A stretch of 63,688 nucleotides of DNA, the filler included, from Octopus bimaculoides (lineage: Eukaryota), in the NCBI RefSeq assembly GCF_001194135.2. It is 7 parts of 7 records of this genome, joined end to end, with 100 filler letters (N's around TTAATTAATTAA, not from the genome) between each part and the next. Parts side by side here need not be neighbours in the genome. Positions count along the whole stretch, not along the records: positions 15,374 to 30,641 come from NC_069007.1; 6 more parts are not named here. One strand, 5' to 3'. The position numbers were made by a program, and so were the translations under genes. Positions 1 to 63,688 of this stretch are shown here, piece by piece. Positions within the stretch are counted from its first letter, which is position 1. Each line of letters begins with the position of its first letter. The notes under the pieces were generated by a model. That model had not been told where the DNA came from and made no database searches. It was given only the letters and a program-made list of their open reading frames with translations.

Positions 1-169
1 AAGAAACAATAGAATTCTGAGACAGTTAAAACTTTTGTCTAGAATCAATTACTAGCCTGATAGACCCTGCTATGTCAAGATGGACTTATATATTCTTCCT
101 CTGCTCTCTCCCACTTGGTTTTAATATGTTGCCACATTTGTAATATGTCTTTTTTTCTACATTTTTTCG

Positions 170-258
170 TGCAGCTGAAGATTGCTCTTCATATTGCATT
201 TAAGGTAATGCTCACATTACTTAAATAAATTGAAGTAGCATGAAACGTGCGTACTGCA
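170..258 (+). ncRNA. Type I hammerhead ribozyme motif with long stem II (Penelope-like terminal repeat type)
   Basis: TGCAG-CTGAAGA-[60 nt hairpin]-GAAA-CGTGCG-TA-CTGCA. Stem I is TGCAG/CTGCA, the core is intact, the cleavage triplet is GUA (251-253), and stem III ACGUGCGU is self-complementary. Confidence 0.75.
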
Positions 259-453
259 ATCACTTTTGAAATCCGTGTTGCTTATTATTTGATATATATA
301 TATATATATATATAGTTTTAGGGAAAAGAACCAAGGTTCATGAACTCATCGATGAAAATCCACTGTCACATATAGAAAAAATTAATAATTAAAAGCACAA
401 TAAATAAGTATAATATAATACCAAGTAAATATCATAAGATCAAGATAATAAAA

Positions 454-558
454 TGACTGCACGTGTTTCATAATCAATTTTCAAATAGAAAGAAATTTAA
501 ATTGATTAAAACTATCGAAAATCAATTCTATCCAAAAATATAACTAATCTTCAGGTCA
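454..558 (-). ncRNA. Degenerate type I hammerhead motif (U16.1 to C, probably inactive)
   Basis: Minus strand reads TGAC-CTGAAGA-[long AT-rich stem II]-GAAA-CACGTG-CA-GTCA. Stem I is TGAC/GTCA. The triplet is GCA instead of GUA. Confidence 0.6.
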
Positions 559-1530
559 AAATACAACAATAATAATAAATGAATGTATATATCAACCAAC
601 AATAAATAACAAATGAATATATATAAAATACTTATTATATAAAGATAGAAAAATATTATTAAAATATCAAAATAATAAACATTCCATAATCAACCCTACA
701 TCCATTATAAAATAATCTAACAGGTATATTATATACAAAACCCAACTAAACAAATTTTATCATTTAAAATACAATTTGAACGAAGTTTAAGGTTAAAATA
801 GTAAAGATATTATTAGCACATATTTAAACGATGCAATAGTTTAAGCTAGACTATTTATGACTAAAAACGTCTAAGTTTCAGTTTGAACTATAATAACATT
901 TTGATTAGTATATTTTTTACTTTGTTTACGATTTTATATCATTGTTTGGAATAAATAAATATTCTTGTATTTTTTTTTATTATTCAATTGAATTTTAATG
1001 ATAATTTTAATCGATACCTCATTTAACACTAAATTATTTTGAAATTAGAGTACCATTTTAGCCTAAAATAAGACTTCGATTTGATAAGGGTTAAAATATT
1101 TTCGATTAATAGTGTTTTATGCGATAAAAACCTACTCTTTTTATGTTAATTTCCTATACTATACGGAATATTTTCACTAGACTTCTTATAAATGAATGTT
1201 ATAAATTTTATTCTGCCTTCTAACGGTTTCAAGACCGATATGCTATACAGTTTCAATACATATCATGTCTTTTCAACTTGTTTATATACATGTAATTCTA
1301 GGACAACTATGAATGTTGTCTATTTTTACTGTCTGCTATGAATTAATCTGACCCTGATTAATATGCATGAGTTGGTCTGGATATTGCATCGAAATAGTCA
1401 TAGGTCATAATAAAGTTTTTACAGTGGATCATCTTTTAGCTCTTATTTAAATTGATATACATACAAAAACTCACATGTGAGAATTTGGCTACAATATTTT
1501 TACCAAATTTTGGTATAGATCTATAAATAC

Positions 1531-1561
<31 letters not shown>

Positions 1562-1666
1562 CCGGAGTAAGCACATAAAATGTGCAACAAGGTGGAAAAA
1601 AGCGTACTCAAATACCAGAGGTAGAGTAATATGCTTTATTTAAACGCAGCAGAAATATAACAAAAG

Positions 1667-1706
1667 ACTGTTACTCGGAGTTTCACGTTCCCGTTCATCG
1701 GACAGT
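1667..1706 (-). ncRNA. Minimal type I hammerhead motif (U4 to C variant)
   Basis: Minus strand reads ACTGT-CCGATGA-ACG(GGAA)CGT-GAAA-CTCCGAG-TA-ACAGT. All three stems pair, stem I extends (caaaa/ttttg), and stem III is near-palindromic. Confidence 0.7.
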
Positions 1707-2559
1707 TTTGTTAGAAACAAAGCTGTCNNNNNNNNNNNNNNNNNNNNNNNNNNNNNNNNNNNNNNNNNNNNNNNNNNNNNNNNNNNNNNNNNNNNNNNNN
1801 NNNNNNNNNNNNNNNNNNNNNNNNNNNNNNNNNNNNNNNNNNNNNNNNNNNNNNNNNNNNNNNNNNNNNNNNNNNNNNNNNNNNNNNNNNNNNNNNNNNN
1901 NNNNNNNNNNNNNNNNNNNNNNNNNNNNNNNNNNNNNNNNNNNNNNNNNNNNNNNNNNNNNNNNNNNNNNNNNNNNNNNNNNNNNNNNNNNNNNNNNNNN
2001 NNNNNNNNNNNNNNNNNNNNNNNNNNNNNNNNNNNNNNNNNNNNNNNNNNNNNNNNNNNNNNNNNNNNNNNNNNNNNNNNNNNNNNNNNNNNNNNNNNNN
2101 NNNNNNNNNNNNNNNNNNNNNNNNNNNNNNNNNNNNNNNNNNNNNNNNNNNNNNNNNNNNNNNNNNNNNNNNNNNNNNNNNNNNNNNNNNNNNNNNNNNN
2201 NNNNNNNNNNNNNNNNNNNNNNNNNNNNNNNNNNNNNNNNNNNNNNNNNNNNNNNNNNNNNNNNNNNNNNNNNNNNNNNNNNNNNNNNNNNNNNNNNNNN
2301 NNNNNNNNNNNNNNNNNNNNNNNNNNNNNNNNNAATACAGAATGGAACACGAACGCAAAACATCCAGACAGTTATGTGATACAAGAAAGGGACAAAACAT
2401 CCAGGTAGATGATACAAAGAAAACAAGGACAGGTCATTCGGAGTTTTCTTTCCTCAGTCGAGATGCAGATTATGCTTGCAATTTCGGCTGGTTATTTTTG
2501 ATATTGCTCCAATCTGGCCAGCCCCAAGAGTCTTAACTCTTTTAGTCTCTCCCAGTAGC

Positions 2560-3812
2560 TGACGTGTCACATTGTATCGATCTTCCTTGTGTAGTTTCAC
2601 TGGATCACCTTGAGTTCTGTCATTAGTCTTACTCTATTTGGTGACCAGAGTTGAGAGCAGTAATCCAGATAACTGAGAACAAAAGGACCATCATGGTTTC
2701 CTTTTCTCTTGTTTTGAAAGTTCGAAGGATCCACCGATCCAGATGTCTACATTTTATTGCCAACTTAGTAATCTGCACCTGAAAAGATGTATCATTACTT
2801 ATGCCGATGCCCAGGTTATGCACTGATTTTGATTCAGAGATTGGAATCCCTCTTGGGCCAGTTTATTCTATCTGCTTTTCATTGATCTTCTTGTGTTAGT
2901 AGTGCAGGGCTTGGTATTTTCTAGCATTAAACTGCATGCTATTTTCCTCAGCCCACCTGTTTATTGCATCCATCTCAAATTGTAGGTGCACAATGTCTCC
3001 AGGGTTCTATATCCTCTGAGAGACTTTTGTATTGTCTGAATAGCTAGCAAGGGTAGGTACTTGAGTGGCCGAGGGCATGTCAGAGAAGATCACTATGAAT
3101 TGCAGTGGCCCCAGGACAGTGCCCTGTGGAACACCACTTATTATTTGTGTTTTCTTGGAGGTTTCCCCATTGACCACCACTACCTGACTTTTATCTTTTA
3201 GAAAGTCATATAGCCATTCTCCAAGTTTTCGAAATATGCCAAGATTTTGGAGCTTGTGACAAATCATATCATGGTTGACTTTGTCAAAGGCTTTTGCAAA
3301 GTTGAGATATATCACATCCAGATTTGAGTTGTTGAACAGCTGCTTTAGCACCTGGTCATAATGCTGCAAGAGTTGTGTCAGGCAGCTTCTATTTGGTCAA
3401 AAACCATGCTGGGTGTCAGTCAGCAAGTCATTCTCTTCAAGGAATGCAATTAATTTCGGCCTATTCATTCCATGACTTTGTTGATGTGTGAGATCAGAGA
3501 GATAGGCTTATAGTTTTTGGCACCTGCTCTGCTTCCTCCTTTATGGATAGGGCATGTTATTCCCTCCTTTAGTTTGTCCAGGAGCTTACCATTTACGAGG
3601 AAACTCTGAAGAAGTAGCTGCAATGGTTTTGCAAGGACTTGTTTGCATGACTGGAGGAGGATTACTGGGAATCCATAAGGTCCAGCAGCTGAGTTTGCGT
3701 CTATATCATCTATTGCTAGCATTACATCCTTTCCTTTGATGTTGATGTAATCAATTGTTACTGCCTTCCATTCAGCTTTTGTAGCAGTAAAGAATTCTAC
3801 AGGTTTGTGCAT
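2560..3812 (-). mobile_element. CR1/L2-like LINE reverse transcriptase relic (stops and frameshifts)
   Basis: RT motifs in successive broken frames: SAAGPYGFP..NYKPISLISHINKVME, YLNFAKAFDKVNH, SGVPQGTVLGP, SYSDNTKV, LDYCSQLWSP. Confidence 0.9.
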
Positions 3813-4089
3813 GGTTTCTAGTATTTCAGTCTATAAATGTCTAGTATTTCTCTAGTATGATCTCTAGCATTTCAGTCTATAACATCGCACAGACTTTGGC
3901 TTATATCTAGTACAAGATAACTAAATATAAGTTTGGTGAAAACTAAAAATATATGTACTATAATTTATTGAACTTAAACATTACAACAAGCAAAAATACA
4001 AATAGCTTTTCTTAGATGAATATAGTGTGACATTGACAATATGAATTCAAAGTTATTCATTCTGCAAATTTTAGTTTGCTAATCCCATG

Positions 4090-4978
4090 CTAAAAACTTC
4101 CTTATAGACAATGTTTCAGGTTTTACCACTAGTGGGTAAAAATGAAAAGATTGCCCTTGTTCTCCACTCTGGAGCCCTGACATATAACTGACTGTGTGAA
4201 AAACAGTCCTCCTGTATTTGCAAAGCAGTAACTTTCAATGTCTCATCTTGGGTGTTATTAATGGACATCACAAAAGGCAGACATATTGTAAATTGAAGTC
4301 ATTTGAATTTGAAGGGCATATTGGAAGGTATTAAAGATAAGTGAGGAATAAAAACATCTTCCCCATTTCCACAGACAGAAATTATTGTGGCCTCTATGAC
4401 ATTTCTTGTTAGTTTCTTCACAATAAGTCTTGTGCCATTGCGCAGTTCAGAAAAGTTCTGCAGAGGCATGATTAGAGTGCCTATTTTCAATTGAAAGTAA
4501 TGAAGAGGAGCTACTTGTGGATCCAGTGAATTTAAGAACTCAACCAAGTAATTAACAATTCCCAAGTTGTCAACATCTCGGGAATTGTAAGTATGTTCAT
4601 TTCCTGGTAAAACTTTCTCAAGTCTTTCATTTAAATTATTCACAGTAATGTTCTTTGGTGCCATGGCTGCTCTTTTGCACAACCATTGTCAATGTCATAC
4701 TATATTTGTCTAAAAAAGGCTATTTTTATTTTCGTTTGCTGCAATTCTTGAGTTCAATAAATCATAGTATGTTTTTAGTTTTCCCTGAAGTTTTATTTAA
4801 TTATCTCCCTTAGACCAGTCATTTATTTGGGAATTGTGATATGTACGGTATGTTGGAAAAGGGTCTGTAGTCTCAAGACCACTTCCATTTTCTTTGAGGT
4901 AAAATTTTACACAAGAATCAGCTTTTAGTTTATATATAGATGCTATAGTCTTTCTTACTATAGATGGACAGACAGACC

Positions 4979-5026
<48 letters not shown>

Positions 5027-5045
5027 TTCATCTTTATTATATAGG
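4090..5045 (-). mobile_element. Helitron relic with PIF1-like helicase fragment
   Basis: ORF 4299-4682 ([47 protein letters not shown]) matches the Helitron helicase C-terminal region. A Helitron-like 5' end with (TG)n/(TGTC)n lies at ~4960-5045. Confidence 0.85.
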
Positions 5046-5639
5046 TATACATATGTATGTGTCTGTGTTTGTCACCACCACTGTTTGACAACTGGTGTTG
5101 CTGTGTTTACATCCCCGGAACTTAGTGGCTCAACAAAAGAGACCAAGAAATTAATGCAATAAGTACCAGGCTTTAGAAAATAAATAAGTAATAGGATCAA
5201 TTTGTTTGACTAAAATTTGCCTAGGTAGCACCCCAGCATAGCCACAGTCTAATGACTGAAACAAGGAAAAGAAAGCAAAAGAAAATATGAGTAGAATAAA
5301 ATATACCCATATATATCTATTCATATGTGCACATATATACACTTTTAACATACATTCTTACTGTTTTCACTATACATATTAATATAGGCTGAATTTAACC
5401 CACATACAATGTAGTGTGTATAGTTTTATATATATTATTATTTATATAGATAGGGTGATAAATTGAATATTAATTCAATTTAAAACCAGTTTTATATATA
5501 TATATATATATATATAGACACAAGTATCTATTCATATGTACACACATATATGCTTCTTACATACATTTAACTATTTTTAAAAAGAGCTAAATAAATATAT
5601 GATAAAGAAAAATTGAATTAGAATAAGCAGATTGCATCA

Positions 5640-6495
5640 ATAAAGTTTTAAATATTTATTTTCTTTTACCAAACTGCAAAAATGAGCATTTAAGCCTGTG
5701 ATTGCATCCAATAACTATTTTGGAGTGCCTATTCAAACGTTTATCTGTACACATTAAAATGCATGGTGCCTTCTCGGATAAGGATTACAAGATCTTGAAA
5801 ATGAATTGCATGGATATGTATTTTTTTTATCATTGTCCATGTGATGTATTGCACCTTTCCTTCCTTAAGTTTCCAGACCGTATCAGTGAGTGGTGTGCAG
5901 TGTTTCTTGCTAATGTTTTTAAATGATGCACTGTGATTTCAATATTATAGTTTGAAACATTCTGAAGTTGCACCAATGTATACAAATGCATCTGCTCGTG
6001 TTGTAACTGTACATTTGCACATTATGTTCTAATGAAGGCATTCATTTCCCAGGTGACATGCATTCTTCTTCTTAAAATTACAGTTCTCACCCACACTATT
6101 TTGTGTTTTGTAGTACTGTTTTTTATTCAGTGATCTATTTCTAATTTTTCCTCTATTGTTTCTGTGGTTATTATTAGTGTTGTTGATATTGCATTCATTG
6201 CTCCCATTGTTGCTGTTCATCATACTACTATTATTGAAATTTTCAGTATATTCCATTATTACTCATTATTTTTGCTATCATCTATATTATTATTTATATC
6301 AGAATTATTTGGATGGGCTTGATTACTTTCATACATACTATTGTAATTCTTATTTGAGGGATTATTTCTAGCTTTACCACCACTAATGGTGTTAGTAATC
6401 TCCTGGTTTAGCTTCCTGTTATTGAGTATATGAATGTGGTATTTTGTGTTATTACATGTTGCATACAATAATTTCTATTTATACATCTATGGTAC
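5640..6495 (-). mobile_element. Penelope-like element, GIY-YIG endonuclease part (degenerate)
   Basis: Minus-strand translation has CNFKKKNACHLGNECL..VYIGATSECFK..NHSASF..VWKLKE..ITW, the CNC..CPL..CL..YIG..FK.R..H..W.LK pattern of the PLE endonuclease. Confidence 0.75.
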
Positions 6496-6502
6496 AAGTT
6501 TT

Positions 6503-7479
6503 GGCATAACTACAGAGTTGTACCCCCCGCCCCCAAATTTGGAAGGTCATAACTTTCAGAAAAATGAATATTTTTTAATGAAATTTTCTATGCATATGCT
6601 ATTTATTATGTAGATTCCGAATATACAAAAATTTTCGGTGAAAGTGTTTTGGAATAGGGGTGGGGGCCAATTTTCGGAAATTCCAACAGAGTCCACTTAA
6701 ATTTCTCTTAACTTCGAGGAAAATGAATATTTTTTCATGAAATTTTCTACAAATATACCTTGATGTATGTACATTTCAAGCATGTAGGAATTTTGAAGGA
6801 AACAACTGCAGGTTATTTCTGAGAAGTGTTCCCCACTCGTTGGTGTTTCGGAGCAAGTCGTCCATAATTGTTTCATTTTTCTCTATTATGTGCGTATGTG
6901 CATCCGTAGATTTCTAATGAAGTAATAAGCAGAAAAAAGAAGCCGTCATAAGAAAACTTACATTAAAAATAACATGTACACGATTTTTGTTTCTCAATAG
7001 AAGTAAATTCCAAAGTAAACGTTTTTAGTAGAGAAGTAGAAGAGAACAGAAGCAGCGTATTACTTCATTAGAAATCTACGGATGCACATACGCACATAAT
7101 AGAGAAAAATGTAACAATTATGGACGACATGCTCCGAAACACCACCGAATGGGGAACACTTCTCAGAAATAACCTGCAGTTGTTTCCTTCAAAATTCCTA
7201 CATGCTCGAAATGTATACACATCAAAGTATATTTGTAGAAAATTTCACGAAAAAATATTCATTTTTCTCGAAGTTAAGAGGAATTTAAGTGGACTCTGTT
7301 GGAATTTCCGAAAATTGTCCCACTCCCATTCCAAAACACTTTCACCGAAAATCTTTGTATGTTTGGAATCTCCATAATAAATAATATATGCATAGAAAAT
7401 TTCATTAAAAAATATTCATTTTTCTGAAAGTTATGACCTTCCAAAGTCGGGGTGGGGGGTACAACTCTGTAGTTATGCC
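6503..7479. mobile_element. Foldback/MITE-like non-autonomous DNA transposon with ~425-bp inverted arms and 8-bp TSD
   Basis: 6503-6927 is the reverse complement of 7058-7479. Ends are GGCATAAC/GTTATGCC, and CAAGTTTT is duplicated at 6495-6502 and 7480-7487. Confidence 0.9.
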
Positions 7480-7617
7480 CAAGTTTTAATCTTGTGTTAC
7501 TAGATTTAGGAAAGTGTTTACTCAATGCAGAAATGTAATCTTGGATGATACATGTAATCTAAAAATTGGATTATGCTACAAAGCTTTGTATTTTTTATGT
7601 TTGTTTTTCGGTTTATT

Positions 7618-9285
7618 ATCATCATCATCATCGTTTAACGTCCGCCTTCCATGCTAGCTTAGGTGGGATGATTTGACTGAGGACTGGCGAACCAGATGGC
7701 TACACCAGGCTCCAATCTGATTTGGCAGAGTTTCTACAGCTGGATGCCCTTCCTAACGCCAACCACTCCGAGAGTGTAGTGGGTGCTTTTACATGTCACC
7801 CGCACNNNNNNNNNNCCAACCACTCCGAGAGTGTAGTGGGTGCTTTTACATGTCACCCGCACGAAGGCCAGCCAGGCGGTACTGACAACGGCCATGCTCA
7901 AAATGGTGTATTTTACGTGCCACCTGCACAGAAGCCAGTCCAGCGGCACTGGCAATGATCTCGCTTGTTTTTTCATGTGCAACCGGCATAATTGCCAGTA
8001 AGGCGACAATGGTAATGATCATGCTCAAATGGTGCTATTTATGTGCCACTGGCACGGAAGCTAGATAGCTGCTCTGATAATGATCACGCTAGGATGGTGC
8101 TCTTAGCGCTCCACTGGTACAGGTGCCAACACGATTTCACTTTCACTTGCCCCAACAGGTTTTTGCAAGCTGAGTTTAGTGTCCAATGAAGGAGAGGTTG
8201 GCATGGGTGCCAGTTGTTGAATTTGGTTCGATTTCGATTTCACTTGCCTCAACAGGTCTTCGCAAGTGGAGTTTAGTGTCCAATGAAGGAAAGGTATGCA
8301 TATTTGGGATGGCTACACCCCTGGCAGAGGCCTTTTGGCTTGCCGGGTCTTCTCATGCACAGCATATTTCCAAAGGTCTTGGTCACAAGTCATTGCCTCG
8401 GTGAGGCCTAATGTTTGAAGGTCGTGCTTCACCACCTCATCCCAGGTCTTCCTGGGTCTACCTCTTCCACAGGTTCCCTCAACCGCTAAGGTGTGGCACT
8501 TTTTCACACAGCTATCCTTGACCATACTAGCACAGTCATCTCTCTTGTACATCACATCTGATGCTTTTTAGGTCCAAATTTTCTCTCAAAGTACTTACCC
8601 TCTGTTGAGTATGCACACTGACATTACACATCCAATGGAGCATACTGGCATCATTCCTTGCGAGCTCACACATGTCCTCAGCAGTCATGTTTCACTGCCA
8701 TGTAGCCTGGCTGTTCGTACACATGCGTCATACAGTCTGCCTTTTACTCTGAACGAGAGGCCCTTTGTCACCAGCAGAGGTAAGAGCTCTCTGAACTTTG
8801 CCCAGGCTGTTCTTATTCTAGCAGTTACACTTTCAGCGCACCCTCCCCCACTACAAACTTGGTCACCTAGATAACGGAAGCTATCGACTACCTCTAGTTT
8901 TTCTCCCTGGAATGTGGCAGAAGTTGTTCTCTGCACATTTTCAGTGTTTACTGCTCCTGAACATCTGCCACATACAAAAACTAACTTCCTAGTTAACCTG
9001 TCTTTGATATTGCTGCACCTCTTATGTGTCCATAGCTTACACTGGGTACATCTTATAGAGTTTCTACCTATTCCTTTTCTACAGATCGAGCAGAGCCATC
9101 TACCTAAAGGGGATTGTGTTTTGTCTACCTTCCTACTTATTAGGACTTTGGTTTTAGCTAGGTTGACTCTAAGGCTCTTCAATTCTAGTCCTTGCTTCCA
9201 CGCCTGAAACTTCTCCTCTAGTTCTGATAGTGACTCAGCAATTAGTGCAAGGTCATCAGCATAGAGGTGTTCCCAGGGGCAGACT
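7618..9285 (-). mobile_element. 5'-truncated RTE-clade LINE with 3' UTR and (ATG)n tail
   Basis: HLYADDLALIAES..LRVNLAKTKVL, Cys-rich insert, FRYLG, RLYDACVRTARLHGSET, RGRGRPRKTWDEVV. The tail is (CAT)n on the plus strand at ~7618-7632. Confidence 0.93.
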
Positions 9286-9399
9286 AGTATAATCAGTGGT
9301 AAATTCATTATCTAAGGAATTCCAGTTACACTTATAATTAATATTCTGTTTAATCCTATTTTCTACTTTAGCTTTATTTATTATACTGTTTTTTTTTCT

Positions 9400-9740
9400 T
9401 TCTTGGGTTAAGATAGTCACTGTCATCTACTTTGTGTTTATCATTTCTCCTACTATAGTATCATCTAGTGCTATTATTCTTGTTGCTATATTCATTAACT
9501 AGATTATTATTAGGTATGTATTTGATTTTCTCAGTATGTGCAGCCCTAGCTAATGCTACATTGTAGTAATCTGCATGCAAGTTAAATATCATCTTATTTG
9601 CCGAAAGTCTCAATATTTGATTGGATATATTGTTTACAATTCCTTTTATGATAGGGCGTGGGTGATTGAGTTTTTTATTGACATACCTGGTTCTATAATA
9701 ATAAGAGCGTATGTAAGAAATATATATGAATAGAGACATA
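9400..9740 (-). mobile_element. Penelope-like element, RT C-terminal/linker part (same element as 5640-6495)
   Basis: RYVNKKLNHPRPIIKGIVNNISNQILRLSANKMIFN..YNVALARAAHTEKIKY resembles the PLE YV..SNHP..IIK.IP..I..RI..LS.N..F..Y..AL..GY motif. The intervening piece at 7490-7615 encodes SKHFPKS. Confidence 0.75.
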
Positions 9741-11706
9741 TATGTGTATATTCATAAAAATGTACACACTACCTTGTATGTAAGTTAGACTTTCAAACCA
9801 AAATATATTGATATAAACAGTAAAGAATGTATGTAGGAAGCATATGTGTGCATGTATAAATGGATATCTATCTATATCTATCTATCTATCTATCTATCTA
9901 TCATATATATATATATATATATATTTATGTGGAGAATGGAGCAACAAATACAAGAAGAAGCAATTCTGTTGGGCTAGTTAGCCATTGTTTTATTATGTGG
10001 AGGTTATGTAATGAGGTGATTCCCAGGAGTACCTCCGGATTTAAACATCCCCTGGTTGCTTGGATGCTTCAGATGACCCCTGAAGGATTGAGGCAAGCCT
10101 ATCATTTATATATATATTTATATATATAAAACAGTAGGGTAAAAAATTGGATATTAATTAATATCAATTTAATACCAGGGAACAAGCACATTGAAAGAAT
10201 CAAGGAGATTCAGAAAAAATATCTAAGATCTCAAAGGATCGTTGTATAATTTTTTTTCTAATTGTTTCAAAAAAGATATAAAAGTTAGATGGCCATAAAT
10301 TAACTTTATACAGAGGCTGTCTTAAGTATATTGAGTCAGATGTTTTGTTGTAAAAGGCAAGAGGGTAATTTGGATCCTTCAAGGAAACCCTTCATAAGTA
10401 CAGAAATGGCCAGTCTTCATCACTTTATCACATTATTATCTCTCAACACTGAATTTATTCTTTATTTAGTTCTGCCTTTTCTTGCTTATAATCTGACCAT
10501 GAAGATAGCATTGTAATTTATACTGAACTTGACCAATTTTTTTGTCAGTTTCTTTGTTTCTGTGTTTTGTATTTTATTCTAGCAGCTATTTTATTATAAT
10601 AGTATTCTGTCAGTCACTACTGTATATCTATGGGTGTAATTTTATCTTCAAATTGCCGAAAACTGCTTTGGGTATTTACTGAATGAAATGACAGTATGAT
10701 CTGATGAAGGACCTGTTTAAAACAATCACCTCAAGAAGCCATTTTACACCTTTGATGCAACATGTTATTTATATCATCTCATGAATGTACTACAAGTGTA
10801 AAAATGTGTCAAAACAATAGTAGCGATTTTATCTAATTATATAAACTCTGTGGATAATATGGAATTCTGGATGTGTATATCCAGTAGCAAGAGTATTTCC
10901 ACTGTGTGATATCCAGTAGCCAATAACTGTGGACAACCTTTACATAGCATAGTAGAAGGTTTTTACAAAAACCGTTTTTAATTACACAAACACACATGTA
11001 TGTAGGTTTCAGAGCGAAGTGTTAGATAAGTATAGAGGTGTAATAAGAAAAAAAGATAACATGGGAACACGATGGTTATGTTATGAATTTCATTAGCTTA
11101 CAGCAGTTTCTGCTATAAGGTGCAGTTGACTCATAGTTGAGTGCCTGAATAACATCCTATAGTTTCATTGGAACCTCAAATATGGAGTGCAATTAATTTG
11201 TGAAAAAAAAAAAAAAGAATTATATTTGTGTGATATACCAGGAAGGCATTACCAGTGATGTATATTAAAAAAGTGCATGTCCAAAAGACAATTAGATTTT
11301 ACTAGTAGAAAAATATGTGTATATACACACATGCATGCACTAAAAAAATGCACACAGACAGCAACCCCCACCTAGCACACAAATACAAATGCACAACCGC
11401 ATGCATGCATATATACCGGTATATATTTATACATGCATACATATACATACATATGAAATGCATATCCACAGATATACATTACAAACAGAAAAAAAAATAG
11501 ATGGAGACAGAGATCAACCCACTCAAGTACAGACCTATTCAGTTGTACATACATACATCCACATCCATACATATACATATATTCATACACACAAACACAC
11601 ACACACACATATATACACATATACAGACACACACATATATATACACACATGTACACAACAAGCATACATGTAAACACACAAACATAGATGCACATATATA
11701 TATAGA

Positions 11707-13223
11707 CTAGCAGAAATACCCGGCTTTGCCCGGGTTAAAGAGAACATTATTCTCTTTAAGATCTAAAAACGCCGTCTAGACTACGCAACCCTCAACTGTT
11801 AGTAGCTACGATACCATATTTCTACATTAATAACTCTCCAATCCATGCCAGCATGAAACATAGACATTAAGTGGAATGCCAGTCTCTCATCTAGGAGGGC
11901 CTTGAAATCAATGTTACCAACTGGCGACTATGTGTGTCGCAGTGATAATAAAAAGACCCAAAGGAGGTCTGCAACGAAATAATTTTACTCAACACTTTGC
12001 AAGTGAATCAGTGGAGGCAAAGATGCGTCTCATTTACTTGACAATTTATGCACCACATTGCAGAAATCTGTACCGTTGAATTACAAATAATGCTCATCTG
12101 TTATGTTCGGGTTAAAATTTCATCAACATCAAAAATATATGAATTTTGATGGGCGTTATGGCCGTTATNNNNNNNNNNNNNNNNNNNNNNNNNNNNNNNN
12201 NNNNNNNNNNNNNNNNNNNNNNNNNNNNNNNNNNNNNNNNNNNNNNNNNNNNNNNNNNNNNNNNNNNNNNNNNNNNNNNNNNNNNNNNNNNNNNNNNNNN
12301 NNNNNNNNNNNNNNNNNNNNNNNNNNNNNNNNNNNNNNNNNNNNNNNNNNNNNNNNNNNNNNNNNNNNNNNNNNNNNNNNNNNNNNNNNNNNNNNNNNNN
12401 NNNNNNNNNNNNNNNNNNNNNNNNNNNNNNNNNNNNNNNNNNNNNNNNNNNNNNNNNNNNNNNNNNNNNNNNNNNNNNNNNNNNNNNNNNNNNNNNNNNN
12501 NNNNNNNNNNNNNNNNNNNNNNNNNNNNNNNNNNNNNNNNNNNNNNNNNNNNNNNNNNNNNNNNNNNNNNNNNNNNNNNNNNNNNNNNNNNNNNNNNNNN
12601 NNNNNNNNNNNNNNNNNNNNNNNNNNNNNNNNNNNNNNNNNNNNNNNNNNNNNNNNNNNNNNNNNNNNNNNNNNNNNNNNNNNNNNNNNNNNNNNNNNNN
12701 NNNNNNNNNNNNNNNNNNNNNNNNNNNNNNNNNNNNNNNNNNNNNNNNNNNNNNNNNNNNNNNNNNNNNNNNNNNNNNNNNNNNNNNNNNNNNNNNNNNN
12801 NNNNNNNNNNNNNNNNNNNNNNNNNNNNNNNNNNNNNNNNNNNNNNNNNNNNNNNNNNNNNNNNNNNNNNNNNNNNNNNNNNNNTTTCTCTCTCTCTCTG
12901 AAAGTATCTGTCATTACAGTATCGAAATGTGATTGTTTCAGTTAGTGGAATAGTTTCATTTTTAAAGTGAAAGTATTTGACAGGAGTGTTTTTGTTTCAC
13001 TTTTGACACGTAATACTTAAATAGTCGAGGAGATATTATGTTGCCGTGGGCTCGAACTCTGCAAGAAGTTAAAAAATTTTTTTGACTAAAACACAACTGG
13101 AACTCTAAGTAAGGCATGTGTAAAATTTGAATGAAATTGGTTGCGTAGTTCTCGAGTTTTAGGGATTCACACAGACAGACAGACAGACAGACAGACACAC
13201 ATTCTCATTTTTATATATATAGA
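11707..13223 (-). mobile_element. Complete non-autonomous Helitron (internal gap)
   Basis: Minus strand starts A|TC-TATATATA (13223), has a (TGTC)n tract, and ends with hairpin ACCCGG-GCAAAG-CCGGGT (11718-11735) then CTAG|T (11707-11710). These are canonical termini in an AT target. Confidence 0.85.
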
Positions 13224-13423
13224 TATGCATATACATATGCATACACGGATAGAGACTAGCAGAGAGAGACATGTATAGAGACATGCATAGACCTATACGG
13301 ATTGACATACAGATTAATGAATGGTAGGGAAGGAGAACACAATATATATACATACAAAACACACACACACATGCACGCATATGTACAAATGCACATACAC
13401 ATATTTATTTAAGTATTTCTATA

Positions 13424-14733
13424 TGAGGGGGTATCAAAAAGTTCTTGGGCTAGTTCTGTAGCACACTAACTGATGATAACTGATGATAACACATGGTTGT
13501 GTGCACAGTGAGATCTAGCAGTGACTTTCATAAGGCAGTGTGCTGAGTGATATCACTGTGTTTACTTTGCAAGTTATGAAATTTGTGTTTTTTTTTTATC
13601 ACATATATGCTGTAGTCTGCGATTTTGTCATGGACAGGAAGTTGGAACAAAGAGCTATCATGAAATTTTGCATTAAACTTGGAAAGTCTGCTGCAGAGAC
13701 AATGAGCATGCTTCAGCAAGCTTACAGTAATGAGACAATAGGTCGTATGCAATATTTTGAGTGGTATGATCACTTCAAAAGCAGGAGAACATCCCTGGAA
13801 GGTGATGAGTGATCTGGAAGACCTGCCATGAGCTTCACCCTTGGAAATATGGAGAAAATTCATCAGTTTGTGTATGAGGATTGTTGGAGGATGGTCAGTG
13901 ATATTGGTGATGTTAGTCTGTCACATAGGTCTATGCAGGCAAGCCTAATGTCTGAATCGAACATGTGGTGTTTGTCCCCTTCCTGCTGACTACTGAGCAG
14001 AAAGAATGTCAAAGTCTGTCAAGATCTCCATCATTATGCTGCTGATGACTTATTCTTCATGTTGAAGATCATCACTGGTAATGAGAGTTGGGCTTACAGG
14101 TATGACTCTGAGATGAAGTCGCAGTTGTCACAATGGAAGAGGCCTTCATCTCCACGTTTGAAGAACGCATGACAGAGTTGTAGCTCGATCAAGAGCATGC
14201 TCATCATTTTTCTTGACATTTGCAGTATTGGGCATCAAGAATTCATCCCCCAGGGTAAGACCATCAATTGAGAGCTTTACTGCGACGTTTTGAAGCATTT
14301 GAGGGAGGACATTCAGTGAAAGTGACTGGATCTGTGGAGTGCGAAGAATTAGATTCTTCATGATAACAATGCACCCTGTTACTGAGCTCTCCTCACTTGT
14401 GAGTTTCTCACTAAAAACACATGGTATTGTTTCTGCACCTGCTCTATTCACTAGATTTAGTACCTGCAAACTTCCATCTCTTCTCCAAGATGAAAATGCA
14501 GCTGAAAAGTTACTGTCTTAACACCGTTGTTGAGATCCAGAGTGAATCACAGAAGGTCCTTGACCTGCTTACGGAAAATGACATCTAGGCCAGATTCCAA
14601 AAGTGGCAGGAACACTGGGATTAGTGTATTGCTGTGCAAACTGGCTATTTTGAAGGATAAGATCTTAAAACTTAGTAAATAAGTTATTTTTTATTAAACA
14701 GAACTAGTCCTTGAACTTTTTGATACCACCTCT
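13424..14733 (+). mobile_element. Full-length (1310 bp) inactive mariner element
   Basis: TA-flanked TIRs (TGAGGGGGTATCAAAAAGTTC / GAACTTTTTGATACCACCTCT). Transposase remnants EQRAIMKFCIKLGKSAAET, IITGNESW, HDNNAP carry stops and frameshifts. Confidence 0.92.
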
Positions 14734-15273
14734 TATCTGTCTGTTTATTTGTTTAGATATGTATGCATGTATGAGGCTGCTGTTATTATTCTTATTTTAA
14801 TGTTGTACCAAATTGCATTCTACAGAAAATATTCTGTGGGAATTTTGAGACTGTGATTGCTTTTAGTAATACTGACTATGTTCTTTCATACCAACACTAA
14901 TTATTACTGACTTATAGAAATACTGTATTTCATTATGCAACCATAATCTTAATATATAAATCTGAAATTGTGTGTTTGTGTGAAGCCTTTTTGAATGTTT
15001 ATAGAAATCCACATTTTCCACTTTTTCGTAAAAATTTTTACATCAATGGAATTTTCTCAATCTGAACTTTCCAGTGCAGTAATTAGATTTTTTAAATTCC
15101 GTTTACTTTGTGTGATTTAAGGGAGATTTGGCTATTGTTTCTAGCAACTTTTATATTTCATCCCTGCTACTTGGAACGCCATTCTTACACACGCGCTCAA
15201 CATAAAAATATAGAGAGTAAAAGTAAAAGAGGGAGAGGGAGAGAGAGAGAAAGTGATACCTACAACGTCATAG

Positions 15274-15373
15274 NNNNNNNNNNNNNNNNNNNNNNNNNNN
15301 NNNNNNNNNNNNNNNNNTTAATTAATTAANNNNNNNNNNNNNNNNNNNNNNNNNNNNNNNNNNNNNNNNNNNN
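15274..15373. other. Artificial scaffold-joining spacer
   Basis: 44 N + TTAATTAATTAA (15318-15329; stop codons in all six frames) + 44 N. Confidence 0.95.
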
Positions 15374-16474
15374 TGTATATATATATATATATATATATAT
15401 ATCACATGCATTCACGGAACACATGCATACTCACATGCGTGCACGTACATTCACATACATACGCTCATACATCACGTGACTCAACAAAACAAACAACGTG
15501 TCATTATATGCATTTCTTAGGAGTTGGGTATATAATTTAATAACAGCTTGAATGAGCTTCATACAACTTTAAAAGTCCTAGACTCGTTGGCCGAACCTTT
15601 CTCTTGTGCTATTTAGAGTAGCATAAAGAGATTTGAGACAACATGCAGTTGGCTACCAGATGTTAGGCCTGTATTGGTCAACTCAGGTCACGTGGTGTCT
15701 TTTACTCTAATGTCTAGCAGCCATCTTGAATTCATATTTAAACACCTATATATGAACATGAATTTTATATATGACAAATACGCTAGCTTAAAATGTACAT
15801 AGATTTAGGCTTAGACATATTTTCGAGGTGAATTTTCCGATTCCTCTCCATCCCCGTTCGCCAGCGAGCATTTTCTTTTTTTTTTTTTTTCGTTTTCGTT
15901 CACTACATGCTGTTTTACATCTATTACACTATTTTCCCCGCTCCANNNNNNNNNNNNNNNNNNNNNNNNNNNNNNNNNNNNNNNNNNNNNNNNNNNNNNN
16001 NNNNNNNNNNNNNNNNNNNNNNNNNNNNNNNNNNNNNNNNNNNNNNNNNNNNNNNNNNNNNNNNNNNNNNNNNNNNNNNNNNNNNNNNNNNNNNNNNNNN
16101 NNNNNNNNNNNNNNNNNNNNNNNNNNNNNNNNNNNNNNNNNNNNNNNNNNNNNNNNNNNNNNNNNNNNNNNNNNNNNNNNNNNNNNNNNNNNNNNNNNNN
16201 NNNNNNNNNNNNNNNNNNNNNNNNNNNNNNNNNNNNNNNNNNNNNNNNNNNNNNNNNNNNNNNNNNNNNNNNNNNNNNNNNNNNNNNNNNNNNNNNNNNN
16301 NNNNNNNNNNNNNNNNNNNNNNNNNNNNNNNNNNNNNNNNNNNNNNNNNNNNNNNNNNNNNNNNNNNNNNNNNNNNNNNNNNNNNNNNNNNNNNNNNNNN
16401 NNNNNNNNNNNNNNNNNNNTTTTTTTTTTTTTTTTTCGTTTTCGTTCACTACATGCTGTTTTACATCTATTACA

Positions 16475-16512
16475 CTATTTTCCCCGCTCCATTTTTTTGC
16501 CCGGATTAGAAA
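16475..16512 (-). CDS. Candidate gene A exon 2 (VSNPGKKMERGK-stop as assembled)
   Basis: The nearest acceptor, CTCCAG| at 16513, gives a 107-nt intron. One fewer A in the A7 run (16492-16498) would open the longer WSGENS..KKKKRK..KYV frame ending at 15811. Confidence 0.35.
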
Positions 16513-16619
16513 CTGGAGTTTAACCAGATTCGGATATATTTACATACAGAAAAGATAGAATTAACTAACGTGATTATGTCATATATTATTAACTTCAAAG
16601 TGTTTGTATCTAAACTCAC

Positions 16620-16818
16620 CTTCTCTATCTGTGGCAGCAGATCGATTCAGATCGGATCCCTCTGATGTCGCTGTCACCGAGGGAATCTCTATGTCGTCAT
16701 CTGGTGCATCTTCATCTGTTTTGGGTTTCTTTAAACACGGGCATATAGATTCAAGAATTCGCTTGGCTCCTGCACACAGACGTGCGAGGAAGCCTTGGTC
16801 GTTAACGTTAGCTGTCAT
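16620..16818 (-). CDS. Gene A exon 1, uncharacterised small protein (paralog of gene B)
   Basis: MTANVNDQGFLARLCAGAKRILESICPCLKKPKTDEDAPDDDIEIPSVTATSEGSDLNRSAATDRE, with aaaATG start context, ending GAAG|GTGAGT (phase 1). 36 of the first 45 aa are identical to gene B. Confidence 0.8.
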
Positions 16819-16955
16819 TTTCCAATAAATAAAAACAATAATTAGTAAATTTATGATCGCAAATGAATGAATCGCAAGAGTAACCTACAAGAAGTTATCG
16901 TCAAACAAGCTGCAAAAGTCGCAATGGATTTTCTCGTTTCTCTCAAGCTGTTATC

Positions 16956-16965
16956 ATGACGTCAT
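16956..16965. promoter_or_regulatory. Perfect CRE palindrome ATGACGTCAT upstream of gene A
   Basis: About 140 nt upstream of the A start codon, inside the block duplicated with gene B. Confidence 0.6.
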
Positions 16966-18657
16966 CATCATAATAAACCGTCTAAGGTCAGGTGTCCATT
17001 GAAAATATAATTTAAACGTTGAAGTTGCACAATCGTCAGCGCATTGGCTAATATGCCTAGCTACGTTTTTTTGTTTCTCTTTCCTTACGTTCTGAGTTCC
17101 AGTCCGGAACATGTTAATTTAGTTTCTGTTTTTTTTTTAGGGTCGATAAAATAAATTTAAATGTCAAGTACTGGAGTCGATGTATCCTTCTTTCCTTTCT
17201 CCTCAGAAATACTTGTCTTGTAGAGACAAAATACCGTTTTAACAACTGAATCATAAAGGATTTGTATGCGTGTCCTTCAATAAATGACACACAAACACAC
17301 ATGCGTGCTGTAAGTTCTGAGTTTCGATTCTTCCGAGGTTGACCTTGCCTTTTATCCTTTCGGGGGTCAATAAAATAAGTACCAGTTGAATACTGGGGGG
17401 GGGTCAAGGATATTGTGGACCTTGTGCCGAAATAAATAAATACCAGTTGTCCGCTGGGGGTCGATGTAATCGACTTACCCGCTCATTAAAATTACTGGCC
17501 CAGACCAAAACTTGTCGGATATTTCTTGTGTGTAACTTCGTTTAAGCTGTTGGTTTGGCAAAGGACCACAGTCATCTTCTTCTGCCTCTTGTAAAGATTT
17601 TACATTTTTCCTCACGAGGAGCCGCACTGTTCTCTTGCAGCAAGAAAACATTAGAAGATTACATTTGTTTTGTGCTGAATTCGCCTAGACTTTAGTTCGA
17701 CGGATAACATGCATAGCAGCATATATTTTCGTTTGTTATAATCTGAGTTCAAATTCCGCCGAAGATGACTTTGCCTTTCATGCTTTCGTGTCGGTTATAT
17801 AAATACTAATCGAGAGGTGAGGGTCGATGTATTCCAATTACACCATTTAAAATTACTGACCTGGTCACAACATTAAATGTAATAATATTTTAAACGTTCA
17901 ATAAGGTCATACAAGTTTTTTTGGTTATTCTACAACAGTGTACATGAAAGTTCTGCGTTTGAGAATACTTGTTTATCGGAAAATATTTCTAGCCACATTA
18001 ATTCTTCCTTGCCCTTTATATAAGTATATATGCGTTCGGAGTACATTTGATGGTAGTTTGAGATCGATATATCTGCTACTTGGAAAGCGTTATGGTGTGG
18101 GCTACATTGGATTTCTGATACAGCTTTCTTAACCTATGACAGTTCAATGACCACGCGTATTCAATCACTAAAGGAGGAATGAATGAAATCCAGACGTTTT
18201 TGAGTTTAAGATGGGTTTTGATGGAAGAATCGTTGTATCAAAATCCATCCGTCCTTTGATTTGATTTCTTCATACTGTCCAGTAGTGGAACTTCCCGTTC
18301 GTTTGAAAAATAGGTAATTGGTTAATATACTATGACATGGTAATCTTGAAGAAGTTAATCACAGACCAGATATGCGAGCGACCAATTTTCTTCGGTGGTT
18401 TGTGCAAAATGGATTAGGGTGCAACTGTATTGTGATACGCACATGTCCCAAAATATTTTACATCGAAGAGAAACAGCATCAAAGTTCAACATATCGTTCC
18501 CGTTCTCAAATACCATCACGGTACACTGTTGTGAGCCGCTAACACTCACCACTAAGCCACGCACCTTCACAAGTTTAAATGATACCTGAACTAAAGACAT
18601 ATCGTATTTAAAATTAGTCTTTATTGCCATATAGCCTAAGCTTTTATAATCCCTCAG

Positions 18658-18812
18658 CTAGAATATACTTTAAGAAGGACTATCCAATGCATGAATCCCC
18701 AGTTCGATACATCACGCATGAGCAAAACCTTGAAGAAAGCTGCATAGGAATGTTTAGCTTAGACGAACCAGCTAAATGCACTGAATCACCCGAATCAACT
18801 AAATGCACATAA
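18658..18812 (+). CDS. Orphan phase-1 terminal exon candidate D (family-related module)
   Basis: CCCTCAG|CT then ARIYFKKDYPMHESPVRYITHEQNLEESCIGMFSLDEPAKCTESPESTKCT-stop. RYITHE matches the exon C repeats and GMFS matches gene B exon 2. Confidence 0.5.
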
Positions 18813-19007
18813 ATGCTACATCAAAGGACATTAGCGGACTTAACCAACGGAAATATGTACTGGATTGGAATCTAATGTGAATTTAATGAGTGTAATAATA
18901 TAATAAACAAATTTTAACGATGTATAAATTCTCCATTGTTCTTTATGATGCCTTGTGTATTCTGTATGATGTGTCGAAAACAGTGAAACAAAGTCGGGAT
19001 TTACATA

Positions 19008-19235
19008 GGCGTAGGACTGGCCGTGTGGTAAGTGGGTTGCTTACGAACCACATGGGTCCGGGTTCAGTCCCACTGCGTGGCACCTTGGGCAAGTGTTTTT
19101 TACTATAGCCTCGGGCCGACCAAAGACTTGTGAGTGGATTTAGTTAACGGAAATTGAAAGAAACCCGTCGTAACTATATATNNNNNNNNNNNNNNNNNNN
19201 NNNNNNNNNNNNNNNNNNNNNNNNNNNNNNNNNNN

Positions 19236-19285
<50 letters not shown>

Positions 19286-19340
19286 GGGGGTCCGTGTTTG
19301 TCCCCCCAAATCGTTTGACAACCGATGCTGGTGTGTTTGT
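19008..19340 (+). mobile_element. tRNA-derived SINE with internal (TA)n microsatellite
   Basis: Head GGCGTAGGA..GTGTGGTAAG..GGTTCAGTCCC recurs throughout the window. Head and tail keep the same orientation across the 19182-19235 gap. Confidence 0.8.
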
Positions 19341-19972
19341 ATTCAATGCAGGTGCAATCGAAATTTGTGAACAAATGTGTGTCGCAGTGTATGTGAATGT
19401 ATGCCTGTTTGTGTGAGTGCACGTGTGTTTGTTTATTTATTCTATTGTATGTGAATGCCTTTGAATAAAAGGTATTGTATGTATCGTGTGCTATTCATTT
19501 CGGATATTAATATGATATTTTTCGCACATGGACTGTAATTTTGAGGAGACAACGGGTCGATAACATCAAAAACACAGACTTCAAATTACTGTGGAGCGTG
19601 GCTGAGCACCCTATTTCTTCAGGGGTGTGTTACGCATTGTCCCATCCCCGTTCAGCTTCTACTGCTTGCGCCCCCATTTTTCATTTTCCTTCTCTTCTAT
19701 TTTTGTTTCTGTGAATTTAAATGTTATAATTTAATAAACGATAGAATAAGACAAGAAACAAAAAGAAACAAAAAGAAACGAATTGCAAAAGCTACATTAT
19801 TTTTACGACTATGAAAAGATGGAATGCAAACACAGGCTTGATTTGAACCCAGAATTTAATGAATCAGAGAAAGACCGCTAAACAGTTTGTGACACGCGCT
19901 AGTCATTGTGCTATCTCGACGATCTTATATCACTTATTATTGATACGTGATCTTGCGATGTTGAATACCATC

Positions 19973-19982
19973 ATGACGTCAT
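19973..19982. promoter_or_regulatory. Perfect CRE palindrome ATGACGTCAT upstream of gene B
   Basis: About 150 nt upstream of the B start codon, at the position homologous to the gene A CRE. Confidence 0.6.
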
Positions 19983-20129
19983 AATAAATTGAGAAAAAGA
20001 ACGAAAAATCTGTTTACAATATTCCATTGCGATTTTAACAGTTTGTTTGACGATAACTTCTTGTACGTTACTCTTGCGATTAATTCATTTGCGTTAATAT
20101 ATTTACTAATTATTTTTATTTATTGAAAA

Positions 20130-20343
20130 ATGACAGCTACTGTCGACAACCAGGGTTTCCTCGCACGTCTGCGTGCAGGAGCCAAGCGAATAATTGAAGC
20201 CATATGCCCGTGTTTAAAGAAACCAAAAACAGATGAAGATTCACCAGAAGACGACATAGATATTACACCACCGATATCAACAGAATGTTCCTCAACTGCA
20301 ACAACAGAAAAATCCGTAAATCTGAATCAGTCTGCTACCGAAG
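20130..20343 (+). CDS. Gene B exon 1, uncharacterised protein (paralog of gene A)
   Basis: MTATVDNQGFLARLRAGAKRIIEAICPCLKKPKTDEDSPEDDIDITPPISTECSSTATTEKSVNLNQSATE, ending GAAG|GTGAGT (phase 1). It is 15 nt longer than exon 1A with the frame preserved. Confidence 0.82.
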
Positions 20344-20765
20344 GTGAGTTGTTGATGAAATTACTTTGAGGTTTTACATAACACGTAAGACCTTTAGATA
20401 ATTATGTCTCCTCTACACATATATGCATCTAATTTCTTCATATACAAAAATCCAATTTTATACACACATTTATATAAATTCAAGCTGTTTGCGAAAAACA
20501 CCACGTGATGTGAGTTCACCAATTGGGGACTAACTAGTAGCCGTCTTGAATGATTTCCCAAATCACTTTATTAATTTCTGGATAATTCAGGAGATAGGAT
20601 AGTCCGGCGTGCTAACGTTTCTGCCAGCTCACCGCCTGGCGAGCTAACGTTTCTGTCGCCTTGTACGTATATATGTATGCATGTATGTATGTATGTATGT
20701 ATGTATGAATGTATGTATGTATGTATTGACAGGTTAAATATTACCATTTATTTTTACATTTTCAG

Positions 20766-20828
20766 GGATGTTTTCAGTACCTGTTACTGTCCATACATCA
20801 GAGATATTTGTGCAAAGATATCCTGACG
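20766..20828 (+). CDS. Gene B exon 2 (63 nt, phase 1-1)
   Basis: TTTTCAG| acceptor, |GTAAGT donor, open in the frame set by exon 1: GMFSVPVTVHTSEIFVQRYPD. Confidence 0.75.
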
Positions 20829-21019
20829 GTAAGTAGTGGCACTTATCATTTTCATTTGTTTTTTTGTCTTTTGCTAGTACTCCAAATTATAGCAATATTC
20901 ACATTTGTCGATTTATACACACTCATGTATGTATGAATGTATATTTTCATCTGCATGCATTAGAGTATATTTATACACACACAGATATATATGTATATAT
21001 ATACCCTTCTTATTTTCAG

Positions 21020-21082
21020 TCTCATCCTCTGCGGAACCCACAGCCAGCGACACTCATTTTGCAGTACAACATTTTACTGGCA
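21020..21082 (+). CDS. Gene B exon 3 (63 nt, phase 1-1)
   Basis: TATTTTCAG| acceptor, |GTAAGT donor, open in frame: VSSSAEPTASDTHFAVQHFTG. Confidence 0.75.
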
Positions 21083-21387
21083 GTAAGTGTTTGTTAATAT
21101 ATTCACACACGTTTTTCATTAATAGCTCCGTCGTGTACATCAGAAGCAGTGCAGAATGCCCCCACACGCATAATTATACTGATATATATATATATATTAT
21201 ATGCACATATATGTAGTTACATAATATATGTGTGAATGTATATAGATACATATTTACAGTCATTAATGTATATAAATATGTATATATGGGTGTGCATATA
21301 TGTATATACATATATTTATATAAATATGCATATATATTGTACATATGAGTATCTCTCTCTCTCTGTCTCTTACCGTCGATCTCTTGG

Positions 21388-21442
<55 letters not shown>

Positions 21443-22275
21443 NNNNNNNNNNNNNNNNNNNNNNNNNNNNNNNNNNNNNNNNNNNNNNNNNNNNNNNNNN
21501 NNNNNNNNNNNNNNNNNNNNNNNNNNNNNNNNNNNNNNNNNNNNNNNNNNNNNNNNNNNNNNNNNNNNNNNNNNNNNNNNNNNNNNNNNNNNNNNNNNNN
21601 NNNNNNNNNNNNNNNNNNNNNNNNNNNNNNNNNNNNNNNNNNNNNNNNNATACATACATACATACATATCGTGTTTGCTTCAAATTCAGATAATTTATTT
21701 GTTTAATTCCGTTTGTTTTGTTGGGTTCATAACATTTGGTCTGCGATAAATATTTACACCGAGTTGTGATTCCCCCCCCCCCATTTCTTGTCTTTTCACC
21801 CTTTCAAACATTATCGGAATTTAATAAATGCTTCTGTTCTGAATTAAGTACGATGACTAAGAAATTTCAGACACAGCATCTTCATGCAAGATGGTATCAA
21901 TCAACCATTGCTCGTTCAGTAATCTAATTATATTAGGTATTTATTGACAGAATATTACGATATTGATTATCGAAAACAGATTTCACTCGCCATTTACAGC
22001 TTATTCATGCTTGGACATGATATGCGTGTATATATATTTATGTATATATTTGTGTGTGTGTATATATTTATGTATACATTCATGCTTGGATGTATGTGTG
22101 ACTGTATATATATATGACTTCATGTTTTTATAATAAATTTTAAATGCTTTCTCAATGCCTTTCTCAACATAATTATTGCATGTTTGTTTGTTTGTTTATA
22201 TTTATGTCAAATTATCTTCATTGTGCTTTGTTTTTCGTTCAATTTCCAGCTCATTTTTCCGATGCCGAAGAAATA

Positions 22276-22342
<67 letters not shown>

Positions 22343-23899
22343 CTAAAAATTAACTTACAAATGCAAGTGTTCCCCGGTTTCAAGCGCCACACTTCATGCT
22401 TGTAATTTTCTGGGTCATACATATAACAATCTCTCTCTNNNNNNNNNNNNNNNNNNNNNNNNNNNNNNNNNNNNNNNNNNNNNNNNNNNNNNNNNNNNNN
22501 NNNNNNNNNNNNNNNNNNNNNNNNNNNNNNNNNNNNNNNNNNNNNNNNNNNNNNNNNNNNNNNNNNNNNNNNNNNNNNNNNNNNNNNNNNNNNNNNNNNN
22601 NNNNNNNNNNNNNNNNNNNNNNNNNNNNNNNNNNNNNNNNNNNNNNNNNNNNNNNNNNNNNNNNNNNNNNNNNNNNNNNNNNNNNNNNNNNNNNNNNNNN
22701 NNNNNNNNNNNNNNNNNNNNNNNNNNNNNNNNNNNNNNNNNNNNNNNNNNNNNNNNNNNNNNNNNNNNNNNNNNNNNNNNNNNNNNNNNNNNNNNNNNNA
22801 ATGCATCGACTCTAAAGTTTATAGAGCCCTCACTGACATTCCCCCGCGTTGGGTGCCAGATATGCGAAGCCTATCCTTGTTTTTTGCTAAAGTTGAAGAC
22901 GCATATCGTAAAGCAAAAATCATGGAGTTAGTGTGCAACGATGATAAAAAATAAATATTTACATCTTAGACATTTGTGAACATCACTCATGAATAAAAAA
23001 TAATAATTTTAAATTCTCCCTTCATTTTTATTTCATCGACGGAATCGTTATCTAGTACTTGGAAAATGTATATTGGAGAAATTGTCCTTAAAAATATGCA
23101 TTATTATGAACTCGCTTAAAAGCTGTACCCGTTGTGGACTTCCAAATTAGCTGCTGCGGAGGGCAAGTTGGGCCTATGGTCCAAAATAATGATTATCTAA
23201 ATAGCATGACTATAATATGTCTATAACGCCTATATGCTCAGGTAGTGTTTCATCAGAGGTTAAGGTTGAATAAGAGTTAATTCCGTAATGCAATCATTCT
23301 GTTGGTCCAGTCCCTATATGAATTCAAACCGTTGGCTAATTAATCCCAAAGTTCTTATTTCGACGTAAAATTAACGAAACGAATGTCATTTATCTCCCCT
23401 TCATCTTTGACGTCATCTGACAAACATCAGCCGAGATGGCGTTTATCAGCCTATCTTTACCTGCTAGAAATAGCAACCCAAATGCTTTAAAATCAAACCT
23501 CAATGCTGGATGTTCAAGAAATAAATGAAGGACAGATTTTCAATCCCAGGATCATCCTGATTCCAAAATGGTATAATATGTCTATGTAGAGCAAATGTAG
23601 ACTGAGATACAGGGGTCCCAGACAGAGAGAATATCACGTTTATTATTATAGACGTTAGGAGATAAAAATAACAAGGATTTGTCAGTAAGTTATAATATAC
23701 TTCGTCATGCGGCTGTTGTTAAGAATCTTGCTTCCCAACCATGCAAAACTGGGTTTATCTCTATGGTACGCTCGCTTGGACAAGTGGCTTCTTCTACAGC
23801 CACGACAAGAGCAAAACCTTGACAGACGGAAACAGATAGAAGCCTGTCATAATTCATATATGCATACATAAACACATGCGTACGTAGTACCAGTTGAGT

Positions 23900-24400
23900 A
23901 TCGGGGTCGATGTAGTCGACTTACTCCTTTCCCTTAAGAATTGCTTACTTTGTGACAAAATTTGGAACCGATTTTTTTGTCTTCGTTAAATCGGAGGACT
24001 AGCAGAATAGTTAGCACGGAAGCAAAATGCTTAGTGGTATTTCGTCTGTCTTTACGATCAGTGTTCAAATTCCATCGAGGTTTGCCTTTAACTTTCATTA
24101 TTTTGGGCTCGATAAAGTAAGTAGCAGTTGAGCATTGGAATCGACGTGTTCAACTCCTCCCTTGCCCACCCTAAAAAAAAAAAAAAATGCTTGCCTTATG
24201 GTAAAATTTGAAACCGATATTTTCGTCTTCGATTAGTGGGTTCCCTAGCAGAATCATCGGAAAGACGGCATTTCGTATGTCTTTACGTTCTGAGTTCAAA
24301 TTATGCCGAGGTCGACTTTGCCTTTCATCTTTTCTGCTTCGATAAAAAAAAGTACCAGTTGAATTCTAGGGTTCATCTGATCAACAAATCGACTGCCCAC
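23900..24400 (+). mobile_element. Cluster of truncated SINE copies (second family)
   Basis: Repeated GAAATGCTTAG.GGTATTTCGTC..TTTACGTTCTGAGTTCAAAT..GAGGTCGACTTTGCCTTTCATC blocks, also seen at ~17050-17870, 39130-39320, 55880-56070, 57150-57530 and 60840-61150. Confidence 0.75.
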
Positions 24401-25821
24401 TCACAGCAAACAAGCAGATGTGCTCGTACACGCTATACACATATATGTCACTCTGTGACTTTGCCTTGAATAAGAGTCTGTACTACAGCACTGCAATCAT
24501 CCCTGACATAATTTCACAAGGAACTGTATAGGAGTGCACGATTAATGCTAGCTTCTTTTTTCATGCAGATGAGTATATGAGTTACGATATGTTTTTCATT
24601 TTAATTCCATGGTAATTACATGACAAAACTTCTATGTTATTATTTGCCTTTATTGAATGATCATATGGTATTATAGACTCTATTGACTGAGACAATTACT
24701 CGGCCTTATTTTCGTTCCTTTGAAATATTACATAATTTCCTAGATTTCTACTTTTTTCCTCTTCAATCATGAAATATTCTTGTTACCATACTCCTTGCTG
24801 TGTCATATTAGTTAGGTTAGAGAAATGTCCACTATTTGCTATAATTAGCTATCATTATATACACTAATATTTTTATTGATATTTTTTTCCCTTTCTATAC
24901 GCATGCATAATGGATTAAGATGTGTCACCGGAAAGGAGTAAAGAAAAAAAAATCGCAGAAAATCGACAATGTCGTTATTGGCAAAAATGAAATGAAAACA
25001 ATCTAAGACGTTACAAAGAAAGGAAAATATGGTAAGAATAAAACCTGCCAATTTGAAAATCCTAACGTGAATGAAAACAATTTGTTCCTGCTAATGAAGA
25101 TGGTGTTGTGGAGATTATTCGAAAAATAAATAAAATTTCTAGAGAAGAGTAATTGGTGAGCACTAATGAAGATAATATTGCAGGGAAGTGATCGAGGTTT
25201 GTCTTTAAATTTTATTTGTTGCTTGTTCCATTCATTGGACAGCAGCCATGGTGAGGCACCGTCTTTCTTTTTAGTGGAAAAAAGAGAGTTGAAATCAGTA
25301 CTTAATTTATATTGTCTGGCACATGGTTTTCTTATACTCATTTAACGAATCGCTACGATACTGGGATGTAAATAAACCAACAATGGTAAACAAGCGCTGG
25401 CCAAGGCGGGGAAAGTGCAAACACAAATACATTCATATCATATTCTTTTACTCTTTTATTTCTTTTAGTCATTTGGCTGCGGCCATTCTGGAGCGCCGCC
25501 CTCAAAAATATATATGCGCATATACACATATGTACACACATATACATACTTACACACGTATATATATATATATATATNNNNNNNNNNNNNNNNNNNNNNN
25601 NNNNNNNNNNNNNNNNNNNNNNNNNNNNNNNNNNNNNNNNNNNNNNNNNNNNNNNNNNNNNNNNNNNNNNNNNNNNNNNNNNNNNNNNNNNNNNNNNNNN
25701 NNNNNNNNNNATATATGTATATATATATATATATATATATGTATACATATACAGGGAATAATTAAATGTATATATATACATATATATATATGTATATATA
25801 TATATACACACACACACACAC

Positions 25822-25891
<70 letters not shown>

Positions 25892-27389
25892 ATATATATG
25901 TAATCCAAACAACTCCAGTTCCGATTATTAGAATTAATAGATTATTGAATTTAGCTCCGACGAGTTGTAACTTACATACATATAGTTAGGACATAATTAC
26001 TTAGACTTAAAATAGGATTAATCATAATGAAAATTTGACTAAATCAAGGGGTAATGCATATGTATATTCCCGTCGAGGGTACAATGTGCTGCAAATCACC
26101 TTATGTCTCCTGGAGTATTGTATAACTTACGTTAAACCGTGTCATTCATACAAATTTACGTCTATATTGCAGATGTTCAAAGAAATCTTTAGTCACATTA
26201 GGTTACGTTTAAATGCAAATACATACTCCGAATCTTCTGTACAAGATCTTTTATGAGTATTTTGATTACTTAAGCATTTATATACAGCAGATCACCTCAC
26301 TTTTGAAACGGATATTTAGAACATATATCTTATTCTGATAATGTTTATTGAAAAGCTCTTCACTTACCAAAATGTTTTACAATTTTTCTCCAAAAAATAT
26401 GTTTGAGATTATTATTTGAGTTTCAGAATTGCTAATTGATTGATTTTTTTTATTTTTATTCTATCGAAATTAAAATATATTCCTCAAATACATTACAATT
26501 ACTTATCAACAAAACATAAATAACGGTATTGTTTTACTTAACAAAGACCATTTTTTTTAACAGGTCTTATCTCAGATTCCATTTATTCAAATTGAAACCC
26601 GAGAAATACAATGAAACCATGTATTCTATATATTTTCTAACATTCAAAAGAATATCGCTTCATATTGTTCAAGCAGCCATTCCATTTAATAGAGATTACC
26701 ATGTCACATTTAGATGCAGATCATCTGAGGCTGTTGGAGAAGCTGTTTCATGAGTACAGCTATTAGGCAAACATTTAAGCAAGTGTGGTTGGGTGTGGTA
26801 AGAAGTTTACTTCCCAGCCACATGGTTCCAGGTTCAGTCCCATTGTGTGGAACCTCCCGCAAGTGTCTTCTACTATAGCCGCAGGCCGCCCGAGGTCTCG
26901 CATATGGATTTGTAGAAAGAGAAGCTGGTGAAGCACGTTATATATGTATATCTATCTATCTATCTATCTATCTATACATATATATATATATANNNNNNNN
27001 NNNNNNNNNNNNNNNNNNNNNNNNNNNNNNNNNNNNNNNNNNNNNNNNNNNNNNNNNNNNNNNNNNNNNNNNNNNNNNNNNNNNNNNNNNNNNNNNNNNN
27101 NNNNNNNNNNNNNNNNNNNNNNNNNNNNNNNNNNNNNNNNNNNNNNNNNNNNNNNNNNNNNNNNNNNNNNNNNNNNNNNNNNNNNNNNNNNNNNNNNNNN
27201 NNNNNNNNNNNNNNNNNNNNNNNNNNNNNNNNNNNNNNNNNNNNNNNNNNNNNNNNNNNNNNNNNNNNNNNNNNNNNNNNNNNNNNNNNNNNNNNNNNNN
27301 NNNNNNNNNNNNNNNNNNNNNNNNNNNNNNNNNNNNNNNNNNNNNNNNNNNNNNNNNNNNNNNNNNNNNNNNNNNNNNNNNNNNNNNNN

Positions 27390-27437
<48 letters not shown>

Positions 27438-28137
27438 TGGGGGAGGGAGATAGATAGATAGATAGATAGAAAGATAGATAGATAGGTATACGTATATAAC
27501 GGGCTTCTTTATTTTTTATTCTTTCCTTCTTTCTATCAGCCCTTTCACGCTTACTTCGTTCATTCCACTCTACGTTCTTTCGTAACTTAGCGGGCCGGCA
27601 AAACACACCGATATTGCAAGTACCAGTGTTAAAAATAAGCACTGGGTCGGCATTTTTCGATTACAACCTCCAAAGATGTGTTCCAGCAAGGCCGCAGTCC
27701 AATGACTAAAACAAATAAAAGATGAAAAATAAAAGATGTATACATGTGAGAGATTGAGCGTGTGTGTGTGTGTGTGTGCTTGCGTGTGTAAGTGTGCATG
27801 TATGTGCGTGTGTTCTTGTTATTGTACTTGTTATTATAATTGTCGCCCTCCCATCGCTTGGTAATTACCATTGGTTTGTCTGTCTGTATTTGTCCCCAAC
27901 CATCATCACTTGACAACCTATGTTGGTGTTTACGTTCCCGTAACTTAGCGGTTCTGCAAAAGAAAAAACGATAGAATTAGCACTGGGGTCGATTTGCTCG
28001 ACTATAGGCGGAGCTCCATCATGGCCGCAGTCAAATGACTGAAACAAGTAAAGGAATAAAAGAATATAATCTTATTTATGAAACGTTTTGTTCAACCTAG
28101 CCATGACTTTTCATGAGCATAATGTTGTTTCAATGTA

Positions 28138-28264
28138 CAGGCTGTCCACAAAGTCTGGGTACATGGGGATTAGTACATACTTTAAGAAATTATTATTTCT
28201 TAAATTTAATTGTTTATATCATGATTTTATTTACTTCATGTACCCAGATTTTGTTGACACCCTG
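28138..28264. mobile_element. 127-bp Tc1/mariner-type MITE
   Basis: TA|CAGGCTGTCCACAAAGTCTGGGTACATG ... CATGTACCCAGATTTTGTTGACACCCTG|TA (imperfect TIRs, TA TSD). Confidence 0.85.
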
Positions 28265-30030
28265 TAGAGTACTGGATATTTCTACAGAAAATGTCTTACG
28301 AGTAGAGTGGTTAATTAACTATTGCTATAGCTGGTTTCACCTTACACAAGAGTGACAGCAACATTTCAAGTTGTCCATTGGCTCATGTCTTATGAGGAAT
28401 CATGGTGTTCCTGCATATTCTGAAATAGTGGCAATTCTCTCTAGACCAGCTGGGAAATGGTTATACATATTAATATTGCGGCACTGATCTATGTAAACAT
28501 CATCAAGCCTTGCAATGAATTAGCCGACTGGATCAGGATTATAATCCATTGTACAGGCTTGTTTTGTTCCCAAAGGGGAGACATATTTTGGGACATGATT
28601 GTCATGGATGTTGATAATAAACTGAATGCAGCAATTGTTATTTAAACAGCTTGATGTATCAAATATCAATAATTACGAAATGTTTATATAGGGAAGAAAT
28701 ATTATCACATGAGTACATTAAGAGCTCTCGGAGAGCGGTTAAAAAGGATAGCCCCAATGGGTTTAGAAAGAAGCGCTAGGAATTGATGCTGAATGGTGTC
28801 AAAGCTTCGTGAAACAAAGGGATGGCTCTTTGTGACGTGTGGTTCCATTTTCATATATTACTAAACCGATCTTCTAAAAATTCTGAAAAAAAAAGATGGC
28901 GAGTGTTAATTCAGTAAATAGGTAAATAATGAGCATTTTTAAAGCAGAAAATAATTGATTGCTGCAATGGTAAATATTATTGCAAAGTTATCCAGTGGAT
29001 TTCCTAAATATCTTTGACTCTCTTGGGAGCCTGGAACAAAGATTGTGTTATAATGCTTTTAAAAAAGCTTATGGCTCTTTGCAATAGAACAAGATCTCAT
29101 GAAGTGGGGGACATTATAGCTGAAGATGAAAATCATGCAAGAAGATGTCTAAGCTACATCATTCTGATGGCTAGAAAAACTGCGATCGTAGATATGCTCA
29201 CACAAGGCTGAGATGGTGCTAAATGCCCTCATCCTTAACGTTATCATCACCACCACCACCGCCACCACCACCACCGNNNNNNNNNNATCGCACTCACCAT
29301 ATTAGATGTCATCGTGTGTCAGCTCCATCTAATATGGTGAGTGCGATGGAATGTGTAAGATGGGAGAAACTATTACAAAGAGATGAAATTGTATGGGTTG
29401 AGGATAAAAGGCAGGATCCAGATATTGTAAAACCATGTACGGCATTCTCTCGCGGGAAGCTCAAAAAATTGTACATATATCGTAAATGGTTGCCTCTTAA
29501 ATATAACTCCGATATTGTAGTTTCCATAGGAACTGCAATATTGAATTATATTTCGTCCTCTTATATGTCTCGGACACAAACAGGAATTGAAGTCCTATGC
29601 CGTGAAATATTTCTTTACCACACTGTGTGTAATTTAGTAACCCGGGATATATAGACATTATGATTTTCTGAAACGGAAAGAAGACAAAGGAGATAATATT
29701 TCTTCACCCTTTCTTCGTATGCGTTCGTGTCTTTAGATTGCATAAGAATTTCATTTGTAAATTTTTGCTGATCACCGGTGCGTCTCGGAGTCAAAGCGCC
29801 ATAATATACCCCCTGATGTAAAAATAGTTTCTGGCACATGGAACTCAATTTGGTAAACTTAGCAATTTAGTTAACCGGTCTATATAGACAGTGTGAGTTT
29901 CCAGATGAAGAATATACGAACAGAATATATTTCCTTAACCCTATACACCTCGTTGATATTTACATTAATACTTATAATACTTATCTAAATCGGCAGTTGT
30001 TCTGCCAAACCAACTCTTCATAACTACGTG

Positions 30031-30284
30031 CTATTTATATTTGATCGGTGGATTTGATGACAATGATAAAGAATCTGGGACAGGTGATTCGCTATCGATC
30101 TTTGTCTCATAAGAAATGTATAGGAACTCTGCTGGAGATACTGTAGCAGGTGAACCAATATCGACCTTTTTCTTTTTCTCATGAGGAACGTATAAGAACT
30201 CTGTAACAGATTCTGAGGCAGGTGTTCTACTATTGATCTTTCTCTCGTAAGAAATGTATCGGAACTCAATTGTATATTCAGGGA
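30031..30284 (-). CDS. Candidate terminal exon C with three ~22-24 aa repeats (not in the ORF track)
   Basis: TAATCAG|TC (phase 1) then PEYTI-EFRYISYERKINSRTPASESVT-EFLYVPHEKKKKVDIGSPATVSPA-EFLYISYETKIDSESPVPDSLSLSSNPPIKYK-stop. Repeat periods of 66 and 72 nt are multiples of 3. Confidence 0.6.
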
Positions 30285-30641
30285 CTGATTACGCATGGAC
30301 ACTTTAGATACATAGATATATATCACGCAAGTTTTCTATGATCTTCTCTTTCTTACCCTGTGGCTTTCTCTCACTCTCCTTTTCACTTCCCCTCTATGTC
30401 TCTCTCACTCTCTCTATTCTCTCGCTCTCTGTCACTGTCTCTGTTTATATTAATGGGATTTTCACATCCTAAGACATTCACTCTGTATTAATTTGCTGTA
30501 CACTCCATTTCTCACTTTCATTAAGCCTTCCCTTTTCTCTCATATAATCTCTCTAACTCTCACTTTCATTTTTCTCCACCTCTCTCACTTGGTGGCTTTA
30601 CGGTTCTATAGCTCTCTCTGAAATGCATATATATATATATA

Positions 30642-30741
30642 NNNNNNNNNNNNNNNNNNNNNNNNNNNNNNNNNNNNNNNNNNNNTTAATTAATTAANNN
30701 NNNNNNNNNNNNNNNNNNNNNNNNNNNNNNNNNNNNNNNNN
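30642..30741. other. Artificial scaffold-joining spacer
   Basis: 44 N + TTAATTAATTAA (30686-30697) + 44 N. Confidence 0.95.
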
Positions 30742-31500
30742 GGGAAGAACTTCGTAGCCAAGTTCCCTCAACTTCTGGAGCGTCATTAGCGAAACGTGTG
30801 GTCGAGCATTGTCATGACCTCTTCTGTTGACCAGTTTGGGACGGAGTAGCAGCTTTTCGTTCATTTTGGCAATTACATGGCAATATATTTCTGCAGTAAT
30901 CGTTTTGCCAGGTTTTAAGAAGTCATAGTGAATGAGAACCAAAAGTACACCACCAAACAGTCACCATAACCTTATTTTTGAAGATCTCGGGTTTAGGGAA
31001 GGTTCTCGATGCTTCATTTTGGTCCAACCACTGTGAAGAGCGTTTTTCTATTATTGTACAGAATCCTCTTTCCATCGCAAGTTACAATACGGTTGGGAAA
31101 TGGATCGGTTTGGTTACGGAGAAGAAGCGACGAGCAGATCTCATATCTGCGCATTTTCTGATTTTCATTCAGATCGTGTGGTACCCATTTGTCGAGCTTT
31201 CTTGATTTTCCGATCGCATGCAAATGGTTGCAGGCAGTTTTCTGGTTAACTTGAAGTTCTTTTGCCAGTTTTAGAGTGGTTTTACGTGGATCTTTCTCAA
31301 TGACGGTCTTTAATTCACCGTCATCGTTGACAGATGGGCGTCCATTACGCACACGATCATCAAGCTTTCAGTGCGAAATCGCTTAAACCATTTTCGAGCT
31401 GACCACTCACTGGTCATTTCCTCACCAAACGTTTCGTTGATATCGTGAGCAGTTTCACTTGCTTTACGTCTTTTTTTGAAGTTCAATTGCAAAATTGCTC
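30742..31500 (-). mobile_element. Mariner (Mos1/Hsmar-like) transposase relic
   Basis: FKKRRKASETAHDINETFG, GRPSVNDDGELK, KLDKWVPHDL, IVTCDGKRILYNN, HDNARPHVS; broken by stops and frameshifts. Confidence 0.9.
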
Positions 31501-32409
31501 GACTATCGCGCAAACCCACACACTGATGCACACACATAGTTACACACACTCATATATACACTCATACGCGCACACATGTATGCGTACAAACACACACACA
31601 CACGACAGGGGTGTATTATTGAATGGTTTTTATTGATTTAAAAGGGAACGTTTTACCTAATGAAGCATGAAGTTATATTCGGGTGCAACATAACCGACCG
31701 GGTACGGGTGGGCTGCTTCTGGGTACGGCTGTTTATCAAGAAGACACTTGTAAGTTGTTTGTAAACTTTGAAGGAATGATGACTAAATTAAGGTGGAATC
31801 CACTCTTTGAACCCTGGATCACTTCTGACCGATCTCTGATGACAGGGGTTCTGAACATGATCTTCCTGTCTGTCTTCAAAGAGAGTAAGTTAGAATTAGA
31901 GTAAAGCGAGAAGCTATTTCTAGCAGGTAGACCAACTCCGAAGTGGTTTCCTCGTGTGCACAACACAACTGGTTTGTTATATCGCAATGCCGCGTTCAAT
32001 ACCGTTGAACGGAAGGCGATCCCTCTCCCGACCCACCGTCGCGAAAAGTCTCATCGGCTTTTGTTCTTGACACACCTGAGAAAATGCCATGAATGGACTT
32101 TCTATGGCCATAGATGTGCTGGTCAAGGGCTAGGCTGGGGCGAAACAACCCCTACAACAACGCTCTGTTGGGTTTCTACGATCCAAGGTTATGAGACAAT
32201 AGAAAGCCTTAAAAATTGTTACAGATTGGTTCAGGTTTGGAAAGGTAAGTTTGGGTGTGAGTTTATCGTACGGATGTCATAAGGGGACACGGTCTCAGCG
32301 GGACTCGGTAGTATTTGAAACTGGATCACCGGCCGTGGGATTACTTTCTGATGTTTGCTTCCAGAATGAATGGGTCATGCCGACCCTTTCTTTGAAATAA
32401 ATTTAAACT

Positions 32410-33065
32410 GGCGCAGGACTAGTTGTGTGGTAAGAGGCTTGCTTTCCAACTACATGGTCCCGGGTTCAGTACCACTGCGTGGAACCTTGGGTAAGTGTCT
32501 TCTACTATAGCCTCGAACCAACCAAGGCCTGCTGAGTAGATCTGATGGACGGAAATTGAAAGAAACCCGTCGTATGTATGTGTATATANNNNNNNNNNNN
32601 NNNNNNNNNNNNNNNNNNNNNNNNNNNNNNNNNNNNNNNNNNNNNNNNNNNNNNNNNNNNNNNNNNNNNNNNNNNNNNNNNNNNNNNNNNNNNNNNNNNN
32701 NNNNNNNNNNNNNNNNNNNNNNNNNNNNNNNNNNNNNNNNNNNNNNNNNNNNNNNNNNNNNNNNNNNNNNNNNNNNNNNNNNNNNNNNNNNNNNNNNNNN
32801 NNNNNNNNNNNNNNNNNNNNNNNNNNNNNNNNNNNNNNNNNNNNNNNGTGTGTGTGTGTGTGTGTGTGTGTGCGTGTGTGTGTATGCTTGTACTCTGTCA
32901 CTACTTGACAACCGATCTCAGTATGTTTACGTGTCCTGGATTTAGCGGTTCGGCAAAAGACACCGAAAGAATAAGTACAGGGGTCAATATATTCGACTAA
33001 AATTCTTCGCAGTGATGCGCCAGCATGGCCGCTGTCTAATGACTAAAGCAAGTAAAAGATAAAAG
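32410..33065 (+). mobile_element. tRNA-derived SINE with internal (TA)n/(TG)n tract and gap
   Basis: Same head and tail as the SINE at 19008. Confidence 0.8.
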
Positions 33066-33411
33066 ATACAAAGAAAATGCTTACTTTACTCCGACCATGC
33101 CATTCGCTCCTGTATATTTAATCTTGGAATGGCTTTCGTCTCTACCATGTAATGTAACCATTTCTTACCATCAGAGTAAAAAGGTTGATAACATTTAAAT
33201 CGCTGCCGACCCAACCGTGACATCAGATTCGAGGTTGAAGCGAGCATCATCAGCAACGTTTTTACCAATGTCTCTTGAGTCTCAAAGACTGTCCAATTCC
33301 TCAAGGAATTCGTCTGATCGAAGACAATATGGTCGCTTTGTTTAGTCTTCCATATTTGGAAAAGCTTCAAACGTTTTCTTATAAAATTGCATTCAATTAT
33401 GCATGCATGTC

Positions 33412-33494
<83 letters not shown>

Positions 33495-35202
33495 ATATCT
33501 ACATATATATATCTTATATGAGCGTAAGTATGTACAACTGTATGCAGGTATGAATATCAGTGTGTGTATATGTTAATATATCACCATGTGTATAAATATG
33601 TACACATAGTTATAACCATGTGCGTGTGTGCGTGCGTCTGTGTGTGTGTGTGTGTGTGTGTGTGCATGTGAGTGTGTATAAATATATATATATAAATAAT
33701 TTTATGCATATATATATGTATACGTAAATTTGTAGACATAATGTACACGAAAACACTTGCTCACACACATACATTGCTCGACAGTAAATGCAAGGTTTAA
33801 GTGCCGGATAATATACATACATATATACATATATGTATATACATGCATATAAACATACACACATATATATACACACACACACACGCACATAATTATATAT
33901 NNNNNNNNNNNNNNNNNNNNNNNNNNNNNNNNNNNNNNNNNNNNNNNNNNNNNNNNNNNNNNNNNNNNNNNNNNNNNNNNNNNNNNNNNNNNNNNNNNNN
34001 NNNNNNNNNNNNNNNNNNNNNNNNNNNNNNNNNNNNNNNNNNNNNNNNNNNNNNNNNNNNNNNNNNNNNNNNNNNNNNNNNNNNNNNNNNNNNNNNNNNN
34101 NNNNNNNNNNNNNNNNNNNNNNNNNNNNNNNNNNNNNNNNNNNNNNNNNNNNNNNNNNNNNNNNNNNNNNNNNNNNNNNNNNNNNNNNNNNNNNNNNNNN
34201 NNNNNNNNNNNNNNNNNNNNNNNNNNNNNNNNNNNNNNNNNNNNNNNNNNNNNNNNNNNNNNNNNNNNNNNNNNNNNNNNNNNNNNNNNNNNNNNNNNNN
34301 NNNNNNNNNNNNNNNNNNNNNNNNNNNNNNNNNNNNNNNNNNNNNNNNNNNNNNNNNNNNNNNNNNNNNNNNNNNNNNNNNNNNNNNNNNNNNNNNNNNN
34401 NNNNNNNNNNNNNNNNNNNNNNNNNNNNNNNNNNNNNNNNNNNNNNNNNNNNNNNNNNNNNNNNNNNNNNNNNNNNNNNNNNNNNNNNNNNNNNNNNNNN
34501 NNNNNNNNNNNNNNNNNNNNNNNNNNNTATATATATATGTATGTATGTATGTATAACTGTGTGTGTTTATGTATTTCATATGCGCATTGATTATGTGAAC
34601 ACGCACAAACTGAAGCTAGACATGCACAGGCGCGTGCACACACACACACACCCGCGCGCACACACGTAGCCGTCTGTTACGTGCACCGTTTGAAGAGCAG
34701 GCAGCCACATACATATTTGGGTTGTCAGCGGAGAGTTAGACAGCAGCAACTCAAAGTATTGTTAAGTGACCTGCAATATGGCTAGGGTCAGATTTAGAAA
34801 CTGGATCGATATATGAAATAGTGTGGTCATTGGCGGCGGAGGCGGCGACGGCGGTGGTGAGGCCAGTCCATACGGTTTGGTCACTGCTACAAGGACAGTG
34901 GTGATGTCGGCAAAGGCCGGACTGGCCATACATTTTTCTCGTCTATTTCTGCGTCTTTTCTCGTGTTTCTCTGATAAAAATAGTCTTCTTTATCAATTTC
35001 CTTTTATACTATTGCTTGTGTGCACCGCCGCCACCAAATATAGAACCACCGCCGCCGCCACCGCCACTATCATCACTACCTCTATTAACACCACCACCAA
35101 CACCACCATCATCATCATCACCGTTACATCACCATTCCCGCCATCTCAACGGCTCCTGAATTTAATGATAATAATGGTGATGATGATGATAGTGATGATG
35201 AA

Positions 35203-35235
<33 letters not shown>

Positions 35236-35372
35236 AGTGATGATGATGATGATCATGGTTGGGTCGATGGTGGTGGTGGTGGTGTTGGGGATGCTGGTGA
35301 GATTTCGGCTACTGTCTCAAATCAGTTCATTTTCGCACCAATCTTAACCGATTTTGTCTGTCTACTGTAGCG

Positions 35373-35438
<66 letters not shown>

Positions 35439-36033
35439 ATATCTATTTATCTATCTACCTGTCTGTCTGTCTATCTATAAGTATATATNNNNNNNNNNNN
35501 NNNNNNNNNNNNNNNNNNNNNNNNNNNNNNNNNNNNNNNNNNNNNNNNNNNNNNNNNNNNNNNNNNNNNNNNNNNNNNNNNNNNNNNNNNNNNNNNNNNN
35601 NNNNNNNNNNNNNNNNNNNNNNNNNNNNNNNNNNNNNNNNNNNNNNNNNNNNNNNNNNNNNNNNNNNNNNNNNNNNNNNNNNNNNNNNNNNNNNNNNNNN
35701 NNNNNNNNNNNNNNNNNNNNNNNNNNNNNNNNNNNNNNNNNNNNNNNNNNNNNNNNNNNNNNNNNNNNNNNNNNNNNNNNNNNNNNNNNNNNNNNNNNNN
35801 NNNNNNNNNNNNNNNNNNNNNNNNNNNNNNNNNNNNNNNNNNNNNNNNNNNNNNNNNNNNNNNNNNNNNNNNNNNNNNNNNNNNNNNNNNNNNNNNNNNN
35901 NNNNNNNNNNNNNNNNNNNNNNNNNNNNNNNNNNNNNNNNNNNNNNNNNNNNNNNNNNNNNNNNNNNNNNNNNNNNNNNNNNNNNNNNNNNNNNNNNNNN
36001 NNNNNNNNNNNNNNNNNNNNNNNNNNNNNNNNN

Positions 36034-36255
36034 ATCCACAACTTTCTCTCACTCTCTCTTTCTGTTTCTGTTGTACCTGTATTTCAAAAGGACCAGCCTT
36101 GTCACTCTGTGTCACGCTGAATATCCCCGAGAACTACGTTAAGGGTACACGTGTCTGTGGAGTGCTCAGTCACTTGCACGTTAATTTCACGAGCAAGCTG
36201 CTCCGTTGATTGTATCAACTGGAACCCTCGTCGTCGCAACGGACGGAGTGCCACG
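36034..36255 (+). mobile_element. Partial SINE (third family; head lost in gap)
   Basis: Reverse-complement match to 40305-40530. Confidence 0.75.
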
Positions 36256-36583
36256 ACGATACGACCATATATATATATATATATATATATACTCTAAGCA
36301 GGGTGAAATCACGTGATCTGGCAGTTCGCGAGTGCGAAGCAGATGGTTGTCGTCGGTCATCGATATAAGCAAGAGTGCTTTGATGTAACGCGAGTTCACA
36401 TGAGAGATTCCCTCATGGTTAATGACGCAGTATTCGGTTTTCTAACACAACCTCCGCTCTTAAGTTGGCGATAAGGATTGCCTTTTGGCATTGATGCTGT
36501 TTCTGTTGCCATTAATCGCATATATATCTGTGTGTGTACGTGTGTGTCAGTGTATATGCATATATGTATCTACATGTACATGA

Positions 36584-36643
<60 letters not shown>

Positions 36644-37436
36644 NNNNNNNNNNNNNNNNNNNNNNNNNNNNNNNNNNNNNNNNNNNNNNNNNNNNNNNNN
36701 NNNNNNNNNNNNNNNNNNNNNNNNNNNNNNNNNNNNNNNNNNNNNNNNNNNNNNNNNNNNNNNNNNNNNNNNNNNNNNNNNNNNNNNNNNNNNNNNNNNN
36801 NNNNNNNNNNNNNNNNNNNNNNNNNNNNNNNNNNNNNNNNNNNNNNNNNNNNNNNNNNNNNNNNNNNNNNNNNNNNNNNNNNNNNNNNNNNNNNNNNNNN
36901 NNNNNNNNNNNNNNNNNNNNNNNNNNNNNNNNNNNNNNNNNNNNNNNNNNNNNNNNNNNNNNNNNNNNNNNNNNNNNNNNNNNNNNNNNNNNNNNNNNNN
37001 NNNNNNNNNNNNNNNNNNNNNNNNNNNNNNNNNNNNNNNNNNNNNNNNNNNNNNNNNNNNNNNNNNNNNNNNNNNNNNNNNNNNNNNNNNNNNNNNNNNN
37101 NNNNNNNNNNNNNNNNNNNNNNNNNNNNNNNNNNNNNNNNNNNNNNNNNNNNNNNNNNNNNNNNNNNNNNNNNNNNNNNNNNNNNNTATGAATATAGAAA
37201 GAAATTATACATTAATCCCAATTTTTGTAAGCAGTTGTATCCGTAAAAAGATATATGAACTGGACCTGCGTGTGTGTGTGTGTGTATGTGAGAGAGAAAG
37301 AGGGTGAGAAAGAGAGATAGAGTGAATGAGTGAAGTTGTGTGTCATTGACTTACGTTGGCTGGCACGGCAAGTATGAAGCTTTTACAGCGGCAGATGACT
37401 GGGGTGATTTGGAAGATGTGAAGAAATGCCGTCTTT

Positions 37437-37760
37437 TCAGTGGAGCGCTTCTTTGTAGTCAACGTTTCTCGTTTTCCCTTCTGATGCACAAATGTATAGA
37501 CTTTGTGGCCTGCCAACACGGGAGCATTCAACGTAATGTTGACCGTGGGAGAACACTTGCTCTGTGAGATTTAAACCAACCATTTGCAATGATTGACCCT
37601 GTGCCTTATTTATTGCCATTGCAAAGGACAGTTTGACAGGAAATTGAAGCCGCTTAAACTTGTTGATCGTATCGGAGAGAGGGAGACTGGAGTTATAAGA
37701 ACATCTTGACCAGCGCCCGATCCGTTCAAGATGGTTGCCTGTAGAACACGGGAGTATAAA
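37437..37760 (-). mobile_element. Helitron helicase C-terminal fragment
   Basis: ATILNGSGAGQDVLI..; AINKAQGQSLQMVGLNLTEQVFSHGQHYVECSRV..KTRNVDYKEAL. Confidence 0.88.
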
Positions 37761-37774
37761 TTTTGATTAGCATG

Positions 37775-38090
37775 CGGAACTTTCCAAGAAGCCCTCGAAA
37801 CTTTCCAGGAATCCCTCAGAAATTTTCAGGAAGTAACATCCTCGGAACTTCCCAGGAAGTAGTTCATCCTCAGAACTTTCCAGGAAATCCCGTCATCGTA
37901 ACTTTCCAGGAAGTAGTTCATCTTCTGAACTTTACAGGAAGCCATCGGAACTTTCCAGGAAGTACCACCCTCGGAACTTTCCAGGAAGTACCACCCTCGG
38001 AACTTCCCGGGAAATACCACACTCGGAACTTTCCAGGAAGTAGTTCATCCTCGGAACTTTCCAGGAAATCACATCCTCGGAACTTTCCAG
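37775..38090. repeat. Minisatellite, 13 imperfect 21-28 nt units, core CGGAACTTTCCAGGAAGT
   Basis: Units read directly from the sequence; the array is followed shortly by a gap at 38106. Confidence 0.9.
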
Positions 38091-38439
38091 ATAGACCTGG
38101 GGACTNNNNNNNNNNNNNNNNNNNNNNNNNNNNNNNNNNNNNNNNNNNNNNNNNNNNNNNNNNNNNNNNNNNNNNNNNNNNNNNNNNNNNNNNNNNNNNN
38201 NNNNNNNNNNNNNNNNNNNNNNNNNNNNNNNNNNNNNNNNNNNNNNNNNNNNNNNNNNNNNNNNNNNNNNNNNNNNNNNNNNNNNNNNNNNNNNNNNNNN
38301 NNNNNNNNNNNNNNNNNNNNNNNNNNNNNNNNNNNNNNNNNNNNNNNNNNNNNNNNNNNNNNNNNNNNNNNNNNNNNNNNNNNNNNNNNNNNNNNNNNNN
38401 NNNNNNNNNNNNNNNNNNNNNNNNNNNTGTTATTCTTTT

Positions 38440-38650
38440 ATTCTTTTATTTGTTTCAATCATTTGACTGCGGCTATGCTGGAACACCGCCTTTTAATCGA
38501 ACAAATCGACCCCAGGACTTATTCTTTGTAAGCCTAGTATTTATTCTATCGGTTACTTTTGCCGAAATCGCTAGATCACGGGGGCGTAAACGCACCAACA
38601 TCGCTTGTCAAGCGACGGTGGGTGGACAAACACAGACACACAAACATATT

Positions 38651-38681
<31 letters not shown>

Positions 38682-38820
38682 CTACACGACAGGCTTCTTT
38701 CAGTTTCCGTCTACCAAATCCACTCACAAGGCTTCGGTCGGCCGCGGCTATAGTAGAGGTCACATACCCAAAGTGCCACGCAGTGGGACTGAACCCAGAA
38801 CCATGTTGTTGGGAAGCAAG
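38440..38820 (-). mobile_element. tRNA-derived SINE (first family), minus strand
   Basis: Reverse complement of the 19008/32410 head and tail, with an internal microsatellite. Confidence 0.8.
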
Positions 38821-38821
38821 C

Positions 38822-38871
<50 letters not shown>

Positions 38872-39318
38872 TGTGTGTGTGTGTATGTATGTATGTATGT
38901 ATGTATGTGTGTACGTACACACACTACTCGCACATGATACAGTAGAAAATCCTGGCGAACTCTCATTGATTTTAATCCCCATTGGTTTCACTAAAATAAG
39001 GACCTAGTAAAATTCTAGTATCGATAAAATAACGCACCAATCACGTACTGGGATCGATATTATCGACTAAATCCCTCCCTACCCCCAGCAAACGAATTTA
39101 CTGGACCTGTGACGAAATTCGTAACGGGATCTTTAGCACGCCGGACGAAATGCTTAGCGGTATTTTATCCGTCTATATGTTCTGAGTTCAATCCATCAGG
39201 GTCGACTTTTTCAACCTTTTGGAATCGATAGATTAAGTACCAGTGAAACACTGGGGTCAATGTAATCGACTAGTCCCCTCCCACCAAAATTTCAGGCCTT
39301 GTGCCTATAGTAGAAAGG

Positions 39319-39416
<98 letters not shown>
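39319..39416. repeat. (TTA)n microsatellite tail of a SINE
   Basis: Trinucleotide run directly after the SINE 3' end. Confidence 0.95.
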
Positions 39417-39517
39417 CGCTTGATCATACATATATTACACCGGAAATATGCATCAACTCTTCAATAGAAGGTAACACTTACACACAAACACACTCGCACA
39501 CACACACAAACACACAT

Positions 39518-39609
<92 letters not shown>

Positions 39610-40304
39610 TCAATGACATTGTAAATTTTCTCAGTGGTGCTTTCTGCAGGAAGAATATATAGTGAGACCCAGGCTACTAAAGATGGCGAACCGAAAAAGT
39701 TTTTTGATTTAACTTAAATTATAAACGTAACGGGAATTTATCTGATGGGAATTTATCTGAAGGCGTACAATAGAGAGGGAGGAAAAATGAGGAGGAGAAA
39801 GATAGAGAGAAGGGGAGAGAGGCAAAACAGAGGAAGAAGGCTAGATAGTGGATGAGGGAGAGAAAGTGCGAAGGAATGTGGTCTCTAAATATCAGTCTAA
39901 AATCAGAAATACGTAGTGATTGTAATGTAATTGAGTTTGATATTTATCTCCTCATAGAGGAGACCTGCAAACGTGTTTCGAGCTTATTAAACCTCGTCAG
40001 TATAATTTTTTATCACCGCCCGGCTGTTAGCAAATAAAATAACTCACTAATTACGTAAACTGAAATAATGACATTACAAAATTTCGACTTTTCTTCCTAT
40101 TAATAATAAAAATATTCAAAGTTTTAAGCATTGCAACATGCACTTAGCTATATGCTTTTCATGCAGAAAGATCCCTAGAGATAAAATTAGAATTTTAAAA
40201 AAAATTCACAAACTCACACACACACATACACACAAATATGTATGTATATATATAAAAAATATACACATGAAATATATACAAAAATATGTATCTACAGATA
40301 CGAT

Positions 40305-40665
40305 CTACGGCACTCCGTCGGTTACGACGACGAGGGTTCCAGTTCATCCAACCAACGGAATAGCCTGCTCATGAAATTAACGTGCAAGTGGCTGAGTACT
40401 CCACAAATACGTGTACCCTTAGCGTAGTTTTCGGGGAGATTCAGCATGACACACAGTGTGACAAGGCTGGCTCCTTTAAAGTACAGGTACAACAGAAACA
40501 GAAAGAAAACTTGAGAGAAAGTTGTGGTGAAAGAGTACACCAGGGTTCGCTACCACCCCGTGGAACTTTAAGTGTTTTCGCTCAACAAACACTCACATCG
40601 CCCGGTGTGGGAATCGAAACCGTGATCCTATGACCGCGAGTCCGCTGCCCTAACCACTGGGCCAT
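40305..40665 (-). mobile_element. tRNA-derived SINE (third family) with Pol III A/B boxes
   Basis: Minus-strand head ATGGCCCAGTGGTTAGGGCAGCGGACTCGCGGTCATAGGATCACGGTTTCGATTCCC runs into a non-tRNA body, so this is not a tRNA gene. Confidence 0.8.
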
Positions 40666-40706
40666 AGCCCAGTGAATTTGGTAGACGGAAACTGAAAGAA
40701 GCCTGT

Positions 40707-40746
<40 letters not shown>

Positions 40747-41707
40747 TGTGTGTCTGTCGCCACAATATATCGCTTGACAACCAATGCTGGTGTGTTTACG
40801 TTCCCGTAACTTAGCGGTTCGCCGAGAGAGATCGAAACAAATAAGTACTAGGCTTACAAAGAATAAGTCCTGGAGTCGATTTGTTCAATTAAAGGCGGTG
40901 CTCCAGCATGGCCGCATTCAAATGAGTGAAACAAGTAAAAGAATAAAAGAATGTGTATGTATGTATAAATTTATATCCAAAGATATATATAATAACAGAG
41001 TGAGAGAATATATGTGTGTATATGTGTGTTTGTGTGCGTGTGTGTGTGTGTGTGTGGTGTGTGTGTGTGTGTGTTTCTTTGTATATATGTATACATATGT
41101 ATGTATATATGTGTATGTATGTATGTGTGTATGTTTGTAGATATGTATGTATACACACACACGCAAATACATAAACATTTATATAAATAGATATGTATTA
41201 GTGTGTGTGTGTGTGTGTGTGTGTGTGCATGATTGTATATACGTATGAACATAAGCATGTGTATGTAGTGAAGGCCTAATACTGTTAAAAGGGCCCACAG
41301 TTAGAGGGCCCACAGCTTTTCGTTACCTTTCCCAAAGAAATATCGGAGATTAGAGTCGTAGAAATATGGAGGTGTCGAAAAATAAAACCCTTAGACAAGT
41401 CTTTTTATCCGAGTTGCCATATAGACCTAGATCATAGTAAGACCCAGATGAGGGCAAACGTGGAGAGCGGGCCGAGTTAATGAAATAAACGGAAAATTAC
41501 ACCAGTGGGGCTACCCCAGCATGGCCACAGTATCTAAGTGAAACATGTGAATGTCAGCGTAGGTGTTTATTTTATTTTATGACGACGATGTCCCAGCTTC
41601 AGTACAGGGAGTGAAAGAAAGAAAAGGGAGGAATAATACGTGTGTGTGTGTGTGTGTGTGCGTGTGTATGCGCAGTGGGGGGGGCGTCTTTCTATATGTC
41701 TGTCAGT

Positions 41708-41753
<46 letters not shown>

Positions 41754-41768
41754 GTCTCTGTATCTATC

Positions 41769-41868
41769 NNNNNNNNNNNNNNNNNNNNNNNNNNNNNNNN
41801 NNNNNNNNNNNNTTAATTAATTAANNNNNNNNNNNNNNNNNNNNNNNNNNNNNNNNNNNNNNNNNNNN
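41769..41868. other. Artificial scaffold-joining spacer
   Basis: 44 N + TTAATTAATTAA (41813-41824) + 44 N. Confidence 0.95.
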
Positions 41869-43322
41869 ATATATATATATATATAGTTGGTTGTTTATAC
41901 ACCTGTTTTCGCCTTGTGTTTTCTATAAATATATATATTCTTTTATTCTTTTACTTGTTTCATGCATTTGACTGCGGCCATGCTGTAGCACCGCCTTTAC
42001 TCGAGCAAGTCGACCCCAGGTCTTATTCTTTATAAGCCTAGTACTTATTCTAGATGTATATTTATATATATGCATGTATACACGTAATATACATACGTAT
42101 ATATGTATACTCCACACTCACACACACATATATACACGTATATATACACTAATGAATTAAAATTTAGCTTATGTTTTGCCTGTAAAGTTGAAAACTCGCT
42201 AGCCATCTTCTTATTATCATTAATAAAGGTAATAATATTTCTCTATTACAAATATGTGTGTGCGACCGTGCGTGTGTATGTGTACATACATATATTTGTG
42301 TGTGTGTGTGTATATATAAATATATATGTAAATATAGAGATAGAGAAATTAATAGATGCATAGATGCGTGCGCTCACAGAAAGTCACTGATACTCACAGG
42401 TTCATTAACAGTCACACAATCACATACAGACACACCGAGAGGCACACAGGCACACATACGTACAGAGTGAAAGAGATCACTGTGACCTGAAGATGTTTTC
42501 GATGGTTTCTGTGAATTTGTTTTATTTATTTCAGCTTCTGTTTTTCTTTTGTTTTTTTTTCTTTCTTCTGTTGCATTCTGAGTGCATAAAGGTGACTGAA
42601 ATTGATGCAGCGTGCTCAGTTTTTGTTCAAAGAACGCGTGTATATAGATCGTCATATTGAATTAGGATTCACACACATATTCTAGTGGCTTTGGTGACAA
42701 ACGGAGGAATATATGAGAGAATTTGGATAACATACACATATATATGCATATACAGAACAGATTGTTTTTTTAGATACATATATACATACATACATACATA
42801 TACACATGTATATATACATACATATAGATATATGCGTTTAGATATGTGCATGCATATATATACATGTGTGAATATATATGCATGTATATGAACATATGCA
42901 TATATATATATATACATATATATCTATATATAGAAATGCTTATATCCACATATATATCTATCCACGTACGAATATATGCATTTACATATGTGCCTATACG
43001 CATATATATAATTATAGATATGTATATATATGTTTGTCTGTCTGTGTGTTTTTATACATGCATATATNNNNNNNNNNTATATATATACATATATATCTAT
43101 ATATAGAAATGCTTATATCCACATATATATCTATCCACGTACGAATATATATATTTACATATGTGCCTATACGCATATATATAATTATAGATATGTATAT
43201 ATATGTTTGTCTGTCTGTGTGTTTTTATACATGCATATATATGTATTCATATATATAAATATACGTATGTGCCCATATACATATAAATATGTGTGTGCAT
43301 ATAAGCATACATACACATATAC

Positions 43323-43386
<64 letters not shown>

Positions 43387-45624
43387 ATAAATGCATATAA
43401 GTGTGTATATATATATATGCATATAAGATATACGTACAAACACACGCGCGAGCGCTCACCCTCACACACATACACATATATCGCCATTAAGGGATGATGT
43501 ATATCGATTGTAACCGGAGGCGAAGGCTAGTGTTGCGAGGCATGAATACGATGCATCTTGAGGAATGCTAAAACCATGATTCAAGTGATTTCTGTTTATT
43601 TATTTCTTTATTCTATCTTTTCAGTGTCTTTTTAAAAGACTAAAATACACTCGCGGCTGATGTGGGTTGCTTTTCAACCTGAAGGACATTGTCATTTCGT
43701 GTAAGCCGATATTTCTCCTTATTACACATAAAGATTGTAAAGATGTACATGACTCAGGATAAAAGGTGATCGTGTATGTCTTATATTTTCCCCTGAACTG
43801 ACAAGTTCTAAATATTTCACATATATATCTCGAATATTTGAACATGTTGTTTCTTGATTATTATTGTTGTTGTTGCTGATGTAGTGGTTTTCGTTTAGCC
43901 TTGATTATCACCTGATTGCATTAATTATTACGGCTCCGTGTCCAGTTCAATTGTGTGGCGCCTTGGAGAGGTGTTGTCTACTGTACCTCTAGATTTCTTA
44001 ATATTTAGTTTGTCGCTTTGGTAGACGGAAACGGAACTGGTAAATCCGTTGTATACAATTATGTGCGTGTGTGTGTGTCTACGTGTATGTGTGTGAGTTT
44101 GTCTGTGTCTGTGTCTATTTGTGTCTTAGCTTACGCGTTTGTCACGCCCCCACCGCTTGACAACCGGATTTGGTGTGTTTACATCCCCGTATCTTATCAG
44201 TTCGGCCAAAGAAACGGATGGCATAAATAGCAGTTTAATAAAAAACAATAAGTACTAGGTCTGATTCATTTCACCCTGCATAGCACCGGTCTGATGATTG
44301 AAACAATATATATATANNNNNNNNNNNNNNNNNNNNNNNNNNNNNNNNNNNNNNNNNNNNNNNNNNNNNNNNNNNNNNNNNNNNNNNNNNNNNNNNNNNN
44401 NNNNNNNNNNNNNNNNNNNNNNNNNNNNNNNNNNNNNNNNNNNNNNNNNNNNNNNNNNNNNNNNNNNNNNNNNNNNNNNNNNNNNNNNNNNNNNNNNNNN
44501 NNNNNNNNNNNNNNNNNNNNNNNNNNNNNNNNNNNNNNNNNNNNNNNNNNNNNNNNNNNNNNNNNNNNNNNNNNNNNNNNNNNNNNNNNNNNNNNNNNNN
44601 NNNNNNNNNNNNNNNNNNNNNNNNNNNNNNNNNNNNNNNNNNNNNNNNNNNNNNNNNNNNNNNNNNNNNNNNNNNNNNNNNNNNNNNNNNNNNNNNNNNN
44701 NNNNNNNNNNNNNNNNNNNNNNNNNNNNNNNNNNNNNNNNNNNNNNNNNNNNNNNNNNNNNNNNNNNNNNNNNNNNNNNNNACATTTATGAATCAATGGC
44801 TAATCAACTCAGTCGATCTATTAAGTAAAGTAGTCATCGCCGAAAACCGACGGAGCTTCCTTTACATCAGTCACATATTTACGCTTCTTTGCGCGGCAAA
44901 CTTAGAGCATGTAGGTAGAATTTTGGTACGGAGTTTAGTGTCAAAATGTAAATACATAAAATGAAAACAGGAGAGAGTTAATAGCAGCGAAACATTCCAT
45001 TGAGATACTGGTTGCCTTTAATAAGAAGATATTAGGTTTTATGCTAATTGTAGCTCATACACTGCAACTTTCAACGTTGATATTTCTGAAGTAAGAAGAT
45101 AAAAATGGTGCATTTGTGTGCGTACGTGTGCATGTATGTATGTACGTATGTGTGTGGGGGGTATTGAGGAAGTAATATNNNNNNNNNNTATATATATATA
45201 TCTTGTCCGTCGGGCACTTTGTCCGTCGAGCGCTTTGTCCGTTGGGCACTTTGTCCGTCGGGCATTTCGGCCGCATCTACTCACGTTCGTGCGCTTTCGC
45301 TCACTACAAAACATTTATGAATCAATGGCTAATCAACTCAGTCGATCTATTAAGTAAAGTAGTCATCGCCGAAAACCGACGGAGCTTCCTTTACATCAGT
45401 CACATATTTACGCTTCTTTGCGCGGCAAACTTAGAGCATGTAGGTAGAATTTTGGTACGGAGTTTAGTGTCAAAATGTAAATAGATAAAATGAAAACAGG
45501 AGAGAGTTAATAGCAGCGAAACATTCCATTGAGATACTGGTTGCCTTTAATAAGAAGATATTAGGTTTTATGCTAATTGTAGCTCATACACTGCAACTTT
45601 CAACGTTGATATTTCTGAAGTAAG

Positions 45625-45724
45625 NNNNNNNNNNNNNNNNNNNNNNNNNNNNNNNNNNNNNNNNNNNNTTAATTAATTAANNNNNNNNNNNNNNNNNNNN
45701 NNNNNNNNNNNNNNNNNNNNNNNN
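45625..45724. other. Artificial scaffold-joining spacer
   Basis: 44 N + TTAATTAATTAA (45669-45680) + 44 N. Confidence 0.95.
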
Positions 45725-46095
45725 CATCATCATCATCATCAGCATCATCATCATCATCAGCATCATCATCATCATCATCAGCATCATCATCATCAGCATC
45801 ATCATCATCATCAGCATCATCATCATCAGCATCATCATCATCATCATCAGCATCATCATCATCATCAGCATCATCATCATCATCATCGTCGTCGTAGTCG
45901 TGTCATCGTCATCATCGTCATCGTCATCATCATCATAATCATCATCGTCTTCATCATCATCATCACATTCATCGTCATCTCCATCACCATCGTCATCGTC
46001 GTCGCCGTCGTTGTCGTCATCATCATCAGCATGACCATCGTCAGCGTCGTCCTTGTCCTTGTCATCGTCGTCTTCATCGTCGTCGTCGTCATCAC
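45725..46095. repeat. Compound (CAT)n/(CAG)/(CGT)n trinucleotide repeat
   Basis: Low-complexity array at a scaffold end. Confidence 0.95.
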
Positions 46096-47959
46096 CAAGA
46101 ACAACAGCAACAACTTTTAATGACACTTGTAAAAGCTGTGACTGTATTTAATTTTTTTCTGCCTAGAAATAATTATTAACTTCTAAAAGTTGACCAGGTT
46201 TGCCAAGTGCAGTATTAACCGTTGATTCACAATTTTCGATTAAAGCCCCATCTTTATTATACTAATTATAAACGAATTAAAAATATTTGTAGAAAAACTT
46301 TCAGCAATGTTCTGCGTAGCTTCTTTTCATAATGGAATTGTTAAATACTATAATTAGCATGTTATTAGTATTTTAATATAAACCATATTGTTGCCGAGTT
46401 AAAAGAAAATTAATTAGATTTTATTAAAAATTAAAATTACTTTGTGTCATTATTATTTTCATTAGGATTTGGGGTAATTAGATAATTATAGTCGATTTAC
46501 TTAATTCCTAAGGATGGATAATAAACTCCTTTCCCGGTGCAAATCTGCTTTATTTATTTTGTGTGCGCCGAAGTTAAAAAATTATTTTAAAAAATCGGAA
46601 TAAAAAAAAATGATTACAAAAGAAACGAATAAAAGTTAATCAGAGAAATTTCAGAACTTCTCTCAGTCTCGGGCAACTCTATTAGATGACGTTATGTGCC
46701 GATTGAGATAATTAGCAATTAAAAATCAATAGATTACAATACGTTTTATTTCCTTTTCGCAAAACGTTGGCTGTATAATGACTTGATACGAGCGACAAAG
46801 AAATGCTAATTTAAAATTACTAGGGACTTTTTTAATTAAGTATTTGAAATTAATCGCTAATAATACACGTCGAGAAAGAGACATATAGTTCTTATTGCCA
46901 AAAAATGTTTGTCAGCGACAAGCCGATACATTATCTGTGGAATTTGCTTTTTGTCTTGTTTTTCCTCTTTTTTCTTGTTTCAAATAACACGATGATATGT
47001 GTGTTTGGTGTGACTCTAATTTGAAATTGTTACATTGCATGTGACTTACCTGAATGAAGTAATTTGGGGTTATACAGTATCACAAGTGAGATCCATCAAC
47101 ACACAATTTCTCAAGTGATGTCATTGAGAATATTATGTTATACTTTTTCTTCTTTATGTAAGATGCTATCATCATAAAACTGTTAACTGGGGAGAAAACC
47201 TCATCAATCACCTACCGACTATCAACAGTGGAAGGGAAATGATATAAAATGCTTTGGGCTTGATTTGAGCAATTTAGCTTTAAGCCTCACAGCTGCACCG
47301 AGTTCGTATTCCTTCTCAGCCACACTTGCCAAGAGGGTAGTAGTGCCCATATTACAATTGTCGAAGGGCGGTGTTGGAATCAATGAAGCAGAGCACAAAA
47401 TAACTTATGGTATTTAATAAGGTTTAAGTTTTCAGTTTAAATCCTATCGATTGCAACTTTGTATTTGATATTACTTAAACGGTAAAATAACACCAGTAAT
47501 CTATTGGTGCCACTATAATGGATTTCTTACTCCTGTCTTAAAATTGATGGCCTCGTCCGAACATAATAAAAGTAGCAGTTTCGGACAAAATATTTTATGG
47601 AAATTAATTAAAGATTTTAGATTCTAATTTCGCCAATGACACTTTCTATCTTTCATACTTCATGAGTTGATAAAATAGATACCAGCATCTTACTGGAGTC
47701 CACATCAATTTGTATGACTTTATAAATGTTACCACTAGGAAGAGTGGTCCTGTAGAGAGGCTTGTGAAATATTCTAGCATTAACATCTGCCAAATCTTCA
47801 CGAGAATTAATTTATGGTGCAAAGACCAGTATTTATACAAAGCATGGGCACATAAAATAAACACATTTTTTTGTGTGGAATATAGTTCTATTTCAAAACT
47901 ACAATAACCACCATCAAAGTGAATGCTTCCCTGTTTCACTTACACTTTGCATATATGTA

Positions 47960-48870
47960 TATACGAAAGGATACCAAAAAGAAACCGGAATTTTCTAATA
48001 TTATTTTGTTCACTTAGTTTTACATGTTCACATTTTTATCGCCTTCAAATTATTCTCCATTTGAAGCAATACATCGGTCCAGACGCGTTTTCCATAGTCC
48101 GAAGCAGTCCTAGACCCCATAAATGCCAAGTAAAACTTCTGGTAAACTGTTTGACTAGGAGGAACAAATACTTTGTGCAGAATTCTTCTCGCAACGATGA
48201 AAAAAATCAGCATCATTTTGACAGTGAACTCACTTGACGCATTTGGCGGTGGGGTGGGCGTGGTGATATTGAAATCTTCCATTGATTTGATTGATTACTG
48301 TTTCGTTTCCGGGATGTAGCCGTAGCACCAGCTTTCGTCACCAGTGATTACTTTCGAGAAACGGTTCGGATCCACTTACTGCTATCCTTTCAGTTCCCGA
48401 CACGCCTTCAGTCGTGACTGTCTTTGATCTTCTGCAAGCAATGAGGCATAACTTTTTCTCCAACTCTTTTCATTCACAAATTCCTCGGTCAAAATTCGTT
48501 GGGAGGAACTCCAGGACACACCAGTCATATCAACAAGTTCGTGAGTTGTTCCTCCAAGATCAGTTTATGAATTTTTGTGATGTATTCATTCGTTGGGGAG
48601 GTCCACGGTTACCTTGAACGAAATTGGTCTTCAAGTGACGAGAGACCATTCCTAAAGCGTGGAAGCCACTCGTAAACTTGTGTTTTGCTCATGGCAGCGT
48701 CCTTGTAAGCTGTTTGAAGCATGAGAACTGTTTTAGCTGCCGTTTTCCTCAGCAGAAAACAGAATTTCACGGACGCACGTTGTCCCTTCGTTTCAGCCAT
48801 CGCAAAAATCGACGAACAGGGGAGAAGCACTGCAAAACAAAGACGCACCACGTGGCAGTAGGACCCCACC
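47960..48870 (-). mobile_element. Mariner transposase relic
   Basis: QRASVKFCFLLRKTAAKT..KTQVYEWLPRFRNG, KVITGDESWCYGYIPETK, MLIFF..HKVFVPPSQTV; degenerate. Confidence 0.9.
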
Positions 48871-49036
48871 GGACAACGCCAGTTGGCAGATTGATGACTG
48901 AGGTTCGCATCAAGTGGCTTATAGCGGCGAGAGCCTGAACTATATGTAGCTTTTGTAGGAATAGAATGAAGATTAATTCCTTTCTCTTTCTCTCTCTTTC
49001 TCTCCCTCTCTCTCTCTTTCTCTGTCTATCTGTTTG

Positions 49037-49079
<43 letters not shown>

Positions 49080-49293
49080 CTCTCTCTCTCTCTCTATCTA
49101 TCTATCATGCTCGCTTGCTAACTAGCTATATATATACATGCACCTATCCCTCATTGTAGCATTTCGGTTTTTCAAGTATAGGACAGATGGAATATGCATG
49201 CATACTGTAACATGCAAAAATTTGGTTATGCTATTTTATTTCAAACAGGTGTAGCATATTAAATCATTGATAAATCTCCATTCTTTGTGTTTT

Positions 49294-49328
<35 letters not shown>

Positions 49329-50433
49329 ATTAATTGATACTACTGACCACTTTCCCTATCATCGTACCTTATCATATTATATCCTCGTTACATTGCTTTG
49401 CATTGACACGATCATTAACTTACATTTCTATATTTTCAAACATTTTTTATTTCTTTGCTAGAATTTTATTTTTCAGTCATTTTTCCGTTGTTCTCATTCT
49501 TAAAAACCTTTAAATTATCTATTATAAGTTTTCTATATATTCTATTCTACAGATATTATTTTCAATATTACAAATTGCGATTTTGTAATTTCGCTGGCTA
49601 TTGGTTAATTAAGTAATTACAATATTTAATCATGAAACTTATCAGAAACACAATATATTTTCTCGAACAGACTATATTACATATAATTAGATATGTGCGT
49701 GTATGGTTGTGGGCGGTTGTACTTGTGAGTGTGAGTATATCTATATATATATANNNNNNNNNNNNNNNNNNNNNNNNNNNNNNNNNNNTATTATTCTTCC
49801 TGATATATAATTAGGTTCGTTTGTACAGGATTTAATCTTTAAGACTGTGCGAATCAATCAAACGAATGCTTGACTCAATTGTCTTTGTCATTTTATTAAA
49901 TTTCTAAAAACTTGTAAAAATAATTCCTAAACTGCTGAATGAAGGGAGTGAGGTAGAGAGATAGAGAGAGAGAAAGAGAATGCGGTGGTGGTGGGTATGG
50001 GCAGAGAGGTAGACAGATAAAGAGGCAGCGAAAGAGAGAGAAAAAGAGAGAAAGATAATGGTGGAAGAGATACGTAACAGAATATAAAGCGATGCAATTA
50101 ACGAATTAAAGTGTGAGAAATTGTCAAATGTATTAAAATTTTCTTCGGTAATTGTTAGAATTTCCCAGTAATATGTAAAACTGGAATATTCTGTCTGTCA
50201 ATTATAAAAATTGTGAGAATGAATAATTAAGGAGGTAAACAAACGTGAAACAAATCTAGAATAGGCTAAATACTGTTATGATATTGCGATATTGTTAGAG
50301 TGCAGTGTTCATTTAGATGGATGCATAGAGAAACGTATACAGATATAAATAAATACATAATTAAAGACACACAAAAATACACACCCACATACCCACATAT
50401 ATTCTTATGTATATATATATGTATATATATATG

Positions 50434-50492
<59 letters not shown>

Positions 50493-52039
50493 NNNNNNNN
50501 NNNNNNNNNNNNNNNNNNNNNNNNNNNNNNNNNNNNNNNNNNNNNNNNNNNNNNNNNNNNNNNNNNNNNNNNNNNNNNNNNNNNNNNNNNNNNNNNNNNN
50601 NNNNNNNNNNNNNNNNNNNNNNNNNNNNNNNNNNNNNNNNNNNNNNNNNNNNNNNNNNNNNNNNNNNNNNNNNNNNNNNNNNNNNNNNNNNNNNNNNNNN
50701 NNNNNNNNNNNNNNNNNNNNNNNNNNNNNNNNNNNNNNNNNNNNNNNNNNNNNNNNNNNTATATATATATATACCTCAATGCTTATGCCTCTCAATAGAT
50801 GAATACACTCTTATAAACACACTTATACACATACTCCTCCCCTCCCTTCTTGATTCCCGCTCAGAACCACATTTCCACCTGGCGTTGACACCCTTAGACG
50901 TTTTTCGTCATCTCTAACCAATTTTTCTGTCTACTCCTTTACTTTTCTTCCTTATTTTCCTTCTGATGAAGCATAATGAAGCATAACCATCTGTAATGTC
51001 TTTTCTTTTCAACGTCAAAATTAGGCAGCAATTAAATCTTGTCTTCCTGTTTTGTTGCCGTCGCTACTTTCATAATATGACTTTAGTACTCGAATGAGAC
51101 TCTATATGCGTATCTATAAATCTATCTAATCCTCTCTCACTTTCTCACCCTCAGCGTAATTGTATGTATGTACGTACGAAAGAACGTACGTCTGCCTGAT
51201 TGCGTGTGTACTTATGTATATATGTAAGTGTGAATTATATATGTTTATGTTTGTACTTCTTTTTTTATTAGAATGCTTTCTAGAAGGAAAGAACGCTCGT
51301 ATGTTGAATTTTTACAATTTTACTTATAGACTGTACTTGTAAAGTACGTATTCGTCTGTCACTTTCTTTGCTCGAAAACGTTTCTAGTTTTTCCAAATTG
51401 TCACTCAGACAAATAGAACATGACCAAGTACTACAAGGATTATTGTAATCGAAATTTAAGAGCTGCATGTTTCGAAGCAGTTGTCCATGAATATTCTACA
51501 TCTTACTTATTTTTAGAAGAGATGTTTACACCCGAAAGCTTGCTCATCTCTACGACCCTGTTTTTCTTTTCACTTCGAAACAGCTATGTAACATTTGTTA
51601 TGTTTACACTCGGATGACATTTCGATGGGAATAATACAACAATATTTCTAAGATTGACAAGAATGTGTGTAATAGCACAGGTGTTGGCCATATTTATTCG
51701 AGGGCAGCGTTTCTGGCATTCAACAAGGTTTTAACATGTTGCAATGAGTACTGCAGTAACATTTTTGGACAGCGCTGGTTACATGTACTATGTCCTGAGC
51801 AGAACAGTTGTATTATCAACATTTAATTACATCTTGGGAGTTTAAGGGCTTCACTGTCTTATTTATTTACTAAATGTATTTCATAGCCATCTTCTACACT
51901 TGGATAGCAAAAATGAAACCTTTAAGTTGTGGGTGATGTAATGCTTAGAAGCCCAAGCGAACCTAAAATTCCTGTTCTTATTATCATGCTCCTTACGCTA
52001 AATGGGAACATATCATGCATGACATTTTTGTGGCATGTG

Positions 52040-52630
52040 TTCCCCTTGGAAGACTTCGCCAAAATATGGTAATCATGCACCTTTGATTTCAGACTTCATG
52101 TCGTGAGTGCATGATTATCCCCATTTTCGACCGCCAGGTTAACATCGTCCATTGGGTTCCCTGTTACCAAACAGTGAACAAAAGTGTACTTTGTTGAGGT
52201 TTTGAGAGAGACCAGGAACAGATTTCGTCGCAAAAGGCCGGAGCTCGGGTCGGTGGCACTTGCATCAGGACAATGCACCAGTCCACATCTTGATAAACAT
52301 CTTGACAACCAAAGCATTTCAGAGAGATGGGCACAAAAACTGTCCCTCACCCTCCCTACAGTCCAGACCTTGTTCCCTATGACTTTTGCTTGTTCTCCAA
52401 ACATAAGGAGGACCTTAAGCGTAAACATTCAGAACATGGAGGAAGCTGTGGAAACAATCCTTGAAACCTTCCGTTTGGAGGACTTCCATGGAGTCGTCAT
52501 GAAGGGGTCGCAGCGCTACGAGTCCATTGAAAGGAGAGGATCATACTTTGAAGGAGATGGGAATTTTGTACTACTTTGAAATTAATAAATATCTCCTGAG
52601 AGTGTCTCAGAAGTTCTGCAATGCACCTTG
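52040..52630 (+). mobile_element. Mariner transposase C-terminal relic
   Basis: RFRRKRPEL, WHLHQDNAPVH, PHPPYSPDLVPYDF, RRGSYFEG. Confidence 0.88.
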
Positions 52631-53564
52631 AATGTATGTATGTATGTATGTATGTATGTATGTATGTATGTATGTATGTATTTATGTATGTATATATGTA
52701 TATACGTATATATGTATGTATGCATGCATGTATGTATGTATGTATGTATGTATGTATCTATGTATGTATGTATGTATGCGGGAATGTTTTGTTATGTATG
52801 TGTATCTGTTTATTCGGCTGCCTGTATCTAATACGTACTTACATATATGCAAACATATGTATATACACATTATATGTATACATACATTGGTATATATGTG
52901 TTCGTATGCATATAGACAGAGAGAGCAGTCAGGCTGGTACTGTTCCCTCCCTCTCTTTCCCTTTCTTTTACTCTCCCTTTCTCTCTCTCTGTTTCTATCG
53001 TTCTCTTTCACGCATACACATGCATACTCAAAACAAACACACCCACACACATACATACACGCGCACATGCATGCGCACATATTTCAGCCTCTACTTTATA
53101 CTCATACTTAGCAAGAGCCTTATTTCAATTTCAAATCATCTATTTAAACGAACTGCTACATATTGACTGCTGCAATAATTGTAGTTATCTTACACTTGTT
53201 AATTAATTAATTAGTTAAGGAGCTAATTAATTAGATGTTTTCATTTCTTATTAAATTTCGCTTATCTTTAGCGTATTCTGTGACATCTTCCCCGTTATCT
53301 ACGCTGGTTAATGAAAGTCTTACACTGAGATTTACCAATATCAGTGACATTGTCACGGAACCATGTTAATAAGGAGAAAACAAAATTTAAAAACAAAAAC
53401 ACTACTATGAAATGGCACACGAACGCATACATAATCATATTTATACACTCGCACTAATACGTATGTGCTTGTGCATGTGTGTGTGTATGAGTGTGTGCGT
53501 TTGTGCGTGTTTATACACACACACATATATACGTACAAGGTGATATACCGACATACATTTACAG

Positions 53565-53615
<51 letters not shown>

Positions 53616-53684
53616 CAGACAGATAAGCAGGCAGACAGACAGACAAGCAGACAGACAGACAGATAGACAGACAGACAGACAGAC

Positions 53685-53717
<33 letters not shown>

Positions 53718-54264
53718 CCTGTTGTATACCTATAGGCACAGGAAATACATAAACCATACACACACATGCACCCCCACCTATATATACCTATACTTAATTA
53801 TATACGCACATAATATAATTTATATGTGTGTGTGTATGTGTGCGTATGCGTGTGTGTGTGTGCCTGTATGTATGTGTCTTTTTGTGTGTGTTTGTGTATA
53901 CATAACGCGTATATACATAAACACAGATATGCACTTACCCGCACAGACACAATACGCTTGTGTGTACGTATCTTTGTCTAAACAACACTCACAAATTCTA
54001 TGCAAGCCTATCACTCATTGCTTGACGTGTTATATTTATTTCCTATGTTACCATTCAATTCGTTTCATAAAATTTACTTAAAAATTCCATCGACTATTTT
54101 ACCATTTTGAGAAATGAAGACTATGTATGAAGGTACATCACCGTCTTCTCTATGGTCTCTAGGGATGTTCAAATCCCATTTGTGCCCGTTGCTTAAATTG
54201 TAATTTATATTCTGAAAATATCAATGCAATATGATTCAATTTGTTGTCCTCTATTATTGCATAG

Positions 54265-54354
54265 ATCCTGGCCGTTTACTGGAACATCAATGCTATGCAG
54301 CACTGTGGAAGGAAGGATTCAGAAGAAAGGTAGCAAAATATTTGCAATCTCAGG
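54265..54354 (+). CDS. Candidate exon of an unidentified gene
   Basis: Pyrimidine-rich TTGCATAG| acceptor; 90 nt open phase 1-1 (DPGRLLEHQCYAALWKEGFRRKVAKYLQSQ); the donor GTGACC is weak. Confidence 0.25.
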
Positions 54355-55080
54355 GTGACCACGGATGAGGATGGGCTCCAGTTGTGTAAGCAGCATCTTT
54401 TATCTTTCACTTCCTTCAGTCGTTGTGGCCCCGTCTTGAAGGGGTTTTTGTTAAACAAGTCGAACCCAGTGCTTAATTTTTTTTAAAGTTTGGTATTTAT
54501 GCCATTGATCCTTTTTTGTCAAGCTGCTTAGTTGCGGGATGTAAACAAACCAATAGCAGTTGTTAACCGGTGGGGGAGGAACGAACAGAGACACAAAGAC
54601 ACCCCTCTCCTCATATATATGTATAATATTTACACATACACACAGGTTTTCATATATATATATATANNNNNNNNNNNNNNNNNNNNNNNNNNNNNNNNNN
54701 NNNNNNNNNNNNNNNNNNNNNNNNNNNNNNNNNNNNNNNNNNNNNNNNNNNNNNNNNNNNNNNNNNNNNNNNNNNNNNNNNNNNNNNNNNNNNNNNNNNN
54801 NNNNNNNNNNNNNNNNNNNNNNNNNNNNNNNNNNNNNNNNNNNNNNNNNNNNNNNNNNNNNNNNNNNNNNNNNNNNNNNNNNNNNNNNNNNNNNNNNNNN
54901 NNNNNNNNNNNNNNNNNNNNNNNNNNNNNNNNNNNNNNNNNNNNNNNNNNNNNNNNNNNNNNNNNNNNNNNNNNNNNNNNNNNNNNNNNNNNNNNNNNNN
55001 NNNNNNNNNNNNNNNNNNNNNNNNNNNNNNNNNNNNNNNNNNNNNNNNNNNNNNNNNNNNNNNNNNNNNNNNNNGATTCC

Positions 55081-55167
55081 GCGGTACACGTGTTTCAAGC
55101 TTTATAGTCGTTGCATCATTATATTGGTATATAATTGATAGACAGGATGGTATAACACTATCTTCAG

Positions 55168-55171
<4 letters not shown>
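55081..55171 (-). ncRNA. Type I hammerhead motif with long stem II
   Basis: GCGG-CTGAAGA-[~62 nt]-GAAA-CACGTG-TA-CCGC. Intact core, GUA triplet, perfectly palindromic stem III ACACGUGU. Confidence 0.7.
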
Positions 55172-55217
<46 letters not shown>

Positions 55218-55674
55218 GTACAGCACTTCAATAACTGTGCAAACAACATGAAATCCGTAAAAGCAGGACAAGTAAACACAGAGAAAGTACCCTTCAACAG
55301 TTGTCGGCTGCCTATCTACTCCTCATTTCGAGAATTCAAAGACAATATGAGTCTTCAAAGATAGTTGCTCCCATAAATTCCAAAATAGAATTTGGGATTT
55401 ATGGAGGGTCAACATTGGGAACAAAATCAGGACAGTGGAGACATAGAAGGAAACCGAACTATAACAAACATGGAGGGTCGTTAGACCAAAACGAGAGGAG
55501 AATAGTGATCACTGGGAGAATCTTCTTTGAAAAGAGAAAAGATAGAAGAGAGAGAATTAAAACGTCCAGTCTTCTGAACATCTTTGCAGGAAAAGAAGGA
55601 TTGTAACGTGAGGAAAAAATAGATGGACGATGATCACGTGTCACCAACAAGTGAGAGAAAAAGACAAAGAGGGG

Positions 55675-55725
<51 letters not shown>

Positions 55726-57531
55726 TACATACATATACATACATACATACATACATACATACATTGTCAAAAATCTGCAAAAATCTGCTGAAGATGTTAT
55801 ACTCGATACAAATTTTTAACATAACATAATGCCTTGAATACTATACATGTACGATACACTATGTTATACAATCGGTTTCAAAATTCGGCACAAGGCCAGC
55901 AATGATGAGGGAGAGGTACATCGATTACATCGACTCCCCCAATACTCAACGTGTACTTGTTTTATCAACCCCGAAAGGGTGAAAGGCAAGGGCGACTTCG
56001 GTGGAATTTGAAATCAGAACGTAAAGACGAACGAAATGCCGTCGGCGTGCTAACAGTTCTGCCATTTCACTGTCTTACACTATGCTACACATATTAATGA
56101 TTGTTTTGATATTAACTAACAAAAATAACGGCAACGCATTAGATTAGAGGTTTCAGTGCTGAAAAATAATAGAAGTTTAAATATAAACAATATCACAATA
56201 TTACATCTACACCTCACTGGCCACACCAGGCATATGAACCGTTGACTCTGATATTCCACACCTCTAAACTATACAAAGCATACACACATATGCACACAAA
56301 CAAACACACACACACACATTACTGCGAGGAAATATTTGGGGATATATGTGATAATAATAAGTCTGCTCATAATCCAAAAATTAATCTTGTCAAGCAAAGC
56401 CAACTGCCTACGCATGACACTTTTTAATAACACAAATCACACAGTACACTCTCTCTTTACAATCTCTAAACAAGAATATAACAAAATACATACAACATAT
56501 TCACTAGATAATCACCACAACAATAATGTAGCGCAGCCCACACAACACAGCTCGATACAATCACACACAAAATACAGTATCTATATATCCACTGCATGTA
56601 ATCAATATAATCACCACACAATAACTTATAACATAGCCTACGCAGCATACTCCAAAACCATCACCACCAACAACATCACCATCACCAACACCGACATCAT
56701 TACCGATACCAACATCATTGTCATCATCATCTCCACCAGCATCACCGCCACCACCACCGCCACAACCGCTACCCACCACCACAACCGCCAGTACAACCAT
56801 TCATCCTGTACTATAGCACAACCAGCACAACATATATTCTTCACAATTACCGGGTATTTAATAATAACGCAAATCATATTGCACAATCAACAAACATATG
56901 AAAAAAAAAAAAAGAAACTGAAATAAAATTCCAAAACCAAGAAAGCAAACTGCAAAATAAATCAATAATGATGTAGAATACAAATACAGTCGTAGACGTC
57001 GTGGCCCAACCTCAAATATTACTGCGCAAATACATTACAGAAACCAGGAGTGCACCTGTTGGGGCAGTGGAGATTCTCATAGAACACTTGCAAATAATAA
57101 AATTATGATGATGATGATGATGAACATCTTCAGCGTTATAGCAATAATAATAATAACCCTTTCTACTATAGGCACAGGCCCGAAATTTGTGGGAGAGGAG
57201 GCCAGTTGATTAGATCGAGCCCAGATCGAGCCCAGTTTGATTTATCGAATGATGAAAGGCAAAGTCCACCTGGGCGACATATGAATTCAGAACGTAAAGC
57301 CGGAGGAAGTGAAGCTAAGCCTTTTGCCCAGCGTGCTAACGGTTCTGCAAGTTAGGCACAACGTCTGCAGTTTCGTAGAAATGTGCTAATCGATTATATC
57401 GACCACATTGTTCAGCAGATACTTATTTCCTCGACTCCGAAAGGATGAAAAGCAATGTCGACCTCATCGGAATCTGAACATAGAATGTAGCGACAGGCGA
57501 AATACTACTAAACATTTCGTCTAGCGCGCTA

Positions 57532-57605
<74 letters not shown>

Positions 57606-58459
57606 CAACAACAACAGCAACAGTAAAAATAAAGTGCTCTCTGAAATATTTTTAAAACGAATACATAAATGAATGAAATAGATTAAAATAAAAGAACTAT
57701 GAAGGTCTTTAATGATAATTACATAGATGATCGTGGGGCAATTAATAGTGAATAATGCTAAATGCATATAATTGTATATCGACCTAAGCACTGGATTGAT
57801 TGCATTCGGAAACTGTGATTTACGACTGAAGAAATTATCGATCTGGAACTATTCAGTGTGCGAATCGATTTGACCTGTTTTTCATTTGGAACAGAGAACA
57901 ACCAACCAGCTGAGCTACAGCTAACACCTCCCCAATTATCCGAGCAGATCATTTAGAAATAAATATATAAAAAATGTCCTGAAATAATGAGGTAATGATA
58001 TGTTTCGTATGGAGGTGGCGGGGTGAAAATAGCAGCTTTATTTCACATATAATCTAGTCGTCACTTGCAATTAACTTAATAACCGTACACGCTATAGACG
58101 GTACAATTTTCGCAGCGAAGTAATTTTCCATATCTTCGTCAAATTAGTCTAACATGGAATCGAACTTCTATTATGATTACCAGTTCCATATTTATATGCA
58201 GTGTTTCTTATTGATCAAACTTTAAGTTACATTTCTTAATTTCCTGTATAGATTCTCTCTATTTTTTTTATATATTTCTTTTGATATTTTTTCTTAGTTA
58301 TTTGCCATTTTTTCAAAACATTTTCTTTTTCAAAATACGATTGCAGTATTCAAGAGTTTTAAAACGAATTAGGTTACGGAAGAAATTTTAATTTCGGAAT
58401 CAAAAGGACTGCAATTATTATTGGTTCCATGAAGACTTTGTCAACGCCCCCCCCCCGGC

Positions 58460-58530
<71 letters not shown>

Positions 58531-58924
58531 TCTCTGTTCCTTCCAGTCTATCTTCCCTTCTATAGATGTTTAATACACTAAAACGCCCTCTCGTGACAGA
58601 CAAGTCATTTACATGTTTTTCTTCTTTCATGAAATTAGTTGAAAATAAATGTATTTGTTTGAATGATGTAAAACGAATTTACAGGAATGGAATTTCAGAA
58701 CAGGCATTTTGCGAAAATTCGATAATCTCGATCAAAATATGTTATATTTAGTGTTTCTCAGTATGTAAAATGTTATATATGCGTGTGAATGTGTAATTGT
58801 ACAAGTGTGTATAAATGTATATACCTCAATGTATATATATGTAAGTATGCGTATACTCATGTGTGTGTTTGTGTGTGCGCGCGCGCATGTTTATGTATAT
58901 ATTTATATTTATATACATATATAG

Positions 58925-59345
58925 ACGGAGGAGTGGCTGTGTGGTAAGAAGCTTGCTTCCCAACCTCATGGTTCCGAGTTCAGTTCCACTGTGTATCAGC
59001 TTGCACAAGTGTCTTCCACTATAGGTATGGACCGACCAAAGCCTTGTGAGTGGATTTGGAAGACAGAAACCGAAAGAAGTTCGTCGTATGTATGTATATA
59101 TGTATGTATGTATGTATGTATGCATGTATGTATGTATTTGTGTTTCTGTGTTTAACCCCCCCCCCACCATTGCTTGACATCGATGTTGATGTGTTGGCGT
59201 CCGTGTAACTTAGTGGTTCGCTAACAGAGATCAATAGAATAAGTACTAGGCTTACAAAGAATAAGTGCTGGAGTCGATTTGTTCGACTGAACGCGGTGCT
59301 CCAGCATGACCGCAGTCAAATGACTGAAACAAATGAAAGAGTAAA
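58925..59345 (+). mobile_element. Complete tRNA-derived SINE (first family) with gap-free internal (TATG)n tract
   Basis: Head, microsatellite and tail are contiguous, showing the full family structure. Confidence 0.85.
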
Positions 59346-59955
59346 AGAGATTATGTATACATATATGTATATTTGTATACAAGTCAACGTATATAAATAT
59401 AAGTATATACATGTGTGCGCATTTTCACCTAGACACTCTCTCAACACACATACACGCACACACATTCATATGTGCGTTTGTTTGTGCATGTATGTATGTA
59501 TGTATAGATAGATAAATCGATAGATTCTGGTGGCTGTATATACCTATTCCCCTTTTAAAATTTTCAGTAATATCGCGACGTCATCATCTGGTTGAAGTAA
59601 AGTTACTGGTACGTTATTGCCGCGGCATTGTACCAGATATCAAGGGATGAATGGTGTAGCTATGATGCTATGTCCTCTATTATGATGTGTGATAATGGTT
59701 TGGAAAAACTACATTAATAGACTACGAAACGTTATTGTATCAAAATAAACAAGGCCTACGAACTAATACGGATATATGAAGGAACTTTATTGAAAAACAA
59801 TAGGATGCCAAAGGAGTCCTGTCCTCAACATATCAGAAAGACATACAACACCGACGCACACAATGCACGCGCATCCATGCACATGCGCTGAGATATCAAT
59901 ATTTGTACATATGTATATATGAACAAAAATATGTATTCGTACATATATGATGTAA

Positions 59956-60092
<137 letters not shown>

Positions 60093-60348
60093 CGTGTGTG
60101 TATATATATATTTACACATTACTATAAAGTTTGTCATCGAGGAAATTTATTGGAAATGCACAACATAGTAATCTCTATTTCTGAAGAGTTCCTCAGTCAC
60201 GGACTATTAAATTCAATAAAGCCGGGATTTTAACATTCAAATAACTATTGAGGAGTGAGACACACACACAATTACAAACACGTATGTATGTGACTGTAAA
60301 AGAATGTGTTCGTGTATTATTTTCTCTCTGTGTGTGTATGTGTGTGTT

Positions 60349-60405
<57 letters not shown>

Positions 60406-60516
60406 TTCATATATGAAGCTGTTTTACTCAGTATCCAAACTTTGATGAAATAGTATTAAATTTATGACTACTAAACATTGTTATTTCTAGTTTTCTCATT
60501 TCATTTCTCCTTTCAG

Positions 60517-60589
60517 CTTTTATCTGTCAGTCACGTTTCCTGGCGATAACCGTAAAGTGTTGTGACATGATATATAATATGAAGGAAAG
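60517..60589 (+). CDS. Candidate exon (coding or 5' UTR plus start)
   Basis: Strong acceptor TTTTCTCATTTCATTTCTCCTTTCAG| and donor AAG|GTATGT; one open frame (FICQSRFLAITVKCCDMIYNMKE). Confidence 0.4.
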
Positions 60590-60603
60590 GTATGTCAGTG
60601 TAT

Positions 60604-60703
60604 NNNNNNNNNNNNNNNNNNNNNNNNNNNNNNNNNNNNNNNNNNNNTTAATTAATTAANNNNNNNNNNNNNNNNNNNNNNNNNNNNNNNNNNNNNNNNN
60701 NNN
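60604..60703. other. Artificial scaffold-joining spacer
   Basis: 44 N + TTAATTAATTAA (60648-60659) + 44 N. Confidence 0.95.
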
Positions 60704-61880
60704 GTGCGTGTGTGTATATGTATATATATATGTGTGTGTCTATATAAATGTTACGAAATTTCCTGTCAGTAAGTAAGAGAGTAAGGGAGTAACACTTCAG
60801 TTATAAGAATAAAGAATATATTTCTACAATCAATGTTTACCTGCTAAGTCGGCGAGCTGGTAGAAATGTTTGCGTGCCGGGTGAAGTACTTGACTGTATT
60901 CTGTCTGTCTTTATGAGTTCAAATTTCGCCAAGGTCGACTTTGATGTACAGATTATTTTGTTTTTTAACTAAACACTTTCAAACTTCTGATACTGGTAGA
61001 ATATGTCACATAGAAAAGGGTTTACTCTTACTGTTTTTGAAAGAATTTCGTATTTTAGAAGCGGTATTTCGTCTGTCTTTACGTTCTAAGTTCAAATTCT
61101 GTTGAGGTCGACTTTGTCTTTCATCCATTTCGGATCTATTCAATTAGATGTACAGATTATTTAATTAATTTTTTAAAACTAAACACTTTCAAACTTCCGA
61201 TACTGGTAGAATGTGTCACATAGAACAAGGTTTACTCTTAACATTTTGAACAATGGAATTGTAACTAAAAATTAAATTTAAAATGTAGATTGTATGATTG
61301 ATTAATGATTATTTAGGAACAAAATTCATAAATAAAAAGAATTGACAAGATTTTTTTAAATTTGGAAATTAAAAATGTTTTTTTTTTTTGGTTTATAAAA
61401 TGGTTTTAATTTATGAAAAACCAAATATTTACATAAAATTGAAGGTACAATAATAGTAATTTTTTATTGCAAAATTAGGTTACTTAAGTGAGGCTGGTAA
61501 CTGACGGTTTTGGGGTCTTGTTTGTAATTTTTGGTGAGCCATGGTGCAACCAACAACATGGTAAAAATCCCTGCCATTAATTTGGTGTGGATGGGTAATA
61601 TCAAATAATTCAATCACAACATATATTTAAATTAAACATGAAAAAAATTGAAATATTTTCATCACTTACATGGAAAAATTGAAATATTATCTTTCAGTAT
61701 TTTTATAAGGTAAAATCATAAATTATTAATTGACACATTATTAATTATCTTATAACAGCAACGCCTGGAAAAATCATGGATTACATGGACAAATGCGAGC
61801 ATGAAAAGTAATATTCTTAAGATTATAAACCTGGAAAAGTACAGGACAAGTTATACCTGTAAAAGTATTACTTCAAGTAA

Positions 61881-62169
61881 AGTAAAGAATAGGAAACTTT
61901 TTACTTAAAATATTGCAGCTAAAATTAAAATTTGAATATTAAACATTATTTCGTTATAGTTTACAAATAACACTATACTTATTTAAGTAGAATTTGGCTA
62001 ATTTACTACCTTAAATGCAGAAAAAAGTGACTAATTAGACAAACTTACAAATTAGCTGAACAATTTTGTACAATAAATTCAAAAGATGAGAACTGTAAAG
62101 AGTGATAAATTAGAAGAGTTGGCATTCTTTGCTGCAATATTTTAAGTAAAAAGTTTCCTATTCTTTACT
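61881..62169. repeat. Perfect 39-bp inverted repeat (right arm cut by the scaffold end)
   Basis: 61881-61919 is the exact reverse complement of 62131-62169. Confidence 0.9.
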
Positions 62170-62269
62170 NNNNNNNNNNNNNNNNNNNNNNNNNNNNNNN
62201 NNNNNNNNNNNNNTTAATTAATTAANNNNNNNNNNNNNNNNNNNNNNNNNNNNNNNNNNNNNNNNNNNN
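62170..62269. other. Artificial scaffold-joining spacer
   Basis: 44 N + TTAATTAATTAA (62214-62225) + 44 N. Confidence 0.95.
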
Positions 62270-62349
<80 letters not shown>

Positions 62350-63546
62350 TTCATATATCAGCTGTGATGAATGGAATATATATCTAGATGTTCAATCGGA
62401 TCTAATTAGGTATTTTAAGGGCATCCTCAAAACAAACAAATAAATGAATATTTAAAAATAAAATCAAATAAAGCATGAAATAAAAAAAAATGATGGACAT
62501 ATACATGGTGTTAATGATCGTTTAAACATCTGGCGGACACTAAACGGTGAAATTGCAGATGCAGGCAATTGATGACGTACGTTCGTGGCCAGTTACTCTT
62601 CAATTTAGGAGATCAAAATATTAGTTCTAATATAAGAAAACATATTTAGTGTGGCTGTGTAAAAAGAAAACAGTTACTTCTTTTGTTGTTGTTGTTTTTA
62701 TTATTCAACCCGCTCCCAGGTCAATCCTGAAAGACCAGATCGAGCTTCAATGACGTTCCAGACATGACCAATCCGTCTTTGCGTTCTTTGTATTTTTGCG
62801 TTTCATCGTGGGTTATTCAACACGTTCTTCGTTTTGTAAAACGGTCGCCTGTGATTTAAAGTAGATTTAGCTGCCATTTCTAGAAATTCATTTACTGATT
62901 AATCTTAATTCTCATTTAAAAAGAGACTACACATTCCGGGATGACTGAAACGAGAATGCATGATTATTCAAACTCCTTTGATATTTTGACCACGACCAGC
63001 CAGACTTATTTTCAGACATAGTCTATCCAAGACTGTATTTTCTAATGTCTTTACTTGTTTAAGATAGTATAATGTCATTTAATGAAGATTTGGCTGTTAT
63101 TTCTAGCAAATCGAGGGATCATGTAGAAGCCTGTCCCATTACCTCAGGTTTAAGTCTCAAGTGGAAGAAAACAAAGGCGCATAGTGGAAATACATTGCGT
63201 TCTTCAAATTTTAGCTTTAAATCTAATAATTACATTACAAGGACGCTTAATATATTTTCTCTATACAATAGATTGTAGTTAATTAAACCGTGTGTTTAAT
63301 TAGATTAATTAATCGGAGGAGCTATTTGTTTGTGTTACAACTTAGGCAAATAAAACAAAAAGATTGAACATGAACTGTTTTAAATGTGATCATTTACTGA
63401 CAGTTTTGGCTGACGGCATGAAGGGTACTTTTGAGTAAATGAGATCTCTTTTTTCATTGCATATTCAATATGTTTTGGATATTCGATACACATACGCACA
63501 CACACATACACACATACACACATACACACATAAATATATATGTATA

Positions 63547-63688
63547 TACGGGGTACTGTAAAGTTTCTAGCGTTAAGGGTATCGCAAAAGGCCTGGTTGG
63601 AGGCCCAAACATCCGAGTTCTTTTACAGGTACAGCTGCAGTAAGTGTGTGAATCTGAGAGGGAAATATGTTGAATAAAATCATAATTA
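63547..63688 (+). mobile_element. Probable internally deleted mariner derivative
   Basis: Starts after TA and contains CSKCVNLRGKYVE-stop, resembling the mariner C-terminal KCV..G.YVE motif. Confidence 0.5.

Follow-up and report, generated by a model that had tools for sequence, protein, structure and literature searches.

The question raised by this locus is whether two divergent exons of Octopus bimaculoides, lying between positions 16620 and 20343 of the window (i.e. the whole stretch of DNA that was analysed, 63,688 nucleotides including filler), are the first exons of two related genes and, if so, how this pair has originated and whether its members are still working. Cephalopod genomes contain many lineage-restricted genes of unknown function, and in a preliminary description these exons were regarded as parts of unrecognised, functional and probably lineage-restricted paralogs. 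The genes in question, referred to here as A and B, are two old paralogous genes, which have come to lie head-to-head via an inverted duplication, and in our assessment it is quite probable that they constitute a protein-coding pair resulting from an old inverted duplication of a small gene together with its own promoter. To a specialist, a fairly ordinary lineage-specific duplication of this kind will be unsurprising, and its value lies in the annotation and in the basis that it provides for expression work.

The exon pair and its inverted arms

Exon 1 of gene A is found on the minus strand at 16620-16818, where the ATG at 16818 begins a stretch of 199 nt (66 codons + 1 nt; peptide beginning with MTANVNDQGFLARLCAGAKRILESICPCLKKPKTDED) that leads to a phase-1 donor after 16620. 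Exon 1 of gene B is present on the plus strand at 20130-20343 and comprises 214 nt (71 codons + 1 nt). The two ATGs are separated by 3312 nt, counting 54 estimated N, and both exons are closed by the donor GAAG|GTGAGT, giving a phase-1 intron. In their first 45 residues A and B are identical at 36 positions, without any indel, and the corresponding codons differ by 7 synonymous and 9 non-synonymous changes; beyond codon 45, indels of +21, +3 and -9 nt amount to a net difference of +15 nt. The preliminary description of two divergent exons 3.3 kb apart, with 36/45 identical residues, an indel-free start, a net 15-nt difference and a common donor, is confirmed by these results, and its count of at least 5 synonymous changes is in agreement with the 7 found here.

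The similarity between the regions surrounding A and B is far above chance. An ungapped inverted repeat of 161 nt shows 88% identity between the arms, the gapped alignment of 16533-17104 with 20429-19840 has a blastn E value of 1e-84, and a second collinear block pairs 15589-15774 with 20605-20438. Due to the gapped arms and this second block, the duplication spans the promoter, exon 1 and intron 1, i.e. more than the exon itself. In its full detectable extent, arm A (15589-17104, minus strand) is made up of two collinear blocks covering the far upstream region, the promoter, exon 1 and a part of intron 1, and it includes a spurious assembly gap (15946-16419), whose flanks are duplicated; the collinear blocks of arm B (19840-20605, plus strand) cover the upstream region, promoter, exon 1 and a part of intron 1. 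These alignments bear out the earlier view that the two genes are head-to-head paralogs formed by an inverted duplication. The arms enclose a non-duplicated spacer (17105-19839), which carries two SINE-like fragments (17303-17398 and 17727-17848) and one full SINE (18999-19338), whose internal (TA)n contains an intergenic gap (19182-19235) that is not crossed by any reading frame. Rfam and tRNA scans of the piece of the window holding the pair detected nothing.

Characteristics of the Octopus protein family

In single-sequence, exhaustive and profile searches, all 16 of the 16 database relatives of A and B were from Octopus, in accordance with the lineage restriction proposed earlier. About 20 related proteins were present among 5.8 billion clusters, and they correspond to Octopus annotated single loci or to short unspliced genomic ORFs from unidentified runs; the only matches other than annotations (Logan P0001, P0004, P0008 and P0011) are unspliced genomic ORFs. 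A word-indexed search with exon 1 of B retrieved two proteins only, and the 100%-identical A0A0L8ID84 came up only in later searches, due to which absence from that search is weak evidence. The paralogs and orthologs of A and B are listed by RefSeq or GenBank as 'uncharacterized' proteins of three Octopus species (viz. O. bimaculoides LOC106872864, XP_014775488.2; O. sinensis LOC118761726 and LOC118761728, XP_036355765.1 and XP_036355767.1; O. vulgaris CAI9741596.1), and on the basis of these searches the family appears to consist of uncharacterised proteins of about 180-200 aa that are restricted to Octopus. No match was obtained by Pfam for both exon peptides and a 199-aa relative or by a PDB sequence profile search (best E = 1.6), and the best Foldseek hit of a C-terminal fragment model against PDB (E = 1.4) was taken as meaningless, in agreement with the earlier statement that no domain family is recognisable. 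A literature search with the locus identifiers gave no paper.

As read from an O. sinensis contig and P0003, a gene of this family contains six exons, of which the internal ones (48, 48, 63 and 63 nt) are all of the symmetric phase 1-1. In a seven-sequence DNA alignment exon 1 ends at a homologous codon with the phase-1 donor GA(A/G)G|GTGAGTT, the 48-nt exons encode D(A/T)xSEHSELSDETYIR and YRSDDSSDG..., and the last exon encodes ..FSDxEEIPRGPFYEPLVLTDIFF...VHLAEFFVFALNGNITMNV... Genes A and B share with the LOC106872864-like family the N-terminal motif MTANV..GFLARLRAGAKR..PCLKKPKTDE (65-77% identity over exon 1), the phase-1 donor at the same codon, and the same promoter/5' leader with TGACGTCA.

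The N-terminal motif in both A and B consists of Met, 8 residues, GFLxRLRxGA(K/R)... and then Pro-Cys and basic residues. In alignments of 11 and 10 sequences (A3 and A4, which take in four divergent-subfamily-like proteins), there is hardly any variation at F10, R13, L14, P27 and C28 (>=90% of sequences); in a further alignment (A6), which adds P0014 and P0016 of the divergent subfamily, C28 is kept and P27 is Leu in both of the added sequences. An AlphaFold2 model of a full-length relative, which is poor overall (mean pLDDT 42), places a helix at residues 7-29 (pLDDT 55-58); the hydrophobic moment is about 0.6 (18-residue window from residue 13) and the net charge of residues 1-33 is +4/+5. 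Exon 1 is thus predicted to encode a basic amphipathic helix, which ends in conserved Pro-Cys and basic residues. As the maximum KD value in a 19-residue window is only 1.2, no TM segment is present. The family protein contains further a long acidic, Ser/Thr-rich disordered middle (P0003 has a net charge of -26) and a conserved C-terminal three-strand beta module of ~45 residues, the strands of which are modelled with pLDDT of 73-79. In view of this organisation, the earlier suggestion that these proteins have a constant N-terminus and divergent C-termini is not supported, since the variable tail of exon 1 is a disordered linker and the true C-terminus, which is encoded by the last exon, is strongly conserved. 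The architecture of the family is defined in this manner by six exons, by an N-terminal helix in which a Cys is conserved (mostly as Pro-Cys) and by a C-terminal beta module, and its conserved promoter carries a CRE-like site.

A divergent subfamily (MSDVLHRPGFLTRLRKGAR...; O. bimaculoides LOC106880393, LOC106880409 and LOC106879479, O. sinensis LOC118765860 and LOC118765758) shares with A and B the GFLxRLRxGA helix and the conserved Cys (mostly as Pro-Cys), an acidic linker rich in S/T and, at the C-terminus, the module P..VTDI(F/Y)...NG..TM.V. However, its identity is only ~24-30% and its genes are located on other chromosomes (65-Mb and 72-Mb records).

Constraint on exon 1 and the condition of the two genes

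The region 16605-17143 aligns to O. vulgaris L005 10214-9676 with 84.5% identity (exon 1 of CAI9741596.1), and gene A is the positional ortholog of CAI9741596.1. Among the databases searched, no protein model carrying exon 1 of A was found, and the earlier designation 'unrecognised' can hold for this exon only. Gene A is readable only to ~700 real bases into intron 1, with its later exons lying beyond the edge of the piece at 15374, and we infer that it is a working gene. The protein A0A0L8HF53 (P0015) was considered as the 3' half of A and rejected, as its exons 4 and 5 resemble those of the O. sinensis pair and are unlike those of A's O. vulgaris ortholog. Exact look-ups in the contig index gave no record for the two 79-aa read-through ORFs, nor for the proteins P0007 and P0015.

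The designation 'unrecognised' does not hold for gene B, which corresponds to UniProt A0A0L8ID84 (P0007, A0A0L8ID84_OCTBM) from the 2015 O. bimaculoides gene set, 113 residues of which are identical to the spliced exons. Exon 1 of B accounts for residues 1-71. Its second exon (20766-20828, plus strand; 63 nt, phase 1-1, GMFSVPVTVHTSEIFVQRYPD) is homologous to family exon 4 and is bounded by the canonical sites ttttcag|G and G|gtaagt, and the third exon (21020-21082, plus strand; 63 nt, phase 1-1, VSSSAEPTASDTHFAVQHFTG) is homologous to family exon 5; both are part of P0007 and are collinear with the O. sinensis exons, with canonical splice sites. The A0A0L8ID84 model then reads into the intron up to a stop, adding 44 spurious residues (a tail that is reproduced from the window sequence), instead of splicing to the last exon at 22250. 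The locus thus adds an unannotated member, A, to an orphan family and corrects the mis-terminated model of B. Gene B also contains a 7-codon segment, TPPISTE, which is absent in other MTANV-type genes and present in the divergent subfamily.

Gene B differs from the LOC106872864-like genes in its remaining parts. Family exons 2 and 3 (48 nt each) gave no tblastn match anywhere in the piece, and intron 1 of B (422 nt) is without them. The last exon (22250-22275, plus strand; family exon 6, T-HFSDAEEI) is represented by the acceptor and the first 9 codons. Its homology to every relative ends at 22274/22275, where it runs into a microsatellite, (CT)n(TA)n at 22276-22342, and an in-frame stop, followed by 96 nt of unrelated sequence and a gap at 22439-22799 (361 N). 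About 50 codons of the conserved C-terminal module are absent from the readable sequence, being either lost or inside the gap. Further downstream, a 3' flank (22813-23029, plus strand) is weakly homologous to the sequence that follows the stop codon in the paralogs from O. sinensis and O. bimaculoides (66% to L001 16304-16517 and 64% to L004). As the assembly stands, exons 2-3 of gene B are lost and its last exon is interrupted. In O. vulgaris, the counterpart of B has kept the last exon only and exons 1-5 are gone.

Exon 1 shows a different behaviour when the two copies are compared. Between A and B its dN/dS is 0.34 (14 synonymous and 18 non-synonymous differences; binomial p = 0.011 vs neutrality). 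The divergence of A from B, which amounts to 45% far upstream and 28% in the intron, falls to 12% over the initial 135 coding nt and to 10% in the proximal upstream sequence. The pairwise dN/dS check that had been proposed earlier thus points to purifying selection on exon 1, and the distribution of the changes shows such selection as having acted on exon 1 and the proximal upstream 120 nt of both copies. There is no lowering of dS over the first 45 codons (0.28), and this speaks for constraint and against a recent gene conversion; some gene conversion may have occurred among the O. bimaculoides paralogs. Comparison of A with its O. vulgaris ortholog (dS 0.17 vs 0.40 between A and B) has a dN/dS of 0.83 and a uniform divergence of 13-17% over promoter and exon, and taken alone it shows no constraint. 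Most of these changes are on the O. vulgaris branch: in the 270-column core, A has 2, B 6 and the O. vulgaris branch 14 lineage-unique substitutions.

How these results are to be reconciled with the condition of B is the main point on which an alternative has to be considered, viz. that B, and possibly A, is a pseudogene and the pair a decaying remnant of a duplicated orphan gene, whose apparent conservation is due to past selection or to occasional gene conversion by working paralogs located elsewhere. We regard the chances of this alternative as substantial, somewhat short of even. It is in keeping with the missing exons 2 and 3, the break of the last exon at 22275, the reduction of the O. 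vulgaris counterpart, the intron read-through which the 2015 model needed to reach a stop, and the fact that in the core the O. bimaculoides paralogs resemble one another more than they resemble their orthologs. However, exons 1, 4 and 5 of B have kept both an open frame and their phase, and their splice sites are canonical; comparisons involving B gave the lowest dN/dS values (0.21-0.40); its 6 unique substitutions in 270 core columns contrast with a neutral divergence of ~0.3-0.45 from A; the loss of exons 2-3 keeps the frame, as all internal exons are of phase 1-1; and the break in the last exon adjoins microsatellites and the 361-N gap and may be an assembly defect. The term 'functional', which was applied earlier to both genes, is nonetheless overstated. 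The functionality of B is doubtful due to the missing exons 2 and 3, a last exon cut after 9 codons and an O. vulgaris counterpart without exons 1-5, and the same observations suggest that B is dispensable. We infer that B represents a variant that has been shortened, or else a copy that was disabled recently. Considered as a paralogous pair, A and B provide a small case study of the ageing of inverted duplicates, where constraint is retained within a 270-nt core and the disabling lesions differ between species.

Age of the arrangement, promoters and proposed function

Six segments of the window (16605-17143, 17312-17800, 17800-18532, 18531-18630, 18632-19007 and 21650-22274) can be aligned with 84.5-91% identity to the gapless L005 of O. 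vulgaris, where they keep a single order and orientation; the last of them corresponds to L005 1516-879 (87%). Since gapless O. vulgaris sequence is collinear with A, with the spacer (orthologous up to 19007) and with the last exon of B, the duplication predates the divergence of O. bimaculoides and O. vulgaris, and the head-to-head arrangement is older than this split. An old duplication is also indicated by the dS between A and B (0.40), which exceeds that between A and its O. vulgaris ortholog (0.17). In gapless sequence from O. sinensis, a paralogous head-to-head pair is found, with arms of ~5.3-6.6 kb showing 85-95% identity; the promoter/exon-1 segment of these arms is 97.8% identical, compared with 85-95% for other segments, a pattern that local conversion or local selection would be expected to produce. 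In palindrome-borne head-to-head pairs with arm-to-arm gene conversion, there are likewise two inverted arms, each with its own promoter and gene, and a unique spacer. However, A and B of O. bimaculoides, whose arms remain ~20-45% diverged outside the 270-nt constrained core, show no sign of ongoing homogenisation.

The contig carrying exons 1, 4 and 5 of B (19236-21442) is bounded by gaps at both ends, both of which are (TA)n, and it has no counterpart in O. vulgaris; further, scaffolding could have been misled by SINEs, which are present in many copies. These observations could indicate that the arms are an assembly artefact, representing either uncollapsed haplotypes or a paralogous contig that was placed or flipped by scaffolding via the SINE. 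We consider this highly improbable. The arms differ at 20.7% of 434 aligned nt and by several indels, and a dS of 0.40 is far too high for haplotypes, which excludes the possibility, raised in the preliminary description, that they are haplotypes of one locus. As this contig is gap-bounded, its orientation rests on the SINE halves, on the last exon of B lying downstream on the same strand in the next contig, and on synteny. To the left of the gap at 19182-19235 lies the head of the SINE, which ends in TATAT, and to its right (TA)n(TG)n leads into the 3' tail of the same SINE; both halves fit one copy, in the order and orientation seen in six full copies, so that the SINE-based argument made earlier is sound, and the position and orientation of the last exon of B relative to A are confirmed by the gapless O. 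vulgaris sequence. Paralogs in the gapless O. sinensis contig are also arranged head-to-head in the same manner. The sequence L004 (43% N), a chromosome-scale record of O. bimaculoides, represents a different paralog.

That the shared ORF belongs to a transposable element, whose terminal repeats would be the arms, is suggested by an inverted repeat surrounding a 2.7-kb spacer rich in SINE fragments. This can be dismissed as exceedingly improbable, as only the ~20 related proteins noted above exist, Pfam detects neither a transposase or RT nor any other domain, the ORF forms exon 1 of a spliced gene of six exons whose orthologs are syntenic, and the spacer is orthologous between species rather than mobile; a high-copy transposon ORF is thereby excluded.

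An assignment of A and B to clades was attempted and rejected. Promoter indels place B together with the O. sinensis pair and LOC106872864, and they join A to L002 and to CAI9741596.1 of O. vulgaris; in core distances, the three O. bimaculoides paralogs are mutually closer than to the copies of other species. These two indications and the 7-codon segment are in conflict, pointing to a mosaic history, and no tree was forced.

The proximal promoter/5' leader of A (16819-16990, minus strand) contains the palindromic, CRE-like TGACGTCA (16957-16964), which is situated 146 nt before the ATG, together with a conserved block of ~120 nt with a TGACG half-site and three TTGCG motifs. In that of B (19974-20129, plus strand), TGACGTCA is present at 19974-19981, 156 nt upstream of the ATG, and is followed by the same block. 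The window holds 3 matches to TGACGTCA, compared with 0.13 expected, and two of the three are those in the A and B promoters. Of seven family promoters, six contain this element in intact form, at a distance of 146-161 nt before the ATG, and the remaining one has TGACATCA. As the promoters of A and B are 3.3 kb apart, the pair does not share a bidirectional promoter.

For the paralogous pair, the following course of events is envisaged. A small gene was probably copied as a whole, along with its promoter, in an old inverted duplication, and each copy has retained a compact promoter with TGACGTCA ~150 nt upstream of the ATG, the helix-encoding exon 1 and the phase-1 donor. The proteins would be soluble and tethered to membranes via the N-terminal helix and an S-acylated conserved cysteine, the beta module would serve for self-association or for binding of a partner, and transcription would be driven by bZIP (CREB/ATF-type) factors; we place low confidence in these last three proposals, which derive from sequence features. 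GAP-43, paralemmin and SCG10 are peripheral membrane proteins that are S-acylated near the N-terminus and combine a basic amphipathic leader with a disordered acidic body. In general terms, the A/B family resembles them in having a short basic amphipathic helix, a Cys beside Lys/Arg and an acidic disordered remainder, without a TM segment or signal peptide. However, there is no similarity in sequence or fold between them and the A/B family, and the C-terminal beta module is absent from proteins of the GAP-43 type. A more speculative proposal, to which we assign little likelihood, is that the family is an octopod innovation of CREB/ATF-driven, activity- or cAMP-regulated acidic proteins with an acylated membrane tether, whose pairs are retained via a regulatory element in the spacer that is shared by both promoters. 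One candidate for such an element is a block of ~450 nt at 17960-18410, which is ~94% identical between O. bimaculoides and O. vulgaris, compared with ~85-88% for the adjoining non-coding sequence.

The inverted arms and their first exons

Genes A (minus strand) and B (plus strand) are a real, old, head-to-head pair of paralogs belonging to an orphan family that is restricted to Octopus. The first exon of A occupies positions 16620-16818 (199 nt, with its ATG at 16818) and that of B positions 20130-20343 (214 nt); 36 of their 45 N-terminal residues are identical and indel-free, beyond which B differs from A by +21, +3 and -9 nt (net +15), and the donor GAAG/GTGAGT is common to both. These particulars of the preliminary description, viz. 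coordinates, N-terminal identity, net length difference and donor, are all confirmed. As each exon leaves one extra base, the first introns of both genes are in phase 1. The inverted repeat I9 extends ungapped over 161 nt with 88% complementarity, while in a gapped alignment 16533-17104 pairs with 20429-19840 (E = 1e-84) and a second block, 15589-15774, pairs with 20605-20438. Since the alignment extends past the exon, the segment copied by the inverted duplication comprised the upstream region as well as exon 1 and intron 1. Codons 46-52 of B (20265-20285) form an apparent insertion of 21 nt (..TPPISTE..), and TPPISTE aligns with TP(S/P)(L/I)(S/A) in the distant family members P0009 and P0011, and more weakly in P0010 (TSSLS). 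This segment was probably present in the ancestor and lost from the other MTANV-type genes; however, such a reading conflicts with the grouping of B by promoter indels.

Family membership and gene structure

When exon 1 of B was used as the query, it retrieved the O. sinensis protein XP_036355767.1 and one unspliced Logan ORF, and the queries with a 199-aa O. sinensis paralog and the family profile retrieved 16 proteins. The named hits among these were all from Octopus bimaculoides, O. sinensis or O. vulgaris, the unnamed ones being a few short ORFs in sequencing runs whose origin is unidentified, and when 1.84 billion representatives were scanned exhaustively with phmmer, no hit from beyond Octopus was gained. 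The earlier interpretation is upheld in part: the pair is head-to-head and lineage-restricted, but B is not unrecognised, as it is UniProt A0A0L8ID84_OCTBM. Exon 1 together with 20766-20828 and 21020-21082 gives the first 113 residues of this entry, and its tail is reproduced by reading on into the intron, which identifies the window as O. bimaculoides. Exon 1 of A is in no database protein found by the searches. The finding is useful for annotation and unsurprising.

The gene structure of the family, as read from the O. sinensis contig, comprises an exon 1 of 66 codons plus 1 nt, exons 2 and 3 of 48 nt each (10570-10617 and 12986-13033 of the O. sinensis sequence L001), exons 4 and 5 of 63 nt each (L001 13582-13644 and 13985-14047; window 20766-20828 and 21020-21082) and a final exon of roughly 59 codons. 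All introns are in phase 1 and the internal exons, of 48 or 63 nt, are symmetric (1-1), so that the frame survives if any one of them is lost or skipped. Both 48-nt exons are absent from B, and the O. vulgaris model CAI9741596.1 is without exon 4. B does have homologs of exons 4 and 5, with splice sites of canonical form, and its last exon starts correctly at 22250 (tccag/CTCATTTTTCCGATGCCGAAGAAAT). However, past 22275 the homology to all relatives ends, being followed by (CT)n(TA)n, 96 unrelated bases and then a gap of 361 N; hence the best-conserved portion of this protein family is missing from readable B. This break may reflect either a genuine lesion in the gene or a fault of the assembly. 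B, which the databases already list, is a copy of reduced structure and of uncertain functionality. A is a family member that lacks annotation and is probably intact.

The later exons of A lie past the edge of the record part at 15374. The 474-N gap at 15946-16419 is spurious: the 72-73 bases on its left recur on its right (71/73 identical; flanks 15874-15945 and 16420-16491), which points to an unmerged contig overlap. Intron 1 of A is consequently about 547 nt shorter than it appears, with about 700 real bases of it present. In O. sinensis, the RefSeq model XP_036355767.1 (122 aa; L001, VCDQ01005617.1, ~13581-14960) ends by running on past exon 4 for three intronic codons (G/GTAAATTATAA, giving GKL and a stop). 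Because homologs of exons 5 and 6 are intact downstream of its end, the model is probably truncated and the gene itself as complete as that of its 199-aa partner. About 1 kb of short tandem repeats (ACCAGCGCCGAGTTAGTATAAAGTATAAAG.) is also seen in the 3' region of the paralog at L001 15340-16330; it is absent from the readable window, where the equivalent place lies in or near the gap 22439-22799.

Age and orientation of the arrangement

The matches between the window and the gapless O. vulgaris sequence L005 (OX597840.1) all keep one order and one orientation. Exon 1 and the promoter of A (16605-17143) correspond to L005 10214-9676 at 84.5% identity, within the gene for CAI9741596.1; the spacer segments 17312-17800, 17800-18532, 18531-18630 and 18632-19007 correspond to L005 8631-8147 (88%), 7739-6995 (91%), 4875-4776 (87%) and 4401-4015 (86%), respectively; and intron 5 with the start of the last exon of B (21650-22274) corresponds to L005 1516-879 (87%). 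In the O. vulgaris counterpart of B (L005 728-1516, minus) the last exon stays open (..FSDVEEIPRGPFYEPLVLTDIFFEKDLQYLHLAELFVFALNENITMNVAIYLNIDEQ, then a stop) on the strand opposite to the A ortholog, and therefore the divergent arrangement predates the species split. The dS values, 0.40 for A versus B and 0.17 for A versus its ortholog, fit an arrangement of this age. The expected site of B exons 1-5 in O. vulgaris (L005 1517-4014) holds only SINEs and microsatellites, with no exon 1, 4 or 5 detectable; hence in O. vulgaris the 5' half of the B gene has been lost. Independently, two further members of the family stand head to head on a gapless contig of O. sinensis; their arms (L003 1-5316 versus 16303-9656) are whole-gene in extent (~5.3-6.6 kb) and 85-95% identical. 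Their promoter/exon-1 segment is 97.8% identical with 1 amino-acid difference in 66, which suggests either local gene conversion or strong constraint. In view of the synteny with O. vulgaris, the A/B divergence (dS) and the O. sinensis pair, the possibilities that the arms are haplotypes of one locus or a transposon are excluded.

The gap at 19182-19235 sits in the intergenic spacer, and so no reading frame crosses it. To its left are 183 nt of SINE head and core, ending ...CGTCGTAACTATATAT, and to its right (TA)n(TG)n and then a SINE 3' tail (GTCCGTGTTTGTCCCCCC..TTGACAACCGATGCTGGTGTGTTT). As this head-microsatellite-tail layout is exactly matched in six other SINE copies, the gap falls in the internal microsatellite and both flanks fit a single element with a single orientation, which bears out the argument, made earlier, that a SINE spans the gap. 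The contig with B's exons (19236-21442) has a second gap at its other end (21443-21649), and since gaps bound it, its orientation depends on scaffolding. That orientation is supported by B's last exon, which begins at 22250 in the neighbouring contig with its strand unchanged, and by O. vulgaris, which confirms the position and orientation of the last-exon contig relative to A. Almost all gaps in this record part (21443-21649, 22439-22799, 25578-25710 and 26993-27389) adjoin tracts of (TA)n, (CT)n or (TACA)n; contigs of this assembly break at microsatellites, a matter bearing on the reality of the break in B's last exon. A mid-spacer block at 17960-18410 (~450 nt) is ~94% identical to O. vulgaris, compared with 85-88% for the adjoining non-coding sequence. 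Its indels (11 and 1 nt) speak against a coding role, and neither the spacer of the O. sinensis paralogs nor Rfam gave a match to it. The block may serve as a shared regulatory element or represent an RNA without annotation.

Constraint, promoters and protein features

A and B differ by 14 synonymous and 18 non-synonymous changes (dN/dS 0.34), the excess of synonymous changes over the neutral expectation being significant at p = 0.011. Their divergence is 10% in the ~120 nt upstream of the ATG, 12% in the first 135 coding nt, 29% in the rest of exon 1, 28% in the intron and 45% far upstream. Within the first 45 codons dS is 0.28, as high as the intron divergence; constraint on both the protein and the non-coding leader/promoter therefore accounts for the conserved core better than a recent conversion tract would. 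A versus its ortholog gives a dN/dS of 0.83, which looks neutral because, in the 270-column core, the O. vulgaris ortholog has 14 lineage-unique substitutions against 2 in A (6 in B). In the core, the O. bimaculoides paralogs resemble one another more than they do the copies of other species, and some concerted evolution may have occurred among them.

The palindromic CRE-like site TGACGTCA occurs 3 times in the window against 0.13 expected, two of these sites lying at equivalent promoter positions, 146 nt (A) and 156 nt (B) before the ATG. It is intact in 6/7 family promoters while the sequence flanking the site has diverged, and the family leader has an invariant GACGATA (containing a TGACG half-site), three TTGCG motifs and zero upstream ATG. 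Judging from the established CRE consensus, bZIP factors may control these promoters. The third TGACGTCA, at 23408-23415, ~1 kb past the 3' flank of B and followed by ..GCCGAGATGGCG.., has no similarity to the family promoter and may belong to the promoter of an unrelated gene or be due to chance.

The searches found no Pfam, PDB-sequence or fold relatives of the family protein. AlphaFold2 places a helix at residues 7-29 (pLDDT 55-58), the hydrophobic moment is ~0.6 (18-residue window from residue 13) and residues 1-33 carry a net charge of +4/+5. A Pro-Cys, with Lys/Arg after it, hardly varies across the alignments of 10 and of 11 sequences; the Cys is retained in all aligned full-length members, and Pro is replaced by Leu in two proteins of a divergent subfamily. 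The body is acidic, Ser/Thr-rich and disordered (the 199-aa relative has a net charge of -26), no segment is hydrophobic enough for a membrane span, and the conserved C-terminal module is predicted to form three antiparallel strands (pLDDT 73-79). The best guess, tentative and of low probability, is that the protein would be a peripheral scaffold tethered to the membrane, possibly S-acylated, with the C-terminal beta module mediating association.

Elsewhere in the window, a minus-strand open frame of 100 aa (30024-30326) without a Pfam match contains, at 30070-30267, three direct repeats of ~60 nt spaced 66-72 nt apart, two of which match the reference copy at 60% and 82% identity.

Follow-up and report, generated by a model that had tools for sequence, protein, structure and literature searches.

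Exons B and D, two 63-nt stretches within the 63,688-nt window of Octopus bimaculoides DNA (the whole stretch, filler included), are best explained as consecutive coding exons of a small O. bimaculoides gene on the plus strand, represented in UniProt by A0A0L8ID84, which belongs to an octopus-only family and whose linker is made of exons that can be removed in frame. We give this reading a probability of about 80%. The piece of the window in which the exons lie (15374-30641) is part of a draft scaffold, AT-rich, rich in microsatellites and interrupted by N gaps, and Rfam and tRNA scans of it returned no matches. An earlier note on this DNA had read the boundaries and phase of the two exons from the sequence alone, and they agree with the existing public gene model. 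B and D already stand in a public model; the family, represented by octopus records only, is undescribed.

Exon B (20766-20828, plus strand) and exon D (21020-21082, plus strand) are each 63 nt long and of phase 1-1, with a TTTTCAG acceptor and a GTAAGT donor, and encode (G)MFSVPVTVHTSEIFVQRYPD and (V)SSSAEPTASDTHFAVQHFTG, respectively. Their reading frame is open when the first two bases complete a codon (phase 1-1), and the claimed pair of equal, symmetric, open exons is recovered by direct reading. The TTTTCAG motif is found three times on the plus strand of the piece 15374-30641, all at B and D. Upstream of them lies exon 1, the constant N-terminal exon (20130-20343, plus strand; 214 nt from the ATG to GAAG, followed by the donor gtgagt), which encodes MTATVDNQGFLARLRAGAKRIIEAICPCLKKPK... 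and ends in phase 1, so that exon 1, B and D join in frame. Its protein sequence is 64-67% identical to that of exon 1 in O. sinensis and shows the N-terminal pattern of the family, M[TS]xxVxxxGFLARLRAGAKRIxEAIxPCxKK (tblastn E-values of 1e-24 to 2e-26 against P0003, P0004 and P0002). With exon 1, B and D joined as a query, A0A0L8ID84 (P0001, 157 residues, O. bimaculoides) was matched with 100% identity over 113 residues. This protein comes from the first assembly and is labelled uncharacterised; its residues 1-113 correspond to exon 1, B and D with the junctions proposed in the earlier note, which had placed the two exons on a constant anchor, and they are indeed coding exons downstream of exon 1. 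The last 44 residues (114-157, SKCLLIYSH...ICTYM) differ, and are the translation of the intron past the GTAAGT donor of D. It is on annotation and on comparison with relatives that the use of the B and D junctions in the gene is proposed here. For the two genes of the window (the second, on the minus strand, is described below), no NCBI protein was found in the collection: the plus-strand gene has the UniProt model only, and the minus-strand gene has none.

In seven of eight family genes, distant paralogs included, the ATG is preceded at a distance of 146-165 nt by a ATGACGTCAT palindrome, which contains the cAMP-response-element (CRE) core TGACGTCA. Within the window this palindrome is found at 19974-19981 (156 nt upstream of the ATG of the plus-strand gene) and at 16957-16964, and it is also present upstream of the ATGs in the loci L001, L002, L003, L005 and L008. 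Over the 200 nt upstream of the gene, the identity of O. bimaculoides to O. sinensis is 83%, compared with about 64% in intron 1.

Relatives of the gene amount to 16 proteins among 5.8 billion and 7 among 1.8 billion representatives, and every named one is from Octopus. No match to the family was found among Pfam and PDB sequences, and a search of the literature by accession and locus names gave no paper naming any of its loci; the family would thus appear to be uncharacterised, undescribed and limited to octopus records. Models were placed on their loci in order to map their exons, and boundaries were resolved for seven models, the introns of which are all of phase 1, with a typical layout of 199, 48, 48, 63, 63 and 179 nt. 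This is the layout of O. bimaculoides LOC106872864 (P0011). In O. sinensis, LOC118761726 (P0004) has internal exons of 48, 48, 63 and 63 nt (as read by eye, its last acceptor being outside the resolved set), and LOC118761728 (P0003) has exons of 199, 48 and 48 nt, followed by 63 nt and a donor read-through. The O. vulgaris hypothetical protein P0006 is encoded by exons of 199, 48, 48, 63 (D-like) and 179 nt, and O. vulgaris P0008 by exons of 211, 63, 63 and 71 nt. The isoforms X1 (P0012) and X2 (P0013) of O. bimaculoides LOC106880409 have exons of 229, 48, 60 and 158 nt, the 60-nt exon being absent from X2. B-like and D-like exons, with the consensus sequences DIFSAxATVHSSGMFxPxYTx and xSSSAETxAxDxHLAVQPFTG, respectively, are spliced consecutively in the RefSeq models XP_036355765.1 (O. 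sinensis) and LOC106872864 (O. bimaculoides), and B stands before D in all relatives having both (O. bimaculoides, O. sinensis and O. vulgaris).

P0011, P0004, P0003 and P0006 have in common with the plus-strand gene the N-terminal exon, the 63-nt phase 1-1 B-like and D-like exons in the same order, and a terminal exon opening with xFSDxEEI. The upstream CRE-like palindrome is shared by P0004, P0003 and P0006, but not by P0011. All four differ from the plus-strand gene in having two additional 48-nt exons between exon 1 and B and a complete terminal exon, and their protein identity to it is only 33-38% for B and 33-57% for D. No trace of the 48-nt exons was found by tblastn in the 422-nt intron 1 of the plus-strand gene or in the rest of the piece, and the alignment to O. 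sinensis skips from intron 1 directly to the region of B. Since they are also missing from P0008, the 48-nt exons do not define the family. The P0011 locus (L007) was considered as the window locus and rejected, as it is a paralog.

Some peculiarities of the public models were noted along the way. A0A0L8ID84 is not the only faulty one, as XP_036355767.1 (P0003) also ends in translated intron: at residues 120-122 (L001 13645-13655) it reads through the GTAAAT donor of its B-like exon (…NGKL*), while intact D-like and terminal exons stand downstream in the genome. The terminal exon of LOC118761726 opens with a 21-nt tandem duplicate (L002 16117-16160; CTCCCTTTTCCGATGCCGCCG and CTCCTTTTTCCGATGTCGAAG, encoding PFSDAAA and then PFSDVEE), the first copy of which is omitted from the RefSeq protein, yet the second copy has no preceding AG.

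Profile HMMs of the B and D modules were built from the other members of the family, with the window copies excluded, and searched against the 540 six-frame segments of the piece. The top matches were exon B for the B module (E = 0.0015) and exon D for the D module (E = 8e-6). Exon B aligns without gaps to its O. sinensis counterpart with 42 of 63 nt identical, and exon D does so with 35 of 63 (14, 13 and 8 of 21 at the first, second and third codon positions, respectively), the third positions of D being the most diverged between the two species. The 100-nt flanks of B and D, on the other hand, require 34-38 gap columns for an identity of 63-70%. The gap-free exons next to gapped flanks, together with the codon-position pattern of D, indicate that B and D are under coding constraint yet evolve fast. 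Their nucleotide identity between species (56-67%) is not above that of introns; identity alone fails to separate exon from intron, and the constraint is seen in the absence of indels and in the codon-position pattern only.

The relation between the two exons is less clear-cut than their identity. Judging from the counterparts that each of them has in relatives, B and D are old and distinct modules, and the exon duplication from which the earlier note derived them, in which both would be tandem copies of one ancestral 63-nt exon, is possible, with the odds somewhat against it. The two exons are adjacent and of equal length and phase in every relative having both, and the gapless matches on which the proposal was based (S4, T8, V16, Q17 and Y/F19) are present. 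Taken alone these matches are weak (shuffle P = 0.014 with BLOSUM scores and 0.07 with identity), and V16-Q17 is private to the window copy, being absent from other B exons of the family. The gapless similarity is stronger in O. sinensis (P = 0.0004-0.0006, compared with 0.014 in O. bimaculoides), but much of that signal comes from the F-S-A start (TTYTCTGCAG), which could have been retained for its role in splicing and not through common descent. The codons of the (I/F)-F-S-A start common to B and D form a pyrimidine run plus CAG that resembles a second acceptor and may be conserved for that reason; that both exon types begin with a pyrimidine run and AG is also an argument in favour of duplication. 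At the level of profiles, the true register scores highest among the 21 cyclic shifts (column-permutation P = 0.011), but a comparison of the B and D profiles with hhalign gave a probability of 0.06%, and the B HMM on D and the D HMM on B both scored at noise level. In the same way, the nucleotide identity of 35% exceeds the 25.5% obtained for permuted columns (P = 0.0016), while one out-of-register cyclic shift outscores the true register. A common origin of B and D by tandem exon duplication is thus only suggested by the sequences.

The reading of B and D as coding exons has also to be weighed against what is found at the two ends of the gene. The terminal exon starts at 22250 (22250-22275, plus strand, phase 1), where the acceptor ccag is followed by CTCATTTTTCCGATGCCGAAGAAAT, encoding T-HFSDAEEI, and the window sequence that includes this start (21650-22274) is 87% identical to the intron and terminal-exon start of O. 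vulgaris (L003 1516-879). It is here, and not in the read-through of A0A0L8ID84, that the correct next exon after D would begin. Of the family pattern for this exon, FSDxEEIPRGPFYEPLVLTDIFF...NGNITMNV, the gene shows the acceptor and the first 26 nt only (GAAGAAAT), which give way to a (TC)n(TA)n microsatellite ((TC)13(TA)20, at 22276-22341), followed by 97 unrelated nucleotides and a gap of 361 N (22439-22799). The conserved C-terminal domain is absent from the assembled gene, and neither blastn nor tblastn located the other 153 nt of this exon in the piece. As the gap could hold the missing 153 nt, and as sequence similar to the downstream flanks of the paralogs restarts at 22800-23060, a misassembly is plausible, and a misjoin in the draft assembly is no less likely than a true disruption of the exon.

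At the other end, the gene faces a paralog on the minus strand, arranged head-to-head, the exon 1 of which (16620-16818, minus strand, 199 nt) forms an inverted repeat with the 5' end of the plus-strand gene. The arms of the repeat (16684-16928 and 20023-20264) are 88-89% complementary over about 245 nt, and span the 5' UTR along with most of exon 1. The window from 16608 to 17143 is colinear with, and 85% identical to, the exon 1 region of the gene for O. vulgaris P0006, and synteny shows the minus-strand gene to be the counterpart of that gene. Neither exon 1 nor B nor D of the plus-strand gene was found at the orthologous place in O. vulgaris, which has the terminal exon only. A nearly identical pair of family genes, also head-to-head, is present in O. 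sinensis on another contig. The inverted repeat and the O. vulgaris synteny together indicate that the cluster is being reshaped by local inverted duplication.

Because O. vulgaris lacks exon 1, B and D at this place, the plus-strand copy may be a duplicate that is recent, incomplete or in decay. It could then be a pseudogene, or give a non-coding transcript, and B and D would be remnants without a functional protein. The inverted repeat, according to which the 5' end of the gene came from a local duplication, is in line with this, although the frames of exon 1, B and D are uninterrupted, and the splice sites are stronger than those of the annotated paralogs (GTAAGT, compared with GTTAGT, GTAATT and GTAAAT). 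Decay could account for the broken terminal exon, the remainder of which is missing from the piece, but the break abuts the draft gap, where there is room for it. The loss of both 48-nt exons could be explained in the same manner; however, O. vulgaris P0008 also lacks them and is still modelled as coding. We consider such decay unlikely, and the weight that we still give it comes from the local inverted duplication, the missing 48-nt exons, the lack of an NCBI protein and the terminal exon standing alone at the syntenic place in O. vulgaris. That B and D are mere chance open frames with splice-like ends is highly improbable, since only 0.02 such pairs are expected by chance per piece (from 300 simulations with a second-order Markov model of the piece, counting TTTTCAG followed by GTAAGT after 30-150 nt, in multiples of 3), the public gene model uses exactly their boundaries, RefSeq models of two species contain spliced homologous exons that agree with them in length and phase, and both exons are picked out by the module HMMs.

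With B and D taken as coding exons, the question arises of what they contribute to the protein. An AlphaFold model of P0011, based on a ten-sequence alignment of the family and of low confidence (pLDDT 44.6), shows a helix at residues 8-29, which is encoded by exon 1 and is basic before a Cys-Pro-Cys motif, and three strands at residues 157-192, encoded by the terminal exon. No confident structure is predicted for residues 37-158, which correspond to the 48-, 48-, 63- and 63-nt exons. In distant paralogs, too, it is the N- and C-terminal parts that are conserved, and it is on this conservation, together with the P0011 model, that B and D are read as pieces of a linker; given the pLDDT of 44.6, its disorder is something we infer. 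B and D would then probably each contribute 21 residues of acidic, Ser/Thr-rich, unstructured linker. According to this model, a protein of the family would consist of a conserved N-terminal helix with the Cys-Pro-Cys motif (exon 1) and a conserved, beta-rich C-terminal segment (last exon), with the acidic, Ser/Thr-rich stretch encoded by short exons, B and D among them, between these constant ends. As phase-1 introns are used throughout, internal exons could be gained, lost or skipped without a change of frame, and, going by the variation between paralogs, the length of the linker of the plus-strand gene may be tunable while both ends stay constant.

The removal of B or D without a frameshift, as claimed in the earlier note, holds by construction (63 nt and phase 1-1 for both), and any internal exon of the resolved models can drop out in frame, since all of them are of phase 1-1. 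The sets of internal exons do vary between paralogs, consisting of 48, 48, 63 and 63 nt, of 63 and 63 nt, or of 48 and 60 nt. For the variable-length isoforms proposed in the same note there is a precedent within the family, as isoform X2 of LOC106880409 (P0013) skips exactly the 60-nt equivalent of B; both isoforms are annotated, predicted models. This distant paralog resembles the plus-strand gene in having phase-1 introns throughout and, at the position of B, an exon that is skipped in frame and has DLFD(E)P(S/T)Y in common with the B exon of P0008. It differs in being a separate gene on another chromosome, without a D-like exon. By analogy, exon skipping is a reasonable possibility for the plus-strand gene. 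The model of O. vulgaris P0006 also leaves out an intact 63-nt B-like exon (L003 14405-14467), which has a TTTTCAG acceptor, a GTTAGT donor and an open frame encoding IFPAIATVHSSAMFIPRNTQ; GTTAGT also serves as this donor in P0011 of O. bimaculoides.

A finer adjustment of length might come from within the exons. A second TTTTCAG at 20771-20777 (plus strand), inside B, is a candidate alternative acceptor that would leave an in-frame exon of 51 nt (20778-20828). Across the family, most exons of the B and D types contain a similar in-frame pyrimidine run with an AG ending 12, 15 or 18 nt inside the exon (L002 14925-14942 and 15305-15321; L007 13020-13037 and 13367-13387; L003 14405-14422 and 14783-14799), and the use of these candidate inner acceptors would remove 4-6 residues. 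A broader proposal, which we regard as doubtful in its entirety, is that this octopus-restricted family, possibly driven by a CRE-type promoter, sets the length of its unstructured linker both by the inclusion or skipping of phase-1 mini-exons and by the in-frame second acceptor located 12-18 nt inside most of them, while head-to-head duplication keeps yielding copies with different sets of exons.

The architecture itself is of an ordinary, known kind, in which a variable linker is encoded by short symmetric exons. The PEVK exons of titin and the 54-nt exons of collagen are short symmetric exons of this type, which encode unstructured or repetitive segments and tune the length of the gene product. 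They resemble the exons described here in being of equal length and phase, in encoding one peptide module each and in being removable in frame, but they have no sequence relation to the family, which has only two to four modules that are barely alike. The middle part of the family's genes is made of short removable exons, the set of which changes from paralog to paralog and, for one of them, from one annotated isoform to the other. This makes the family a compact system in which to follow the growth and variation of lineage-specific genes through the gain, loss and skipping of exons.

A third module, exon C, had also been proposed, from an open reading frame at 30034-30288 on the minus strand containing PATVSPAEFLYISY (at about 30150). 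Its match to B is real (5 identities in 14 residues), but seven other stop-free 14-mers in the piece equal it. The module HMMs score this reading frame at noise level, and no homologs of it were found among 5.8 billion proteins or within the loci examined from O. sinensis and O. vulgaris. Exon C was rejected as a module and does not belong to the gene with B and D: its strand is the opposite one, it covers a 72-nt tandem repeat, and it matches B at chance level. Another repeat, dispersed or tandem, is located at 23886-24385 of the window and has many copies in the O. sinensis loci, for instance as units of about 184 nt at L001 3139-3923. The 72-nt repeat (30034-30335, minus strand) consists of two full copies, which are 74% identical, and partial copies, and is open in two minus-strand frames of 85 and 103 codons.
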